IMG/VR virus record: IMGVR_UViG_3300035016_000042
Strand: one strand, 5' to 3'
Origin: a virus
Lineage: Duplodnaviria; Caudoviricetes
Length of the DNA stretch: 44,423 bases
How positions within the stretch are numbered: the stretch's first letter is position 1; every line of letters begins with the position of its first letter. Positions 1 through 44,423 of this stretch are shown here, one piece after another. Both the position numbers and the translations under genes were made by a program. The notes under the pieces were generated by a model. That model searched no databases. It was not told the DNA's origin and saw only the letters and a list, made by a program, of their open reading frames with translations.

Positions 1-102
1 GGGCTCGACATTTCGCGCGGTGAGGCGCAACAGTTCCTGCAGCTGTTCGTCGCGCACGGCATCCTGACGGGCGCGGACGCGGAGGCGCTGACCAACGGCT
101 AA
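1..102 (+). CDS. 3' end of upstream hypothetical phage gene (partial)
   Basis: Open frame GLDISRGEAQQFLQLFVAHGILTGADAEALTNG* with GC3-rich codons, TAA at 100-102. Confidence 0.6.
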   Translation, partial: GLDISRGEAQQFLQLFVAHGILTGADAEALTNG

Positions 103-180
103 GGGGGTCAGACCGTCGCTTGCTCGTTTCGCGACGGTGCGGAACACGCACGGTGGAATTGCTCGCCGAACACTATACCG

Positions 181-333
181 ATGACAGATGATTGCCAAAA
201 CACGTGGCGTGAGCGAATCCGTCGCGAGCGGGCTCTGCGACAGGAGAATCGCCGGATATTCGGGATCCTGCGATGGCGGTTCTGGCTCGACGTTGCCTTG
301 ACCAAGATCCTTGATCGGTTCACGCGCCGCTAA
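181..333 (+). CDS. Small Arg-rich hypothetical protein (50 aa)
   Basis: ATG at 181 to TAA at 331-333 fills the gap between two + strand genes; no clear RBS. Confidence 0.25.
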   Translation: MTDDCQNTWRERIRRERALRQENRRIFGILRWRFWLDVALTKILDRFTRR

Positions 334-355
334 CTTCGCGAAGAGACGTTCACTC

Positions 356-2617
356 ATGGCTAAGGAATTCGGCCCCTACTACGCGCCCGGCTACGTCGCC
401 GTGTACAACCCCGCGATGCCGGGACAGGTGCGCCAGGTGTCGGGCGCTGGTTCACCCGCATGGGTGACCGAATCGGCGACGTTCACCGAGTGCCGCATAG
501 CGCTGGTGCAGGTCGGGGCGACGGGCGTCTACTACGCCGACATCCCCGCGGGCCTGACGTTCGACCGCGACTATTCGGTGGGCGTGTACGACGCGGCGGC
601 CACGACGTTCTCACAGGCATTGTCGGCCGAGACGTACGGGCCGGACGTGTCGCCCGCCAACGTGACGCAGATCGCCGGCCAGACCGCCAACGCCGCCGCC
701 CCGGTGACGTTCCCGGCCAGCCTCGGGACCAGCACGCTGACGATCGCCCAATTATCGCGATCTGTTTACGGCAACGGCTCTGTCACGTACGTCGAGCACG
801 ACGGCAACGCCCTGACAAGCGGGGAGGCGTTGAGGTTGGCGATCGAAAGCGCAACGAACCGGTCTACCGTCGTGACCGGTCCCGGCACGTTCCGCACGAC
901 CGAGACGATCAGCATTCCGGCCGGCGTTCGCGTCGTCGGGCAGGGCAGAACGGAGACGATCATCGAAAGCGACGTGCTCGATGCGGGCACAGGCGCACCG
1001 TGTTTCGTGGCGGAGAGCGGCACGGTGCTTGAGGGATTGCAGATCGTGACCGTCACCACGACGGGATTCGACTTTCCGTACACGCGTCGGGCCGACGCCG
1101 CCGACGCGCGTCCCGCGATCCTGCGAAACGCGTGGATTCGGGGTCGGACGGATTGCGTTTATGTCAAGGCGATCGATGTGGCTCCCCCGGCGTACAAGGT
1201 TCATCAGATTATCGAAGACTGCATCCTCGATTCCGGATGGGACGCGATCTTCAGCGAGAACGAGATCGACCTGACCGTGCGTCGGACCATCTGTCGGATA
1301 ACGGGTGCTGCCTCGATTGGCGGCAATCACTCGATGGGCATCGGCACGAACAGCGCCTCGATTGATTTCGGCGCTCCGGTCTGGACGTTCGAGGATTGCG
1401 TTGTTCTCGCGACCGCGACCGTGGCGGGCAGCACGGCGACGGCGTTCGGCGTGCAGGACGCCGTTCTCGACCTTCACCTTCACGGCACGTCGGTTATGAC
1501 GCGCAGCGACGGCGGAGCGGGCGCGGTGGACATCAAGACAACCGGCGCGTTGGTTTACGTCTCCGGGTCCGCTGTTGATTCATCGAAGCTGGCCGGATCG
1601 CAGTACGTGACGTTCCTGGCCGACGCCTACGCCAAGGCGGTAGAGGCCAAGGCCAGCGCCGACCTTGCCCTTCGTCCCACGACCCCCGGACGTAAGCTGG
1701 ACGTGGACGCATCGGGCAAATCGCCCGCCACGATCGCCACCGGGGACATGGTGGACATGTCACCGACGCGGGCACAAAGCATCGAGTCCGACGCGTTGTC
1801 GGCCGCCACGTCGGCGCTGACGGCCGCGACGCACACGACGACGCTGGTGGGCCGCATTACAGATGCGCTGTTCAGCGGCATGACGTCGCTGCCGAACTGG
1901 ATGCGGGCGATCGTCCGCAGCTCGGCCCCGGACGCCACGGCCGCGGGCGAGATCAACGCCGGCGGCGGGACGTTCGACGCGACGAGCGACAGCGTCGAGG
2001 CGATCGGGACCGCGGTCGGGCAGCTGTCGGTCTCCGGCACCGGCGCCCGGACGGTCACCGTCGTCGTGACCGACGGCGATGAACAAGAAATCGAGGCGGC
2101 AAACGTACGCTTTTCCCGGCCGGGCGAGACGCGCTCGGCGACGACGAACGATCAGGGCATCGCGATCTTCGGACTCGACGACGCGACGTGGATGCTGAGC
2201 GTCACGGCGGTCGGTTTCACGTACGTGCCGACGTCGCAGCCGATCGGCGCCAACGCGACGATTACGGTCGTGATGACGGCGCAGACGATCACGGTGGCGG
2301 CCGACCCCGAGCTGATCATCGGCACGCTGACGACGTACGACCGCCGCGGCGCCGTTCAACCGCGGGTGGCGATTACGTTCCGCCTCATCGCGACCGTGCA
2401 GACCGGCGTGCCCGAGCCCGGCCGCAGCTTTCCGACCGCACCATACGCCGAGACGAGCGACGCCAACGGCCTTCTGCAGGCTCCGGTCCTTCGCGGTGCG
2501 CGGTACGCCGCCCGCCGCGGCGACGGCAAGGAGATCGAGTTCGCAGTGCCGACTGACGGCGAATCGTTCCCGCTGAACGAAATTTTGGGCGGACTGCGGG
2601 ATGGTCAAACCATCTAG
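356..2617 (+). CDS. Pectin-lyase-like beta-helix protein with C-terminal beta-sandwich domains (tailspike/depolymerase-like)
   Basis: Start MAKEFG at 356; ALRLAIESA..GPGTFRTTETISIPAGVRVVGQGRTETII is a typical beta-helix N-cap; C-terminal TVTVVVTD..IEAANV..ATTNDQG resembles carboxypeptidase-regulatory-like domains. Confidence 0.65.
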   Translation: MAKEFGPYYAPGYVAVYNPAMPGQVRQVSGAGSPAWVTESATFTECRIALVQVGATGVYYADIPAGLTFDRDYSVGVYDAAATTFSQALSAETYGPDVSPANVTQIAGQTANAAAPVTFPASLGTSTLTIAQLSRSVYGNGSVTYVEHDGNALTSGEALRLAIESATNRSTVVTGPGTFRTTETISIPAGVRVVGQGRTETIIESDVLDAGTGAPCFVAESGTVLEGLQIVTVTTTGFDFPYTRRADAADARPAILRNAWIRGRTDCVYVKAIDVAPPAYKVHQIIEDCILDSGWDAIFSENEIDLTVRRTICRITGAASIGGNHSMGIGTNSASIDFGAPVWTFEDCVVLATATVAGSTATAFGVQDAVLDLHLHGTSVMTRSDGGAGAVDIKTTGALVYVSGSAVDSSKLAGSQYVTFLADAYAKAVEAKASADLALRPTTPGRKLDVDASGKSPATIATGDMVDMSPTRAQSIESDALSAATSALTAATHTTTLVGRITDALFSGMTSLPNWMRAIVRSSAPDATAAGEINAGGGTFDATSDSVEAIGTAVGQLSVSGTGARTVTVVVTDGDEQEIEAANVRFSRPGETRSATTNDQGIAIFGLDDATWMLSVTAVGFTYVPTSQPIGANATITVVMTAQTITVAADPELIIGTLTTYDRRGAVQPRVAITFRLIATVQTGVPEPGRSFPTAPYAETSDANGLLQAPVLRGARYAARRGDGKEIEFAVPTDGESFPLNEILGGLRDGQTI

Positions 2618-2636
2618 TTTTCTGTCAGAAAATCGT

Positions 2637-2684
2637 GGGTCCTTCCCGGGGGGGTGGGGGCCGTGCGGGTTAGGTGATCTCGCG
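2637..2684 (+). other. Lambda-type cos site (cosQ GGGTCCT plus cosN-like sequence)
   Basis: GGGTCCT at 2637-2643 equals lambda cosQ; GTTAGGTGATCT-CGCG at 2669-2684 resembles lambda GGGCGGCGACCT-CGCG; sits 50 bp upstream of the small terminase. Confidence 0.65.
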
Positions 2685-2733
2685 CATCGAGCGATACCCG
2701 GTTTGAAATTTTCAGTAGCGCAGTAGCGCACCC

Positions 2734-3297
2734 ATGGCCGCCAAACGACCGCAAACCCCGGTAATCGCGGCAGATAGCATCCGCAGCCTCGCGAAGCTGG
2801 TCGGGCGCGGCGAGTCGAGCGTGCGCAAGTGGGTGCGCAACCCACAGTGGACGTTCGGCTCGGGGCCCTGGACCGCCGCGGACGTCGACCGCATCAAGCT
2901 GTGGGCGACCGACACGCTGGCCGATGATCCCTCGGACCGTGCCGGCGGCGGTGGGGGCGGCGACCTGGCCACGCAGCTGAAGGACCTGCCCGTCGCCAAA
3001 CAGGTCGATGTCGGCCTGAAGGTCTCCCGCAAGAAGACGATCGACTTCAAGCTCGATCGCGACAAGGGCCTGTTTCACTCGGTCGAGGAGTGCAAGCGTC
3101 GCCGCTTGCGACAGATCCACGAGGTCAAGACGGCGATGCTGAACATGCCCGACGGCCTGCCGGTCGACGCCGAGACGAAAACCATGATCAAGGGCCGGAT
3201 CCTCGAGATCCTTCGGAAGTGGTCGTCGTCGGAGCCGTCGGCGACGACCGCTCAACCCGACGCCCATGACGCAGCTGCCCCAAGTAGTACCCTATGA
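2734..3297 (+). CDS. Terminase small subunit (Nu1-like)
   Basis: N-terminal HTH (SIRSLAKLVGRGESSVRKWV), helical C-terminus, position between cos and large terminase. Confidence 0.75.
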   Translation: MAAKRPQTPVIAADSIRSLAKLVGRGESSVRKWVRNPQWTFGSGPWTAADVDRIKLWATDTLADDPSDRAGGGGGGDLATQLKDLPVAKQVDVGLKVSRKKTIDFKLDRDKGLFHSVEECKRRRLRQIHEVKTAMLNMPDGLPVDAETKTMIKGRILEILRKWSSSEPSATTAQPDAHDAAAPSSTL

Positions 3298-5362
3298 TGC
3301 CGCGCCGCCGTCGGCCGATTCCCTTTGGGACGCCGAAGAGGCGGCGGCATGGGCGCCAGCCGAGGAGCTGAACGTCCCGGAATGGTCTGAGAAGCACCGC
3401 GAACTGACCAAACGGCAAAGCTCGCGGCCGGGTCGCTGGATGAACGCCAACCAGCCGGGCCTGGTCGGGCTGATGCTGCTGGCCACACATCGCGAGGTCC
3501 GCGAGCTGTGGATAAAAAAGTCGGCCCAATTCGGCGCATCTGAGGGTGTCCGCAACGTGATCGCCAGGTGCGCCCACCTGGACCCGAAGCCGGTGATGCT
3601 CGTGCTGCCCGACGAACAGTCAGGCCGCAAGATCGTCCGCAAGCGCGTGATCCCGCTGTTCGAGGACACCGAGGTCCTCCGCGCGCTGCTGACCGGCAAC
3701 ACGAAGGACAAGAAGCTCACGTCGGTCCTGCTGACCAACGGCTTCGAGCTGTCGCTCGCCTGGGCCGGCTCGCCGTCGGCCATGGCGTCCGACCCGTACG
3801 CCCTGGTCATCCTTGACGAGGTCGACAAGTACTCGGCGGCCGGCCTGCAGGTCGATCCGGTCTATGAAGCGCGCGTCCGCCTCCGCACGTACAAGGAGCA
3901 GGGCAGCTTGCTGATCGCGCTGTCGACGCCGTCGACGCCGCTGGGGCCCATCGCCGTTGGTTACGACGACTGTCAGGTCAAGCTGGCCTACTACTGCCAC
4001 TGCCCGCACTGCGGCACGCCGCAGCGGGCGGCCTTCGACCGGCTGAAGTGGGAAAAGTTCGCCGACCTGCCCGACGCCAAGAGCCGCGCAGCACGCGTGA
4101 AGGCACGTGCCGCTGCGTGGGTCGAGTGCAGCAACCCGCAGTGCGCGACGATGCATCCGGCCGGCGAGGGGAAGATCCTCGAGCGACACCGTCGGGCGAT
4201 GCTGATCGGTGGGTTCTGGGCAACCGAGGACCTGGGCTGGCGGATCTACACCGACGGCAGCGAGGAAGGTGAGAAGCCCGAGGGCGGCAAGGTCGGGATG
4301 CACATCCACGCCCTGATCGACCTCAGCGTGTCGCTAGCGGACATCGCCGCCGAGTACATCGAGTGCGACGGCCGGCCCGAGCAGCTGAAAGGGTTCTTTA
4401 ACCTTTGGCTCGGGGAGGACTTCAAGGATCCTGTCGCGATCCTCACGACCAGCATCTTCCGCAGTAAGTGCCTGCCCGACCCCGACACGGGTTCGGTCCC
4501 GTTCCCACAGCAGATCTTGCCGCCGTGGGTCAGCCGCATCCTCGTCACGGTCGACACCCAGAAGGATCACTTCTGGTTCGTCGTACGGGCCTACGGCTAC
4601 GCGATGCGTAGTCAGCGGATCCACCACGGCCGCGCGGGCAGCTTCGAGGAATTGGAAGACCTGTTCGAACGTCGCGAGTGGCGGTACCAGCACGACTGCT
4701 TCCCACCGCTGCGGGCGTACAAGCTCGGCATCGACTCGGGCGGCGGCGTCGACAGCCTCAACCGTGACGCGTCGCGCACGGAGCAGGTTTATCAGTGGTG
4801 CAACCGGAATCCGCTGTACCGACTCGCCCTGAAGGGTGCTAGCAAGGCCCTTGAGCCACCAGGCGTGCGCATGCGAGATCGTACCTATGCCCCGATCGAC
4901 AACCGCAAGGCGCCGTTCCCGATCCGGCTATATCTGATCGACGGCGCGAACTTCCGCGACCAGCTCAGCCACCAGTTCACCGCTGAGGTGCAGGTACCCG
5001 ACGCGGAGACCGGCGAGCTGCTCTCGGTGCCTCAGTGGTCGCTGAACGACTCGAACGACGACGAGCACTACAACCGCCACCTGTCGAACATGCTCAAGAC
5101 GCGCGTGAAGTCGGGCAAGGCGTTCGTCGACCGCTGGATCCCGAAGACCGCCGGGGCCCGGCACGACTTGCACGACTGCGAGACGTATCAGATGGCGATG
5201 GCGATTGGCATGGGCCTGTGCGTCGCGCTGCCCACGCCACGGTCGATCATCCGGCAACAGCAGCACCTGCAGGCCGCCATTACGACCCCGCCTCCCCGTA
5301 GCGGCATGGGCGGCGGTTTCCGGGCACCGGACGGCCGGGCCTTCCTGGCCCCGCGACGCTAA
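3266..5362 (+). CDS. Terminase large subunit, lambda GpA family
   Basis: Walker A-like KSAQFGASE, Walker B VILDEVD, STP motif, CPHC/CxxxxC zinc ligands, nuclease motifs TVDTQ, IDSG, HDCETY. Confidence 0.95.
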   Translation: MTQLPQVVPYDAAPPSADSLWDAEEAAAWAPAEELNVPEWSEKHRELTKRQSSRPGRWMNANQPGLVGLMLLATHREVRELWIKKSAQFGASEGVRNVIARCAHLDPKPVMLVLPDEQSGRKIVRKRVIPLFEDTEVLRALLTGNTKDKKLTSVLLTNGFELSLAWAGSPSAMASDPYALVILDEVDKYSAAGLQVDPVYEARVRLRTYKEQGSLLIALSTPSTPLGPIAVGYDDCQVKLAYYCHCPHCGTPQRAAFDRLKWEKFADLPDAKSRAARVKARAAAWVECSNPQCATMHPAGEGKILERHRRAMLIGGFWATEDLGWRIYTDGSEEGEKPEGGKVGMHIHALIDLSVSLADIAAEYIECDGRPEQLKGFFNLWLGEDFKDPVAILTTSIFRSKCLPDPDTGSVPFPQQILPPWVSRILVTVDTQKDHFWFVVRAYGYAMRSQRIHHGRAGSFEELEDLFERREWRYQHDCFPPLRAYKLGIDSGGGVDSLNRDASRTEQVYQWCNRNPLYRLALKGASKALEPPGVRMRDRTYAPIDNRKAPFPIRLYLIDGANFRDQLSHQFTAEVQVPDAETGELLSVPQWSLNDSNDDEHYNRHLSNMLKTRVKSGKAFVDRWIPKTAGARHDLHDCETYQMAMAIGMGLCVALPTPRSIIRQQQHLQAAITTPPPRSGMGGGFRAPDGRAFLAPRR

Positions 5363-5395
5363 ACGATAGCACGAACACTTTGAGAGGATCTGAAT

Positions 5396-6097
5396 ATGGC
5401 CAAGGCAACCACTGAACCCAAGCCCGTCACGCTCGACACGAAGTACTTTCGAATTACCGTCGGTGACTGGATGAAGATGTCGCGCGAGGACCGCCTGGCC
5501 GACACGCGCATCGGCGACGTGCGCATCAAGGAGCTAGACGAGCTGATCACACGGGCTGGTGGCGACCCGTTCGCCCAGCCCGCAACGGCCGCCGCTGACG
5601 CGCCGGCTGATGGCGGTCGTTCCGAGATCATCGCCGCCGAGGTTGCCACGGGCGACGACGCGCCACCGCTGGTCATTCCGCCGGTGACCACCGACCCGGC
5701 GAAGCTCGACCTCATCGCAGCATTGGTTGCCTCTCAGCTTGAAGACGCCGATCGCGTTGCCGACTTTGAGAACGCGGTGCTCGAAACGCCCCACGCTACT
5801 CTGGATCCAGCCCTCGACGTTCAGCCTGCCCCTCCGCTCGCCAGTCTGGCTACGGAGCCGGTGAAGGCCGTGGCGCCGCGCATGAGCGTGGGACAATTGA
5901 TCGACGAGCTCGAGGATGAACCTGCGGCGATCGGGTACGTGCGGCGGTCGCCTGCACCAAAGCTCACGAGCGAGCAGGCGAACCTGCAGTCGCGCATCCA
6001 CGCGGTTCTCGTGCGCAACGGCGTGGAGCTCCGCGATCCGTCGGACGTGTACGGGTGGCTTCTCGACCAGATCGAAGCCGCAGTACTGCAGGCATGA
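5396..6097 (+). CDS. Hypothetical protein
   Basis: 233-aa ORF with GAGGA RBS filling the terminase-adaptor gap. Confidence 0.7.
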   Translation: MAKATTEPKPVTLDTKYFRITVGDWMKMSREDRLADTRIGDVRIKELDELITRAGGDPFAQPATAAADAPADGGRSEIIAAEVATGDDAPPLVIPPVTTDPAKLDLIAALVASQLEDADRVADFENAVLETPHATLDPALDVQPAPPLASLATEPVKAVAPRMSVGQLIDELEDEPAAIGYVRRSPAPKLTSEQANLQSRIHAVLVRNGVELRDPSDVYGWLLDQIEAAVLQA

Positions 6098-6143
6098 CGC
6101 CTAGCCGGTCCCCCGTCGCTCCTGCACCTCGTAGCTCACCGCC

Positions 6144-6464
6144 ATGGATGTCGCCGCCGAACTTCTCGCTGCCCAAGAGGCCTATCTCGCCAACGTGCCC
6201 CCGTGGCGCACCGTGGCGCGCGCGTCGGCGTTCATCGGCGCCGCGTCGAAACTTCTGGTGCTGATGCCGACCACGTCGGGCTCGCGCGAGGGCAACGTCA
6301 GCTTCAATCTTGAGCTGATCCAAAAGCAGTATGACGATGCCACGGAGTGGCTTGAAGCCAACGGCGGCGGCGGTGGCGCGGGCGACAACGCGGTCGGCAC
6401 CGCCGCCAACGGGGGCCAACCGACGCGCATCGTCCGGGCCAGTTTTGTCCGCTTTCGAGATTAG
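6144..6464 (+). CDS. Putative head-tail adaptor (gpW position)
   Basis: Small helical protein directly before the portal, as in lambda gene order. Confidence 0.55.
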   Translation: MDVAAELLAAQEAYLANVPPWRTVARASAFIGAASKLLVLMPTTSGSREGNVSFNLELIQKQYDDATEWLEANGGGGGAGDNAVGTAANGGQPTRIVRASFVRFRD

Positions 6465-6470
6465 CCACCC

Positions 6471-8078
6471 ATGCCACGCACAAGCCCCAACGCGATTGCC
6501 TCGTTCGGCGCCATGAAGGCCGAATATCAGGGCATGGTGGAAAACCGCTTCCGCCGCCGCCGTCCAGGCGTCAACAGCATTGGCACGCACGCCGACACGC
6601 ACTACGCCAACGAGGCGGCGTTCATCAAGATGCGCGAGTACGGCCGGGCGGCCGACCGAGACGACACGATCGTTGGCATGCTCTACGACCGGGCGGCCGA
6701 CAACCAGACGCAGACCGGTTACACGCCCAAGCCCAACACCGGCGATCCAGAGGTCGACGCGATGCTCTACGTCGACAAGTGGCTCCCCTGGGCCACAGAC
6801 AAGGACATGTGCGACGCATCGGGCACGCAGACGTTCCCCGAGATGGAGTGGAGCGTTGCGCGGGCCGACATGGCCGATGGCGATGTGTTGGCCCTGCCGA
6901 TCGACGATGGGTCGCTGCAGCTGATCGAGGCCCATCGGCTGCGCACGCCGGCCAACAGCAAGCGCAACATCGTCCACGGCGTGGAACTGGACGATCGCCG
7001 CCGCCGCCTGCGGTACTACTTCGCTCCCGAGGACGTCTCGCCCCAGCAGCGGTTCGCCAAGGTGGGCGACGCGCGGATCGTTCCAGCGTACGACGCCGAC
7101 GGCAACCCGCAGGTGTTCCACGTATACCGGCCCAGCCGGTTCAGTCAGACGCGCGGCGTGCTGTGGCTCAAGGGCGTCCTCGACCTGCTGACGCAGATCG
7201 AGGACACGACGTTCGCCACGAGCGTGAAACAGCAGATCGCCGCCTGTGCCGTATGGAGTTGGGACCGCGACCCGGCGGCCACCTACGGTGCTGACAACGT
7301 CGTCGGCGAGCGCGAGCAACAGCAGATCGACGCGTTCACTCGCGCGATCAACGAGGGCGTGAGCCCGGGGCAGATGTACCAGCCGCCCCCGGGCACGAAG
7401 CTGAACATCCACAGCCCGAACCTGCCCGGCGACAATTTCATCCCGCACCAGCGGATGCTGATGAGCCTTGTCGGCGTTCAGGTGGGCGTGCCCCTGTTCA
7501 TGATGCTGCTGGACCCCAGCGAAGGGTCATTCAGCAGCCTACGGGTCGCATGGGACCAGGCGATTCTCGGCTTCGTCAAGCAGCAATACCGTCGCATCGG
7601 CCAGTTCTACACGCCGCTGTGGCGTTGGAAGATCCGCCAGTGGATCGCCGAGGATCCACGCGTCGCCCGGGCCGCGGCCAAGCTCGGCGACCGGATCTTC
7701 TCGCACCAGTGGAACCCGCCGGGCTGGAAGTACCTGCAGCCCATGCAGGAGGCGGCCGCGTTCGCTTTGCAGGTGCAGACCTGGCAGACGTCGCTAACCC
7801 GCCGCCACGCCGAGAACGGCGACGACTTCAAGGAGGTCGCACGCGAGATCGTCGCCGATAACGAGTTTGGCATCACCCTGGCGATCGAGGCGGCCGAGCG
7901 GCTCAAGACGAAGTTCAAAGACGCGGCCAAAGACGTGCACTGGACGCAGCTCTACCACCGCGACTACTTCAAGGGTGGCCAGCTCATCGACACGCTGGAA
8001 ACGCCGAACGACGGCAGCAGCACGAAGGCCATCAAGGACGGCAGCGCCTCGGCGCCGTCGCCGGGGCAGAAGAAGTAG
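6471..8078 (+). CDS. Portal protein, lambda family
   Basis: DGDVLAL, LQLIEAHRL, IVHGVELD, RFSQTRGV, SFSSLR and WNPPGWKYLQP motifs of lambda-type portals. Confidence 0.93.
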   Translation: MPRTSPNAIASFGAMKAEYQGMVENRFRRRRPGVNSIGTHADTHYANEAAFIKMREYGRAADRDDTIVGMLYDRAADNQTQTGYTPKPNTGDPEVDAMLYVDKWLPWATDKDMCDASGTQTFPEMEWSVARADMADGDVLALPIDDGSLQLIEAHRLRTPANSKRNIVHGVELDDRRRRLRYYFAPEDVSPQQRFAKVGDARIVPAYDADGNPQVFHVYRPSRFSQTRGVLWLKGVLDLLTQIEDTTFATSVKQQIAACAVWSWDRDPAATYGADNVVGEREQQQIDAFTRAINEGVSPGQMYQPPPGTKLNIHSPNLPGDNFIPHQRMLMSLVGVQVGVPLFMMLLDPSEGSFSSLRVAWDQAILGFVKQQYRRIGQFYTPLWRWKIRQWIAEDPRVARAAAKLGDRIFSHQWNPPGWKYLQPMQEAAAFALQVQTWQTSLTRRHAENGDDFKEVAREIVADNEFGITLAIEAAERLKTKFKDAAKDVHWTQLYHRDYFKGGQLIDTLETPNDGSSTKAIKDGSASAPSPGQKK

Positions 8079-8081
8079 GCA

Positions 8082-8771
8082 ATGGCCACGAAGAAGAAGA
8101 CAACCGCAGCTCCGGCTGCCGGCGACACGGTGACGCTGGCAGACGGCTCGATCGTGCCGGTGGCGGCCGTCGAGCACATCACGCCCGACCTGCGCCCGCT
8201 GGCGGTGCCGATCGACTCGCTGACGCCCGACCCGCGCAACGCTCGCACGCACGGCGACAAGAACCGGGCGGCGATCGCCAAGTCGCTGCAGCAGAACGGC
8301 CAGTTGAAGCCGATCAGCGTCGACGCCAACGGCGTGATCCTCGCCGGCAACGGCACCTGGGCCGAGGCGAAGGCCTTGGGCTGGCAGTACATCGCCCGGG
8401 CCCGCACGGCGCTTACTGGCGCCGCCGCGATGCGGTGGGCCCTGCAGGACAACCGCACCGCCGAGCTGGCGGAGTGGGACCAGGCGGAGCTCGAACGGCA
8501 GACCGACGAGCTGGCCGCCGAACTGGACGGCTTCGACCTCGGCGACATCGGTTTCGACGAGGGCCAGCTTGAGGCGCTACTGAACGGTGACGTGAAGAAG
8601 GCGCACGGCTTCGCACCGGCACCGCCGCCGAAGGATCCGCCCGCGGGCGAGCAGAAATACCCGTCGGTCTTCAAGATCATCATCACCTGCACCGACGAGC
8701 GGCATCAGGCGGAGCTGATCAAGGAGTTCGAGGGGCGCGGGTACCAGTTCACGGCCCCGAACGTCACTTAG
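8082..8771 (+). CDS. ParB N-terminal-like domain protein
   Basis: LTPDPRNARTH..IAKSL..G..KPI.VD..GVILAGNG..A.K.LG and ALQDNRTAELAEWD match phage ParB-N domains linked to DNA modification genes. Confidence 0.85.
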   Translation: MATKKKTTAAPAAGDTVTLADGSIVPVAAVEHITPDLRPLAVPIDSLTPDPRNARTHGDKNRAAIAKSLQQNGQLKPISVDANGVILAGNGTWAEAKALGWQYIARARTALTGAAAMRWALQDNRTAELAEWDQAELERQTDELAAELDGFDLGDIGFDEGQLEALLNGDVKKAHGFAPAPPPKDPPAGEQKYPSVFKIIITCTDERHQAELIKEFEGRGYQFTAPNVT

Positions 8772-8985
8772 CCGGCTCGTCTAGGCCGAGCTCGCCGATG
8801 AGTCGGTCGGCCGCCTCAACGGCATACCTAGCCGCTTTGGTAGGACTTAGGTCGCCAGGTCCGGCCAGCAGTCCCTGCAGAGCCATGCCCGCCGCCCATT
8901 GACGGTAGGTCATGCCGGGGACGTCAAATTGTGCCTCTGCCAATTTGCCGTTGCGGGGAAACGCCGCTTCATCGCCTAGAGCCAT
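8764..8985 (-). CDS. Small phage hypothetical protein (GMTxRxxxAxxAxQG family)
   Basis: GMTYRQWAAGMALQGLLA..AARYAVEAADRLI motif common in phage genomes; GGGAGG RBS upstream of ATG 8985. Confidence 0.8.
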   Translation of the reverse strand: MALGDEAAFPRNGKLAEAQFDVPGMTYRQWAAGMALQGLLAGPGDLSPTKAARYAVEAADRLIGELGLDEPAK

Positions 8986-9047
8986 CTGGACCTCCCTGTG
9001 AATGTGCAAGGGATTGGAAACGTAGGTAACCCGGAAAGCAAGTAGAC

Positions 9048-10208
9048 GTGATGACCAGTGCTGCCTCTCAACTCCGTCGCGAAGTGACTGTGGAGCGCAC
9101 GCCGCGTTTCTACCAGGTCTGCGGCAAGTTCGACCTCCCGACCGACGCCACCAGCGTCCGCGAGTGGAACGTCGACCTGACGCTGCCGGATGAATGGAGC
9201 GTCGGCGTCATCGTCGGGCCATCGATGGCGGGCAAGACGACGATCGCCCGCGAGTTGTTCGGCGCCGATAGCGTCGTCGATGCTGGCTACTGGCCCTGGC
9301 CGGCCGGCAAGTGCATTGCCGACGGCTTCCCCGACGGCATGGGCATCGACGAGATCACCGGCCTGCTGTCGGCGGTCGGCTTTTCGAGCCCGCCAGACTG
9401 GAAGAAGCCGCACGGCGCGCTCAGTAACGGCGGCAAGTTCCGCGTCGATCTCGCCCGCACGCTCGCCGAGCGGCCCGAGCTGGCCGTCGTAGACGAGTTC
9501 GGCTCGCTCGTGCACCAGCAGGCCCGCCAAGTGGCCGCCGCCGCGGCGGCGAAGGCGGTCCGCCGGCGGGGCGGCAAGCTCGTGGCGCTCTGCGTCCACC
9601 CGGACGCGGTGGAATACTTCGAACCGGATTGGATCATCGACATGATCCCAGGCGAAATCGTGCGGTGTCAGGCCGTAAGGGGGTCGGTTCGGCGACCGCC
9701 AATCCAGTTGGAAATCGCACGCGTCAATCGAAAGGCATGGGACCTTTTCCGACACCATCACTATCTAGACCACGCGATCCACGCGAGCAGCAAGTGCTTC
9801 GTGGCGTTCGTCGACGGGCAGCCGGCCGCGTTCACGGCGGTCCTGCCGTTCCCGCACGCGGTGAAGCCCGGTTGGCGCGAACATCGCACCGTGTGCCATC
9901 CCGACTACCAGGGCATCGGGCTGGGCAACCGCATGAGCGAGTACGTCGCCTCGCTGTTCCGTGCCACCGGCAAGCCGTACATGAGCACGACCAGCCACCC
10001 GGCGATGATCAAGTATCGCGCCCGCTCGCCCGTGTGGGCGGTGACGAGAAAGCCGGGCATCGTCAGCGGGTCGGCCGGCCCAAAGTCGAACCAGCAGACC
10101 GGCCTTGGGCGCACGCTGTCGACGGGGCGGATCACGGCAGGGTTTCAGTACGTCGGGCCGGCACGGCCGGAGGAGGCTCGCAAGTTCGGGGTGGTGAAAT
10201 GCGACTGA
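9048..10208 (+). CDS. ABC-type ATPase fused to GNAT acetyltransferase
   Basis: Walker A GPSMAGKTT, signature LSNGGKFR, Walker B AVVDEF, H-loop CVHPD; acetyl-CoA motif VCHPDYQGIGLG. Confidence 0.9.
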   Translation: MMTSAASQLRREVTVERTPRFYQVCGKFDLPTDATSVREWNVDLTLPDEWSVGVIVGPSMAGKTTIARELFGADSVVDAGYWPWPAGKCIADGFPDGMGIDEITGLLSAVGFSSPPDWKKPHGALSNGGKFRVDLARTLAERPELAVVDEFGSLVHQQARQVAAAAAAKAVRRRGGKLVALCVHPDAVEYFEPDWIIDMIPGEIVRCQAVRGSVRRPPIQLEIARVNRKAWDLFRHHHYLDHAIHASSKCFVAFVDGQPAAFTAVLPFPHAVKPGWREHRTVCHPDYQGIGLGNRMSEYVASLFRATGKPYMSTTSHPAMIKYRARSPVWAVTRKPGIVSGSAGPKSNQQTGLGRTLSTGRITAGFQYVGPARPEEARKFGVVKCD

Positions 10209-10447
10209 TATCGTTCGATGTCGACAGCACCGCGGCGATCGCAGCCTTCGAGCAATGCATCCTGGAGGAGCTGCTCGTCAGGAATCAGATGAGGCGCCTT
10301 GAGCAGTTCAAGCAGATGCCACTGGAACTGGCGGCCCCACCCCGCGTCGTCTACGAGCCGCCGAGGGTGGAACCGATCCGCGGCAAGTTTCGCCGATCGG
10401 TGACCATGGCCGATCAGTTGGCTGCAATCTGGCGGGCGTTGAAGTAA
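10199..10447 (+). CDS. Hypothetical protein
   Basis: ATG overlapping the upstream gene end; MRLISFDVD... 82 aa. Confidence 0.5.
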   Translation: MRLISFDVDSTAAIAAFEQCILEELLVRNQMRRLEQFKQMPLELAAPPRVVYEPPRVEPIRGKFRRSVTMADQLAAIWRALK

Positions 10448-10456
10448 TCTGGCGGG

Positions 10457-10675
10457 ATGGCCAAGCCGTTTCCCTGCCCCAAATGTAATCGCCCGCTCCG
10501 GGCGTCCGGCGAGATCACCGACGAATCGGGCAACACGTACCCGACGTACCAGTGCGACGAGTGCATCAAGGTCACCAACGTGTTCGGCAAGCAGATGGAA
10601 CTGCACCTGACCTTCATGGTGAAGGACGGGAAGGCCTACGACCCGGCCGAGCCCGACGGCGAGCTGAGGATCTGA
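10457..10675 (+). CDS. Small zinc-ribbon protein
   Basis: CPKC...CDEC motif, 72 aa. Confidence 0.65.
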   Translation: MAKPFPCPKCNRPLRASGEITDESGNTYPTYQCDECIKVTNVFGKQMELHLTFMVKDGKAYDPAEPDGELRI

Positions 10676-10935
10676 GCCGCGGCCGCGGCGGCCGCTGACC
10701 GGCGCCGCTTCGGCATCGCCGGCGAGTCGTCGGTGAGGATGTCCAGCACCGAGCAGTCGAGGATCTCGCACAGTCGCTCGATTGTGCCGAGCTTCGGGTC
10801 GCCCTTCGTGCCGTTCGCCAGGTGGTACCACTGCTGTTTCGGCTTGCCCGTGAAGCCGTACGCCTCGCCCGCCGCTTCCATCGTGGCGAAGCGTTTCTTC
10901 CGTAACGTCTCGATCTTCTCGCGGTCCAGCGGCAT
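10636..10935 (-). CDS. XRE-family HTH transcriptional regulator
   Basis: KIETLRKKR..TMEAAG..QWYHLANG..DPKLGTIERLCEILDCSVLDI is a Cro/CI-type HTH pattern. Confidence 0.85.
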   Translation of the reverse strand: MPLDREKIETLRKKRFATMEAAGEAYGFTGKPKQQWYHLANGTKGDPKLGTIERLCEILDCSVLDILTDDSPAMPKRRRSAAAAAAAQILSSPSGSAGS

Positions 10936-10968
10936 CGCTCGTCTCCGGTTGAGGGGCGGCGGCGGCGT

Positions 10969-11688
10969 TCAGCCGCCGCGGTAGCTGGCGAAATCATACT
11001 GCCGCGCTGCGTAGGTTTCGCCCGCGATGGCGACGCGCCGGCGCGTGATGCCCGCCGCGTCGATCTCGATCGCCTGATTGTCCTTCAGCGATCGCACCGC
11101 ACCCGGCAGGCCCTGCGGCAGCGACGCGAGGTAGATTCCGCGTGGGTTCGACCCGACGTGCAACGGGTTGCCGCGTCGCGCGGCGATCAGCTTGGCCGGC
11201 CGCGTCCAGATCGACAGCGTGGCGAGGCAACCGCTCGTGTGCTCGATCGCCTCGGCGGTTCGCCGGGCAAAGCCCGATGCCTCGCTCCGCTCGATCAACT
11301 GGCCGATGGCCTCGCTGTCGCACACGCTGGTCGGAAACAGGTTCTGTTCGTCGAGCAGATCCTCATAGTTGGCGACGATGCCGTTGTGCACGAGCCAGCC
11401 GCCATCCACCGGGTGCGGGTGGTTGTTCGTGTTGTCGGTCGCGTCGCCATGGGTGGCAAACCGCAGGTGGCCGACGAGCATGCAGGCGTCCCGCAGGATC
11501 GGCAGCATCTTCAGGTGGTTCGTCAGCCGGCCCGGCGACTTGTAGCAGTGCAGCCGACCGCGCGAGTCGATCCAGGCGAAGCCGAAGGCGTGGGGGCCGC
11601 GGCTGATGTTCACGTTGATGATGCGGCGGAGAATGGTCAGGTCGACCGGCTCACCCTCGCGGGCGACGTATCCGAAAATCGAGCACAT
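10969..11688 (-). CDS. Class II (Ntn) glutamine amidotransferase
   Basis: N-terminal MC nucleophile, RGPHAFG, GHLRFATHG, NNHP, VHNG, CDSE motifs. Confidence 0.93.
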   Translation of the reverse strand: MCSIFGYVAREGEPVDLTILRRIINVNISRGPHAFGFAWIDSRGRLHCYKSPGRLTNHLKMLPILRDACMLVGHLRFATHGDATDNTNNHPHPVDGGWLVHNGIVANYEDLLDEQNLFPTSVCDSEAIGQLIERSEASGFARRTAEAIEHTSGCLATLSIWTRPAKLIAARRGNPLHVGSNPRGIYLASLPQGLPGAVRSLKDNQAIEIDAAGITRRRVAIAGETYAARQYDFASYRGG

Positions 11689-11760
11689 GTGCAGTTCCTT
11701 TCCGAGCGTGAGAGCGAACGGGGCCGCGACACGTGCCGCGGCCCCCGGCGGCCCGACCCG

Positions 11761-12582
11761 TTACCGGGTCGAACCGTCATACTTGCGGGCCAACTTCATC
11801 AGCGTCCGCTTGGCGCGCGTAACGACGGTGACCGGTGCTCCAGCGACGTTCCCGTAGGTGTAATCGGTGCGGCCCTTTGTCCAACCCAACTGATAGAAGA
11901 GGCGATTCAGGGCCGTCTGCCCCTCACCCTTGCGGGCGATCGGGCTGGTCGGTGAAACGGGTTTGGCGGTCCAGTTCGTGACGCGGGCGGCCTTCAACGA
12001 CCGTTCCACCAAACCGACGGCCATCATCACGTGGGCGATGATCTTCGATTCGTTCAGCGTCCCGGCGAACGCCCGAAACTCAACCGTGGGCTTGACGGTG
12101 GCGAGGTTGCAGACGTGGTAACGGTCCGCACGGGCGTAGCGCGTCGCGTCGACCGCGTTGCCGTACCGCTGAATCGGGCGGCAGTAGTCGCCACGCTCGC
12201 GGCTGTGCGTCCCGGTGCTGGCGTAGATGGCCTTTTCGACGTTCGCCACGAGCGTCGTCAGCTTGGCGGTCGCGATGGCATCCGACTTGTTGAACCCGAC
12301 GTGAACGTGCAGGCCGCAGGTCTGGTTGACGGTCCCACCGATCGACTTAATGAACGCGACGGCCGCGATGATCGATTCGACGCCCTCGGCACCCTTCAGC
12401 ACCGGCGACACGAACTCGCACCCGACCCGACCGCGACCGGAACGGATCGAACCGTCGCGAGCGGCGGTCCAACCCGGCAACTGCGGGATGGGCTGGCCGT
12501 GCCCGTAGCTACCGATCGTGAGCGTGTTCGCGGGGATCGTGGTCTCGATTTCGATGCCGAAGGTGATTTCCGAAGCGTTCAT
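11761..12582 (-). CDS. Putative amidoligase (COOH-NH2 ligase superfamily)
   Basis: TFGIEIE, DGSI, CEFVSPVL, TCGLHVHVG, RYHVCN, TVEFR motifs. Confidence 0.92.
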   Translation of the reverse strand: MNASEITFGIEIETTIPANTLTIGSYGHGQPIPQLPGWTAARDGSIRSGRGRVGCEFVSPVLKGAEGVESIIAAVAFIKSIGGTVNQTCGLHVHVGFNKSDAIATAKLTTLVANVEKAIYASTGTHSRERGDYCRPIQRYGNAVDATRYARADRYHVCNLATVKPTVEFRAFAGTLNESKIIAHVMMAVGLVERSLKAARVTNWTAKPVSPTSPIARKGEGQTALNRLFYQLGWTKGRTDYTYGNVAGAPVTVVTRAKRTLMKLARKYDGSTR

Positions 12583-12621
12583 CTGTCTGTCCCTTTCGTG
12601 TTCGTTGACTGTTATGCGATA

Positions 12622-12649
12622 AGTATACCTCGTAAGGCTACTACGTCAA
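12622..12649 (-). promoter_or_regulatory. Sigma70-type promoter of the amidoligase cassette
   Basis: Minus strand TTGACG-16 nt-TATACT, with AAAGGGA RBS before the ATG at 12582. Confidence 0.7.
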
Positions 12650-12736
12650 GCCGAAATGAGCGAAATTTGGCCGAAAATCGGTGAATTCGCCTAAGTGCTG
12701 GTTTGGCGTGAGTTTCGCCGGATGGAGCCGAGAACG

Positions 12737-14389
12737 ATGAGCGATTCCCAACTATTAGAGCGCCGTACCTCGTGGCTCGGCGTCGGCGGCATGCACCTGA
12801 ACGAGTATCAGGGCGCGTGGGCGATCTACCGTCCCTACGGGGAGGCGATGATCCAGCAGGCCCGGCGCATGAACGTCCGCCTGCACGTCAAACAGCAGGA
12901 ACAAGCCGTAGCGCAGCAGGCGGCCCAACCCCTCGCCGAGGGCGAGGGGCAGCCGGCGGGCGGCTTCAACGGGATGTTGACCGGCGATGGCATCGCGGTC
13001 ATCGAGATCAGCGGCACGATGATGAAGTTCGTGTCGAGCATGAGCAGTGGCGTCAGTACCGTCCGCGTGCGCCAGCAGGTGCGGCGTGCCAAGGCTGACC
13101 CCAACGTCGTCCGCGCGATTATCATCATCGAGTCGGGCGGCGGCACGGTGGCGGGCACGCAGGAACTGGCCGACGACATCGCGGCGCTCGCCGCGGTCAA
13201 ACCCACCGCGGTCTTCGTCGATGGCCTCATGTGCTCGGCCGCCCTTTGGGTCGGCTCCCAGGCGAGCGTGATCAGCGCCAGCAAGACGTCGATCGTCGGG
13301 TCGATCGGCGCGATGAGCGCCGTCGTCGATTACTCGAAGTGGGCGATGAAGCAGGGCATCAAGGTGCACGTGCTCACGAGCGACGGCGCCGAGACCTACA
13401 AGGGCGCGGGCACGCCCGGCTCGAAGGTGACCGACGCGCAGATCGCCGAATGGCGGCACATCCTCAACAGTCTGGCCGACGAGTTCTTCGCTGGCGTCGC
13501 GGCGGGGCGCAAGCTCCCGCTCGCGAAGGTCCGCGAACTGGCGACCGGACAAGTGTGGATCGCCGAGGAGGCGAAGGCACACAAGCTCGTCGACCACGTC
13601 GAGACGCTCGACGCCGCGATGCAGCGCCTCCGGGCGATGCCGGTGCGGGCAGCCCAGTCACAGGCTCGGCGAGCTGACGATGGCGGCCTGCAGATCGCCG
13701 CCGATCAACAGAACAACGAACTACAGGCCAGCGGAACGTCCGCCGGCCAACCGAGGGCCGAGGAGGCGGGCACGCAGTCGCCCGCCGTCGCCGAGGCCGT
13801 GTCCCCAGATGAGGAGACTCTCATGAGTCAGCAGCAGCAGGGGGCCACGTCCCCCAACACCAGCGCCGCGGCGGTGATCGCCGCCGCCACCACCGCAGCG
13901 GCGGCCGCAACCGGCACCGTCGAGCAGCCGAAGGCCGCGAACATGGCTGAACTGAAGGCCGCCTGCCCGGGCGCCGCCAGCGACTTCCTGGTTGAGCAGT
14001 CCGAGAAGGGCGCGACCGCCGCTCAGGCGCAAGTCGCGTTCATCGGCTGGCAGGGCGCGCAGATTCGCTCTCGCGACGAGGAACTGGCGACGCTCAGGGG
14101 CGAGAAGGCCGCCGCCGCCGCTACGACCACCGAGACGACGGCTACGACTACCACCGCACCGGCGGCGACGGTGACCACGCCCGCGGCGAAAAAGCCTGGG
14201 GTGGCGGCGCTGGCTAGTGCCCCGGCCGAACAGACCGGCGCCGGCGCGTACAGCGGCGACCCGAAGGCCGAGCTCGACACCCGCGTCGCCAAGCTCACCG
14301 AGAACGGCCGCATGGGACGTGCTCAGGCGGTGGGCAAGGTGTTCGCAGCGGATCCCGCGCTCCACGAGGCGATCAAGGCACTCCGGTAG
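12737..14389 (+). CDS. S49 (SppA-like) head maturation protease with C-terminal scaffold region
   Basis: ESGGG, CSAALW (catalytic Ser), VGSIG, YKG motifs; Ala/Thr-rich C-terminus; start chosen from GGAG RBS, alternatives 12695/12722. Confidence 0.9.
   Translation: MSDSQLLERRTSWLGVGGMHLNEYQGAWAIYRPYGEAMIQQARRMNVRLHVKQQEQAVAQQAAQPLAEGEGQPAGGFNGMLTGDGIAVIEISGTMMKFVSSMSSGVSTVRVRQQVRRAKADPNVVRAIIIIESGGGTVAGTQELADDIAALAAVKPTAVFVDGLMCSAALWVGSQASVISASKTSIVGSIGAMSAVVDYSKWAMKQGIKVHVLTSDGAETYKGAGTPGSKVTDAQIAEWRHILNSLADEFFAGVAAGRKLPLAKVRELATGQVWIAEEAKAHKLVDHVETLDAAMQRLRAMPVRAAQSQARRADDGGLQIAADQQNNELQASGTSAGQPRAEEAGTQSPAVAEAVSPDEETLMSQQQQGATSPNTSAAAVIAAATTAAAAATGTVEQPKAANMAELKAACPGAASDFLVEQSEKGATAAQAQVAFIGWQGAQIRSRDEELATLRGEKAAAAATTTETTATTTTAPAATVTTPAAKKPGVAALASAPAEQTGAGAYSGDPKAELDTRVAKLTENGRMGRAQAVGKVFAADPALHEAIKALR
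13823..14389 (+). CDS. Nested in-frame scaffolding protein (Nu3-like)
   Basis: Internal GAGGAG at 13811-13816 followed by in-frame ATG 13823, same arrangement as lambda C/Nu3. Confidence 0.6.
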   Translation: MSQQQQGATSPNTSAAAVIAAATTAAAAATGTVEQPKAANMAELKAACPGAASDFLVEQSEKGATAAQAQVAFIGWQGAQIRSRDEELATLRGEKAAAAATTTETTATTTTAPAATVTTPAAKKPGVAALASAPAEQTGAGAYSGDPKAELDTRVAKLTENGRMGRAQAVGKVFAADPALHEAIKALR

Positions 14390-14519
14390 CCGTCGACGGC
14401 ACACGTTCCGGCCGCGACAGTTTCTCCACCCTCCATCCACCATTCGTCCACCGCGTCATTGACCAATCCAACCGACCGCACGGGCGATGCCCGTCGGCAC
14501 TTTTCGAGGTACACGTATC

Positions 14520-14903
14520 ATGGCTCACAAGAACCCCCTCGGGCCCCTCACCGTCGCGGTCGCCGCGGCGATCATGGCCTTCCGCCGCGTGAAGTTCGAC
14601 GGCTCGATGAATGCCGTCGTGGCCGGCGCCACCGATAAGGCGATCGGCACCACCGAGCATCAGACCTTCGCCGCCGGCGAGATGGTCGCCGTCAACCTCC
14701 GCGGCCTGCCCGGCAAGCGAGAGATGGTCGCCGCCGGCGTCGTCGCCGTCGGCGCCAAGGTCTACAGCGCCGCCGACGGCAAGGTCAGCGCCACGCAGGC
14801 CACCGGCGCATACGAGGAAGGCACGGCGATGAGCGCAGCCGCGGCCGACCTCGACATCATCACTGTGCTCACCGAGCCCGGCGACAATCCCAAGCCGGCA
14901 TAA
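14520..14903 (+). CDS. Capsid cement/decoration protein (DUF2190-like)
   Basis: Small Ala/Gly-rich protein (AIG..G..VYSAADGKV..G.A..AAAA..DII.V) between protease and capsid. Confidence 0.75.
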   Translation: MAHKNPLGPLTVAVAAAIMAFRRVKFDGSMNAVVAGATDKAIGTTEHQTFAAGEMVAVNLRGLPGKREMVAAGVVAVGAKVYSAADGKVSATQATGAYEEGTAMSAAAADLDIITVLTEPGDNPKPA

Positions 14904-15064
14904 TCAGCTCGCCCACGCCTCCCGCATCGACCGCCGACGCGTCGTCGGCACTGGCCGGCTCCCGGCCGCCTCACACGTAACTCAGACAAACGAACGGAAA
15001 CCCGCGTCGACCGAGCGTCGTACGCCTGGACGCCCGCGCGCGACGCGGGCGAGAAAGCACCACA

Positions 15065-16033
15065 ATGTCCTCACCTTCCTCTTCCACCGCGACGCCCCGT
15101 GCCGACCTGGCCGTGACGCTCGAGGAGTATGACCTCGAAGCCAGTCGCCAGGGCTTCGTCGGCCACAAGCTGTTCCCCGTGTTCGACGCGGCCAAGGTCG
15201 CCGGCACCTGGCGCGTGCTCGGCGCCGACGAGATGCTGCAGGATCACCCGACCGAGCGGGCCCCGGACGGGTCGTACAACCGAGCCGGGTTCTCGAGCGG
15301 CGAGAAGTCATACACCACCAAGGAGCGCGGCTTTGAGGTGCCGATCGACGACAACCTCCGCGAACAGTACCGGGAGTACTTCGAAGCTGAGGTGGCCGGC
15401 ACCGAGATTGCCCGCGACGTCGTGCTACGTGGCAACGAGCAGAAGGCCGTGGCCTACGCTCTGAACGCGGCCAACAACGGCGGCACACACGCGATGGCGG
15501 TGAAGCTCGACCAGACCAACGCTGACCCGGTCGGCGAGTTCCGCGAGGCGATGATTGCCGTGCGCAACAAGGGCTACATGCCGAACATGGCCGTCCTGGA
15601 GTGGGAGGCGCTGATGTTCCTCTCCGAGACGCCCCAGATCATCGACAAGCTGGGCGCGGCTAACAGCAAGGACGCCAAGATCGCGACGCTGGAGGTGATC
15701 GCCCGCATCCTGAAGATCGATGAGATCGTCGTGGCTAATGCCCAGCGCAACGCCGCGATCCGCAGCCAGGATGCGACCAAAGCGAAGCTGGACCTGCGGC
15801 CGCTCTGGGATAAGACCAAGATCTGGGTCGGTCACGTCGACAAGCGCAACCGCCTGCAGTTGCCGACGTACGGGCGCACGTTCCACTGGACGGCCGACGG
15901 CAGCCAGATCGGTGGCCTCGTCGAGACGTACCGTGACGAGCGCGTGCGCGGCGACGTGGTCCGCGTCCGCAACCAGGTGGACGTGAACCAAGTCGTAGAG
16001 GAGTGCGGTTACCTGATCACCGACGTCCTGTAA
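15065..16033 (+). CDS. Major capsid protein
   Basis: 322 aa, head-module position, GFVGHKLFPV, DPVGEF, PNMAVL, YGRTFHW, CGYLITDV pattern of gpE-like capsids. Confidence 0.85.
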   Translation: MSSPSSSTATPRADLAVTLEEYDLEASRQGFVGHKLFPVFDAAKVAGTWRVLGADEMLQDHPTERAPDGSYNRAGFSSGEKSYTTKERGFEVPIDDNLREQYREYFEAEVAGTEIARDVVLRGNEQKAVAYALNAANNGGTHAMAVKLDQTNADPVGEFREAMIAVRNKGYMPNMAVLEWEALMFLSETPQIIDKLGAANSKDAKIATLEVIARILKIDEIVVANAQRNAAIRSQDATKAKLDLRPLWDKTKIWVGHVDKRNRLQLPTYGRTFHWTADGSQIGGLVETYRDERVRGDVVRVRNQVDVNQVVEECGYLITDVL

Positions 16034-16116
16034 CGTTGGCGGGCAGCCATACGACAACACAATCCCGCGGGCCACGGCGGCGAACACCCGCCGCGGCCCC
16101 TTTCCGAGCTCACACG

Positions 16117-16476
16117 ATGCCCAGCCTTCACGAGACCCTCATGCGATCGCACGCGACGCCCGTGCTGGCGCAGTACCACCAGCGGCCGGTCGTGCTGAAG
16201 CCGGGCGGTACCGGCTCGGTCGCCACGATGGCGATCGTCGGCGCGTTCCGCTCGACGCAGATCACCGACGATGCGGGCGTTCGTATGGTCGAGCAGGGCT
16301 CGATCGAGGTTGTCGCGACGGACGGCCTGTCGATCGGCATGCAGGACGTAATCGAGGTCGACGCGTTCCTGTACGACGTGATCGAGTCGAGCCAGCCGAA
16401 GAACGGCTTCATCTACGTCACGCTCCAGCGCCTGCTGACGCACGAGATGAGCCGTTACGCGCGCGGCGGAAGGTAA
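16117..16476 (+). CDS. Head-tail joining protein (FII-like)
   Basis: 119-aa beta-rich protein after the capsid; assignment by synteny. Confidence 0.55.
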   Translation: MPSLHETLMRSHATPVLAQYHQRPVVLKPGGTGSVATMAIVGAFRSTQITDDAGVRMVEQGSIEVVATDGLSIGMQDVIEVDAFLYDVIESSQPKNGFIYVTLQRLLTHEMSRYARGGR

Positions 16477-16480
16477 CCCC

Positions 16481-17014
16481 ATGGCAATTGAGGAACCCGA
16501 CGGACCGGTCAGCGAACCGATCGAGCAGTTTCGCGCGATGCTGGCAGAGTCGCCGGCGTGGCGGCAGTGGATCGGCGGCACGCCCGAGGACGCCGACGCG
16601 CACCTGTACGAGACGGCGGCGCTGCCGTTCAGCAACGCGCCGTACACGCGGGCGCAGATCGAGGCCCTGCGGCCGTTCGGCATCGTCAACATCCTGCCGA
16701 GCCTCGGCGTGGAAATGAGGATGGCCGCCAGCGACACGATCACCGAGACGACGCGCGTCGAAATCGAGATTCAGGCCAACATCAGCCCGCAGCTGCCGTA
16801 CCGCGAGGTCAGCCGGGCGTTCAACAACCGCATGGGGCGCATCATGCGGGACCTGTACGACCTGTCGCTCGACGGCAGCGAGAACCGCCCGTTCATCAAC
16901 CGCATCTACACCACGGGCCCGATCTGCCGCTGCGACCCCGACGTGCGCACGAGCGAGGGCGACTATCTGTTCCTGCGCATCGTTGGCGAGGTCGGCGTGC
17001 GAGCCGGCCGGTAA
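16481..17014 (+). CDS. Putative tail terminator/neck protein
   Basis: 177 aa, neck-region synteny. Confidence 0.5.
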   Translation: MAIEEPDGPVSEPIEQFRAMLAESPAWRQWIGGTPEDADAHLYETAALPFSNAPYTRAQIEALRPFGIVNILPSLGVEMRMAASDTITETTRVEIEIQANISPQLPYREVSRAFNNRMGRIMRDLYDLSLDGSENRPFINRIYTTGPICRCDPDVRTSEGDYLFLRIVGEVGVRAGR

Positions 17015-17028
17015 GGATCTGAGGAATC

Positions 17029-17571
17029 ATGAGCGTCCGCGGCATCATCCGGTACGACCGTTACCCCAAGCTCGACCGCGACCTGGTGAATCGGGCGGTC
17101 AGCGAGGGCAATGAGGCGGCGGTCGAGCGCTGGCACGACGAGTTCCAGCCGTTGCACTTCGAGGAGTCGGCGACGCGCCGCTACGGCTACCAGAAGCGAT
17201 CCGGATCCGGCGAACCGCCGCGCGTCGTGCGTCGCAAGGGGAAGCTGGCCAACGTGACGGTGGCGAACCCCAAGTACCTATGGCGCAAGCAGCGGGAGAA
17301 GGGCCACACCAAGCCGCTCGTCTACAGCGGTCGCTCCGAGATCGCCGCGAAACAGATGGTCATCACCGCCACCGCGCGGCGCGGCGTCGGCACGTTCACC
17401 GCGCTCCCGAAGTACTTCTTCCAGCGCCGCAAGGACCTTCGGCAGCCGGACAAGGGCGCCGAGCTGATCACCGTCATCGAATACGAGGTCAACGACATGG
17501 CACGGTACGCCGAGGCGGCCGCCACCGCCGTCCTCAACAGCGCCGGCGCCTCCAGCACGGTCCGGACCTGA
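17029..17571 (+). CDS. Putative tail completion protein
   Basis: Basic 180-aa protein with KPLVYSG motif and GAGG RBS; neck-region synteny. Confidence 0.55.
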   Translation: MSVRGIIRYDRYPKLDRDLVNRAVSEGNEAAVERWHDEFQPLHFEESATRRYGYQKRSGSGEPPRVVRRKGKLANVTVANPKYLWRKQREKGHTKPLVYSGRSEIAAKQMVITATARRGVGTFTALPKYFFQRRKDLRQPDKGAELITVIEYEVNDMARYAEAAATAVLNSAGASSTVRT

Positions 17572-17605
17572 CCCCCGCCCACAACCCACTGAAAGGACTT
17601 ACCCG

Positions 17606-18523
17606 ATGTCGCTCCAGAACCTTTGGATGCTCAGCAGCGTCGTGACGCCCAACGGCACGATCCGGCAAATCTCCGACCAGAACATCGCGTTCAACCTCGA
17701 GGAGGTCATCGAGCGCGGCAGCGCGGCGGTCGACCCGAGCTTCATCGCGATCATGGGCGGCAAGCCGATGATGTCGTTCGAGACGAAGGCGATCCCCTCG
17801 GCGCTGACCGTCGCGGGCCTCAGCGGCCTGCCGATCGAGGGCGAGCCGATCGACTTCTACTTCCAGCGCGTCGCCCGCGGCAGCACGCGCGACGGCGGCA
17901 ACGCGATCATGATCCGCGGCACGACCGGCATGCTGATCCCCAAGACGATCAAGGCCGACCATGGCAGCGTCGCCACGGCCGGCTACGACTTTAACGCGAT
18001 CAGCGTCGACGGCGAGACGAACCCGCTGGAGATCTTCCGCGACGTCGACCTGCCGAACGTCGGCCTGGCGACCGAGGTATTCACGTTGGGGCCCGTCGTG
18101 ATCAACGGCAGGGTGTTCGACGGCCTGCAGGGCATGGAGTTCGACCCGTCGATCGACGCGATGATCGAGGGCGACCAGGGGCTGCCGTACCCGACGACGT
18201 CCGGCATCGGCACCCGCACGCCCAAGTTCACGTTCAGCGGTAAGGAGATGGCCATCATGGCCAGCGACGCCTTCGGCATCGAAGGCCTGCCGGTCACGAG
18301 CTGGAGCGCCCACCTTCGCCGCCTCGCCCGCGGCAGCACCCGCTTTGCCAGCGGCGACGCCGAGCACATCCGCTTCTCCGGTAGCGACGGCATGCTCAAG
18401 CCCGAGAGCGCCAAGGCCAACGAGAAGAAGCCGTTCGACGCCGAGTATTGCCTGTACCCGTCCATCAACGACGACGATGCGCTCGCCGTCGAGATCAGCA
18501 CCGAGGCGACGATCGACGTCTAA
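17606..18523 (+). CDS. Putative major tail (tube) protein
   Basis: 305 aa, AAAGGA RBS, internally duplicated halves (RVARGSTR / RLARGSTR), upstream of chaperone and tape measure. Confidence 0.6.
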   Translation: MSLQNLWMLSSVVTPNGTIRQISDQNIAFNLEEVIERGSAAVDPSFIAIMGGKPMMSFETKAIPSALTVAGLSGLPIEGEPIDFYFQRVARGSTRDGGNAIMIRGTTGMLIPKTIKADHGSVATAGYDFNAISVDGETNPLEIFRDVDLPNVGLATEVFTLGPVVINGRVFDGLQGMEFDPSIDAMIEGDQGLPYPTTSGIGTRTPKFTFSGKEMAIMASDAFGIEGLPVTSWSAHLRRLARGSTRFASGDAEHIRFSGSDGMLKPESAKANEKKPFDAEYCLYPSINDDDALAVEISTEATIDV

Positions 18524-18617
18524 CGCGCGATCGCGCAGCCCCCGGTCCCTCTCTCATTGATAACCCCGCGGGGCTCACGACGCCTCGCACAACCACGTTT
18601 CCCGAAAGGAACTGTCC

Positions 18618-19172
18618 ATGACGAAGTTCAAAGGTTCGCTCTCGATCGCGCTCGCCACGTCCGACACGGTCGAGGTCAACGACCTGGTCGATAACGCCGG
18701 CAAGATCTCCTACAAGCACAACGTCACGTTCGACGACGCGAAGGTGTCGAAGATGACCGTTCCGACCACGCTGGGCGCGGGGCTGAAGGTCGAGTTCCTC
18801 GCCGAGGATGCCGTCGCCCGGGTGCTGGAGTTCGCCGCGGCCGGCACCGACAACTTCGACCTGGTCGGGGCCCTGACGGACCCGCAGGGCTCGGCGGTCA
18901 CACCGATCAAGCTCAAGGCGATCATCATCGAGAACCGTTCGCCGGGTAACAACGTGCTCGTCGGCGGCCACGCCTCGGCGGCGTTCTCGGAGTTCTTCGG
19001 TGACACGACGGACAAGGTCAAGGTCGGCAAGAACGGCGGCGTATTCGTCATGTCGTTCCCAGACGGTCTGACGATCACGCCCACGACCGACGACATCCTG
19101 CTGTTCACCGGCGCCGGCGACGACACGTCGACGTCGTGCAAGGTGGCGGTCGTCCTCGTCGTCGAGGTCTAA
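18618..19172 (+). CDS. Hypothetical virion structural protein
   Basis: 184-aa beta-rich ORF with AAAGGA RBS inside the tail module. Confidence 0.6.
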   Translation: MTKFKGSLSIALATSDTVEVNDLVDNAGKISYKHNVTFDDAKVSKMTVPTTLGAGLKVEFLAEDAVARVLEFAAAGTDNFDLVGALTDPQGSAVTPIKLKAIIIENRSPGNNVLVGGHASAAFSEFFGDTTDKVKVGKNGGVFVMSFPDGLTITPTTDDILLFTGAGDDTSTSCKVAVVLVVEV

Positions 19173-19264
19173 GGCGCGACCGCCGCCTGGCGAATTCAGT
19201 AACCACACGCCGGCCCGGGCCCCGAGGGGGAGGGCCTGGGCCGGCTCCCGGAACACCACGTATC

Positions 19265-20110
19265 ATGAACTTCCTCTACTTCGTCCCCACGCGCCAGAAG
19301 TCACTTACCAAGGCCAAGCTGGCGGAGCTCGGGCTCGGCTACGCGATCGACGAGAACACGTCGATCGGCAACCAGGACGCGCCCCGTGGTCCCGGCGACC
19401 AGTCCGGCCTGATCGTGTCGCTGCCACGCAAGGGCGGCAAGGCGTCCGCCACCCTCTATAAGCCCGATGCGCAGGTCTGGAAGCCCGGCCCGGAGGCTCG
19501 CTACTGGGTGGGGCTGAACAAGGGTGAGCGGCCCGGTCCCGACGACCTATGCCGCGCCAACCTTATAGGCGGCGAGCCCGTGAAGCTGCGCGACGGGCGG
19601 GCGTGGACGGTGCCGATCGCCCGGTCGGCGGTGGGGGGAAGCACGTTGCCCAAGGAACTGGTCCTATCGGACGACGGTCACGCTTGGGTCGAGGCGGACC
19701 TGGCGGAGTACTTCGCGCTGTCGAACCACGCGGCGAGGCTCTTCCCGCTGTTCTATGGCATCCCGCTCGTCGCGCCCGCGAGCGGCGATGGTGCGGATGG
19801 CGAAGCGGATGGGGAGGGCGAGTCTACAACGGCGACCGAAGAACCGCCGGAGCTGCCATGGCAGGAGGCGACCGACATGGCCGTCGACGCGATGGCGATC
19901 AACTACCGACTGTCGCGGATCGAGGCGTCGATGCTGCGGCTGTTCAGCACGGCGACGGTCAGGGACGTCCTGCAGGCGCTCGTGGACCTGCCGAACTTCC
20001 GGCGGGTCATGATCGACCGCCGGGGAAACGAGTTGGCCTCCGAGACCTCGTCTATCGGCGATGGATCGGAGGCCACCTGCCCCAATACCTCCCCAGCTAC
20101 TGCGACCTGA
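19265..20110 (+). CDS. Tail assembly chaperone (gpG-like); -1 frameshift product extends to 20184
   Basis: ATG 19265 (MNFLYF), directly upstream of the tape measure; slippery heptamer at 20023-20029. Confidence 0.75.
   Translation: MNFLYFVPTRQKSLTKAKLAELGLGYAIDENTSIGNQDAPRGPGDQSGLIVSLPRKGGKASATLYKPDAQVWKPGPEARYWVGLNKGERPGPDDLCRANLIGGEPVKLRDGRAWTVPIARSAVGGSTLPKELVLSDDGHAWVEADLAEYFALSNHAARLFPLFYGIPLVAPASGDGADGEADGEGESTTATEEPPELPWQEATDMAVDAMAINYRLSRIEASMLRLFSTATVRDVLQALVDLPNFRRVMIDRRGNELASETSSIGDGSEATCPNTSPATAT
20023..20029 (+). promoter_or_regulatory. Programmed -1 frameshift site G GGA AAC
   Basis: X XXY YYZ heptamer in the correct phase; -1 frame stays open to TGA ending 20184, 10 nt before the tape measure ATG. 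Confidence 0.75.
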
Positions 20111-20194
20111 AGCTGTACGAGATCGACGGCACCCCGCCCGTCGGCCGCGTCGACGTCGTCCACCATTATCCCCACCGACGCTGAGTAACTACCT

Positions 20195-22336
20195 ATGGCC
20201 GGGACCGTAAAACTGATCGTCGATGCGGATACGAGCAAGGGCGTCAGCGAATTCGCCAAGATGACGGCCGAGGAGCGCAAGGCGGCGCTGGAGTTCGCCA
20301 AGCTCACGCGCGATGCACGCGCGGCCGAATTGCAGATGGAAAAGCTGGCGGCAGCCGGCACGCGAGCCGGTCGCGCTCAAGTGTCTGCATCCCAACGGCT
20401 CGTCGGCGGGATCCAGGCCCGAACGCGTGGCGATGCGGGCATGGCCCTCACCCAGGCGCAGCGTCAGGCGCTGCGCACCGGCCAGGGATACACCGGCAAC
20501 GACCGGGCGGTCGCGATCGCCCGACAGTTTCAGGCCCGCGAACTGCGCGACCAGCGGGCGTTCCAACAGTTCATCACCAAACGGAACGCCGGCTGGTCTG
20601 CCGTCGATCTCGATCGAACTGCCGTGCTCGGGGCCGGGGGGCGGAACGGCTACAACACGGGCAACCTCGTCGCCGACATCGGCTCCGATGCCGAGCACTA
20701 CGCCGAGTTGGACCGCAAGCGCAAAGCGCGAATTGCCCAAGGCAAGGCCAACGATCTGGACGTGTTCGGTTCCCGCATGGAAGCCGACCGTGTAGCAAAG
20801 CAGAAGTTCCTCGAGCGTCGCCAGTCGGTTGCCACAGGGGCCCTGGCGGTGGGTGCCGCGGTCGGGGGAATGGCTGAGGCGGCGGACCAGAAGCTGACCG
20901 CTTACGCCGACAAGATCGTGCAGGCCGAAGATCAGATGGCCGGCCTGTACGGCGTCGGCGACAACCCCGCCACGCGCCGGCAGCTGCGGCGAGGCGCGAT
21001 CGCCACGTCGATCGGTGCGGGCATGTCCTTGGAGGACGTCGCCGACCTTCGCGGTCGTATGGAGTCGGCATTCGATGAGGCGAGCATGCCGGCGTCCGCC
21101 AAGCGCGAGGCGGAGTCGGCGGCGATCAAGTACCGCAAGCTGGGCGTGCGGGATTCCACCAGCACGGCGCTGGGGCTCGGCGCGCTTTACTCGACGTACG
21201 GTGACGATCTGGGCGGCGGCGGTGGGGCGATGCGCCTGCTGGCCAACCGCCTGCAGCACTCGGCCGACGTCGGCGCGTTCGATCCCGACCAAGTCACTCC
21301 GTACCTGGCCATGATGGGACAGGCGTACAAGGGGGCCGGCTACAGGGACACCGACATGTTCGCGTCGGCGGCGCTGGCGTCGAAGACCGGCATGCGGGCC
21401 GAGGCCTTCTCGACCGGCGTGCGCAACCTGCCGCTGCTGATGATGGAGGGCAAGAAAAAGGGCTTTCAGCAGACCGGCGACTTCGCGGCCGACGTCGGCC
21501 AGTTGGCAAAGATGGAGAGCCCCGAGCTGCTCGACCTCGTCGGGCGCGACGTGTTCGTCGTCGCCAAGATGTTCGCCGACAACACGGCGCTGCTGAAGAC
21601 GTACATCGCCGCCCAACAACAGATCACCGCACAGCAGGACACGCTCGGCGCCAAGATCGGCCAGATGATGACCGACCGTGCCTTCAACACGGCCGAGACG
21701 ATCAAGAGCGCACGCCAAGTGCAGGAAAACGCGCCGCTGATCCAGTCGGAACTGCCAGGGATGAGCGAGGCGATCACGGAGTTTGAGATTCGCAAGGCTG
21801 GCCGCGCCGCCACGTCGAACCCGCTATTCAGTTGGCTCGACAAGCCGGCCGTCTGGATGGGCGCTGCTGCAAATTCCCTGTACGAGGCCACGGATGGGCA
21901 CCTCGGCTACGACGACACGCGAGACCGACGCAGCGGCCTGACGCACATGATCGCCGGCGCGATCGACTCCGGCGACAAGTTGAAGGCCGGTTACCTGACG
22001 CTCATGGGGGGAGAGGACACGGGCAGCTACTTCACCAGGTCGGACGGAAAGCGACAGTACACGAGCAGGCGCGACGCCGACGACTGGATCGAGATGCGCA
22101 CGAAGGGCGGCTACGACGATCTTTCGGCCAACGAGTACACCCAGTACAGGCAGATGCAGGCGGCCGGCAACGGCGGCGAAGCCAAGGCGTTCCTCGAACA
22201 GGTCGGCAAGAGCCTGTCCGCCGCCGCCGACAAGCTCTCCGCTGTCGCGGACCGAATGAACGGCGAGGACCGCGATCGCGCGGCCTGGACGGACGGCACC
22301 AACAACCACGGCGAGTCGTCCGGCGGAGACTTCTGA
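20195..22336 (+). CDS. Tail tape measure protein
   Basis: 713-aa Ala/Gly-rich helical protein starting MAGTVKLIVDADTS after the frameshifting chaperone. Confidence 0.85.
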   Translation: MAGTVKLIVDADTSKGVSEFAKMTAEERKAALEFAKLTRDARAAELQMEKLAAAGTRAGRAQVSASQRLVGGIQARTRGDAGMALTQAQRQALRTGQGYTGNDRAVAIARQFQARELRDQRAFQQFITKRNAGWSAVDLDRTAVLGAGGRNGYNTGNLVADIGSDAEHYAELDRKRKARIAQGKANDLDVFGSRMEADRVAKQKFLERRQSVATGALAVGAAVGGMAEAADQKLTAYADKIVQAEDQMAGLYGVGDNPATRRQLRRGAIATSIGAGMSLEDVADLRGRMESAFDEASMPASAKREAESAAIKYRKLGVRDSTSTALGLGALYSTYGDDLGGGGGAMRLLANRLQHSADVGAFDPDQVTPYLAMMGQAYKGAGYRDTDMFASAALASKTGMRAEAFSTGVRNLPLLMMEGKKKGFQQTGDFAADVGQLAKMESPELLDLVGRDVFVVAKMFADNTALLKTYIAAQQQITAQQDTLGAKIGQMMTDRAFNTAETIKSARQVQENAPLIQSELPGMSEAITEFEIRKAGRAATSNPLFSWLDKPAVWMGAAANSLYEATDGHLGYDDTRDRRSGLTHMIAGAIDSGDKLKAGYLTLMGGEDTGSYFTRSDGKRQYTSRRDADDWIEMRTKGGYDDLSANEYTQYRQMQAAGNGGEAKAFLEQVGKSLSAAADKLSAVADRMNGEDRDRAAWTDGTNNHGESSGGDF

Positions 22337-22767
22337 TGCTGACCTACATCTATTCCGCCGACGGTGCGATCTACCCGTTCACGGTCGCCAAGGGCGACGC
22401 GCCCCAGCCGTTGCAACAGTCGGTGCGCGAGGTCTCGCGCCCGGGCGTGAACGGGCATGCCTTCCGCTGGGAGGGAAAGCGGTCGGAGCCGTTCGAGATC
22501 ATCGTCGGTCGCGATCACACGTCGGTCATGGAGGCGGTGGACTTTCTCCTCCGGTACCGCGAACTGGTGGGCTCGCTCGTCACGTACGTCGATCAGATGG
22601 GCGTCCGGTCGGACAGCGTCATGGTGCACAACATGCGGCGCGAGCCGATGAGCCGGATGATCGGCATCAGCGGTCGTCGCATCAACGCCGCGCCCGGCTA
22701 CTGGCAATGGGTGCGGTTCACGCTGCAATTGACCATCCTGCCGCCGGCCCCGAACGGGGGAGGGTAG
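22336..22767 (+). CDS. Putative distal tail protein
   Basis: TGATG-coupled to the tape measure; RPGVNG motif; synteny. Confidence 0.55.
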   Translation: MLTYIYSADGAIYPFTVAKGDAPQPLQQSVREVSRPGVNGHAFRWEGKRSEPFEIIVGRDHTSVMEAVDFLLRYRELVGSLVTYVDQMGVRSDSVMVHNMRREPMSRMIGISGRRINAAPGYWQWVRFTLQLTILPPAPNGGG

Positions 22768-22770
22768 CCC

Positions 22771-23292
22771 ATGGCCGTCATCGACATGAAGGCCGTCCGC
22801 GCCGGTCACCTGACGTGGCGGTTCACGTGGGCCTCGACGCTGGCAGCGCCGGTGACGTTCTACGTCTACCGCGACGGCGCGCCGGTCCTGACCACGACGC
22901 GGACCGAGGCGACGATCCCGGTCACGGCGGGCGAGTCGCCGCTGATCGAGATATTCGACGGCCCGGCCGACCGACCCGACCAGGCGTTCCCGTCGTTCGC
23001 GACCGTCAACTGGTACGCGACGCCCGGGGCAGCCTCGTACCGCGTGCAGCGGCTGGACGGCTCGCGGTGGACCACGCTGGCGACGCTCGACGACGACGGC
23101 CGCGGCTACTTCGAGTGGCGCAGCCGCCCGCTGGCGGACGGCACGACGTATCGCTACCGAGTCGTGCCCGTCGCCGCCGGCGGCACGGAGGGCATCGGCG
23201 GCGAGGTCGTCCTGCTGATGGTCCGCCGCCCCGACGTGCCCACCTGCCGCTACGCCTATGACCCCGCCACCGGCCAGATGACCGTCCGGTGA
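22771..23292 (+). CDS. Tail protein with fibronectin type III-like domain
   Basis: W..TPGAASYRVQR..W..LA...LADGTTYRYRVVPV..GTEG FN3 pattern. Confidence 0.7.
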   Translation: MAVIDMKAVRAGHLTWRFTWASTLAAPVTFYVYRDGAPVLTTTRTEATIPVTAGESPLIEIFDGPADRPDQAFPSFATVNWYATPGAASYRVQRLDGSRWTTLATLDDDGRGYFEWRSRPLADGTTYRYRVVPVAAGGTEGIGGEVVLLMVRRPDVPTCRYAYDPATGQMTVR

Positions 23293-23346
23293 CGGGCCGA
23301 CCGGCGCGGTAAGCCAAAACTAACCATTTAGAAGGAGATCCTCCCG

Positions 23347-24381
23347 ATGCCCGACCAATTCACGCGCGCCGATTCCATCCGCTTCTACGGCTCCGGTGCC
23401 AACAGCGACGGCAACACGCAGGCCAACGCGGACCTGTCACTGGGCAACTACCGGTCGTCGCTGGAGGTGCAGAGCCTCTCGTGGACGATCGTGAACCCGA
23501 TCAGCAACGTCACGATCCTGTCGGCCAGCGACAACAACGGCACGGGGGCCGGCACGCTCGCCGTCACCGGCGACGACACGCTCACCTGGACCGCGCCCGG
23601 CGGGGCGGCCGGGGTCGCGGTGACGATCCTCTCCGGCGAAACGAAGACGCTGGAATCGTTCCTGGACCCGTCGAAGTTCATCCGCGTGCAGCGTACGAAC
23701 ACGACGCCGCTGGCGGGGAACGCGACCGTGACGCTCGCGGAGGTGTTCAACAACGTGATCGGCTTTGACAACGTGCTGTCGGCCGAGGCGAGCACCGGCG
23801 ACAGCGAGTACCGGCTGACCGTCATCAAGAACCTCAACGCGACGGCGATCGGCGCGGTGAAGGTCTGGATCGGCACGCTCGGCACGCAACGGGTCAGCGC
23901 CAGCACCCAACTGGGCGCGGCCGGCGCAGGCACGGTCACGATCTCGGCCGGCACGTTCGACGATTGGCCCGACACTGGATTCTGCCACATCAAGAACGGC
24001 GCCAACACGCGCGAGGTCGTCTACTACAGCGCGCGGACCAGCACCGTCCTGACCGTCCCGGCGACGGGCCGGGCGATGCTCGGCACGACCGCCGCGGCCG
24101 GCGCGGCGACCGACACGCTCGACGCGGTGCCCGGCATCCGCATCGCCCGCGTCGCGCCCAGCTCGCAGCCATCGGGGAACTTCGCGACGATCGCCAACGA
24201 GAACACCGCGCCGGCCGGCGTCGTGACCTGGAGCCTGGGCACGACCGCCGCCGACGGGCTGGACGTCGGCACGCTGGCGTCGCAGAACATCCAGGGCATC
24301 TGGATCCACCGGCAGGTCCCGCCCTCGGCCGTCGCGGCGCCGTCCGTGCGGCACCGCCTGCGCGCGTCGTTCGACGCCTGA
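23347..24381 (+). CDS. Tail-associated structural protein
   Basis: 344-aa Thr/Gly/Ala-rich beta protein, AAGGAG RBS. Confidence 0.65.
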   Translation: MPDQFTRADSIRFYGSGANSDGNTQANADLSLGNYRSSLEVQSLSWTIVNPISNVTILSASDNNGTGAGTLAVTGDDTLTWTAPGGAAGVAVTILSGETKTLESFLDPSKFIRVQRTNTTPLAGNATVTLAEVFNNVIGFDNVLSAEASTGDSEYRLTVIKNLNATAIGAVKVWIGTLGTQRVSASTQLGAAGAGTVTISAGTFDDWPDTGFCHIKNGANTREVVYYSARTSTVLTVPATGRAMLGTTAAAGAATDTLDAVPGIRIARVAPSSQPSGNFATIANENTAPAGVVTWSLGTTAADGLDVGTLASQNIQGIWIHRQVPPSAVAAPSVRHRLRASFDA

Positions 24382-24410
24382 TCGGGGTCGCCTGAACACG
24401 GAGCAGCACG

Positions 24411-25910
24411 ATGGCCGAGTTTGAGTCCAGCGCCACCGGCACGCACGCGGTGGCCGCCGTCGCGTCCTACGAGGCGCTCGCCGACGGCGCGTACCGCCAT
24501 TGGGAACCGTTCGAGCTTCAGTCGTGCGGCACCCACGCTGTGGCGGCGGTCGAGGCCTTCGCGATCGCGATCGCCGGCGCGTTCCTCCATTGGTCCGCCT
24601 TCGAGCAGGCCACGGGCGGACGGCACGCCTCGGCGGCGGTCGCGGGGTTCACTGCCGCCACCGCCGGGCGGCACCGGTACCTGGTGCCGCTGGCGCTCGA
24701 CGCCGGCGGCGGACACGCCCGGCTCGGCCCGGCGTCGTACCTGACCGGGACGCGGGGCGGCCACGCCTACCTCCAGCCGATCGCCGTCGCGGTCGGTGGC
24801 AACTTCGCGGTCCTGCCGGCCACGTCGTTCTTCTCGGGGGCGGGCGGGACGTTCGCGGCGTTGACGGCTTACTCGGCCGGCGGCGGCGGCGCCTACCTTG
24901 TGGCGGCCGTCGACACGTTCGGGCTCGACGCCAGCGGGTGGCACCGCATCGGCCAGTCGATCGTCTCGGGCTTCGGGGGCGGGTACGCGGTCGAGCAGAT
25001 CGTCGGCTACGCCCACGGGTTCGGCGGGAGCTTCCGGCACATGGCGACGTTCGCCGCGGGCGGCACGGGCGGCTCGCACGCGCGGGCCGGCATCGTCACG
25101 TACTCGCTCGACTCTATCGGCCGGCACGCTCGCCTGCAGGTCTACGACCGTGCATGGGGCGGCCTGCACATGCGCGGCGTCACACGGATGGCCGCCGGGA
25201 CGCGCGGCCGGCACGTGGTGCGGCTGGGCTTCGCTGGCGGTGCCTCGGGCCTGGCCCGCATCGCCAACGACGCGCTGGCCCGCTACGAACTGCACGTCGG
25301 CGCGGGCGGCCCGCCGGACCTGTCGCTGCCCCCGACCTTCACGAGCCCTGTCCGACCGTTCAGCGTGCCGCTGGCGCCGGGCGGCACCTACCACCTCGTC
25401 ACCAACTACCGCAACGCGTACAACCTCGTCAGCCGCGGCGTCGAGGCGACCGTGATCGCGATCGCCGCAGACGCGCAGCCCGAACCGACCCCACCGTCGG
25501 CCCCGTCGGACGCGCTGGTGACGCCCGAGGGCGGCGATGCGGTGCGGATCACCGCTCTCTACGACTACGGTGCCGACGGGACCGCATCGGCCGACCGGTT
25601 CCTCGTCTACGCGACGCGCGACGGGTCCGACCCGGATCCCGACGGCGACGCGTCGTACGTCGTGCCGTTCGCCCGCGTCGATGGCCTCGGGAAGCTGAGC
25701 TTTCGCGTGGGCAGCCTGTCGCCGGGGCAGACCGTCCGGGCGATCGTGCGCATGCGCCGGGGGGAGCAGGGCGGCCCGACCGGCCCCGCCTCGCCGCTGC
25801 TGGTCGCCACGCTGCCCGTCGCGCCGGTCGGCGTGCCCAACCCGGCGGCGCTGCTCGGCACCGTCGCCAAGCAACAGCAATTGTCGCGCGACCCCGTGCC
25901 GCACCCGTAG
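24411..25910 (+). CDS. Tail fibre-like protein with 30-aa Gly/His repeats and C-terminal FN3-like domain
   Basis: About nine 30-residue repeats (GTHAVAAVASYEALAD-GAYRHWEPFELQSC etc.), then PPSAPSDALV.. FN3-like segment. Confidence 0.65.
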   Translation: MAEFESSATGTHAVAAVASYEALADGAYRHWEPFELQSCGTHAVAAVEAFAIAIAGAFLHWSAFEQATGGRHASAAVAGFTAATAGRHRYLVPLALDAGGGHARLGPASYLTGTRGGHAYLQPIAVAVGGNFAVLPATSFFSGAGGTFAALTAYSAGGGGAYLVAAVDTFGLDASGWHRIGQSIVSGFGGGYAVEQIVGYAHGFGGSFRHMATFAAGGTGGSHARAGIVTYSLDSIGRHARLQVYDRAWGGLHMRGVTRMAAGTRGRHVVRLGFAGGASGLARIANDALARYELHVGAGGPPDLSLPPTFTSPVRPFSVPLAPGGTYHLVTNYRNAYNLVSRGVEATVIAIAADAQPEPTPPSAPSDALVTPEGGDAVRITALYDYGADGTASADRFLVYATRDGSDPDPDGDASYVVPFARVDGLGKLSFRVGSLSPGQTVRAIVRMRRGEQGGPTGPASPLLVATLPVAPVGVPNPAALLGTVAKQQQLSRDPVPHP

Positions 25911-25921
25911 GATCGACCGAT

Positions 25922-28150
25922 ATGGCCAGTGAACAACTCCCGCCCCTCGAACCGCTGCCCGCCGTGCGCCCGCCCGACCGCCTGCGCGTGCTGCTGAAGC
26001 GGAGCTGGGCCGACCCGTGGACGGCGATGCCGTACCTCGTGCCGATCTCGGCCACCGAGCCGCTGTCCCCGAGCATCGCCAAGGCGCGGTTCCGGTACGA
26101 CGCCGGCTACATCAAGCGGGAGGACGCGCGCGAGTACGAGACGTTCGTCCCGCTGGACTTCCGCGACTGGTTCGTGCGCATCGAGAAGCTCGGCCAGGTC
26201 GACGCGTCGTCGGGCAAGCCGGCGCCGCCCCGGCCGCTGTGGACCGGGCGGATCGTCGACGACCTCTACGAGCCGCACGGCACCGACGTGCCGGGCTCGG
26301 CCGACCAGGGCCTCGACGCCTACGGGCTGGAGCACCTGCTGGACCGCCGCGACGTGGCGACGAGCTGGGTCGCAGACGATGGGCAGGGGGGCTTCGGCCA
26401 GTTCGAGATCGGACACGCGCTGATCTTCAACGACCGGACGATCCGGGGCCTGAGCAACCACGGCAACCGCAGCCTGAACCGCATCGGCGCCGACCCGCTG
26501 GCCGACCCTCCCACCGAGGGCGGGTCGTACGCGTTCGACAAGTTCGCCAACCAGAAGGAGAGCGCCAGCGACGACGCAGGGGCGCCGGCCGTCTCGCAGG
26601 CGTGGAGCGCCTACGACATCGCGGAGTACCTGCTGGCCAACTACACCGATCCGGACATCGGCTGGCGGCTGTCCGGCGCCCAGGACGTGCTCGACTGCCT
26701 GCGGGCGATCAAGCCGCCGCGGTTCGACCCCGGCAAGGGCCAGAGCCTCAAGCAACTGCTCGACCGGCTGTTCGACCGGCGGCGCGGGTTCGGGTGGCGC
26801 GTGCGCGTCGGCCTGGCCGCGCCGGCGGGTGGCGGTGCGGGCGGCGCCAAGCCCGAGGTGGCGGAGGTCGAGGTGCTGAGCCTGATCGGCGAGCCGGTCG
26901 TGATCGACGACGTGACGATCCCGACGGCCGTCGCGGCGACCGTGCTCGACACCGACACGTTCGGCCACTGGATCGACACGCCCTCGATCGAGACCAGCTC
27001 GGCGGTCCGCTACGGCCGCATCGTCGCCGTCGGGCCCCGCACGATCTCCTGCTGCACGTTCTCGGTCGCCGAGGGGACGTTGGTCAAGGGGTGGACCGAC
27101 GACGAACAGACCGGGTACGCCGACACGCTAGCGCCCGGCGCGACCGCCGATCCGAACGCATCGGACGACGAGCGTGCGAGCGAGAAGTTCCGCCACGTCT
27201 ACGCGCACTACCTGGTGAAGCGGGACTGGGACTGGCTGAGCAAGAACGGCGAGCCGGCGACGCCGGCGTTGGCGTTTCCGGTCGCCCCGGCGTTGGATGA
27301 CAACGGCAAGCTGAAGTCCCCGCGGGCGCCCGCCGACGCGCGCAGCTGGGGGCACGTGTTCCTCAAGTCGCTGCCGCTGCCCAAGCCGCAAAAGCAGGCC
27401 GACGACGGCACGGCCGAGCCGGGGTACCGCGAGATGTTCGCGCTCGTCGAGCGCCCCGAGTCGGGCACGCCCGGCCAGCCGGGCCACCGGGCGAAGCGGC
27501 ACGTGTTCCTGGACAACCCCGGCGGCGACGGCGACCCGTCCTGCAACGTGCAGCCGCTCGACGCGGAGTTCGGCGTCGAGCTACGCCTGCGGCCGAACCA
27601 CCTGATCGCCCGCGGCACGTTCTCGTCGGCCAGCGGCACGAAGTCCAAGCGCGAGCCGGTGTACGATTACCGCACGCTGCTCGTGACGGCCGCCATCGAG
27701 ACCGACCAGCGGCTGCGCGTCGCGGTCGACGTGCCCGGCGGCGACCCGAAGCGCGTCCTGACGATCGACGTGGCCGACGCGCAATTCTGGTTCGTGCTCA
27801 AGGGCACGGTGACCGACGTCGTCGGCGGCAAGCTCGTGCGGCATGAGGCCGACGAGGTGGTGCGCGACGACTCGGACCAGCTCCGCCAGGTGGCGGCGAT
27901 GGGGCGGGCGTGGTACGGCCGCAGGCGGGCGGCGCTGTCGTTCACGCTGAAGTACGTGGCCGACGAGTTCCCGGCCGGCACGTTCGTCGGGTCGATGGTC
28001 GACCGGGCGAACGATGAGCCGGTCAACAGCGCGATCAGCAGCCGCACTTGGGACTTCGTGCAGGGCACGACGACCTACCGCACGGATTACTGCGAACTCG
28101 ACTTGTCGCTTGCAGCATCGCGGCCGCGGCGGCGGAAAGGACGGTTATGA
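25922..28150 (+). CDS. Putative tail tip/hub protein
   Basis: ATG 25922 (MASEQL); 742 aa; LWTGRI and GLEHLLDR resemble hub proteins; upstream part of the long ORF overlaps the previous gene. Confidence 0.65.
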   Translation: MASEQLPPLEPLPAVRPPDRLRVLLKRSWADPWTAMPYLVPISATEPLSPSIAKARFRYDAGYIKREDAREYETFVPLDFRDWFVRIEKLGQVDASSGKPAPPRPLWTGRIVDDLYEPHGTDVPGSADQGLDAYGLEHLLDRRDVATSWVADDGQGGFGQFEIGHALIFNDRTIRGLSNHGNRSLNRIGADPLADPPTEGGSYAFDKFANQKESASDDAGAPAVSQAWSAYDIAEYLLANYTDPDIGWRLSGAQDVLDCLRAIKPPRFDPGKGQSLKQLLDRLFDRRRGFGWRVRVGLAAPAGGGAGGAKPEVAEVEVLSLIGEPVVIDDVTIPTAVAATVLDTDTFGHWIDTPSIETSSAVRYGRIVAVGPRTISCCTFSVAEGTLVKGWTDDEQTGYADTLAPGATADPNASDDERASEKFRHVYAHYLVKRDWDWLSKNGEPATPALAFPVAPALDDNGKLKSPRAPADARSWGHVFLKSLPLPKPQKQADDGTAEPGYREMFALVERPESGTPGQPGHRAKRHVFLDNPGGDGDPSCNVQPLDAEFGVELRLRPNHLIARGTFSSASGTKSKREPVYDYRTLLVTAAIETDQRLRVAVDVPGGDPKRVLTIDVADAQFWFVLKGTVTDVVGGKLVRHEADEVVRDDSDQLRQVAAMGRAWYGRRRAALSFTLKYVADEFPAGTFVGSMVDRANDEPVNSAISSRTWDFVQGTTTYRTDYCELDLSLAASRPRRRKGRL

Positions 28151-28353
28151 CTGGTTCGGAGGCACGATTGGGCATGGTGGAAGAGGACGTGGCGGCGCTG
28201 CGCCGCGCGCAGGCGGGCGTCCCCGCTCGGTTCGCGACGAACACCGGCTGGCGTCCGCCGGCCGGCAAGCGGTACCAGGTGGTGCAGGTCATCGACGACT
28301 ACAACACGATCGGCGTCGACGACGTGCGGTTCCGGAAACCGGAGAAGGTGTAA
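28147..28353 (+). CDS. Small hypothetical tail-region protein
   Basis: ATGA-coupled to the upstream gene, 68 aa. Confidence 0.6.
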   Translation: MTGSEARLGMVEEDVAALRRAQAGVPARFATNTGWRPPAGKRYQVVQVIDDYNTIGVDDVRFRKPEKV

Positions 28354-28359
28354 CCCGCC

Positions 28360-30570
28360 ATGGCCTACGACTGGAAAACGCTCGACTTCGACGACATGGA
28401 CGCGGGGCACCTGCTGTTCGATCCGGAGCTCATCAACCTGTTCGTCGACGCGTTCGAGGAGAAGGTTGCCGCGCTGGACAGCTCCGTTACGGGCGGCTTC
28501 AACCCGAACCCGGTCACCCCCGGAAACTACGCCCGCCCCGACGAGGGGAACAACGCGCTGGCCGGCTACCGTTCGTTCTCCGGCGGCCAACCGACGGTCT
28601 GGGGCTGGGCGGACCTGCAGAGCGCCGTCAACGAGCTGGGCCGGGCCTACGTGCGCTACGCGGAGGCAAATGGGACGCCGATCGACTACGAGGGGCGTCC
28701 GTCGCTGGAGTTCTACGGGCCCAAGCCCCAGTTTTCGGGCGAGGTCTACGACCCGGAGCAGGATCACAGCTTCCGGCGGTGGCTGATGCGCCGGTGCTGG
28801 CCGCGCGAGGTGTGGGCGCTGGCCAACCCGGGCGAGGCGGGGCAGGTGGCGCGGTTCATCGCCACCGACTTCCCGCAAGGCTTCGGCATCCGGCCGCTGA
28901 CGCCCGTCGACGAGCGCGGACTGTCGGGGCGGATCGTGCGGCACGACGGCGGCGACAAGTGGATCGTCGTCGACGAGTTCGACCCGCTGAACTGGCAGGG
29001 CCCCGACGTGATCGAGGGGTTCGGACTGCTGCGGCCGCAGGGGATCTACAACGTCACGACCGACACGAACCAGCCGACCGACCCGCACTACGCGACGGCC
29101 GACATCTTCGGCGTCTGGATCGCCGCCGACATCTACCGGGCGATCAACCTGATGCGCTGGACCAACCCGGCGTCGTATTGGTCCAACCGCTGCGAGGCGG
29201 CGCGGCGGTACGGGTTCCGCTACGAGTCGGCCGGCGATCACTACACGAATGTCCACTTCGAGACCGCCGGCGAGGCCGCCGCTGCGTTCGAGAATCGCCG
29301 ACAGCAGGCCGTCGCGATCTACTCCGGATCCACCGCGCCGACCAACTCAGAGCTCGGGTTTAACTTCGAGGGGCCGACCGGTCCCAACCCGTACGTTCAA
29401 CTGCCGGCGACCGTGGGCACGGACTACTTCTTCGGGTTCATGAGGGTCCAGGGCACGATTCCCGGCCTGACCCTCATTCAGGGTGAGTCGCTTCCGTGGC
29501 AGCGACCAAAGTATCAGTCGCTCGCCCTGTCGATGGAGAACCTGCACGGCGTCGGCAAGCTGCAGCACCTGGGGGGCAACCTCTTTCGTTGGCGCCCGCC
29601 CCGCGCGACCGAGTTCGGGCCGGCCGTCCACGTCGCTGAAGATCGGGTGACGGTCCTGCACGGCGCCGGTGAGCCGATGAAGCGGATCGGGATCAGCTAC
29701 CGGAAGCCGAGCCTGATGGGGGGGCTGCAGTTCACCGTCGTCAACGGCAGCGTGACGAACACGAGCGGGCGGATCTTCACCAGCTTCCCGCTCTACAACA
29801 ACGAGGAGTCGCCGATCGGGGCTTACGTTGAGGGCGGCCGATTCGCGCGGGACGGCTTCTTCCTCCTTCAGGCCGTCGGCGGCGATAAGCTCTACCTCGG
29901 AGGCATCGGGATCGACGGTCAGCCCCTCGAGTTGCCGGAGGAGGGCGATAGCGGCCGGGTCTACACTGCCGATGGCCGATCATGGCTCGACGTGCGCCGC
30001 GCCTTCAGCCCGCGCGAGATCAGCATCGAGTTCGCGGCGGACCTGCGCGCGAGCCCCATGGCGTCGGCAGGTGAGTGGAAGCTGCTCAAGGACAGCGGGA
30101 CGTCCAGCCAGAGTCGGCTGTTCCTGCTGGAAATGGGCCAAAGCGGCTTTAACGCCTACGCCGCCGTCGTTCAGCGGCAGTACGCCTATCCGCACATCGA
30201 TGACCTGCCCCAGCCGGCGGTCGTCAATCGTACGATCGAGTTCTACGTCTCCACCGGCGCGGAGATCCTCGGCGACCAGTACGATTCATTTGGCGATCCG
30301 GACGCGGTGCCGCCGGAGTACGGCCTGCACCGCGTTCAGACGATCGGCTTAACGGTGGACCGCGATATCCGCGGGCGGCGCATCGGGCAGCTGGAGCCGA
30401 CGCCGAACCTCTGGCCCGAGCCTAAACCGGGCAGCACGAACATCTCACCGGTCGGCACCGAGGTGATCCGCTACCATTGCCACTCGGACTACCTGATCGG
30501 CTACGCGTTCCGGCTGACGACGATCGTCAAGTGGGACGTGCCCGGCGGGTTCCGTTACATCGTCGACTAA
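28360..30570 (+). CDS. Large tail-region protein, candidate receptor-binding protein
   Basis: 736-aa aromatic-rich ORF, last gene of the late operon. Confidence 0.6.
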   Translation: MAYDWKTLDFDDMDAGHLLFDPELINLFVDAFEEKVAALDSSVTGGFNPNPVTPGNYARPDEGNNALAGYRSFSGGQPTVWGWADLQSAVNELGRAYVRYAEANGTPIDYEGRPSLEFYGPKPQFSGEVYDPEQDHSFRRWLMRRCWPREVWALANPGEAGQVARFIATDFPQGFGIRPLTPVDERGLSGRIVRHDGGDKWIVVDEFDPLNWQGPDVIEGFGLLRPQGIYNVTTDTNQPTDPHYATADIFGVWIAADIYRAINLMRWTNPASYWSNRCEAARRYGFRYESAGDHYTNVHFETAGEAAAAFENRRQQAVAIYSGSTAPTNSELGFNFEGPTGPNPYVQLPATVGTDYFFGFMRVQGTIPGLTLIQGESLPWQRPKYQSLALSMENLHGVGKLQHLGGNLFRWRPPRATEFGPAVHVAEDRVTVLHGAGEPMKRIGISYRKPSLMGGLQFTVVNGSVTNTSGRIFTSFPLYNNEESPIGAYVEGGRFARDGFFLLQAVGGDKLYLGGIGIDGQPLELPEEGDSGRVYTADGRSWLDVRRAFSPREISIEFAADLRASPMASAGEWKLLKDSGTSSQSRLFLLEMGQSGFNAYAAVVQRQYAYPHIDDLPQPAVVNRTIEFYVSTGAEILGDQYDSFGDPDAVPPEYGLHRVQTIGLTVDRDIRGRRIGQLEPTPNLWPEPKPGSTNISPVGTEVIRYHCHSDYLIGYAFRLTTIVKWDVPGGFRYIVD

Positions 30571-31877
30571 GGTTTGACGCTGAAGATCATCTCGACCGGC
30601 TGCGGGTTGTTTAGCCGCCCCTGCGCGTCCTGCAGCGTGTAGGTGATTCGGATCAGCGATGGCCAGGCGGTATCGGTGCCCGGTCCCCACGCAAAGACGG
30701 TCGGCGTGCCGGACACGACGTTCTGCGCGGCGCTAGTGCCGCCGCTGGCGTAGGGCCACGTGACGTCCTCCGGATCGTTCAGGTCTCCGTCGGCGTTCAC
30801 GTCGCGGGCCAGCCCGTACCAGCGGATGTGCTCCATCGGGGGAATCGTGCCTGCGCCGGGTCCGTCCGGGTCGATCATCGCCTTGTCGATTCCCGCCACG
30901 CCGTCAAAGTCACCTGCGAACTCGACGCGGAAGTCCGTGCATCCCGGCAGGAATACGGGCGCGGTCTTCGCTGCGCCTGCTGAATCGAGCGGACGCATGG
31001 GGAAGGGGTCGGCTTGGTAGCGATAGTTGAACGAGTCCCACCACGAAGCGTTGGCGGTCAGCTTCGCCACGAGATAGGGGAACACATCTGCGGAATCCGA
31101 GTTCAGGCCGACCAGGTCGTAACGCGACTGTTCGACGCGCGGCTTCGGACCAGTTGCGGGGTCGTTGGTCGCGGGCGAGGCGTACTCGAATGGGCTCATG
31201 TCGGCGGCGTCGTCGTCGATGAAGACCTGCTCCACCCTCTGATTGTCCAGGACGACTCGGCTGCCAACCGGGACGTTCGTCGGCGTCTTCTGCTTCATCA
31301 GGAGCGCCACCCGACCCAGCGTCCACTGCCGAGCGAAATAGTTGTTGGGGTTCGTCGAGAAGGTAGAACCGGCGTTGGGATTCATGGAGCCCGGCAGGAT
31401 CGGCTGGCTCGCGTTTCCGTTGTAGAAGAACGCGCCACCATTGTCCGGCAGCATCAGGTGACCGTACCACACGTACGCTTGCTCGCCAGACATGTCGGAC
31501 GTGAGAAAGTTCACGTTGCCGCTTTGCCGGCGGAACTCACCGGTGACGAACATGCCGATCCGGTCAGTGCGGTACAGCGTGCGGCCGGTCATCCCTGCGT
31601 CGCGCGTCGGGTCCTGATCGCGGGTCGCCGGGTCCAGGTACCCAGCCGTGGTGCCGGACCAGATGACGAGGCCGGGGTTCGTGCTCGCCAAGCCGGCAAA
31701 GTCGTTGCTGAACACGGTCTGTGCCGCGCGCTGGTCGCGAGTGGTGGCGGACAGCGCCATGCCGGCCCCGATCGTCTGACCGGTCAAGCTGAACACGGTC
31801 GCGATGCCGATGATGAGCACGAGCGCAATGGCGATGGAGATCAGGAGTTCGGTCAGGGTGAAGCCGTTACGTTTCAT
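30567..31877 (-). CDS. Prepilin-type N-terminal cleavage/methylation protein (PilW/PulJ-like minor pilin)
   Basis: MKRNG|FTLTELLISIAIALVLIIGIATVF: basic leader, G|F cleavage site, E5, hydrophobic helix; C-terminal WPSLIRITYTL. Confidence 0.9.
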   Translation of the reverse strand: MKRNGFTLTELLISIAIALVLIIGIATVFSLTGQTIGAGMALSATTRDQRAAQTVFSNDFAGLASTNPGLVIWSGTTAGYLDPATRDQDPTRDAGMTGRTLYRTDRIGMFVTGEFRRQSGNVNFLTSDMSGEQAYVWYGHLMLPDNGGAFFYNGNASQPILPGSMNPNAGSTFSTNPNNYFARQWTLGRVALLMKQKTPTNVPVGSRVVLDNQRVEQVFIDDDAADMSPFEYASPATNDPATGPKPRVEQSRYDLVGLNSDSADVFPYLVAKLTANASWWDSFNYRYQADPFPMRPLDSAGAAKTAPVFLPGCTDFRVEFAGDFDGVAGIDKAMIDPDGPGAGTIPPMEHIRWYGLARDVNADGDLNDPEDVTWPYASGGTSAAQNVVSGTPTVFAWGPGTDTAWPSLIRITYTLQDAQGRLNNPQPVEMIFSVKP

Positions 31878-32163
31878 TTGGGGTCTCCACGACTTCAAAG
31901 CCGCGTTGGCGTTTTTCGCTGACGATGCGGGTGCTGAGGTAGAACTCGGTGACGGCAGCGCCGATGACGACACCGATGCCGGTGGCCGCCAACCAGAAAT
32001 ACGTGTCGTGCTGGGCCGGCACGCCGGAATAGAAGAACTTGAAGGTCATCACGAGCGAGAATGCCGCCGCCACGAGGCTCAGTGCCAGGTTGATCGCCCG
32101 GTGCAGGGTCATCTCTTCATCCCATTCCATTCTCGGCCGCCCTTCATTCTTCGCAATGTCCAC
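31867..32163 (-). CDS. Small two-TM membrane protein
   Basis: Two hydrophobic segments; stop overlaps the pilin start; exact start uncertain. Confidence 0.65.
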   Translation of the reverse strand: MDIAKNEGRPRMEWDEEMTLHRAINLALSLVAAAFSLVMTFKFFYSGVPAQHDTYFWLAATGIGVVIGAAVTEFYLSTRIVSEKRQRGFEVVETPNET

Positions 32164-32194
32164 GTCTCGCCGCTAGGGCCAAATGCCGGCAAGT

Positions 32195-32225
32195 GAATCG
32201 TGACGTCACGGTTCGCTGCCGTCAA
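32195..32225 (-). promoter_or_regulatory. Candidate promoter with palindromic operator for the membrane protein/pilin operon
   Basis: Minus strand TTGACG at 32225-32220; 20-bp near-perfect palindrome GAATCGTGACGTCACGGTTC (32195-32214) covers the expected -10. Confidence 0.45.
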
Positions 32226-32280
32226 TTCAGAGTAGCTCATCTCAACCGCCGACAACGGCGATTCCACCGTCAAATCCGCC

Positions 32281-32314
32281 ACGCCCCGCCCCGGTAACGG
32301 TGGCGGGGCGTTTT
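32281..32314 (+). terminator. Intrinsic terminator-like hairpin
   Basis: ACGCCCCGCC / GGCGGGGCGT 10-bp stem followed by a short T run. Confidence 0.55.
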
Positions 32315-32340
32315 ACGTTGAACTAACCCTGTCGCGGGCG

Positions 32341-32448
32341 CAGATAGGACTTGCCCCCGCTGCACTCGGGGGTTACATCCTAACAAAGTGCGAACATTGC
32401 CACGGGAAGGCACTTCACCACGCCCGCAGGATGGGGCCCTATCTGGAG
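32341..32448 (+). ncRNA. Candidate structured cis-regulatory RNA with two possible pseudoknots
   Basis: Outer stem CAGATAGG/CCTATCTG; hairpin CCCCCG/CGGGGG whose loop pairs with AGTGCG; CATCCT pairs with loop AGGATG; abuts the GGAG RBS. Confidence 0.45.
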
Positions 32449-32452
32449 ACCG

Positions 32453-33562
32453 ATGATGATCCAACCGCTTTTCGAAGTGACCGAGACCGGTCGCGTAATG
32501 CCGCTCTGGCCGCTTGACCCACGATCGGGCGAGCCGATCGAGCCCGACGGGAAGGCCCGCCTGACCGCTGCGCAGGCGTCGCAACTCTCAGGCGAAAGCG
32601 AGGCGTCCCATAACGAGCAGTTTCGTTTGGCGTTCGCGAAGTGGCTCGACGACGAGGTCACGGAGGCCCAGGTCGAAGAGTCCGAAAAGGATGCCCGAGA
32701 AAAGAACGGCGGCCGGGCGCCGACCAAGGTCCGCCTCGGCGGTGACCTGTTCCGCGCGCTCTTTTACCCGCACTTCGCCGGCTATGACGCAGAGTGGGAT
32801 TACTACATGTCCGAGTGCGCCCGCCGGAAGCTCAACCCGCGGTCGAAGGAGATCTTCGCCGAGCTGAAGCCGAACGAGGTGACCGGCCGCATGGAGCTGG
32901 TCATCTACTGCGGGATCGCCGGCTTCCGGCGGATCCTCGACGAGACCGGCCGCTCCGCCGGCAACGACGAGGCGCAGTTCACGTACGGCGACGATCCGTA
33001 CTACCCGGTCAAGTGCGTGTTCACCCTGTACATGATGGTTCACGGTCAGCGTTGCCCGTTCGTCGGACGCGCCAAGTGGCTCGAATACAACCCCGAGGGC
33101 GAGCCGACGCAACAGTACCGGCGCGAGAAGCCTGAGCAGTGGCTGTCGAAGATCGCCGAGGCCGACGCGATCCGCCGCGCGGCGCCGGAACGCGCGTCGG
33201 ACCTCTACGAGCGCGCCGAAATGGAAAGCGTGCGACAGCGCAACGCGCGGGCGTCTGCGCGCCCCGCGCCGGAGGCGAAGCGCGGCCAGGCTGAACGCGC
33301 GACGGTCCCCGTCGGAGGCCGCGACTGGACCGACCCCGAACCGTACTACGACGCCGACGAGGACGCGCCGGCGAGCGAGGAGGGCTTCCGGACGGTGTTG
33401 ATCTCGATGGGCTTCGCGACGCCCGCTCAACGCAAGGCCGTCACGCGGCAGCTGCAGGATCGGCTGACTGCCAACAGCCCGCGCGAGTTCTGGGCGAAGG
33501 CCGTGCGCGAGCTGAGGGACAAGCCGCAGGTTTACGGCGCCAAGACGCTGACTGAAGTGTAA
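32453..33562 (+). CDS. Bet/RecT-family single-strand annealing protein (divergent)
   Basis: LNPRSKEIF, GIAGFRRI..TG, AKWLEY, KPEQWLSKIAEADAIRRAAP..DLY..AEM match the Red-beta pattern. Confidence 0.8.
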   Translation: MMIQPLFEVTETGRVMPLWPLDPRSGEPIEPDGKARLTAAQASQLSGESEASHNEQFRLAFAKWLDDEVTEAQVEESEKDAREKNGGRAPTKVRLGGDLFRALFYPHFAGYDAEWDYYMSECARRKLNPRSKEIFAELKPNEVTGRMELVIYCGIAGFRRILDETGRSAGNDEAQFTYGDDPYYPVKCVFTLYMMVHGQRCPFVGRAKWLEYNPEGEPTQQYRREKPEQWLSKIAEADAIRRAAPERASDLYERAEMESVRQRNARASARPAPEAKRGQAERATVPVGGRDWTDPEPYYDADEDAPASEEGFRTVLISMGFATPAQRKAVTRQLQDRLTANSPREFWAKAVRELRDKPQVYGAKTLTEV

Positions 33563-33572
33563 GGGGGCGACC

Positions 33573-33974
33573 ATGCCGAACATCGGCGAGCTCGAACTTG
33601 TCAGCCGGCCGTCCACGGAGGGACGGCGGTTGCCGATGCAGTTCATCACGATCGAGAGCCCCGGCTACGCCGCAGCGAGGTCGGGAAAGTGGAACCCGCC
33701 GGACGCGTACGTTCGTCACGAGGCGATCGTCCTCGGCGTGCTGGAAGATCACACGGGCGACCGCTGGCTACGCGTGGTTCAGTGGTGCGGGGTGACCCGC
33801 CGGTGGAGGGTCGAGTCCGGCTACACGCCGTTCGCCGTCGTCGCTTGGCGCGCGGATGTCGAGTCCAAGCCGTTCCTGGCCGTGCCGACTGCCCGCGAGT
33901 TCCCGTCGGTCCCGTTCCCGCCGCCGCCGGCGCGGGACCCGCGACAGTACCGGACGAACCCGTACGTTCGATGA
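33573..33974 (+). CDS. Hypothetical protein
   Basis: 133 aa, AGGGGG RBS, follows the Bet-like gene. Confidence 0.6.
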   Translation: MPNIGELELVSRPSTEGRRLPMQFITIESPGYAAARSGKWNPPDAYVRHEAIVLGVLEDHTGDRWLRVVQWCGVTRRWRVESGYTPFAVVAWRADVESKPFLAVPTAREFPSVPFPPPPARDPRQYRTNPYVR

Positions 33975-33996
33975 GGCGGAGTAGGAGGGTGGGACG

Positions 33997-34488
33997 ATGT
34001 CAGACCAAACGTTCGAGGTCCGAGCCGCGGCGGTGTTGTCCGTCCCGCGCAAGCTGCAGTGGGTGATGCTCGTGCTGCAGGACCTGCTGCGGTTGCCCGG
34101 CGTCGAGCACGCCGAGGTCTGGTTCTTCGACCCGCGGGACGCGGCGCAGAAGCTGCGCGAGCGGAAGGTGACTGCCGAGCAGCTGCCGCTGCGCGGCGAC
34201 GAGATCCCGTGGCCAATCGACGTGAAGTTGTTCGCGGCCGTCGGCCAGGTGCTCCACCGCGACTTCGCGGAAGTGATGGAGCGTCATCGTGACTTCGTTG
34301 CCAAGCTGTCAGATGTGCGAGTGCGACGTCGCGGCTACAAGCCGGTCAGCCGTCTGCTCGTCGTCGACCGCGTTGAGCACCGGGGCAAGTGGGTTACGTA
34401 CCAGGTGATGACGTCAGGTAAGCGACGGACCGCGTACGGGTTGCCGCTCTTGCCCGACACTTACGGATCATACGCGACCGCCTTCTGA
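33997..34488 (+). CDS. Hypothetical protein
   Basis: 163 aa, GGAGGG upstream, same operon. Confidence 0.65.
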   Translation: MSDQTFEVRAAAVLSVPRKLQWVMLVLQDLLRLPGVEHAEVWFFDPRDAAQKLRERKVTAEQLPLRGDEIPWPIDVKLFAAVGQVLHRDFAEVMERHRDFVAKLSDVRVRRRGYKPVSRLLVVDRVEHRGKWVTYQVMTSGKRRTAYGLPLLPDTYGSYATAF

Positions 34489-34532
34489 TGATGTGCGGCC
34501 CGGGCCAATGGTCGCATCACTCTAGTCCCGCA

Positions 34533-34751
34533 TCAAAAGACGTCTAAGAGCCGATAAGGCCCTCGGTGCTCAAGATAAGCAATGCCTCGAGAAGCTGTTT
34601 CATCTTTGGTCGGGGACCGTTCCGGCTTTAGTTTCGTCGCCAGCTGAACGCCGCTGCCGTTCTTGATTGTATAGGTCCAGTTTCCTTTCTCGCCCCCGTC
34701 AATCTCAACCAAAACAACGATCAGCACGTCCGCTTGCGATGTAACTGCCAT
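34533..34751 (-). CDS. Small hypothetical protein
   Basis: 72 aa with AAGGA RBS, visibly more AT-rich than its neighbours. Confidence 0.5.
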   Translation of the reverse strand: MAVTSQADVLIVVLVEIDGGEKGNWTYTIKNGSGVQLATKLKPERSPTKDETASRGIAYLEHRGPYRLLDVF

Positions 34752-34808
34752 AGTGCGTCCTTCCAGTTCATTATGAAGCAGCCTCCGCCAAGGCTGACTC
34801 TCGCCAAT

Positions 34809-35612
34809 TCACGGCATATACGGCGTCAACACGAAGACGGTCCGCGTCGACCCCATTACCGTCTCGTACTGCGTTGTCCCGGTCACTTGGAATGGGTCTG
34901 CCGACGCGAAGTCGCTGTCGTCGGTCAACCCCGTGGTCGGGTAGACGTCCAACATGACGATCTTCCCGTCCAGGCTGAGAAGCGTGCGCATGCGGTCGAT
35001 CACCTGCACGATGCGCGTCTCCGATGGCAATCGCCCGACGTCGCCGATCGACATCGAACGCGGGCGAATCGTCTGCTGGGCGGCCGCCGCCAACGCGGCA
35101 CGATACGCGTCGGCCCGCCGCATTCGTTGAGCCCGTTCGCGCGCCTCCTGCTCGGCGTGCGCCCTGGCTTCGGCGGTCTCGTGAGCCGCGATCAGGCGGG
35201 CATACGTCGCGTCGTCCGTCCCGGGCTGGCGCGGCACCGCGGGATGCACGTATGGCAGCGGGGCCGCGGCGGCCGACGGCGTGGTGGCCTGTACCGTGGC
35301 TGGCTCCGAGAAAATGAGCCACGCCGCGATGACGATGGTCAACAGCGGCAGCCCGACGATCGCCGCCCACGCGGCGGGCGACAACGATGCCTCACGCTGG
35401 CTCTTGACCAGTTGCGAGGCATCGCGCGGCACGCGGCTCACGACCACCGGCAACGCGTCTCCCGTTGCCGCGCGTGACGGCCTCGGCTTCACCCGCTCAA
35501 TCAGCACTGTCTTACCCGCGATCTTCACGGCCTCGGCCTCGCTGGCCGCTTCCACCTCAATGCGAACGTCGTCGGCCGTGTCCCGGTCGGCGCCGATGAT
35601 CTCGTATTTCAT
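34809..35612 (-). CDS. Single-pass membrane protein in the repressor operon
   Basis: TM segment AAWAAIVGLPLLTIVIAAWLIF, coiled region, C-terminal beta domain. Confidence 0.75.
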   Translation of the reverse strand: MKYEIIGADRDTADDVRIEVEAASEAEAVKIAGKTVLIERVKPRPSRAATGDALPVVVSRVPRDASQLVKSQREASLSPAAWAAIVGLPLLTIVIAAWLIFSEPATVQATTPSAAAAPLPYVHPAVPRQPGTDDATYARLIAAHETAEARAHAEQEARERAQRMRRADAYRAALAAAAQQTIRPRSMSIGDVGRLPSETRIVQVIDRMRTLLSLDGKIVMLDVYPTTGLTDDSDFASADPFQVTGTTQYETVMGSTRTVFVLTPYMP

Positions 35613-35636
35613 GCTCACCCCACTGTCAGACGTGTC

Positions 35637-36008
35637 TCAGTCCTTCTTCTTCGTCGCCTTTTCCGCGACGTGCTCCATGTTCTCGTAAGCCCGCTCGACC
35701 TTGTCGGCGAGCTTGCGGATCAACTCGCAGGCCTGCGAGACGTTGGCAGGGATCTCGCTTCCGGCGATCCCGCCGGCGGCCGCCATCTCAGCCAGCTTGA
35801 TCTTCGCCAACGCAGCTCCCGCGTCGCCGGTCTTGGAGAGAACGGCTAATCGCACCGACAAGTCCTGTGCGGCGAACCATTCCAGCAGCCGCGCGATAAT
35901 TTGCACATTCGGTACGCCGTGCTCTGTCTTCATCTGCGCAAGAAGATCACGCGCAGCGGCGCTCACTTCGACGGAAATCCGGACAGCGTCCTCGCTACTT
36001 GTCGCCAC
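35637..36008 (-). CDS. Putative immunity repressor, ribbon-helix-helix-like
   Basis: VRISVEVS (strand) AAARDLLAQMKTEHG (helix) VPNVQIIARLLEWF (helix); CI position in a divergent pair. Confidence 0.6.
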   Translation of the reverse strand: MATSSEDAVRISVEVSAAARDLLAQMKTEHGVPNVQIIARLLEWFAAQDLSVRLAVLSKTGDAGAALAKIKLAEMAAAGGIAGSEIPANVSQACELIRKLADKVERAYENMEHVAEKATKKKD

Positions 36009-36082
36009 AACTCCCCACCGTAAGAAATTTCGTGATTGATCGCAACATTTGGTTTGGCCGAGGGTTATCGCGCAGGGGGCGA

Positions 36083-36140
36083 TAGTTTGCTCTAGATTGT
36101 TCTAGTTTGTTCTTGACGATGGGCTAAGTGGTGGTATCTT
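36083..36140 (+). promoter_or_regulatory. Rightward early promoter with three tandem 10-bp operator-like repeats
   Basis: TAGTTTGCTC-TAGATTGTTC-TAGTTTGTTC (36083-36112) immediately followed by TTGACG-16 nt-TATCTT with a TG extension. Confidence 0.65.
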
Positions 36141-36165
36141 CCCCACATCACTTGACGGGAGTTGT

Positions 36166-36402
36166 ATGCCACTGGCCGAGGGAAAAACCGAGGAAAGCGT
36201 GAAAATCAACGCGGCGGACTACGACCGCGCCGAGAACATCGCGCTCGACACCGGGCTGAGTCGGAAGGACTCGATCGGTGCCGCCCTGGAGGGCTGGGAT
36301 TCGTTGCCCCGCACCGTGCGGGAACGCATCCGCCGCGATCGGCTGGCCCGTGCTGCTGCTCGTGATGGCCGCCAAGGCCGTACTGAACGCGTCTCCGCTT
36401 AA
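36166..36402 (+). CDS. Cro-position DNA-binding protein, ribbon-helix-helix-like
   Basis: ESVKIN (strand) AADYDRAENIALDTG LSRKDSIGAALEGW; GGGAG RBS; first gene of the early operon. Confidence 0.65.
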   Translation: MPLAEGKTEESVKINAADYDRAENIALDTGLSRKDSIGAALEGWDSLPRTVRERIRRDRLARAAARDGRQGRTERVSA

Positions 36403-36469
36403 TCGTCCGATCGTTCAATGTTTCGCTCGGGGGCCGCGGAGATTCCGCGCTTACAGGAAAGGGAATTCC

Positions 36470-37579
36470 ATGAAAGCCTTGTCCGTCCGTCAACCGTGGG
36501 CCTCGCTGATCGCCAGCGGCGCCAAGACCTTGGAGGTCCGGAGCCGTCCCTCGCATTACCGCGGCCCGCTGCTGATCTGCTCCAGCAAGCGACAAGACGA
36601 AAGTTGGGATGCGGCTGTCTACACCGGCTGGCACCCGTATGGTCCTCGCGGCGTCATGCTCTGCGTCGTCGACCAGGTCGACTGCCGCCCGATGACCGAG
36701 ACCGATGCCGACGAGGCCTGCTGCGACTTCGCGCCCGGCTACTTCGTCCGCGTGTTTGCCAACGTGCGTCCGGTCGAGGAACGCGCTGTATCCGGTTCGC
36801 TGGGCCACTTCGACGTTGCTGATGATCTGATTCGCTTCGTTGTTCATCACGATCAAGAGACTAAACCCGCGACTCCGCCGATGACGGCGGGAACGCTAAC
36901 GAAAACCGCCGTTTCACGGCAGGGGCCCTCCGATGTCGACGCCGTTCGCGGAGTTAATTCAGCGGTGCATCGCACGCTCGGACACGAATCAATCGGGCCT
37001 AGCGGCGCGATGGGGCAAGAACGAATCGACCATGCGCAACTGGCTGCCCGGCAAGCACGGCGAGCCCCCGAAGAACGACCCGTCGGAGGATCTGCGGCAG
37101 TTGTGCCGGCGGATGAGCGACGCGGACCTGGTCGACTTCCTGCAGCTGCTGTCGGCGGGGCGGGTGTCAATTGCGCCGGTCGACCACAGCGAGCTCCCGT
37201 CCGTTGTGCGGCCGGAGCATCTACGGGATGCGTCGATGGCAGTGACCGAACGGGCCGTGGCTTACCAGGCAGAGATCAACAAGGCCTTGGGCGACAACCT
37301 GATCGACGTCGACGAGAGCCATCGGATCTTCGCGTCGGGCCTCTCGCTGTCCAAAGCCAAGCTCTGGCTTTCGCGTCTCACGGAACGCTGCTCGGTAGCG
37401 CGCAGGGTGGGCTGATCGCCGATGGTGCCGATCGCCCATTCCTGCCGCTCGCGCAGCAGTATGCCTTGGCAGTAGCTACCCGCACCGGCATCGAGGACGT
37501 GGCGGTGAGGCGGTTGTTCGACGCGGTTCTTATGGACATCGCGATGGACGACATCAACTCGACCTGCATCGAGTGCTGA
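36470..37579 (+). CDS. ASCH domain protein (domain ends near 36850; frame stays open to 37579)
   Basis: MKALSVRQPWASLIASGAKTLEVRS..YRGPLLI is the ASCH GxKxxExR signature. Confidence 0.85.
   Translation: MKALSVRQPWASLIASGAKTLEVRSRPSHYRGPLLICSSKRQDESWDAAVYTGWHPYGPRGVMLCVVDQVDCRPMTETDADEACCDFAPGYFVRVFANVRPVEERAVSGSLGHFDVADDLIRFVVHHDQETKPATPPMTAGTLTKTAVSRQGPSDVDAVRGVNSAVHRTLGHESIGPSGAMGQERIDHAQLAARQARRAPEERPVGGSAAVVPADERRGPGRLPAAAVGGAGVNCAGRPQRAPVRCAAGASTGCVDGSDRTGRGLPGRDQQGLGRQPDRRRREPSDLRVGPLAVQSQALAFASHGTLLGSAQGGLIADGADRPFLPLAQQYALAVATRTGIEDVAVRRLFDAVLMDIAMDDINSTCIEC
36933..37415 (+). CDS. HTH regulator, phage CII-like
   Basis: QSGLAARWGKNESTMRNWL HTH; C-terminal ALGDNLIDVDESHRI resembles CII-type regulators. 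Confidence 0.7.
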   Translation: MSTPFAELIQRCIARSDTNQSGLAARWGKNESTMRNWLPGKHGEPPKNDPSEDLRQLCRRMSDADLVDFLQLLSAGRVSIAPVDHSELPSVVRPEHLRDASMAVTERAVAYQAEINKALGDNLIDVDESHRIFASGLSLSKAKLWLSRLTERCSVARRVG

Positions 37580-37698
37580 GCTTTGCCGGCGGCGATCCCC
37601 GCTTGAGGTTCCCCCCCTCCTCTTGCACCCGCCGGCATTTGTACACGGCCCCGCGATCGCGAACAGCGGTCGCAGGGTGATCGGAAGGGAGTCGAGAC

Positions 37699-37914
37699 GT
37701 GTTGGCGCGAAAGGATTACCCGGTTTGGTGCGAGTGCGGCTGGCCGATCCTCATCACCTCCGTGGTGCGCGACCTGACGCTCGACTTCGAGTATCGATCC
37801 GGTGGCGTCAACGGCGCCGAGGTCGAGCGCTGCCCAAAGTGCGACGAACGGCTGCCGCTCGCCCTCGTGCTCGATATGGCGGCGGGCGACCGTCCCGGTG
37901 GGGCGGTGGCATGA
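37699..37914 (+). CDS. Small zinc-ribbon protein
   Basis: CECG...CPKC; GGGAG RBS. Confidence 0.6.
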   Translation: MLARKDYPVWCECGWPILITSVVRDLTLDFEYRSGGVNGAEVERCPKCDERLPLALVLDMAAGDRPGGAVA

Positions 37915-38162
37915 GCGACGCGACGACGCAGCTGCTGGTCGGTGACGAGGTGACCGTCGTTGTGGACCGGCTGACGGCGGCCGATCGGAAGCGGCTGGGC
38001 ACGTGGGCCCAGCAGGTCGGCGAGATCATCGGCGGCAACGTGCCGGGCTCCATGGCCCTGGTCCGGTTCAGGAAAGTGATCGGCCGCGAGCGCCGCAAGA
38101 CGGCGTTTCTGTTGCCGGTGAACGCACTACAGAAGGCCTGCTCAGCAGGCAGGGAAGGATAG
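37911..38162 (+). CDS. Hypothetical protein
   Basis: ATGA-coupled start MSDATTQ, 83 aa. Confidence 0.55.
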   Translation: MSDATTQLLVGDEVTVVVDRLTAADRKRLGTWAQQVGEIIGGNVPGSMALVRFRKVIGRERRKTAFLLPVNALQKACSAGREG

Positions 38163-38166
38163 GCAG

Positions 38167-38559
38167 ATGCCAAAGGAAACGCTGACGATCGACACGATGG
38201 GCAACATCGACGAGGGCTCGCTGCGGATCGCGGCGAACAACGCGTTCAAGCTCCTCGCGCAGGACCTCGCCGATCGGCCGGTCCTGAACAAGGCGAGAAA
38301 GATCGTGATTACGCTGGAGATGAAGCCGGTCGTCAACACGAATAGCCATTCCCCGCAGCTCGACTCGGTCGAGTACGCCTGGCACATCGCCCAGAAGGTG
38401 CCGGCGATCGGCAGCAGCGGGGGAGTCATGCAGCCCCAGCAAGACGGCACGCTCGCGTTTCACAGCGACCTGCCCGACTCGCCGAACGATGAGACGATCA
38501 TGGATGAAGCGGAACGGCGTCGCGCCGAGTTGCGCGAACGCGACCGCAACCGCGGGTGA
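38167..38559 (+). CDS. Conserved phage early protein (partner of DUF2303-like gene)
   Basis: QDLADRP..KARKIVITLEMKP pattern, paired with the downstream gene. Confidence 0.65.
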   Translation: MPKETLTIDTMGNIDEGSLRIAANNAFKLLAQDLADRPVLNKARKIVITLEMKPVVNTNSHSPQLDSVEYAWHIAQKVPAIGSSGGVMQPQQDGTLAFHSDLPDSPNDETIMDEAERRRAELRERDRNRG

Positions 38560-38615
38560 ATCCACCGCGTTGACGACTCACCTTATTAACACCCGCACAC
38601 GGGAAGGATGCAGAA

Positions 38616-39425
38616 ATGGAAACCGGAGCAAGTTGGCTGGCCGACGGCGTGAAGGAGATCGAGCGGATCACGAGGTCCGCGATGATCGTCGAGCCCAAGA
38701 TAATGAACCTCCCGCTGGAGAAGCCGGGGACGTACGCAATCTTCACGCCGGGTCCGGCGGGGCAGCCGATCAATGTCGACGTGCGCACGGCCGGGCCGCT
38801 CTGGCACAACGAGCGGCTCGAGGATCCGAAGCAGTTGATCGCATTCATCACCTCGCTAGGCGAGCGGGGCGTCAAGCCCGAAGACGGCGCGGTGTACATC
38901 AGCCAGTCGGCCGTCACGTACGTCTACAACTTCGAGGACCGCCGGCACCGGGCCACCTGCCCGCTGATCATGAGCGTGCCGTGGAAGTGGCTGAGCGTCG
39001 ACCAGAAGCCCCTTAGCCAGCGGGATCTGATCCGCCTGCTGCGCATCACGTTCGACGGCAGCCTGCCGACCGACTCCAACCTGATCTCGCTCATTCGCAC
39101 CGTGAAGTGGAAGTCCGACGGCACCGTCGAGTCCGACGTGCAGCGCGGGCGCGAGGCGCTGGGGCGCCAGATCATCCGCGAAGTGTCGGGCATCGCGAAC
39201 TTCCCGGAGGAGTTCACGCTGGACGTGCAGGTGTTCGAGAACGTGAAGCAGGACGTGCGGGTTCGGGTCGCACTCGAGCTGTTGCCCGACGTGGAGCGAT
39301 TCGAGGTGACGCCGTTCCCGACGCAGATCCACAACGGTATGGCCGAGACGCTGACCTGGCTGCAGAGCGACATCGCGCAGACGAAGGTGCCGACGTTCAT
39401 CGGGGCCGTGCGGGGTGGCGAATAG
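38616..39425 (+). CDS. DUF2303/YfdQ-like phage protein
   Basis: LSQRDLIRLLR, FPEEFTLDVQVFE and terminal VPTFIG resemble this family. Confidence 0.6.
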   Translation: METGASWLADGVKEIERITRSAMIVEPKIMNLPLEKPGTYAIFTPGPAGQPINVDVRTAGPLWHNERLEDPKQLIAFITSLGERGVKPEDGAVYISQSAVTYVYNFEDRRHRATCPLIMSVPWKWLSVDQKPLSQRDLIRLLRITFDGSLPTDSNLISLIRTVKWKSDGTVESDVQRGREALGRQIIREVSGIANFPEEFTLDVQVFENVKQDVRVRVALELLPDVERFEVTPFPTQIHNGMAETLTWLQSDIAQTKVPTFIGAVRGGE

Positions 39426-39691
39426 TGATCGTCCGACCGGCGGCTGGGCTCGGGTCCGCGCTGCTGGTCACTGACGCCCGGTCGAGAGCGTTATCTCGCC
39501 CTGAGCTGGCCGACCCAGCAGGTGTGCTGCTCTCGCTTCACGAGCGGCCGGGCCGACAGCCGTTACCTGTTGGACGCTCGCGAGTCGCGGTCACGCGGTT
39601 CGCAGCATTTGCGGCCGGGGTGTTCTCGGCCCACGGTGGATGTGCGACGCGGAGTTTTCTCTTTTCGCTGTGTCGAGACGTCCGCCGTTAC

Positions 39692-39778
39692 GCAGCGGTA
39701 GCTCAGATGGCAGAGCGTCAGCGACGTGTTCCCCCCTCGCGTCGCTGGAGGTCGCAGGTTCGAGTCCTGCACGCTGCT
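39692..39778 (+). ncRNA. tRNA-like RNA with elongated anticodon arm
   Basis: Canonical D arm (GCTC-AGATGGCA-GAGC), variable loop AGGTC, T arm (GCAGG-TTCGAGT-CCTGC), acceptor GCAGCG/CGCTGC; anticodon stem 9-11 bp with a TTCCCCCCT loop. Confidence 0.8.
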
Positions 39779-39903
39779 TTGGGCCTACGGGCTCATGGTG
39801 CATAGGTCGTGGCCGTTTCAGCGGCACCTGACACGCGACCGGGGCGACGGGCGCCCGACCGGCTGAATGTGAGCCGGTTCCCGTCGTCGACAAAGCAGGG
39901 CGT

Positions 39904-39990
39904 GCAGCGGTGTGCGGTTTCGGCCCCGGTTGGACACGACCGGATTGCCCGTCACCTGGCCACTCGCCGGTTCGAGCCCGGCCCGCTGTC
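39904..39990 (+). ncRNA. tRNA-like RNA (acceptor stem + T arm, non-canonical interior)
   Basis: GCAGCGG/CCGCTGT acceptor, GCCGG-TTCGAGC-CCGGC T arm, internal hairpin CCGGTTG-GACA-CGACCGG. Confidence 0.6.
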
Positions 39991-40003
39991 TTGAGGAGTC
40001 GTT

Positions 40004-40114
40004 ATGGCACGCTGGCAGTACTACCGAACGAAGTGGCGTCGCTGGTGCGACTGCTCGGCTTCCGACGCCGCGATCAACTCCGCGTTCGGCGTTCGGATCA
40101 GGCTTGTTGACTGA
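40004..40114 (+). CDS. 36-aa Trp/Arg-rich peptide
   Basis: GAGGAG RBS, MARWQYYRTKWRRWCDCSASDAAINSAFGVRIRLVD*. Confidence 0.45.
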   Translation: MARWQYYRTKWRRWCDCSASDAAINSAFGVRIRLVD

Positions 40115-40126
40115 AAGGAAATGTTC

Positions 40127-40489
40127 ATGAGCGTCTACAGTAGCGACAAGCCCGATACCTGCCGCGTCCCGCCCCCTGGTTGGTCGTGCAGCCGGCCGGC
40201 CGGACACGAGGGTCCGTGCGCTGCGTCGCCGATCAACTCGAAGGTGATCGATCGCAACGTCGTGATGTTCAAGCCCGACGGCGTGACGCCGCGGCACCCG
40301 TCGACCTCGGGCGTGTTGAAGCATTTCCGGTGCGATCACTTACCGGTCCAGCTTCGCGAGGTGTCGCAGCCATTTGCCAACTTGGCGTTCAAGATGGCCG
40401 ACGAGTTGCCGGAGGGCCCGGATCTGACGTGCGGGCTGCGCGACCTTCTGACGGCGAAGGACAACTGCGTCCGGGCGAAGCTCGGGTGA
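40127..40489 (+). CDS. Small phage protein with helical-hairpin C-terminus
   Basis: HF..DHLP..L..VS.PF..LA..M...LP.GP..T.GLR.LL.AKD..VRA motif; N-terminal CxRxxGHxGPC; AAAGGA RBS. Confidence 0.75.
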   Translation: MSVYSSDKPDTCRVPPPGWSCSRPAGHEGPCAASPINSKVIDRNVVMFKPDGVTPRHPSTSGVLKHFRCDHLPVQLREVSQPFANLAFKMADELPEGPDLTCGLRDLLTAKDNCVRAKLG

Positions 40490-40629
40490 CGGTAGCGGTC
40501 GTGCTGTAAGCCATCCCTGCGGAAGCACGACGAGGAACGCCGCGACCTTAATGGCGAAAGCGGACTGCAGCGGCGGCACGATGGATGTGCCGACGTCGGC
40601 GAAAGCCGGCCCGCTGCATTGGAGGTCGC
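40490..40629 (+). ncRNA. Structured RNA leader with three-way junction
   Basis: GTCGTGCT/AGCACGAC stem; TGCAGCGG/CCGCTGCA closing CGGCAC/GTGCCG and GTCGGC-GAAA-GCCGGC hairpins. Confidence 0.45.
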
Positions 40630-40630
40630 C

Positions 40631-40720
40631 ATGGTTTCAGAATCGTTCGGTGTGGCGGCGTTCGTGTTGTACTGCCTGGTCGTCGCCGCGGTGATCCTCG
40701 GCGGCGCCAAGCCGGGATGA
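40631..40720 (+). CDS. 29-aa single-TM peptide
   Basis: GGAGG RBS, MVSESFGVAAFVLYCLVVAAVILGGAKPG*. Confidence 0.5.
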   Translation: MVSESFGVAAFVLYCLVVAAVILGGAKPG

Positions 40721-40848
40721 CGGGATTCTAACGCGGTGGTCCGAGCAGCGAGAGGCCTGACGAGGCGGGTAGCTGCCACACATTAGGGTCGGAGCGGAAT
40801 GTACATCTGCCCGACCGAAGCCCGACGGATCGGAGACGTCGGGGATAT

Positions 40849-40922
40849 CGCAGGGTAGAGCAGCATGGCAGCTCGCCGGGCTCATAATCCGGAGGTCGCG
40901 GGTTCGAATCCCGCCCCTGCTA
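40849..40922 (+). tRNA. tRNA-Met(CAT), initiator type, phage-encoded
   Basis: Full cloverleaf; C1:U72 mismatch, A11:U24, loop CTCATAA; CCA not encoded. Confidence 0.93.
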
Positions 40923-40939
40923 CTGAATCAACGTGAGGT

Positions 40940-41290
40940 ATGACGATGGCCGACGCAAAAGACAGTGAAACGAAGCAGCCGAAGGCGACGCGCCGGCGCC
41001 AGCCACGCCAGGGCGACTTGTGGACGTTGAGGGACGTCGGCCGACGCCTCACGTGCGCCGACGAGACGGCCGCCCGCTGGCTCGAAAAACACAACGTTGC
41101 GCGCTACGACATCGGCACCGGCAGCCGCGACGAGATCCGGGTGAAGCCGGCCGACGTCGAGGCCGCGCTCGAAGGTTGCCTCGTGTCCGGCACGCCCGCA
41201 GCGGCCACCCATGAACGGCACGAGCGCGGTTACACGCCGAAGTACAGGCCCAGCCGGAGCGACGGCGGCGCGGTCACGTCGTCTCGGTGA
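40940..41290 (+). CDS. xis: Excisionase-like HTH protein
   Basis: LWTLRDVGRRLTCADETAARWL..IRVKPADVEAAL winged-HTH pattern; GAGGT RBS; convergent with the integrase. Confidence 0.7.
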   Translation: MTMADAKDSETKQPKATRRRQPRQGDLWTLRDVGRRLTCADETAARWLEKHNVARYDIGTGSRDEIRVKPADVEAALEGCLVSGTPAAATHERHERGYTPKYRPSRSDGGAVTSSR

Positions 41291-42650
41291 CGGGTTGCAC
41301 GTCAGCAGTCGCCGCCGGTTGTTCCTCCGGCGGCTTCGGGTCGATCGCCCCCAGTTTCTCGACCAGGTTTTCCAGCGTCAGTTCGTTGGGATCACAAGCG
41401 AAGAGCGTCCGATGAACGTAGTCCGTCACAGCTCGCAGCCGCTCGATCGGGATCGCTCGCACGTAGTGCGGGTCCATCCCGGTCAGGTCCTGCCCCTGGA
41501 TTCGGCGGACCGCATCCTTGTCCTTCGTGTCGTTGCCGATCGTCGCGAACGTCCGACGCAGCGCGTAGAAGGCGCGCTTCTTTCGCTTCATCGGCCGGGT
41601 CACAAGCCCGCCTCGGCTGTCCGGCTCAGTGACCGTCAGCTTCGCCTCGAACTTCCGGTGTGCCGTGCCGATCTCGTCGTTCGGCGCGACCTCGCCGATC
41701 GTCCCGTCCTTGTCCTCGAAGAACTCGCGCACCCAGGCGTGCCCGCACCGCGTGCGGAACAGCAGGCCCTTCGCGTCGTCACACACGGTGTCGGGGCGGA
41801 TCGCCATCGCCTTGCGGATCGCCTCCGCGGTGACCGGCCAGACGGTCAGTTGGAAGAGCTCCTCGGTCTTCGTCCTAACCCAATCGACGTACAGCTTGGC
41901 GAAGTCGAGCTTCCGCTCGGGCAGGTCGCTGATGTGGCTCTGGCCCATGCCGCCGTTGAGCCCCAGCAGCACGAACGACAGGATGTTCCACTCCTCGGCC
42001 TCGCACGCCGCGATCACCTGCAGCCGGCACTCCTGGGGCGAGTAGATGGGCATGCCGTGTTCGTCCTCCATCTCGCGCCGCTCGCGCTTCACGTGCTTCT
42101 GCTTGGCCTTGGCCAGCGCGTCGTCCTCGTGACGGGCGACGGTGAGCAGCGGGCGCGGCTTGAGCTTGTAGGCCCAGCGGAGCATCTTCTTGGTCTTCGT
42201 GACGTAGCGGTTGAAGCTCGTCAGCTGCATGCGCCGCTTCAGGTGCGTCCGGTACTCATCGAGCGGCGGGATGTCGGCCGCCAGCCGGTCCTCGCCGGCC
42301 CAGGTCCGGAACGCCAGGGCGGCGCGGCGCAGGTCGTCGAACTCGCGGATGCCGATGTCGCCGGCGCGGAATCGCTCCTCCTGGGCAATGATGAACCGGT
42401 CGGTCAGCTCGAGGACGGTCACGCGCGACGCGTCGGCCGTGACGGGCTGGCGGTCAGCGAGGATGTCGGGCAGCTCGCGGAGGAACCGCTCGCGTGCGGC
42501 CGTCTCGTCTTTGCCGAAGTAGAAGTTCCTTCGCCGGCCGTGGACGCGCTTCGGGATGTACCACTGACCGTTGGGGTGGAGGCGCAGTTGCGGGATCTTC
42601 TTGCCGCGCCCTCGCTTGACGGGACGTTGGGGGGCCGTACGATCAGTCAT
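41274..42650 (-). CDS. int: Prophage tyrosine integrase
   Basis: N-terminal arm-binding-like domain (LHPNGQWY..GRRRNFYFGK), LLGLNGGMG box I, RTKT, YALRRTF, QGQ, HYV. Confidence 0.88.
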   Translation of the reverse strand: MTDRTAPQRPVKRGRGKKIPQLRLHPNGQWYIPKRVHGRRRNFYFGKDETAARERFLRELPDILADRQPVTADASRVTVLELTDRFIIAQEERFRAGDIGIREFDDLRRAALAFRTWAGEDRLAADIPPLDEYRTHLKRRMQLTSFNRYVTKTKKMLRWAYKLKPRPLLTVARHEDDALAKAKQKHVKRERREMEDEHGMPIYSPQECRLQVIAACEAEEWNILSFVLLGLNGGMGQSHISDLPERKLDFAKLYVDWVRTKTEELFQLTVWPVTAEAIRKAMAIRPDTVCDDAKGLLFRTRCGHAWVREFFEDKDGTIGEVAPNDEIGTAHRKFEAKLTVTEPDSRGGLVTRPMKRKKRAFYALRRTFATIGNDTKDKDAVRRIQGQDLTGMDPHYVRAIPIERLRAVTDYVHRTLFACDPNELTLENLVEKLGAIDPKPPEEQPAATADVQPVTETT

Positions 42651-42652
42651 GG

Positions 42653-42718
42653 CGACAACCTCCGGCCGGATTATATCGGCCTGTTCGGTGGAAGTAAGGT
42701 TGTCGTTAAGGGTTGTCG
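42653..42718. repeat. Candidate integrase arm-type sites (GGTTGTCG x3)
   Basis: AGGTTGTCG 42697-42705, GGGTTGTCG 42710-42718, inverted copy CGACAACCT 42653-42661. Confidence 0.55.
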
Positions 42719-42774
42719 AACGCATCAGGCAAAGCAGCCCGAAAACGTCGTAAGTCCGCTAACTACGGCGATTA

Positions 42775-42848
42775 GCACTCGTAGCTCAATTGGACAGAGC
42801 ATCGGTCTTCGGAACCGAGGGTTACAGGTTCGACTCCTGTCGAGTGCA
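42775..42848 (+). tRNA. tRNA-Arg(TCG), probable integration target
   Basis: GCACTCG/CGAGTGC acceptor, D loop with A20, anticodon loop CTTCGGA, T arm ACAGG-TTCGACT-CCTGT; CCA not encoded. Confidence 0.95.
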
Positions 42849-42986
42849 ATTCATTCATCTCCAAGCGCTTACGATCACGATACGTGGCGCCAGACCTGTG
42901 CTGTCTCGCGGCCTTATCACATAAAATATCAGATCCACGGCAAAAGTGGCGATATGATCTCCTGCGTCATTCGCAAGGAGAAGTGC

Positions 42987-44423
42987 ATGGCCAGATTGCC
43001 TGACGGTGAACTTTCAAGACATCCAGTCCACGGCTTTCGCGTAACTGTCGGTCGTAAGGTGGACGGGAAACCTCGCCTGTTCTGGCTCGGGAAGAACGAG
43101 GACTACGCACGGTTTGCTGCATGGACTTATCGAACTGGTTGGCAGCAAATGCAGGCTTGCGGAATCAAGCACTGGACCCCCGACATGGAGCAGCGGGTCA
43201 AGGAAACGATCGACTTTGCTCAGCGTGCTCTAAGAGACCGCATTCAAGACCATCAGGTCAGGGGTGAAATGATTGCCCCAGTACGAGGGATCGTCTTCCC
43301 AGGTACCACTGCTCATATACCGCCTGCTTCGCTGGTCGAGGAGAAGCCTGTACAACAGCAGCCCGCGAAGACGCTTTATCAAGCGATCGAAACCTACCTT
43401 CAGACGATCAAGGGCAAGCGTATCTCTGACGCCCACAAGTGGCGTGCGGAACAAGTCGTGGGCGTGACGCTCAAGCACGCGGTCCCTGACTGCCCCATGG
43501 AGCAAATTGACTTTGCTTGGCTCGACCGGCTCGCGGACCACTTCAAGTCGCGTCCCAAGTCCAGGAAGGGCAAGCGTAGAAATCGCAAACCGATCGGTCC
43601 CCAGACCGTCAAGACGAACCTCGCGTACATCCGCCAATTCTTTGTGTGGTGCGACGACGTGACCTTCGGGGGCTGGGAAGGTCCTAGGAAACTAACCAAA
43701 CCTTTCAGGGTCCGCCTCGACGACCTGCGCACACCCGCAGAACTTCGCCAGGCGAATACGATCGAGCAATTTGACCTACCGACACTTGTGAAGATCTACA
43801 GGGCCGCTAATGACTACCAGAAGGCGATCATGCTGACCGCACTGTTCACAGCCGGCACTCAACGAGAACTGGCCGTGCTTGAGAAGTCTGAGTTTGATCT
43901 GCAAGCAGGAGTGCTGCACCACTGGCGGAATAAAACTAAAATCGAGGGCCGTTTCTGGCTTCCACCGGAGTTAATCCTATTGCTAAAGGAGGAGTTCAAG
44001 AAGCACCGGAAGCGACCTTTGGCCTTCTACACGGCCCACGGATTCTCGCTTGTCACCTACCTGAACGGAAAACTCGTAAGCGACGCGGTACGACAAATGT
44101 GGGTCGACCTCCGAGTGAAGGCTCAGGTCCCTACCGCCCTCAGCTTTAAGTATCTGCGAAAGTTCGTCGCCGACTTCATGGTCCGTCATGGCGGTGAGGC
44201 AATCGGACAGATCGCGCTTAGCCACGCGCCCACCTCAATCCTGGCGAAAAATTATACGAGAGCTCGCGATTTCGGTGCATTTAACGAGCTACAACGCCAG
44301 ATGTACGCCGAGTTTACTTCAGCTGGGATGTTTGAAACGGACTTCAGGGATGACGTCGAGCGAATCCGCCACGCAGGCCGCATGACTTCAGAGCCGGCGA
44401 AAGACCTCATACATGAGAGTTAA
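42987..44423 (+). CDS. int: Tyrosine recombinase/integrase of a second element
   Basis: AAGGAG RBS, ATG 42987; RNKT, FKYLRK, LSH, NYT motifs; more AT-rich than the prophage; lies 3' of the tRNA. Confidence 0.85.
   Translation: MARLPDGELSRHPVHGFRVTVGRKVDGKPRLFWLGKNEDYARFAAWTYRTGWQQMQACGIKHWTPDMEQRVKETIDFAQRALRDRIQDHQVRGEMIAPVRGIVFPGTTAHIPPASLVEEKPVQQQPAKTLYQAIETYLQTIKGKRISDAHKWRAEQVVGVTLKHAVPDCPMEQIDFAWLDRLADHFKSRPKSRKGKRRNRKPIGPQTVKTNLAYIRQFFVWCDDVTFGGWEGPRKLTKPFRVRLDDLRTPAELRQANTIEQFDLPTLVKIYRAANDYQKAIMLTALFTAGTQRELAVLEKSEFDLQAGVLHHWRNKTKIEGRFWLPPELILLLKEEFKKHRKRPLAFYTAHGFSLVTYLNGKLVSDAVRQMWVDLRVKAQVPTALSFKYLRKFVADFMVRHGGEAIGQIALSHAPTSILAKNYTRARDFGAFNELQRQMYAEFTSAGMFETDFRDDVERIRHAGRMTSEPAKDLIHES

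Follow-up and report, generated by a model that had tools for sequence, protein, structure and literature searches.

A compact tRNA look-alike with an extended, putatively non-decoding arm, paired with a top-half tRNA mimic in a prophage early gene run

What could a gene with the body of a tRNA and no usable anticodon do in the early region of a temperate phage? The locus raising this question lies in a stretch of 44,423 nt (record IMGVR_UViG_3300035016_000042; hereafter the window), which is a prophage with genes for terminase, portal, protease and capsid, together with RecT and a CII-like gene. The element that drew attention, here named element 1, is laid out as follows.

39692..39778, + strand: element 1, an 87-nt tRNA-shaped RNA gene with a full body and an extended, putatively non-decoding arm (RF00005; pair-by-pair stem check)
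39692..39698, + strand: 5' strand of the element 1 acceptor, whose partner is 39771-39777, 6/7 paired (stem check)
39701..39716, + strand: element 1 D arm of 4 bp, which includes G15 and G18 G19
39718..39748, + strand: element 1 extended arm where the anticodon arm belongs, 11 bp, closed by a pyrimidine loop of 9 nt (39729-39737)
39749..39770, + strand: element 1 variable loop of 5 nt with terminal C48, then a 5-bp T arm with canonical loop

A first-pass annotation had placed here a tRNA mimic with canonical D arm, variable loop and T arm and an extended, fully paired anticodon stem closed by a loop that departs from 7 nt. A pair-by-pair check showed that it had both the position and the anatomy right; the acceptor also contains a G7-A66 mismatch that it did not mention. 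The Rfam tRNA model RF00005 matches element 1 with 45.9 bits (E 2e-7), with 21 nt in place of the expected 7, and the stem check agrees on the canonical parts: U8 is present, the discriminator U73 is the U at 39778, and the elbow contacts are intact, with G15-C48, G18 G19 and the T loop all canonical. ARAGORN with default settings makes no call at element 1. The extended arm consists of 11 consecutive pairs (9 Watson-Crick and 2 G-U), each with a pairing probability of at least 0.94 (range 0.94-1.0), and positions 32-33 are G-A instead of the usual pyrimidine-U. When the 21-nt insert was shuffled in 200,000 trials, at least 6 extra stacked pairs arose in 0.04% of the shuffles (P 0.0004). The lowest-energy ViennaRNA fold of element 1 is an unbranched hairpin (-44.5 kcal/mol) and the cloverleaf lies 2.8 higher (-41.7), the long arm being identical in both folds. 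Element 1 does not encode CCA, which is normal here, as 0/72 parsable tRNA genes of the genome do so.

Compared with a canonical tRNA (RF00005), element 1 has the acceptor, D and T arms and the elbow nucleotides, and it is without the 5-bp anticodon stem, the 7-nt loop, U33 and purine 37. A double-length arm lacking U33 would be incompatible with the decoding geometry of the ribosome. With a hairpin of 11 bp and a 9-nt loop as its anticodon arm, element 1 would not decode; it is a real phage tRNA look-alike.

A search of the window for acceptor-plus-T-arm folds returned four, namely two tRNAs, element 1 and a second element close downstream, and no such fold appeared in 100 shuffles of the window.

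39779..39903, + strand: spacer between elements 1 and 2, 125 nt, with three predicted hairpins
39904..39990, + strand: element 2, an 87-nt top-half tRNA mimic with acceptor and T arm (fold search, shuffles)

Element 2 has a 7/7 acceptor and a perfect T arm, keeping all 12/12 acceptor and T pairs; it has no D arm and carries a long irregular hairpin. The two elements have their first 8 nt in common and are identical at 42/87 positions without gaps, and element 2 is probably a diverged duplicate of element 1. A Shine-Dalgarno site and ATG start follow 2 nt past element 2. The spacer (39779-39903) is modestly structured, with a folding z of -1.86, and a DNA search of 101 host-family genomes and 50,697 phage records found no homologue of it.

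The surroundings of the pair are those of an early transcription unit.

36113..36140, + strand: sigma-70-like promoter candidate heading the gene run with both elements (consensus match only)
38616..39425, + strand: DUF2303-like / PHROG 210 early gene, the upstream synteny anchor
39426..39691, + strand: structured leader of 266 nt, apparently non-coding, from the DUF2303-like gene to element 1 (z -3.6)
40849..40923, + strand: prophage tRNA-Met(CAT), initiator type (ARAGORN, Rfam)
41274..42650, - strand: likely prophage integrase (from its position and a homologue)
42775..42848, + strand: tRNA-Arg(TCG), likely attachment site (5' part repeated on contig C63)

Elements 1 and 2 sit within a co-directional early gene run behind the promoter-like site at 36113, and no terminator-like site was found on the + strand from 36140 to 41500. 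Two ORFs overlapping element 1 (39640-39831 and 39107-39805) and a small ORF at 40005 have no PHROG match. Downstream, 40490-40848 is apparently non-coding and folds better than its shuffles (z -2.7); neither it nor 39426-39691 has an Rfam match or a homologue, and 120-nt windows of the flanks mostly stay within background, in which 8/72 windows have z below -2. The prophage ends at tRNA-Arg(TCG) and appears to have integrated at the 5' half of this gene, which is repeated at C63:24632-24679. The candidate integrase matches no Pfam or PHROG family, and its 56% identical homologue in another genome (G052) adjoins the same tRNA-Arg. The 3' half of tRNA-Arg(TCG) is used by a separate element with its own integrase (42987-44348), with the repeat at C60:76199-76255.

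Is this pair of RNAs a fixed part of the phage? Elements 1 and 2 are absent from 6/6 related phage loci, and the block that carries them is therefore accessory, with no ordinary tRNA in its place. In the related prophage L228, where the upstream protein is 66% identical, a degenerate tRNA-Met stands almost directly after the DUF2303-like gene. Initiator-type tRNA-Met genes occur in three related loci (L228:6930-7000, L230:6640-6714 and L232:10529-10869), with a duplication in L232 and a non-standard anticodon loop in L228. No close orthologue of element 1 was found by DNA search of 101 host-family genomes or in the phage records. Exact patterns in IMG/VR returned a single locus, at which ARAGORN makes two long tRNA-Ile calls, and none further; the upstream DUF2303-like protein had no match in IMG/VR, and when the block was compared by blastn with 50,697 phage records, the only matches were T-arm stretches of 30 nt in 10 Vibrio phage records.

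Relatives in shape are nevertheless close at hand. The same genome carries a second long-arm look-alike with the same acceptor start (L017; G000:C16:21395-21492, - strand) in a phage-like early region, preceded by an HNH gene and accompanied by RusA, methyltransferase and repressor-like genes, its acceptor being imperfect. Long-arm pattern scans were positive in 2/141 host-family genomes (1 besides this one) and in 4/401 host-phylum genomes, one of them via a run of N, and are thus rare in cells; on these counts a core host RNA was rejected. Among the pattern matches, 3/4 genome loci were real-looking, 3/6 viral loci were aberrant, and approximately 6/11 metagenome loci were look-alikes, the others being doubtful or chance matches. 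In an alignment of 11 look-alikes with the same acceptor, 93% of stem cells pair and 29 two-sided changes fall in the T stem and the arm base; the search pattern itself dictated the acceptor and D arms, which are hence uninformative. The arms of these 11 have no common sequence and their loops share nothing. The GCAGCGG acceptor was also considered as a family signature and rejected: in an unbiased scan, 29/38 viral loci that carry it proved to be ordinary tRNAs belonging to 12 isotypes, so it is not a marker, while 3 of the other loci are aberrant and 6 receive no ARAGORN call. A local GCAGCGG lineage within this host group is possible. One long-arm element in host-like surroundings (L028:2486-2569, - strand), called tRNA-Pro by ARAGORN and found also in a same-family genome, lies just upstream of a repressor gene with HTH and S24 peptidase domains. 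Another look-alike (L029:2501-2579) is near a GNAT gene and has downstream of it a short ORF, which by eye we take to resemble CsrA.

To see the design outside this host group, viral sequences were scanned with a generic pattern (D arm, 29-59 nt, T loop), which gave at least 120 loci; for this one narrow pattern the scan estimates ~530 stretches in IMG/VR. After 12 exact duplicates were dropped, 108 distinct viral sequences were sorted heuristically. Nearly half of the sample (50/108) has an intact body with an extended arm lacking a pyrimidine-U loop, a count to be read with a pattern that favors intact D and T arms and with some near-duplicates among the 50; the remainder comprises 25 other irregular sequences, 15 with a damaged body, 14 of intron type and 4 class II-like. 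Acceptor pairing, which the pattern did not require, reaches 6 or 7 of 7 in 95/108, compared with 4.9 when the 3' strands were swapped. The 50 long-arm members have 47 distinct acceptor strands between them, and each of the four discriminators occurs; CCA is encoded in 9, and C48, facing G15, is kept in 47/50. Another ARAGORN tRNA lies within 300 bp in 11/50 and in none of the other 39/50, so bracketing by tRNAs is not a general rule. Across phages, the shape persists, and neither the amino-acid identity nor the sequence of the arm does. Together with the anatomy of element 1, this survey supports the earlier view of a maintained, non-decoding RNA that is not the outcome of simple decay, and it suggests that tRNA-like long-arm genes are common in viruses. 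ARAGORN assigns an amino acid, wrongly, to 31/50 long-arm members, an error that would skew studies of codon compensation by phage tRNAs.

Two related contigs in the survey carry arrays of at least 6 back-to-back tRNA-shaped genes (L035:1521-2077 and L040:1377-1935) with intact acceptors and T arms, irregular anticodon arms and one large D-loop insert. A long-arm subfamily (L041, L068, L115, L117, L135, L138, L140, L146 and L153) shares an arm motif of ~30 nt on unrelated acceptor stems, the conserved part being here the arm and not the body.

The design is already annotated in phage T5 and is common in uncultured phages. T5 RNA1 and RNA2 (AY543070, 30501-30644 and 32959-33083), labeled 'tRNA-like stable RNA with unknown functions', likewise have an acceptor, a D-like arm and a T arm around an over-long arm at the anticodon position, and element 1 shares with this type, a descriptive group rather than a curated family, the phage tRNA body and the over-long arm. 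The T5 RNAs measure 125-144 nt, have a variable arm and belong to a lytic-phage tRNA cluster in which RNA1 abuts other stable RNAs, whereas element 1 is compact (87 nt, short variable loop); its place in a temperate early operon and its pairing with a top-half mimic are the other new features here. The first-pass annotation contained neither element 2 (39904-39990) nor this T5 precedent. In phage T4, species 1 RNA (rnaC) carries a T arm close to its 3' end, and long hairpins replace its D and anticodon arms; in this it resembles element 2. The T4 RNAs are late transcripts from a tRNA cluster, and element 1 instead keeps a full D arm. The roles of T4 species 1 (rnaC) and species 2 (rnaD) RNAs are given as unknown in PMC3014915 and PMC9697503. 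In the blastn comparison with the 50,697 phage records, neither the T5 nor the T4 RNAs proved homologous in sequence to the block.

Other tRNA-shaped RNAs are more distant. An engineered tRNA scaffold joins acceptor, D and T arms to a foreign hairpin that substitutes for the anticodon stem-loop (PMC3753655) and is artificial, whereas element 1 is natural. Irregular tRNA polycistrons and inactive allo-tRNAs are described as tRNA-shaped, apparently non-translating and sometimes arranged in arrays, but these have an 8/4 or 9/3 acceptor branch and an anticodon loop, where element 1 has 7/5 and no anticodon loop (PMC5389517). The YrlA Y RNA of bacteria and phages mimics a tRNA and has both a D and a T arm, one example being a substrate of RNase P and CCA addition (PMC4201824), yet its arms are in another order and it occurs with Ro60, unlike element 1. 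Consistent with this, the YrlA model RF02553 gave no match at element 1 and 12 sub-threshold matches elsewhere in the genome, and no Ro60/Rsr TROVE gene (PF05731) was found in this 95.5% complete genome. No published account of the class was found in the literature searched, in which older and subscription papers are thinly covered.

What, then, could such an RNA do? The reading that we prefer, and to which we give about an even chance, is that element 1 is a naturally occurring tRNA scaffold, a likely substrate of RNase P and RNase Z, and that it punctuates the early transcript. The L-shaped body is kept while the parts that would be read by a synthetase, the ribosome or an antisense target vary, which indicates the general tRNA-processing enzymes. 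Host RNase P RNA is present in the genome; engineered tRNA scaffolds with a replaced anticodon stem-loop are recognized by cellular factors of E. coli (PMC3753655), and bacterial RNase P is described as tolerating extensive truncation and as processing phage regulatory RNAs (PMC4919922). We therefore infer cleavage at both elements. The early transcript would be made, element 1 would be cut out of it by host RNase P and RNase Z, element 2 would be cleaved in the same way, and CCA addition would give a stable product of 87-90 nt. The two bodies would thereby act as punctuation in the transcript: the intervening 125-nt RNA would be set free, and the message downstream would acquire a new end. 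The sealed arm would keep the element 1 product off the ribosome. Element 1 would likely act both as a processing signal and as a stable scaffold. A like arrangement exists in T5 (AY543070), where RNA1, RNAI, RNAIII and tRNA-His abut within 4 nt. Several observations count against this reading: the G7-A66 mismatch, a cloverleaf that is not the lowest-energy fold, a weakly structured spacer without homologue, the absence of the block from the six related loci and the lack of a close orthologue of element 1.

More speculatively, and as a possibility that we hold only tentatively, a generic tRNA body could be a widespread phage chassis, matured by RNase P, RNase Z and the CCA enzyme, on which the arm or the bracketed RNA is swappable cargo directed against host or rival-phage proteins. 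If so, an uncatalogued class, routinely missed or mis-annotated as tRNA, would account for the stable RNAs of T4 and T5, and the pair would be a compact member of it from a temperate phage.

An unlikely, although serious, alternative is a decaying tRNA pseudogene without a function, whose anticodon disappeared when a mutation formed the hairpin; element 2 would then be a further-decayed duplicate. Template switching can perfect hairpins, which counts in its favor, as do the mismatched acceptor of element 1 and the imperfect one of the C16 copy. The block is accessory and missing at six related loci, with a degenerate tRNA-Met at the matching position of L228, and the surveys are biased to intact bodies. 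Against this stand the intact D arm, T arm and elbow of element 1, and the fact that element 2 has lost its D arm and yet keeps its 12/12 acceptor and T pairs. Moreover, no trace of the old loop is left at the arm base and no host tRNA is prominent as parent (best scores 67, 66 and 65.5), so the change in the anticodon arm would not be recent, and yet the body is intact. The design also recurs with many acceptors and as whole arrays (L035, L040).

The first-pass annotation also proposed a decoy for nucleases, and we regard this as improbable. An abundant tRNA shape, uncleavable or never charged, would occupy host tRNA nucleases or acceptor-end-modifying toxins early in infection. The accessory position in an early operon fits such a role, as do the RecT genes upstream both here and in L025 and L026, and among long-arm viral members the body is kept and the anticodon left free. 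Defenses that cut tRNA are common, and irregular non-translating tRNAs are described near toxin-antitoxin genes (PMC5389517). The decoy is weakened because published rescue by phage tRNAs needs the cognate anticodon: when 245 coliphage tRNAs were screened, PtuAB and AriB were countered by cognate anticodons only (PMC12445682), and retron-Eco7 rescue was abolished by an anticodon change (PMC11555353). The same dependence on a cognate anticodon is reported for rescue from OLD (PMC12445682, PMC11555353). Many non-cognate tRNA bodies would in any case already be in the cell, and the look-alikes have no common identity elements aiming at one enzyme. The two-element locus is a small test case for separating processing from a decoy.

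Very little speaks for an antisense RNA of the P1 C4 or P4 CI type, as also suggested earlier, in which the C-rich loop would meet a G-rich target such as a ribosome-binding site. The element 1 loop is indeed unpaired and pyrimidine-rich, and RNase P is reported to process several phage regulatory RNAs (PMC4919922). Within the window, however, complementarity to the 14-nt loop region extends over 9 nt at most, with no 11-nt match even when G-U pairs are allowed, and 9-mers of the loop region occur 14-46 times in the genome, these counts being what covers the prophage outside the window. The C4 covariance model (RF01695) does not match at element 1, and the loops of its look-alikes differ from one another.

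A role as synthetase ligand, also raised in that annotation, fares poorly as well, since no parent isotype is prominent and discriminators vary among look-alikes; its most concrete form, a tRNA-Gly mimic bound or charged by glycyl-tRNA synthetase, we consider highly unlikely. G1-C72, C2-G71, U73 and the C-rich loop are part of the bacterial glycine identity set as listed in PMC9976931, and the D-arm region is identical at 22/23 nt to host tRNA-Gly(CCC). However, A3-U70 replaces the G3-C70 of the host, and the loop is shifted by 6 bp. Over its whole length the gene resembles Gly no more closely than His or Arg, the arm matches the best host anticodon arm no better than expected by chance (P 0.67), and U73 is not kept among look-alikes. 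Descent from tRNA-Gly(CCC) was rejected, the similarity not being significant.

An intron-containing tRNA spliced to a normal one can be practically dismissed: relaxed ARAGORN with introns calls element 1 a tRNA-Ala with a 12-nt intron, and 14/108 surveyed viral sequences are of intron type, but most of the 39 calls that this run produces across the window are spurious, and element 1 has G-A at 32-33 and a fully paired arm that lacks a bulge-helix-bulge and could not, by a wide margin in length, hold a group I intron.

Outside the window, the same contig carries an array of ~25 tRNA genes (G000:C60:100151-103950), which includes class I-shaped tRNA-Leu genes and several tRNA-like sequences missed by ARAGORN.
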